DNA of 15,164 nt from Vitrella brassicaformis CCMP3155 (GCA_001179505.1 CDMY01000856.1:1-15164), one strand, 5' to 3'; positions 1 through 15,164 are shown, numbered from the stretch's first letter. Translations and numbers: made by a program. The notes: generated by a model not told the origin, from the sequence alone.

Positions 1-342
1 GCTGCCATCTGTTTGTCCGCCGGTGCCAGTGCAGGGAGGGGTAGACAGGCCGTATGCATGCTTTGCATGTACATGCTGCTAGTTTAGTGCGTGAGACAAC
101 AGGATCCCTCCGGGGTTACAGACACGAGTCTCGTTAAACACACTAACCAACCAACCAACCATCTTCGACATTCTGTTGAGGAAATGGTGAATGCGGCCCG
201 CAGATGGACAACCACAGCTTAGCTTATTCGGTTGGTCCGTAACACATTCTTCGTTCGTTAGTTCGTTAATCAATGGGGATAGCTGTCCGAACGAAGAGCG
301 ACTTGTGCCCGTCCGACAGGCACAGAGTCACCCAACATGTGT

Positions 343-3300
343 TCATTGGTTCACCTGCATAAATGCATCAACCAACCGCTTCGCATTCACCTGCGCAACG
401 AGTGACATTCCTCTGATGGATCGATGTATGGCGACAGCGATAATAAATCCCTTCCTTACCTCTCGGTACCCCCGCTCGTTGAGAAGGCCACGCATGAAGT
501 CTCGGCAGCCTCTTCCGTCACCAGACTGCGAACAAATCGAACACCTCCAATGTACTTGTGTATGTCTTTGTGCGTCCCATCCTGCCTTACCTTCCGTGTG
601 TGCCTGGCATCTTCAGCATGGGTAATGGATGGGCCGCCCTTCCGAAACGAGACACTTGATTGCGATCGGGCACCCGCCATGGTACCCGCCAACGCCACCG
701 ATGGTGACTGGTCCGGAGAGACAGTGGAGACTTGCGTGCTGCTGGACGGCTCGGACCGGAATTTGGCATTCTTTTCGGCCTCTTGAAGCGTCTCTTCCCA
801 TTTCCTGGCAGCAGCAGCCTTGCCACCCGCTTGCTCGGCTTCGACTGCCAGGAGAAAATTGTGACAAAATGGTAGGATGGGGGCAGGAGAGACGTGAGTG
901 CTATGTGTGAGTGCGTACTTTGCCTGATGTTTGCCTCTGTGAGAGCCACTTGGACGGGCGAGGGCGCAGCTCGGGCGGTCTTAGCTCCTGCAGGATCGGT
1001 GGCCAAGAGATTGCATACTTAGGCCTTTCGCGGGCGCCAGGGTACATTTGGAAAAGCCTTGCTCACCTCTTGTTCCGCTTGGGACCGCCTTCAATCTCGA
1101 AGTGACGGCCTGAAGAGACAGCGACGTGAGATTCTGTCGCGCTTCACAAGTCGCAGCGTACCTTTGGTCCGGCTGCAAACTGCAGTGGCCCTCGCTCAGT
1201 GACTGTCTTACCGGCGGCGAAGGTTGTACCACTGTCAATACAGCATGGCGAGATTGGGTGTGATGTGAGTCTTATGCTGCTTCGATTGTTCCTTCTTTCC
1301 TTGTCTCACGTCGTTCTCGATGATGGTGTCTCCTTTGGCAGTGGACCGTACAACGGGTATACGCACAACGGTCCACACGCCTCCGCCACCTCTGTCCTCT
1401 TCTCAGCTGGTGCCTCCCCGCTCTCAGGCGAAGTGCCGTCCTCTTCTCGCTTGTCATCCGCTTTTTTCGCTGCCCTTTTCCCTCGCGAGATGAGCTCTTC
1501 TATGTTTGTGGCAAGGCAGACACCATGCCGGCCGACAACAGGCGTAAGTCGACGTAGGCGATGTGATGTAGAGGGGAATGCGAAAGGATCTACAGCTGGG
1601 AGATCGGCTTCAGAAGACGAAGCAGGCGCATTTGTGGTCGACCTGGAGGCGCTCCTGGCATACTTGCATACCTGCGGACGGGGAACCATGAGACACAGCA
1701 CAGCAGCATGCATCATGCATTTGCTCGGACTTTCTCTCGCCATGGCTTCTCACTTTCGTCCCCCTGGCCACATCGATGACTCGCATCTCACCCCTCGCAT
1801 CCAGCCCCACCACAATGGGACGAGCCACAGAGGGCTCACCGCTGTCGACAGACAGGTTCTGGACCGGCACATTCTCGCCGTTCTCCGTGGGCGACAGGCG
1901 CAGGGGAGCTGTATGTGTGTTGACGGACGAAGATGGGGTGGGCGAGGCCAAAGTTGTGAAGACAGCGGACACGTGAATAACTGGAGGGGGGTTGCCAGGG
2001 GGAGTGAAGGACAGCCGAAACAAAAGAACCCCGGATGCGCTCGCATACCCATGGACGTGCGCATCTGTGCCCGCGGTGATGAGCAAGCGGTTGCCAGGCG
2101 GGCCAAACGTCATAGCAGTGACTCTCGAGTAGTGCCGTCTCCCCACCGCAGCCAAGGCTAGCGTCTCGGAGTCGAAAATGAGTGGCGCGCCAGACTCCAG
2201 ACCAACCGCGAAGTGGTTGCCGCCTGCAAGTGGCGGACAGCTGAGGGGAGATGTTAGGGTCCACCGCTCTCGCACAGCCAACATAAGCGGGCTGGCAGCG
2301 TCCTCCTGCAGACACCAAAAGAGAGACAGAGAACTTATGCGGACTCTCACAAAAGCCATTCATCACCTGCTGTGGTGGCACAGCGAAGGCGAATACCAGT
2401 GGACGTCCCAGCGCACCCACAATGATATATGGAGATGCCCGCGTAGCCCCATCACGCAGCCCGCCCCGTCGGCAGCTGTCGCTGATCGGTGGGCGATTGG
2501 GATGCAAAAGATGAACATTAGTCACACAGAAGACGTTCTGCTGACCAGCCTGACCAGCTACAGGCTCTTCTGTACCACTTCCGTAGACAGGCAGGGGGGA
2601 AGAGAGAAAAGGTGAATCATGGGAATGGACTGATAGAGGTGCTTCAGGGCTTGACGTGGGATCGGGCACAATCGCAAAAGGTGTCGTGACGGTGGCTACA
2701 GGCTTGGTCTCTGCTGGCTTCGTCTCTCTGGAGGGCCCCAAGTCTGCGATTGATCCTGCCTTGAGGTCGGCTGGCTCGGCGTCTCTGTGAGTGGACGACA
2801 GCGGACTCGACGAAGCTCCCCGGCCCCCCAATGTGCGGTCTTGAAGTGGTGTGTCGGGGAGGGGGAGTGAGAATAGCCAATACTGATGGGTCGACGACTC
2901 ACATACCAACAGCTGTAACGACAAAGCAGCGGAACAGTGACAGTGGCGTTTGATTGGTGTCTCTGTATCATTGGTAACCTGGTTGTTCTCGCCAGCACTC
3001 AAGCGAGCCTCGCACACGACAGGCAGCTCGCTTGTCACCTCTGGCAGAAGCAGCCCTTCACCTTCCGGCACGACACGGCACACCGGCCGGAAAAAGGGTT
3101 GTTTGGTGGAAACGCAATAAACAGCTGCAGCCAGCATTCCCTCTCTCTTCTCCTCCCCACTTGTTGTGAAATAGGGCACTTTCGACGCCGGAAACACCGC
3201 TACACACGGTGGTGTCCACCCTCCTTCGGCCCACCCTCCCTCGGGCAGCCCCTTAGCATGAAGCCAGCTCGGGTTGGACGTTCGGATCATCCACACTCCC

Positions 3301-3981
3301 CCCACAGCACTCTTTTCAGCTTCTCCAGCTGCTGTGCCTTCGCCACCTGAAGGGCTGTCAGCATTGGCTGTCCGTGGAGGGGCTGAAGATGAGACAGAGG
3401 CACTGCTCTCGACCGCGAACGCCGGCCGACGTTCAAGCACAGCAGACGCCACACTGTCAGGGCTCAGCCTCCCCGGTGGTGATGGTGCGATGGCCATATC
3501 AATCAGACACAGCTCTCCCTCCGATGTGCCGCCCACCGCCCAATCACACATGCGTCCCAAAGAGGGCAGCCCGCTCCCAAATGATGCTGGAACCGGCCAA
3601 TCGCTGGGCAGCAGCGGTCCCGCGACAGCATTGAAGCGGCCAGTGACGGTCAGCAGTTGTGACCATGCGGGGAGGGACAGCTCGTTCTCATGGGCCCCTC
3701 TTTTTTTCTCAATCTCCTCGATGCCTTCATCCACATTCTGCTCGTGCACACAACGGGAAGAAGCGCCCACAGCCAGAGGTCACAAAGACACTCTCCTGTA
3801 TGTATGTGTTTGTCCGTGCGATGCCATGGCACCTGGAGCACAGCGGTGATGACCTTTTGGATGAGACCTGTCATGATGAGAAGGCACAACCAACAAGATG
3901 CGTTGCTGATGGAAAACGCCTGATGGTTGAGGGCTTACGGTATGGCTGAGGGAGCCTGTCCACGGTGAGGGCTGGGTCCAT
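343..3981 (-). CDS. WDR93: WDR93-like WD40-repeat protein (cilia/flagella-associated family), 11 exons, ~970 aa
   Basis: Exons (minus): 3981-3939, 3867-3833, 3737-2367, 2305-1754, 1671-1310, 1231-1162, 1109-1067, 987-919, 844-591, 525-460, 390-343. All 10 introns are GT-AG, 52-95 nt and phase-compatible. The spliced N-terminus MDPALTVDRLPQPYRLIQKVITAVLQNVDEGIEEIE matches the WDR93 hallmark D-x-LPQPYR-x-I-x-K (human LDSLPQPYRMINKLV, from memory). A WD repeat is clear in exon 4 (RRHYSRVTAMTFGPPGNRLLITAGTDAHVHGY). The last exon and stop are less certain because CAG|GTGAAC could be another donor. Confidence 0.75.
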
Positions 3982-4112
3982 CGTTGCACTGCCAAAACGC
4001 GCTGCTTGTGGCTATGCCAACAATCGCTTATCCGTCCGCTCGGAACGAGCGGGCTCAGCTCGCAGGTTCCATTTCACGGAGTGATCTCTGCCCCCTCTTG
4101 AGATGCGAACAG
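3982..4112. promoter_or_regulatory. Very short divergent (head-to-head) region between WDR93 and RRP6L3; candidate bidirectional promoter or overlapping 5' UTRs
   Basis: The WDR93 ATG is at 3981 on the minus strand, and the exonuclease coding frame is open from 4102 on the plus strand. No specific promoter motif was identified. Confidence 0.45.
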
Positions 4113-7100
4113 CCTCACCACATATCTCATCTACCGGGCCCTGTCTGATCCATTCATTCTCACGCCTCTGACACTCATCGCCGCTGCTCTTCTGGTCCAT
4201 GCCCTCCTCCCGCGGACAAAGCACAGGCGGCAGCGCTCGCCTTTGCGGCCCTTCGTGCACCCCAACAAGGTGCGCATCGCTTTGGAGCAGCCCTTCGACT
4301 GGTGCGGCGTCAAGTGGCATGAGTTGCTCAAGCGGCTGGCGGGTGAGAAGTCAGAGCATGAATGGTGGAGGGTGGGGCTCGTGGTGGTGACGACAGCGCT
4401 GCAGCTCAAGGCATGCGTCAGATTCCTCATGGCTGCTCCCGTGGTGAGTGAAACAAACCACAGGCATGTGCATGTGATCTGTGCACTTAGCTGCTTGGCC
4501 TGCCATCTGTCTGTCATCTGCCTCATCAGATCGGAGTCGATATCGGTCGGCTGCATGCCATGCATTGCTACAGTGACCGCCACAGACAATGAATAAATGC
4601 AGCCTCTGCCTCTTTCTTTGTGGTGTGTGCAGAGCACGGCACGGGAGGCTACCACGGCCGAGTGTGTCTGTTGCAGCTGTCGACCGGCACGGTGGACATC
4701 ATCGTGGATGCAATAGCGGAGGGTGTCCGGCCCGCAATCGCGCGCCTTCTCAGGCCCTTGTTTGAGGTACGGAAGTGCGTGACTGGTCGACGACGCACAC
4801 ACGATGGTTTATGGACGTGTGCTGTATGCTCAGTCGCAGAAGATCCTGAAGGTCTTTCACTCCGCCGAGAATGACATCATGTGGCTGCAGCGAGGTGAGT
4901 GGGTGGGGTGGCTGTGGGAGCGGGTGTGCAAAGCCGCCCAAGTGCCACGGCATGATATGTTCTGCGGCTGTGAGGCCCTCTCAGATTTCGCTCTGTCGGT
5001 CGTCAATGTGTTCGACACTCACCAGGCCTGCAGAGCTCTATCAAGTAAGCCCGAATGCACGGCGGCTGCCCTCAGCACAGCCCATGCATCTGTGTGGCCG
5101 TGTTCTCAGCACAGCCCATGCATCTGTGTGGGCGTGTTATGTCTGCAGGTGGCGTATCGGATCTGCCCCAGCTGTGGTCTGTCTTCTGCGACTTCCATCT
5201 CAACGCAACCGCAAAGAAGACCATGCAAGTGAGCAACACAGACATCCGTCCGTGAGGACCGCTTCCATTGCGCGCGTGTGTGCAGTGTTCCGACTGGTCG
5301 CGTCGGCCGCTCACGGACGAGCAGTTGCAGTATGCTCGGATCGACGCGCGCTTTCTCCCTCATCTCGCTGCCGCTCTGCTCTGGGCCATGTACAGGTCTG
5401 TAGCCATCACACACATACATGTGCCTGCCTCCCGGGCAAACACACGGTGGGTCGTTCCTCGTGTGTTTCTGTGTCAGCTTGGACGGCTTGCCGAGCAAGG
5501 ATGGGCAGCTGGGCGAGAGGGAGAGTGTGACCGATGAAGAGGGGAGAGTTTTGGGGGCGCTGTCCAGCATCGTGGCCTTGAAGCGCTCTCCGCTGCATTT
5601 TGCTCTCGACAGAGGAGAGGCAGAAGAGGACACCTCACCGATCCAGCCAGGACTGCCGAAAGTAACGCCAGCGACAGAGACTGAATGCAGCCGTCAGCTG
5701 TTTGATGCTTCCTACGGTATACTCAGGCCGCACCCGTCAGCCGGTGAAATCTCGTGAGGAGTTTGTCATGATTTGTCGGCGATTCCTCGAGGTGAAGGAC
5801 AGTGCCGCACACCGCAAGAGCAGCCAGGACAGCATCCGCATCGACAGTGAGGGAGATGAGGAAGAGGTGGATAGCGAGGACGATGTCGACCGCACGAGGG
5901 ATGGCGACGAGGCGGATCTATTTGGCGATGACGATGCTGTTCATGAGATGAATGAGGAGTCATCTCTGACGCGTCGCGTCATCGCGGATTTCACCAGACG
6001 GTGCAGGAGAGTGGTCATTCGGGAGTATCAGCCCCCGCCCCCCCTCTCACCCACAGCCCACCTTCCAGCGTTTCGCGAGCTCTCGCGTGGCAGACAAGAG
6101 CTTCACCTCACGCCGATGGCAGAGGAGATATTCCGTCGACTTTTCGCCGTCCGTGACGACATCGCACGCACCCGCGATGAGCCGCCCGAGAGCATCGTTC
6201 CTAACCAATTGCTGTTTGAGTGGTCTGTTTCTCCACCTCTCTCTCGGGCGGCGTTTATCGTGGACAACGTGCGGTCGATGTGGACGCACAGCTCGCCGCG
6301 TGTGTCGATAGTGGGGCTGCTGCGGCTCTATCATGCCATTGGCAGAGCGCTGCCGGCGAGAGATAGGGCCCAGCGGGTCGATGGGCAGGAAGGCGGGGGC
6401 AGTGGGGATGGATCTGCCGGGACGTTGGCGTACCGGGACGCGGCAACATGGACCAGGAACGGGTAAGCATCAATTATATTATGCGCCATCGCATCGCACC
6501 AGCGACTTTGCACTGCACGCAGGTGTATGCCCCATTTGGGTCACAAAGTGAGTTCGAGCGGGAGCTGGCGAGGCAGCCGCCCACTCTGCAGCAGCGAGTG
6601 CGGTCGCTGCCAGTGCTCAAGCGGGCCCGGTACCTCCACTTTGTCAGCCTGTTTAGCGCCAAGAAGCCCGTGTATGAGAACGTGGAGGTGTTGACGCCCG
6701 ACGGATTGGTGCTCTGTCACTGCGACAAACGAAAAGTTTGTCTGTCTGTCTGTCTGTCTGTGGGGAGGGAAAGACACTGGTCCACCTGCGGCGTGTGAAT
6801 GGGTACTCGTGTGTTCAGGCCAATTGGTACGTGAAGCGGCAGCTCGCGAGAAAAGAGTGCGACGTAAGTGCGATCCATGCAATGAACACACGTACATCCA
6901 TCGTTTTGCAACCCTTCTTTCTTTCGTCTGTGTCAGAGCCCCTTGCGGATCCGTCTGCTGTTCGAGCCCACGGGGCAGGAAGACGGGGACACTCAAGCGG
7001 CCACCCAAAAGGCCGAACGAAAGTGGGCGAGCCACACACACACAGCCAGCCAGCCTTTCTATACAGGTCACCCACGTGCATCGCATCCACTTGCCCTTTT

Positions 7101-8407
7101 GTCTTTTTCTCCAGTGCACGGCGGAAGGAGGAGAGAGACGGCGAGGGCAGCCTTTTCAGCGACGACCAGGACGCAGCAGCGGGGGCAGCTGGGCGGTCGA
7201 GTGAGTCCTGCTACGCCAGCAAGAAGGAGAACAGGTGTGTGGTGTGCGGGGTCGCCAGGAACTTCCTCCGCTACCACGCGGTGCCCACCTGCTACCGCTG
7301 CCATTTCCCGCCGCAGTACCGCTGCAATGGCAGCCACGACGTCATACTATTATGCGTCACGTGAGCCATCTTCCACAGAGCACACACATGTAGATGAATG
7401 TAATGTAATTATGATGTCGCGTTGTATGTTATGTGTGCAGGTGCCATGAAGAGGCGAGCAAACACGTGTTTCAGCTCAAGCAGCAGTTGGCGGACGAGTA
7501 CCAGGTGAGGAGGACACCTGCAGCACCGGAAAAGTGTGGACTGCATCCTACTGTCCGTGTGTTTTGGTTGCTCTCTCTGCAGGCCCCCCTCAACTGGTCG
7601 AACGAGGAACATCGGAAGCAGTCAGCCCGCGCATGTGCGGCCAGACGCGCGGCGGCTGCCCTACTCAGGTGAGTGAGCCACACCAGCACACCAGCATACA
7701 ACAGCCTTTCGGCCTAGGACCTTTCTGATGTGGCCATCTGCCTGTGCAGGTCAGGCGACTCGATGCCGCTCGATCGCATCCTAGAGCTGAAGAGCAAGCT
7801 GCTCGAGTGGAGGGACCACCTGCACAGCGAGAGAGAGGCCGGCTCTGACTCCGCCATCCCTGCCGACATCCAGGAAGGCCTCGACGCCCTCAGCAGCGGC
7901 ATTCGCAAGGTGCTGTTTGAGGAGGAGCCAACTGTGAGTGGCGAAGTGATTGCCGCCGCCCATGAGGCAGGGAAGGCTGGTCGATATAGGACGGGGGAGG
8001 GGTCTGACAGCGATGGGTCGAGGGATGGAACGGTCGACAACAAGGGCAAGAGCATGCGGTATGACCACGGCAAGGTGAGGAACCGATCGCTTTGACTGAC
8101 TGCACCCTCTCGCTCACTTTCTCACTGTCATGTGTGTGGTGTGTTTCCCTTTCCCCAGGTCGTTGCCGAGCGCGTCGACGACATAGGCGCCCTCATCCGG
8201 CGGTTTCGCGCCCACTTCGTGGAGACGATGAAGCCCCGATTCCTGCCTTCCAACTGGTGTGTCCAGCACAAAGTGAGTCGGTCGTTTGGCCGGTTCAGCA
8301 GATACCACCCCGACAACCAGCTGCCAAAGACTGAGACGGAGAGGGGCGAGAGTGAAGAAAAGCAGGGTGGTGCCAAGGCCACCCTCCTGCTAGCCACGCT
8401 GCAGTGA
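4113..8407 (+). CDS. RRP6L3: RRP6-like 3 (RRP6L3)-type 3'-5' exonuclease: N-terminal hydrophobic helix, DEDDy exonuclease, HRDC, C-terminal EXD2-like HNH/zinc domain; ~995 aa
   Basis: Exons: (putative 4014-4033), 4113-4443, 4530-4545, 4633-4766, 4834-4894, 4985-5044, 5149-5228, 5286-5395, 5478-5661, 5741-6462, 6523-6547, 6592-6735, 6819-6863, 6937-7022, 7115-7360, 7441-7504, 7583-7668, 7750-8074, 8159-8407; total 2988 nt, in frame. ExoI IGVDIEH, ExoII KVFHSAENDIMWLQRDF and ExoIII DWSRRPLTDEQLQYARID are intact. HRDC: RRLFAVRDDIARTRDEPPESIVPN. C-terminal blocks FSAKKPVYEN..DGLVLCHCDKRKANWY, LLFEPTG, KENRCVVCG..YRCHFP..SHDVILLCVTCH and FRAHFVETMKPRFLPSNWCVQH match EXD2/RRP6L3 from memory. The start codon and the 6463-6591 junctions are uncertain. 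Confidence 0.85.
5071..5138 (+). repeat. 34-bp tandem duplication (2 copies, 33/34 identical) inside exonuclease intron 5045-5148
   Basis: ctcagcacagcccatgcatctgtgtgg(c/g)cgtgtt at 5071-5104 and 5105-5138. Confidence 0.95.
6739..6761. repeat. (TGTC)n microsatellite in exonuclease intron 6736-6818
   Basis: tgtctgtctgtctgtctgtctgt directly after the GTTTGT donor. Confidence 0.9.
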
Positions 8408-8814
8408 GAGTATGAGCGGCTGGCGAGTCGTTTTTTGGTTGTGTGATGGCGGTTGTTGATCGTGTTGCAGCATGGATGGCGATGGATGGATGGATGAGTG
8501 TGTTGATTGCATGATAATTAGTGTACACTCCTAACTAGTACACGTGTGTAAGAATGTATGCCGTCTCGTGTCGCCACACACGTGTCACTGAGTGACACGT
8601 ATGTGTGTGTGCGAGCGAAACCGCTACTAACACATACATGTCATGTGACCGACGTGATCGAACACATACAGTACAGCACACCGGTCGTCATCGCTGCAGC
8701 CTCCATTTCTCAAATCAATCGCTGCCGGCGTGCTGGCATACGGCAGAGCAAATGCACCCATCCAGCGACGCACAAAACTGCCAGACCCTCCCTCCCTCCG
8801 CCCGCCCGGTTCCT

Positions 8815-9118
8815 TCATGCAACAGCATGAGGGTTAGAGAAATGCGTGCGAACCTCACTTCTTATCCACTCGAGAGCAGCCCACAGCGTCGAGCGCAAAT
8901 ACCCCTGCGCGCACACACACACGCGTCGGGCGTCCATCACAACACCGCAGCAGCATCGCATGACGGACTCACTGACCTCTTCGCTCTTGTTTTGCGATTC
9001 TGTGACGAAGCTCGTCATCAATGCACAGTCAGACACGATGGTCGACGGAGCGGACTGCACACAGGCAGGACAGGCAGGCAGGCAGGCAGGCAGGCACACA
9101 AAAAGACCACAGGCCTCA

Positions 9119-9156
<38 letters not shown>

Positions 9157-10914
9157 TGCGTGTGTGTGTCTCATGCCTTACCCAGCAGAGCATGAAGGCG
9201 AAGAGGGGCACCAGATTGTCAGCGTCGATCAGCCGTGTGGCCGATGCAGCGGTGAGCATGTTGTCACTGGAGCCCCCCTCGGTCCGTCGCGCCTCCTGCA
9301 CGTCAACCTCTATCTGACGCGCCACCCCTTGCAGCGCCGCCAGCTTCTGTCCTGGCGTGTCCAGGTGCGAAAGAGTCCCCAGCAGCCTGCATTGCATGAA
9401 GGTGCCAAACAGAGAGAGAGACACACAATGGTCACTGACGGCCGCCGTGCACGACCAATCTGTCACCAAATCGCGTTGGCAAAGGGCAAAGCGATCCCGC
9501 TGTGGGGCGGAGCAGGGGGCGCATGTCTTTTCACGCCCACACCACCACCAGCTCCACCAGCAGCTGGTGCAGCAGCAGCCGACTGTGGCGCAACAACAGG
9601 ACTCAGCAGGTTCTTCCGCAGATGGCTGTCCGCTCTCGGCCGCACAAACACCTTGTTCCTTCGCCAGTTCTTGCGCATGAGCGGAGAGGTGTCCTGGCTG
9701 CAGATGGATGCGGCGAGCGACTTCTGATGCGCGTAGGCGTGTGGGATGTGTGGGGTGAGGAGGGGCAGCGGGGAGGCGACGATGTCCTGCCAGAGGGGAG
9801 GAGCGGGGCCTGGCGAGGACGGCGGGACGCAGAAGTGGGGGTCCACCCCACAGGCCTCCGGCGAGGTGAAGAGACATGACGCTGCACACACAGGCGAGAG
9901 GGGTAGAGGGGCAGGTCCATCCGGCATCAGGCTTCAAAGCCTGCACACCTTGCTGCAGCGTCTCCTGTGTCTTCTCGTCTTCACTCAAATACGCCTCCCG
10001 ATACAGTGACACGACCTGAGAAGAAAGCACATTCCACAGAAGGCCGCCGTGATGTTCCTTCCTCGGGAGTATGTGTGTTGCGGCTCGCCTTTCGGCCGCC
10101 GGGTGTGGTAAAGAAATACGACACCAGCACCCTCATGGCACGGTCCTTCTTGCCCGTCGTCAGGTGGAATGGGAACGACGAGGCATACAGCCGCAAGAAG
10201 GCTCCATGCATGACGGCCAGGTGCCCCTTGACCCTTCCCACCAGACGGTCCAGGAACCGGCGTCTCTCCCCGGCCTCCTGCTGCCCCGCCTCCTCTTTCT
10301 TCTCTGAAGTCACGATGATCTTGGCTCGCTCATGCCGCTGCACCAGCGTCAGAATGTCGTCACTGGCGGCCTGCATCAGCTGGTGGATGGGGTGGGCCAT
10401 GCAGCTGATCCACGCAAGCATCACTTGCATACAGAAATCAGCGGGCGTCATCATCCCACACCACACCCTGCCGCTCTCGAGAGCCATTGCCAGGCCGGCA
10501 GCGAACTGGGAAGCCGCCAAGGCGGCACTCACCCACAAGGCCTCGGCATATGGAGTGCCTGCAGCCAGCCACACAAAGACGCATCGCATCCATACAAAGC
10601 TCTGTCAGACATCCCCCACACCCGCCTAGTATCACGTCACTTACACTCCACAATGCTCCGTGCAGTCCACTTTCGCTCGAGGTACTCTAAAGATGTCGCC
10701 CACGAAGAGGCAGGTGGGCGCATGCATGGCAATCAGCCTGTCTGAACGGCTCTGCATACCTACCTCGCCACGAGCTCGTGTGGAGGGCCCGGGCATTCAA
10801 CGACGATGACTGATGGGGCGCATGGCACCTCCGCTTGAGCTTGTCGATGTACTCCTTACAGGGCCTGGGCCAGCCCCATTTCTTGTTCTTGCGCTTGGGT
10901 AAGATATTCCCCAT
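8815..10914 (-). CDS. VPS9-domain protein (VPS9D1-like Rab5-family guanine nucleotide exchange factor)
   Basis: Well-supported 3' exons (minus): ..-10089, 10015-9949, 9881-9467, 9386-9182, 9054-8977, 8904-8815. The spliced VPS9 core reads PFANAIWLLGTLSHLDTPGQKL...IDADNLVPLFAFML...IVSDCALMTSFVTESQNKSEEGYLRSTLWAALEWI, with the A-D-x-x-x-P aspartate finger and the E-G-Y motif. The probable start is ATG at 10914 (MGNILPKRKNKK). Exon structure between ~10830 and ~10380 and the exact stop are not resolved. Confidence 0.8.
9071..9169. repeat. Compound microsatellite (CAGG)n ... (TC)n(TG)n in VPS9 gene intron 9181-9055
   Basis: (CAGG)n at ~9071-9094, (TC)10 at 9119-9138, imperfect (TG)n at 9139-9169. 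Confidence 0.95.
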
Positions 10915-11295
10915 CTGTTCTTTCGGGGAGAGAGCTGAGGGAGAAGTGGGGCCGGCTGTGGGGGCAAGGATTGGTTTCACGATCGCTCTACCCCACTGAC
11001 GGCGCGTGTTTCTGGGGTGGGACGTTTCGTTCGTGCCAATCGTGAGGAAAAGTACTTGACTTGACGCCTGACGCACCTTACTGCCTACGCGTGTCTGTCC
11101 GGGACAAACTGACGTATACACTCACTCATGAAATAAAAACCACTCAATGACAGACACCACACAACACAACGCGAGAATAAACATGACTACGCTACGCTCC
11201 AACCAAAAATACCTTGACGTACACTGACTCACTCAGCTGGCAATGGTCTGTCTCACTGTGACTAATACGCTCTACATAGCGGCATTCGCGTTAGC

Positions 11296-14200
11296 TTATT
11301 CTGTGCCTTTCCAGTGGAGCCGTGCCAGCACTGCAGNNNNNNNNNNNNNNNNNNNNNNNNNNNNNNNNNNNNNNNNNNNNNNNNNNNNNNNNNNNNNNNN
11401 NNNNNNNNNNNNNNNNNNNNNNNNNNNNNNNNNNNNNNNNNNNNNNNNNNNNNNNNNNNNNNNNNNNNNNNNNNNNNNNNNNNNNNNNNNNNNNNNNNNN
11501 NNNNNNNNNNNNNNNNNNNNNNNNNNNNNNNNNNNNNNNNNNNNNNNNNNNNNNNNNNNNNNNNNNNNNNNNNNNNNNNNNNNNNNNNNNNNNNNNNNNN
11601 NNNNNNNNNNNNNNNNNNNNNNNNNNNNNNNNNNNNGCGCTTCGTCGAGCCGACGATCCTTTGTCCACCGCCCACGCAGCGATGGCGGGATCTCGCTCAC
11701 CTGGGAAAACTGCACACAACACAACACACGCAATCAACGAATGCCATGCACGCACCAACCGTATGTATCGTCTGGTCTGGTTGTTGTTGGTGTGCCCTGC
11801 CCGTGCTTCCACACCGACCTTGATTTGTATGTGCGATCGGTGCAGCCGCAGCGAGCCGAGGTCCAGCTCAGCAAAGCCGGCGAAGCCCTTGGAGTACCAC
11901 GACCCCACCACCACCCGCCCGTTGTCGCGCGTCACCCTCAGCGCCCCGTCCAGCGCTGTCGGCCGCCCACTCACCTCTATCACACAGTCGAAGGGGCTGG
12001 GTGGGTCGTGGGCAGAAGAAGGGGCCAGCACCGCAGACGCACCGGCCTCTCTCGCGAGACGGCGCCTTTGCTCGGAGGGGTCGATGGCCGTCACGTGCCA
12101 GCGTTGGCGAGCCAGCAGATAGGTCACCAGCAGGCCTATCAGGCCCTGGCCAAACACGGCCACCTGCTCACCTGCAAGACATCCACACACACACACACAC
12201 ACACATATGCCAGGAGCCTCCCTCTAATCTCTATAGATCTGTCTCCTCATTGCCCACCCACCTGGCACAGGGCTGGCGTCCTGCAGTAGCGAGAGTGCGG
12301 TCTCCATTGCCGGCAGGAAGATGGCGTCGTCCACGGGCACGTCGGGGGGCAGCCGTGTGCACGACGACAGCGGCACGATCGCCCTCTCCTCGTGAGAGTG
12401 AAACGCAAAGACCTTCTGGCCCAGCCACGACAACCGGTCCACGCCAGAGCCACACCTGAATGGAGAAGGAGAATTTCCACTCATAGCTGACGTGCGATCG
12501 TGAATGTGAAGGTCGCCCGCCTCGCCCACCTGACGCATTTGCCGGCGAGGGAGTAGCCGTATGTGAGTGGGTATCTGAGCGGCGTGGCCGTCATGCCCTC
12601 GATGGCTGTGTCCAGCGGCTCGCCCTCGATGAAGTCGCCCTGGTAGACCTTGAGCTCCGTCCCGCTGCTGATCAACGAATAGGCCGACTCCACCTCCACC
12701 TGCAGGCATCGCATCCACACACCAAATGTGTGGTGGTGGAGTGCAATGGGTTTGTGGGTGGCGGGCGGGGCTTACGTGTCCTGGGGGCACTTTGGTGGCT
12801 TGGGGCCGGTCTCTGAGCTCTACCCGCGAGGGGCCGCTGAAGACCACCTGGCGGCTGGGAAAGGCAGCCGCCACATCTGAGTACACACACACACACACAG
12901 AGACACATCATGGGTTCATTCACACGCGTGTGAGCGTCTGTCTATCCACATACATCCATACCGGCGGGCAGTGTGCCGAGAATGTCGACGTTTTTGACCT
13001 GAACTGTGGACTGTTTGTCGGTGTGGTGCTTGACCCATGCTGGCAGGTCCCAGTGGGGCAGCAGCTCGCAGCTCTTGAGCGCACCCATGGCCAAGAACGA
13101 CATCAGACACTGCCACATGTACTTATGGTCCGCGAACGGCACCGACCACTCCGACGCACCTAAACGAACCACACCCACACACCCATATGGGGGCTGTCCA
13201 TCCATCCATCCATCCAGTTGACCTCACCCTGCATCATGATTTGCCCTTTTCGCGATTCGATGGCCCTGACGAGCTTGGAGGGGTCGGTCGATTGGCCCTC
13301 TCTCCTCAGGTGCTCGTGGTACAGACTCACCACCTGCCGGTCGGTCGGCAGCGCCCCGCCGCCGAAGAACGGCGGGTCAAATATCGTCCTGCCGGCGTAG
13401 GTGATCGGCATGTACAAGAGCGCCCCTGCACACGCACACACACACTCGTGCATATGTGTCGACGTGTGTGGCAGGGCAGGGTCCCTACATACCTCGTGCG
13501 ATCCTAGTGAGGTGGTTGATGAGCACGTCCTGGTCCATCAGGTCGGCGAAGGAGCACCCCAAGACGACGTCGAAGCCGTGCTGCCCATCAGCCGTGTCGA
13601 GAAGGTCGCCCTCCACCAGCACCAGGTAGATAGTGCCGCCGCCCCGGTCGGCCTTGCGGTAGACGCGCTCCCGAGGATGGAAGCCGAAGCTCTCATCGAC
13701 CTCCTCGAACCCCATCAGCTCGGTGGCACTCTCGCGATTGGCCTGACACAGACAGACACAGCCAGAGAGCATGCTAGTGTCTGTCGCTTGCAGGCTTGTG
13801 TGTGGTCTCTCTCGTTGTCTGTCTGACCTGCATCACGGCGCGTGAGGTGTCGACGGCAACGTAGACGAGCGCGTCGCCCCGGCCCTTCCACTGATGCCCC
13901 TCCCATAGGCCCAGCACCCGCACCAGCATGCCCAGCGTCCCCGCCCCCACATCCAGCACCCTCACGCCGCAATCCCTCGGCTCCTTCTCGCGGAACCTCG
14001 CCACGAAGGCCTCCCACGTGTCTTCGTTGAAGGCGTGGCAGTCGATGGCCTTCTTGGCGGAGAGGTAAGCGAGCGGGTCGAAGTGGAAGGTGGATTGGGG
14101 CGGGGCGCACTTGATGAGGGACGCTAGGGACTGCTCGAGGGTGGATGGAGAGGTGGGGAGAGGGGTCAGGGACACGCCTGAAACAACAGGACGATGTGCG

Positions 14201-15164
14201 TTTGTCTGTCTATCCGAGTGGGTGGGTACCTTTGATGGCATGTGAGATGGCCCGCACGCTGCTGTCGATGACTTCAGGGTCATCAATCACCACCAGCTCC
14301 TTCTCCCCCCCTCCCAGCACCTTCCACGCCTCCCGCAGCCTCTCATACTGAGGCCCCCTGCCGCCCTCGCCGATAAACGCCTCACCCCCCACCATCATGA
14401 CGCCCCCCCTGCCCGGCATCACAATGCGCGACACCATCGAAGATGGAAAACACCGTGAGTAGAAGAGCATGTGCCCGGGGGAGGTCCACCGCAAGAGGTC
14501 CCTGATCCACCTTGGCGTGGCGCCTTCGCTCGCCATGTGCTGCCACCCTGTCGGCGTAGTGCTTTCCTTCCGGCCGTCCCTGTCGTCTGTCTGCCCGCTG
14601 AGTCGCGCAGTCTCCTTGTTGAGGAGGTATGCCGTGAGCTCCTTCTCGATCGCCGCCCAGCCGCCCCTCTCCTTGCTGTCGAGACACCGCCGCACAATGG
14701 CTTTCACCTCAGCCGACGCGATCAGGTCCACATTGAAGGCGATCGGTGGCAGGAGGGCGGCAGCTCCTGATTGGGGGGTGTCCAGCGGGCCCTCGAATGA
14801 CGCGGAGGTGGCGAGTGGGTCGGGGCCGTCGGAGAGGGTGATGGTGAGCGACGAGAGGGGCTCGGGAGGGCTCTGTCGGTCTGCTGGCGGGAGGGCCAGA
14901 TATGCGGAACGGACTCTCTCCCACAAGTAGCGTGACAGCTGCAGCAATAGAGGAAGAAACATATTTATTTATGGAGGGGAGGGAAGGCAATCGCGCCTGT
15001 CTGCCTGCCTGCCTGCCTGCCTGCCTGGCCTTTGCTCGCTGACTGACCATTTCCAGCGTCCAGTTCTCCCCCTTCATGGCTTCGATCTCCTCCAAGTTGC
15101 GGTAGGCCAGCCCCCCCACCGCCTCACCCAGCAAAGCCTGACACATCCCAATATCGACCAGGAA
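11296..15164 (-). CDS. Multidomain fusion enzyme (5'-truncated by window edge): PTPS/QueD-like T-fold + degenerate HAD-like + class I SAM methyltransferase + MDR (cd08255/BchC-like) dehydrogenase
   Basis: Exons (minus): 15164-15048, 14938-14230, 14177-13828, 13742-13493, 13425-13228, 13159-12962, 12876-12776, 12699-12530, 12455-12262, 12171-11819, 11709-11637(gap). All 10 introns are GT-AG and phase-compatible, giving ~904 stop-free codons. The probable stop lies after the gap at 11296 (..VLARLHWKGTE*) or 11262. Confidence 0.8.
11337..11636. other. Assembly gap (300 N)
   Basis: Run of N from 11337 to 11636. Confidence 0.99.
11637..12876 (-). other. Domain: medium-chain dehydrogenase/reductase, cd08255 (BchC-like) type
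   Basis: VVFSGPSRVEL, SLISSGTELKVYQG, YPLTYGYSLAG, LGQKVFAFHSHE, AMETAL, Rossmann motif VAVFGQGLIG, FDCVIEVSGRPTALDGA, GRVVVGSWY, LHRSHIQIKFSQVSEI..LRGRWTKDRR. Confidence 0.88.
12184..12205. repeat. (CA)n microsatellite in fusion-gene intron 12261-12172
   Basis: About 11 CA units; a similar tract lies at 12883-12899 in intron 12961-12877. Confidence 0.95.
12962..14095 (-). other. Domain: class I SAM-dependent methyltransferase
   Basis: YLSAKKAIDCHAFN, motif I VLDVGAGTLGM, YVAVD, FDVVLGCSFADLMD, GGALLYMPITYAGRTIFDP, GASEWSV and C-terminal NVDILG. This resembles the methyltransferase subfamily of prokaryotic PTPS/dehydrogenase/glycosyltransferase clusters (YLxAKxxVDDRALN; GxSDWVV), from memory. 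Confidence 0.8.
14780..15164 (-). other. Domain: C-terminal half of a 6-pyruvoyl-tetrahydropterin synthase / QueD (COG0720)-like T-fold domain
   Basis: FLVDIGMCQALLGEAVGGLAYRNLEEIEAMKGENWTLEMLSRYLWERV...LSSLTITLSDGPDPLATSASFEGPL aligns by eye with the actinobacterial COG0720 pattern VVDIG..L...L.YRNLD.....G.NT(S/T)xE.LA......L...L.VTL.ES..AWASYE. Confidence 0.7.
15001..15026. repeat. (CTGC)n microsatellite in fusion-gene intron 15047-14939
   Basis: ctgcctgcctgcctgcctgcctgcct. Confidence 0.95.

What the first reader, a model, noticed from the sequence alone, without database searches (positions are those of the whole stretch)
11296..15164. A prokaryote-type pterin-modification gene cluster apparently fused into one intron-rich eukaryotic polyprotein
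One spliced frame (~904 codons, 10 phase-matched GT-AG introns, no stop) carries a COG0720 PTPS/QueD-like domain, an unknown HAD-like segment, a SAM methyltransferase and a cd08255-type dehydrogenase. Seen directly: the methyltransferase-dehydrogenase junction (..KNVDILGTLPA|DVAAAFPSRQVVFSGP.., phase-1 intron 12961-12877) and the PTPS-to-methyltransferase path are continuous. From memory: these same subfamilies occur as separate adjacent genes, often with a GT4 glycosyltransferase and GTP cyclohydrolase II/III, in actinobacterial and haloarchaeal clusters (the so-called PTPS-IV group) whose product is not established. Inference: a horizontally acquired operon was collapsed into one multi-enzyme protein making an uncharacterised GTP-derived (pterin-like), methylated and redox-modified metabolite in a protist. 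The upstream part outside the window may hold the missing cluster enzymes.
Basis: partly seen in the sequence, partly recalled or inferred. Interest (0 to 1): 0.88.

Follow-up and report, generated by a model that had tools for sequence, protein, structure and literature searches.

The report
Algal fusion of PTPS-IV cluster enzymes
This is a real, transcribed gene of the alga Vitrella brassicaformis that joins in one protein three enzyme types which bacteria and archaea encode side by side in a widespread GTP-based gene cluster with no established product, so the fusion ties those enzymes to one pathway and shows that marine algae have it too.

Summary
On the minus strand, 11 exons joined by 10 GT-AG introns give 904 codons with no stop. 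Spliced transcript contigs show every intron. The window is a whole 15,164-bp contig of Vitrella brassicaformis CCMP3155, so the gene is cut at its 5' end.

A second copy on a 316-kb contig shows the full design:
- three PTPS-IV/SCO6650-type T-fold repeats;
- a decayed nucleotidase-type HAD-like segment;
- a class I SAM methyltransferase;
- a BchC-like medium-chain dehydrogenase.

The N gap probably hides about 105 in-frame bases of the last exon. The stop codon is at 11296-11298.

At least 600 bacterial and archaeal genomes hold the dehydrogenase subfamily. In the 80 best loci it sits beside PTPS (71), a GT4 glycosyltransferase (63), RibD_C (58), this same methyltransferase subfamily (42) and GTP cyclohydrolase II (41). 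Haloferax uses GTP cyclohydrolase III instead.

The fusion of cluster enzymes is real, but it is old and shared with Chromera, diatoms, a bolidophyte and uncultured marine eukaryotes. The HAD part is not a cluster gene. Domain order is not collinear with the operon. The upstream part holds more T-fold repeats, not GT4 or a cyclohydrolase. The donor and the product remain unknown.

The parts
14819..15164 (-). C-terminal half of the third PTPS-IV/SCO6650-like T-fold repeat. It comprises exon 1 (15164-15048), intron 15047-14939 and the start of exon 2, and it is cut by the contig end. This repeat is degenerate: it has no FGPAQ motif, and Ser stands where the other repeats have the Glu that (from my own knowledge) anchors the pterin ring in PTPS/QueD.
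   Evidence: The PDB search with the paralog's repeats gives 3D7J SCO6650 at E 2.2e-15, and the alignment covers the window-encoded residues. Exon 1 alone gives 3D7J as its best hit, E 0.012. Pfam PTPS scores 1.6e-15 on the full-length paralog. Repeat alignment.
14104..14758 (-). HAD-like remnant (rest of exon 2, intron 14229-14178, start of exon 3). It stands where stramenopile homologues have an intact SDT1/XMP-phosphatase-type HAD domain. The Vitrella version has NVD in place of DxD and SRCLP in place of ASNSP, but keeps IDD.
   Evidence: It has no sequence homologue outside its own cluster among 1.84 billion representatives and no Pfam hit. It aligns collinearly with the stramenopile HAD domain; hhalign gives E 8e-4 but probability only 24%. 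The stramenopile domain itself hits TIGR01993 at 7e-14 and PDB 7EF6 at 1.2e-13. In the AlphaFold model this part has pLDDT 35-72.
12962..14103 (-). Class I SAM-dependent methyltransferase domain (exons 3-6, with introns 13827-13743, 13492-13426 and 13227-13160). It belongs to the subfamily encoded in the prokaryotic PTPS/DH/GT4 clusters.
   Evidence: BLASTP against the cluster methyltransferases gives E 1e-13 (L003) and 4e-13 (L008). tblastn finds it beside the dehydrogenase in 26 of 80 prokaryotic loci. The AlphaFold model has pLDDT above 90 here, and Foldseek matches small-molecule methyltransferases with probability 1.0, E 1e-9. Pfam methyltransferase models stay below threshold.
11637..12876 (-). 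BchC-like medium-chain dehydrogenase/reductase domain (exons 7-11, with introns 12775-12700, 12529-12456, 12261-12172 and 11818-11710). It runs into the assembly gap.
   Evidence: Pfam ADH_zinc_N scores 39 bits against a cutoff of 31.8. The best NCBIfam family is BchC, TIGR01202, at 1.9e-18 but far below its cutoff. Identity to stand-alone prokaryotic and eukaryotic homologues is 40-47%.
12877..12961 (-). Phase-1 intron at the methyltransferase-dehydrogenase junction.
   Evidence: GT..AG ends. An X1 transcript contig is spliced here (table 8, record 2).
11337..11636 (.). Assembly gap (N). It probably hides about 105 bases, or 35 codons, of exon 11 and no intron.
   Evidence: The L002 comparison finds both flanks exactly, with 105 nt between them and the frame kept. 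An X1 contig runs on into the gap.
11296..11336 (-). The last 12 codons (AVLARLHWKGTE) and the stop codon TAA at 11298-11296.
   Evidence: Translation in the frame predicted from the paralog. The C-terminus is the same as that of P0003.

Best explanation
The region is the 3' two-thirds of a nuclear, intron-rich Vitrella brassicaformis gene for one large multi-enzyme protein, about 1275 aa in the full-length second copy.

The order of its parts is:
1. three tandem PTPS-IV/SCO6650-type T-fold repeats, which could form a single-chain pseudo-trimer; only repeat 2 keeps the FGPAQ signature and the ring-anchoring Glu;
2. a decayed nucleotidase-type HAD domain;
3. a class I SAM methyltransferase;
4. 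a BchC-like NAD(P)-dependent medium-chain dehydrogenase.

The T-fold, methyltransferase and dehydrogenase parts are the eukaryotic counterparts of neighbouring genes in a widespread bacterial and archaeal cluster: GTP cyclohydrolase II or III, RibD_C reductase, DH, PTPS, GT4, MT, and often a CDP-alcohol phosphatidyltransferase.

Shown:
- the single ORF and its splicing;
- the domain identities;
- the homology to the cluster genes and their adjacency in prokaryotes;
- the shared architecture in other algae.

Inferred:
- The protein acts on a GTP-derived intermediate that keeps the 2-amino-4-oxopyrimidine ring. This would be the ring-opened product of a type II/III cyclohydrolase, possibly reduced to the ribityl form.
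- The T-fold module would bind or convert that intermediate, the methyltransferase would methylate it, and the dehydrogenase would oxidise or reduce a side-chain alcohol or ketone. The fusion would serve to hand intermediates from one site to the next.
- The methyltransferase-dehydrogenase core entered eukaryotes once, long ago, most likely from a prokaryote. It gained a HAD phosphatase domain and, in the chromerid-type lineage, the T-fold repeats.
For: - Gene model and transcripts.
- Organism and contig.
- Full-length second copy: three T-fold repeats with Pfam PTPS 1.6e-15, and FGPAQ in repeat 2.
- FGPAQ is the published PTPS-IV signature, and its neighbourhood holds PF00925 and PF01872 (PMC5445326, PMC5041015).
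- The best solved relative is SCO6650, 3D7J, E 2.2e-15.
- The methyltransferase is homologous to the cluster methyltransferase and has a class I fold.
- The dehydrogenase is 40-47% identical to the cluster dehydrogenase and BchC-like.
- Cluster composition in the 80 best prokaryotic loci: PTPS 71, GT4 63, RibD_C 58, MT 42, GCH II 41, CDP-OH_P_transf 29, LPG_synthase_TM 27.
- Gene tables of three clusters, and Haloferax larsenii with GCH_III-DH-PTPS-GT4 contiguous.
- Same architecture in Chromera and in marine contigs, one of them an intronless ORF among eukaryotic genes. HAD-MT-DH architecture in diatoms and Triparma.
- Eukaryotic sequences lie on one side of a branch in the dehydrogenase tree (SH-aLRT 99) and in the methyltransferase tree (SH-aLRT 100).
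Against: - No enzyme of the cluster has a demonstrated reaction. From my own memory of the structure paper, SCO6650 lacks PTPS activity. The chemistry proposed here is inference only.
- The T-fold repeat encoded in the window is degenerate, and Vitrella's HAD-like part has lost motifs I and II, so parts of the protein may be structural only.
- The PTPS genes of the 80 prokaryotic clusters closest in dehydrogenase sequence carry WGxEN or PGPEG, not FGPAQ. The T-fold part and the MT/DH parts may therefore come from different prokaryotic sources.
- The domain order differs from the operon order.
- The trees are unrooted 'quick' trees. Actinobacteria were not sampled, and most 'eukaryotic' rows are unnamed metagenomic proteins labelled by architecture alone.
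- I could not check whether Vitrella has the cyclohydrolase, RibD_C and GT4 partners.
Confidence: 0.8

Rival explanations
1. The protein was assembled stepwise inside eukaryotes, not by the collapse of an acquired operon. The MT-DH pair (with HAD) arose or arrived first, and the T-fold repeats were added later from a separate source in the chromerid-type lineage.
For: Stramenopile homologues have HAD-MT-DH and no PTPS. The eukaryotic order PTPS-HAD-MT-DH is not collinear with the prokaryotic order DH-PTPS-GT4-MT. The eukaryotic T-folds are of the FGPAQ type, whereas the clusters closest in dehydrogenase sequence have WGxEN or PGPEG. HAD is absent from the clusters.
Against: All three catalytic parts still trace to the same kind of cluster. 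That is hard to explain by chance unless the genes were acquired together or selected for the same pathway. Stramenopiles could equally have lost PTPS secondarily or split it off. No rooted tree was made for the PTPS part.
Confidence: 0.35
2. The pathway is not a pterin pathway. The enzymes act on ribosyl- or ribityl-aminopyrimidine intermediates, as in flavin or deazaflavin (F420/FO) synthesis. In prokaryotes the product may be glycosylated or attached to a phospholipid.
For: The clusters carry GTP cyclohydrolase II or III and RibD_C, not cyclohydrolase I. CDP-alcohol phosphatidyltransferase and LPG_synthase_TM are frequent neighbours. The stramenopile HAD resembles nucleotide monophosphate phosphatases. 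PMC5041015 states, as unpublished work, that PTPS-IV is involved in F420 synthesis.
Against: T-fold proteins of this family usually bind pterins or 7-deazapurine precursors. No FO-synthase genes were seen in the gene tables of the clusters I read. No biochemical data exist.
Confidence: 0.3
3. The family is old and vertically inherited in eukaryotes, or it moved from eukaryotes to prokaryotes. There was no transfer from a prokaryote into eukaryotes.
For: Eukaryotic dehydrogenase and methyltransferase sequences form one group that is not nested within the sampled prokaryotes, and the trees are unrooted.
Against: At least 600 prokaryotic genomes from many bacterial and archaeal phyla carry the clustered form. 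Named eukaryotic holders are few and mostly algae with red-type plastids.
Confidence: 0.1
4. The 'polyprotein' is an artefact. It is really separate adjacent genes, a mis-assembly, or bacterial contamination.
For: The contig is short (15 kb), has an N gap inside the gene, and ends within the gene. The second copy also has a gap with a duplicated segment.
Against: Ten spliceosomal introns are confirmed by spliced contigs with no mismatch. The reading frame is open across all the domain junctions. The neighbouring genes are eukaryotic. Independent orthologues have the same architecture.
Confidence: 0.03

Closest known systems
SCO6650 of Streptomyces coelicolor (PDB 3D7J), the PTPS-IV subgroup of COG0720
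   Same: It is the best solved relative of the T-fold repeats, E 2.2e-15, including the window-encoded tail. The signature AHSFRG..FGPAQ..HGAT is shared with repeat 2 of the second copy. HGA stands in place of the HGH zinc motif. The published neighbourhood of PTPS-IV holds GTP cyclohydrolase II and RibD_C (PMC5445326).
   Different: SCO6650 is a single 152-aa domain that, from my own knowledge, forms a homo-hexamer. Here three repeats are fused in one chain, two of them degenerate, and they are joined to other enzymes. The function of SCO6650 itself is unknown.
Prokaryotic gene cluster GCH II/III - RibD_C - DH - PTPS - GT4 - MT (Chloroflexota, Desulfobacterota, haloarchaea, methanogens and others)
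   Same: The dehydrogenase is 39-46% identical. The methyltransferase is homologous, E 1e-13. A PTPS gene is adjacent in 71 of 80 loci.
   Different: The cluster consists of separate genes in a different order. It includes GT4, a cyclohydrolase and RibD_C, which are not in the eukaryotic protein, and it lacks HAD. Its PTPS has an intact HxH zinc motif and WGxEN or PGPEG instead of FGPAQ.
Homologues in Chromera velia (A0A0G4F2G1, 1332 aa) and in uncultured marine eukaryotes (P0004, P0005)
   Same: They share the PTPS-repeat - spacer - MT - DH architecture and are collinear over about 1100 residues at about 31% identity.
   Different: P0004 and P0005 keep three well-conserved T-fold repeats and a DVD motif I. 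One is an intronless ORF. Vitrella's repeats 1 and 3 and its HAD part have decayed.
Stramenopile HAD-MT-DH proteins (Seminavis, Entomoneis, Triparma and many metagenomic sequences)
   Same: The methyltransferase and dehydrogenase are collinear at 31-34% identity, and they fall in the same eukaryotic clade.
   Different: They have no PTPS repeats. Their N-terminal HAD domain is intact (DVDNTLY, ASNSP, PTK, DDS) and is of the SDT1/XMP-phosphatase type.
BchC (3-hydroxyethyl bacteriochlorophyllide a dehydrogenase, TIGR01202)
   Same: It is the best curated family match of the dehydrogenase domain (1.9e-18), and both belong to the medium-chain dehydrogenase superfamily.
   Different: The score of 66.6 bits is far below the family cutoff of 291 bits, so this is not a BchC orthologue. 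The genomic and fusion context is unrelated to bacteriochlorophyll synthesis.

Membership tests
PTPS-IV / SCO6650-like T-fold (COG0720) | Match to the PTPS/QueD T-fold profile | tested here: met
   Pfam PF01242 scores 1.6e-15 on the full-length second copy. 3D7J scores 2.2e-15, and its alignment includes the window-encoded residues. On the window exon alone the match is weak, E 0.012, because the contig ends inside the repeat.
PTPS-IV / SCO6650-like T-fold (COG0720) | FGPAQ signature (PMC5445326, citing PMC5041015) | tested here: inconclusive
   The signature is present in repeat 2 of the second copy and in P0004, P0005, P0007 and P0033. It is absent from repeat 3, the only repeat that reaches into the window. 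The matching part of the window's own gene lies beyond the contig end.
PTPS-IV / SCO6650-like T-fold (COG0720) | Gene neighbourhood with GTP cyclohydrolase II (PF00925) and RibD_C (PF01872) | not testable with these tools
   This holds for the prokaryotic relatives. In Vitrella the partners, if any, are not adjacent, and the rest of the genome could not be searched.
Canonical PTPS/QueD enzymes (PTPS-I/II/III) | CxxxHGH, CxxxxxHGH or ExxHGH motif with the full His3 zinc site | tested here: not met
   The repeats read ..HGAT.. or ..HGAV.., so the third His is lost, and there is no Cys or Glu at the motif position. It should not be filed as a 6-pyruvoyl-tetrahydropterin or 6-carboxy-tetrahydropterin synthase.
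Class I SAM-dependent methyltransferase | Rossmann-like methyltransferase fold with a GxGxG SAM loop and an acidic residue after strand 2 | tested here: met
   The motifs VLDVGAGTLG and YVAVDTS are present. The model has pLDDT above 90, and Foldseek matches many small-molecule methyltransferases with probability 1.0.
Class I SAM-dependent methyltransferase | Pfam methyltransferase model above its gathering score | tested here: not met
   The best match is Methyltransf_23, E 0.018, 15 bits against a cutoff of 27. The subfamily is divergent. Homology to the cluster methyltransferase rests on BLASTP E 1e-13.
   PF00107 scores 39-43.6 bits against a cutoff of 31.8. The motif FGQGLIG is present.
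   66.6 bits against a cutoff of 291. It is BchC-like but not BchC. CDD itself was not available, so the cd08255 assignment as such was not tested.
HAD phosphatase, SDT1/XMP-phosphatase type | Motif I DxDx(T/V), motif II S/T, motif III K, motif IV DD | tested here: not met
   Vitrella has NVDLI for motif I and SRCLP where the homologues have ASNSP. Only IDD (motif IV) is kept. The stramenopile homologues have all four motifs.
HAD phosphatase, SDT1/XMP-phosphatase type | Profile similarity to a recognised HAD domain | tested here: inconclusive
   hhalign against the stramenopile HAD alignment gives E 8e-4 and probability 24%, and the match is collinear. There is no Pfam or NCBIfam hit. The structure model is of low confidence in this part.
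Rosetta-stone fusion of operon partners | The fused domains are encoded by separate adjacent genes in other genomes | tested here: met
   DH, PTPS and MT lie within about 3 kb of one another in most of the 80 prokaryotic loci and in the gene tables.

The most novel reading that the evidence does not exclude
Chromerids, diatoms and other marine algae, like hundreds of bacteria and archaea, make a still undiscovered GTP-derived small molecule or cofactor. It would come from a type II/III cyclohydrolase product and would be methylated and redox-tailored. In prokaryotes it would also be glycosylated and perhaps attached to a phospholipid through the CDP-alcohol phosphatidyltransferase. The algal fusion is a ready-made, single-polypeptide route to its core. 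The triple T-fold would be a single-chain pseudo-trimer that keeps one working site.
Probability: 0.3. Interest if true: 0.8.

Novelty: new variant of a known kind. Interest (0 to 1): 0.62.

Why it matters
The PTPS-IV group has been flagged for years as a COG0720 subfamily with no published function (PMC5041015, PMC5445326). From my own knowledge, its structural representative SCO6650 has no known activity.

A natural fusion of the T-fold, methyltransferase and dehydrogenase in one eukaryotic protein is independent evidence that these enzymes act in one pathway, over and above operon adjacency.

It also moves the question into organisms that matter ecologically (diatoms) and evolutionarily (chromerids, the photosynthetic relatives of apicomplexan parasites). 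And it offers a single expressible protein for finding the product.

The methyltransferase subfamily is recognised by no Pfam or NCBIfam model above threshold, and the dehydrogenase only by the general ADH_zinc_N model, so current annotation ('alcohol dehydrogenase-like', 'unnamed protein product') hides all of this.

Tried and rejected
- Exon-by-exon Pfam and NCBIfam scans found only the dehydrogenase cofactor domain; the other exons are too short or too divergent.
It found only the gene's own cluster plus one spurious repeat protein. That was useful for retrieving P0001 and for showing that the HAD-like segment is an orphan at sequence level.
- The word-indexed search with the methyltransferase part alone found nothing. 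Homology to the cluster methyltransferase came only from direct pairwise comparison once the clusters were in hand.
- The ESM Atlas look-up of P0005 gave only generic dehydrogenase clusters at non-significant scores.
- Literature searches for the cluster, for SCO6650/SCO6655 and for chromerid pterin genes found nothing beyond the two papers cited. Phillips 2012 and the SCO6650 structure paper are not held. What I say about SCO6650 lacking PTPS activity and Sco6655 making the formylated ring-opened product is therefore from memory.
- Earlier notes of this scan had nothing on this place or topic.
- The 143-aa internal repeat in the annotated 1418-aa paralog was considered as a real exon duplication. 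I rejected it as a probable scaffolding artefact, because it flanks a 300-N gap and the second copy is 99.1% identical to the window contig.
- The contig of the PTPS-GT4 fusion protein P0033 could not be read as DNA.

Full report
**What is in the sequence**

The gene lies on the minus strand. I read the three frames and joined 11 exons: 15164-15048, 14938-14230, 14177-13828, 13742-13493, 13425-13228, 13159-12962, 12876-12776, 12699-12530, 12455-12262, 12171-11819 and 11709-11637. Together they give 2713 nt, 904 codons and no stop. All ten introns (52-109 nt) begin with GT and end with AG.

**Transcripts**

Public runs hold this stretch. Laying four of them on 11637-15164 showed all ten joints in assembled contigs.
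- Nine joints are in the joint table as CT..AC on the plus strand, at the positions of my model.
- The tenth (12171/12262) and the 12876/12962 junction appear as adjacent pieces of single contigs.
- One X5 contig of 1707 nt with no mismatch covers 12962-14765 across four introns.
- An X1 contig covers 13120-12541 across the methyltransferase-dehydrogenase junction.
- Further contigs link on to 15048 and to 11637, and run beyond both ends.

The mature mRNA is therefore continuous across every domain boundary, and it comes from this copy of the gene.

**Origin and the 5' end**

- The exhaustive search with exon 2 returned an 880-aa database protein, 100% identical (P0001).
- That protein is CEM35485.1 of Vitrella brassicaformis CCMP3155, and the window is the complete 15,164-bp contig CDMY01000856.1. 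The gene is therefore cut by the contig end.
- The same 90% cluster holds a 1418-aa protein (P0003) on the 316-kb contig CDMY01000603.1.
- The two loci are 96.9% identical in exons and 93.2% in introns, with many indels. They lose similarity about 300 bp after the stop and have different downstream genes. They are diverged copies, not one locus.

**The gap**

- In the second locus, the 30 bases before the window's gap and the 25 bases after it are both found exactly. They are 105 bases apart, with no intron.
- That reading runs ..RRLDEA-[35 codons]-AVLARLHWKGTE-stop. The window's post-gap bases give AVLARLHWKGTE-stop in precisely the frame that a 105-base fill requires. An X1 contig also continues 187 nt into the gap.
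- The two sides are therefore almost certainly one exon. The 300 N are a placeholder, and the stop is at 11298-11296.
- The annotated P0001 jumps the gap with an invented splice.
- The second locus has its own 300-N gap, flanked by two copies of exon 10-11. The second of these is 99.1% identical to the window. The 143-aa internal repeat in P0003 is thus probably a scaffolding artefact, and the true protein is about 1275 aa.

**Domains**

1. T-fold.
   - P0003 matches Pfam PTPS (1.6e-15, two stretches). Aligned with its relatives, it has three tandem repeats.
   - The homologues P0004 and P0005 have three clean PTPS matches (4e-49 and 4e-45).
   - Repeat 2 reads AHSFRGKSFGPAQRMHGAT. FGPAQ is the published PTPS-IV signature (PMC5445326, citing PMC5041015).
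   - The best solved relative is SCO6650 of Streptomyces coelicolor, 3D7J, at 2.2e-15. The alignment runs through the residues encoded by window exon 1 and the start of exon 2. Exon 1 alone still picks 3D7J first, at E 0.012.
   - The repeat that reaches into the window (repeat 3) lacks FGPAQ and lacks the first His. It has Ser where the other repeats have the Glu that, in PTPS/QueD, anchors the pterin ring (the role of that Glu is from my own knowledge). It is probably only structural.
   - None of the repeats has the CxxxHGH or ExxHGH motifs of the characterised PTPS classes.

2. HAD-like segment.
   - It has no homologue outside its own cluster among 1.84 billion representatives and no Pfam or NCBIfam hit.
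   - In the stramenopile homologues the same position holds a domain with perfect HAD motifs: DVDNTLY, ASNSP, PTK and DDS. That domain hits TIGR01993 pyrimidine 5'-nucleotidase (7e-14, below cutoff). As a profile it hits the Arabidopsis XMP phosphatase 7EF6 (1.2e-13) and yeast SSM1/SDT1.
   - Vitrella aligns collinearly (TGWQH to TGYSH, IDDP to DDS), but with hhalign probability of only 24%. The catalytic motifs I and II are lost.
- I read it as a decayed HAD domain, at about 65%.

3. Methyltransferase.
   - Pfam models stay below threshold, and the word-indexed search found no stand-alone relative.
   - Direct comparison with the methyltransferase genes of the prokaryotic clusters gives E 1e-13 and 4e-13 over 210-250 residues. 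Shared motifs are YLxAKKxxD, LDxGAG, FxDLxD and LYH.
   - An AlphaFold model built on 33 homologues has pLDDT above 90 over this domain. Foldseek matches small-molecule class I methyltransferases with probability 1.0.

4. Dehydrogenase.
   - ADH_zinc_N scores above its cutoff.
   - The best curated family is BchC (1.9e-18), but far below its cutoff.
   - The nearest solved relatives are threonine, iditol, butanediol and galactitol-phosphate dehydrogenases. These are enzymes that act on secondary alcohols of polyol-like chains.

**Prokaryotic context**

- The dehydrogenase domain has stand-alone relatives at 40-47% identity.
- Three of them, from Anaerolineales, Desulfobacteraceae and another MAG, sit in the same gene row: CDP-OH_P_transf, LPG_synthase_TM, (MT), GTP_cyclohydro2, RibD_C, DH, PTPS, GT4, MT.
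- In the 80 best loci (Chloroflexota, Desulfobacterota, haloarchaea, methanogens, Bathyarchaeia, Cohnella, Methylococcaceae and others), tblastn finds these genes beside the dehydrogenase:

| Gene next to the dehydrogenase | Loci (of 80) |
|---|---|
| PTPS | 71 |
| GT4 glycosyltransferase | 63 |
| RibD_C | 58 |
| Cluster methyltransferase | 42 |
| GTP cyclohydrolase II | 41 |
| CDP-alcohol phosphatidyltransferase | 29 |
| LPG_synthase_TM | 27 |

- The Vitrella methyltransferase domain itself hits 26 of these loci directly. The HAD-like query hits none.
- In Haloferax larsenii the row is GCH_III (2e-87), DH, PTPS, GT4, with the genes end to end.
- One difference: the PTPS genes in these 80 clusters read GGDWG(P/A)EN..HSHHY, or PDPGPEG..HSH in haloarchaea. 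They keep the HxH zinc motif, whereas the eukaryotic repeats are of the FGPAQ/HGA (SCO6650) type.

**Eukaryotic distribution and history**

A length-matched search with the full protein found these architectures:
- Chromera velia (1332 aa): PTPS plus DH.
- Marine metagenomic proteins P0004 and P0005: three PTPS repeats, spacer, MT, DH. P0005 is collinear with Vitrella over about 1080 residues.
- About 25 proteins of 800-1250 aa, including Triparma verrucosa, Entomoneis paludosa and Seminavis robusta: HAD-MT-DH without PTPS.

P0005 is an intronless 3738-nt ORF on TARA contigs, among eukaryotic genes for an mRNA capping enzyme and a protein kinase. Stand-alone dehydrogenases of the same clade occur in Teleaulax and Phaeothamnion, and in a Stephanoeca transcriptome.

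In a dehydrogenase tree of 119 rows, the 36 eukaryotic or fusion rows lie on one side of a branch (SH-aLRT 99). In a methyltransferase tree of 66 rows, the 26 fusion rows do the same (SH-aLRT 100).

Caveats on the trees:
- they are quick, unrooted trees;
- most of the fusion rows are unnamed;
- actinobacteria are missing;
- haloarchaeal rows sit nearest the eukaryotic group in both trees, but on long branches, so I draw no conclusion about a donor.

The simplest reading is one old origin of the MT-DH core in eukaryotes, not a recent transfer into Vitrella. A prokaryotic source is likely from the distribution: hundreds of genomes in many phyla against a few algal lineages. It is not proven.

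**How it probably works (inference)**

- From my own knowledge, type II and III GTP cyclohydrolases open the imidazole ring of GTP to a (formyl)diamino-ribosylaminopyrimidinone phosphate, and RibD_C-type reductases reduce the ribosyl group to ribityl.
- T-fold proteins bind the 2-amino-4-oxopyrimidine face of such molecules.
- The intact HAD of the stramenopile proteins is of a nucleotide-monophosphate phosphatase type.
- The methyltransferase has a small-molecule fold.
- The dehydrogenase's relatives oxidise secondary alcohols of polyol chains.

I therefore propose that the protein binds a GTP-derived pyrimidine or pterin-like intermediate on the T-fold module, methylates it, and oxidises or reduces its side chain. 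The fusion would serve channelling.

In Vitrella only repeat 2 looks able to bind a ligand, and the HAD part looks inactive. Whether the final molecule is a pterin, a flavin- or deazaflavin-like compound, or a glycosylated or lipid-linked head group in prokaryotes cannot be decided here. PMC5041015 mentions unpublished evidence for a role of PTPS-IV in F420 synthesis.

**Verdict**

- It needs correcting on four points: age and spread (shared by several algal groups), the 'operon collapse' mechanism (not collinear, HAD added, PTPS absent in stramenopiles), the content of the missing upstream part (more T-fold repeats, no GT4 or cyclohydrolase), and certainty about transfer.
- I found no paper describing this fusion in the library available to me.
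- I class it as a new variant of a known but uncharacterised system, of moderate to high interest.

Noticed in passing
L002 14560-14859 and flanks (CDMY01000603.1): The second copy of the gene has its own 300-N gap between two copies of exon 10-intron-exon 11. The copy after the gap is 99.1% identical to window 11637-12197, and the copy before it 94.7%. The 143-aa internal repeat in the annotated 1418-aa protein is probably a scaffolding artefact that mixes the two loci.
   Followed up: partly
window 11109-15164 versus L002 11037-15757: The two gene copies are 96.9% identical in exons and 93.2% in introns, with many indels. Similarity fades about 300 bp after the stop, and the downstream genes differ (VPS9 here; a PLD-like gene and a FAD monooxygenase there). 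They are a recent duplication or strongly diverged haplotypes.
   Followed up: partly
window 13160-13227 and 13426-13492 (introns): Short repeats, (GGAT)n-like and (GT)n, collect 10-40 times the neighbouring contig depth in all four runs and produce many false joints and loose ends. The motifs are common across the genome.
   Followed up: no
window 1296-10914: The annotation has four other genes on the contig: a VPS9-domain protein (about 8815-10914, minus strand), a 442-aa protein with no Pfam match (about 6448-8407, plus strand), a DNA_pol_A_exo1 3'-5' exonuclease protein (about 4429-5747, plus strand), and a 915-aa protein with no Pfam match (from about 3981 downwards, minus strand).
   Followed up: no
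L029 9206-12497 (Haloferax larsenii): GTP cyclohydrolase III, the dehydrogenase, PTPS and GT4 lie end to end with gaps of only 5-10 bp, and an MFS transporter lies nearby. This is a compact archaeal form of the cluster in a genus that has genetic tools.
   Followed up: partly
L003/L006/L008 and 27-29 of 80 loci: A CDP-alcohol phosphatidyltransferase and an LPG_synthase_TM protein often precede the cluster. This hints that the prokaryotic product may be linked to a membrane lipid.
   Followed up: no
L089-L091 10001-13738: The full PTPSx3-spacer-MT-DH protein is encoded by an intronless ORF on marine (TARA and other) contigs with eukaryotic neighbours. This suggests a compact-genome picoeukaryote, whose identity I could not establish.
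   Followed up: partly
L002 7750-9823 (minus strand): A gene for an NAD-dependent epimerase/dehydratase is transcribed divergently, about 180 bp upstream of the full-length fusion gene. It may share a promoter and possibly a function.
   Followed up: no
P0033 (948 aa; contig not readable as DNA): A PTPS-GT4 fusion protein whose T-fold is almost identical in motif to SCO6650, with a RibD_C gene nearby. It is a second, different fusion of partners from the same cluster.
   Followed up: partly
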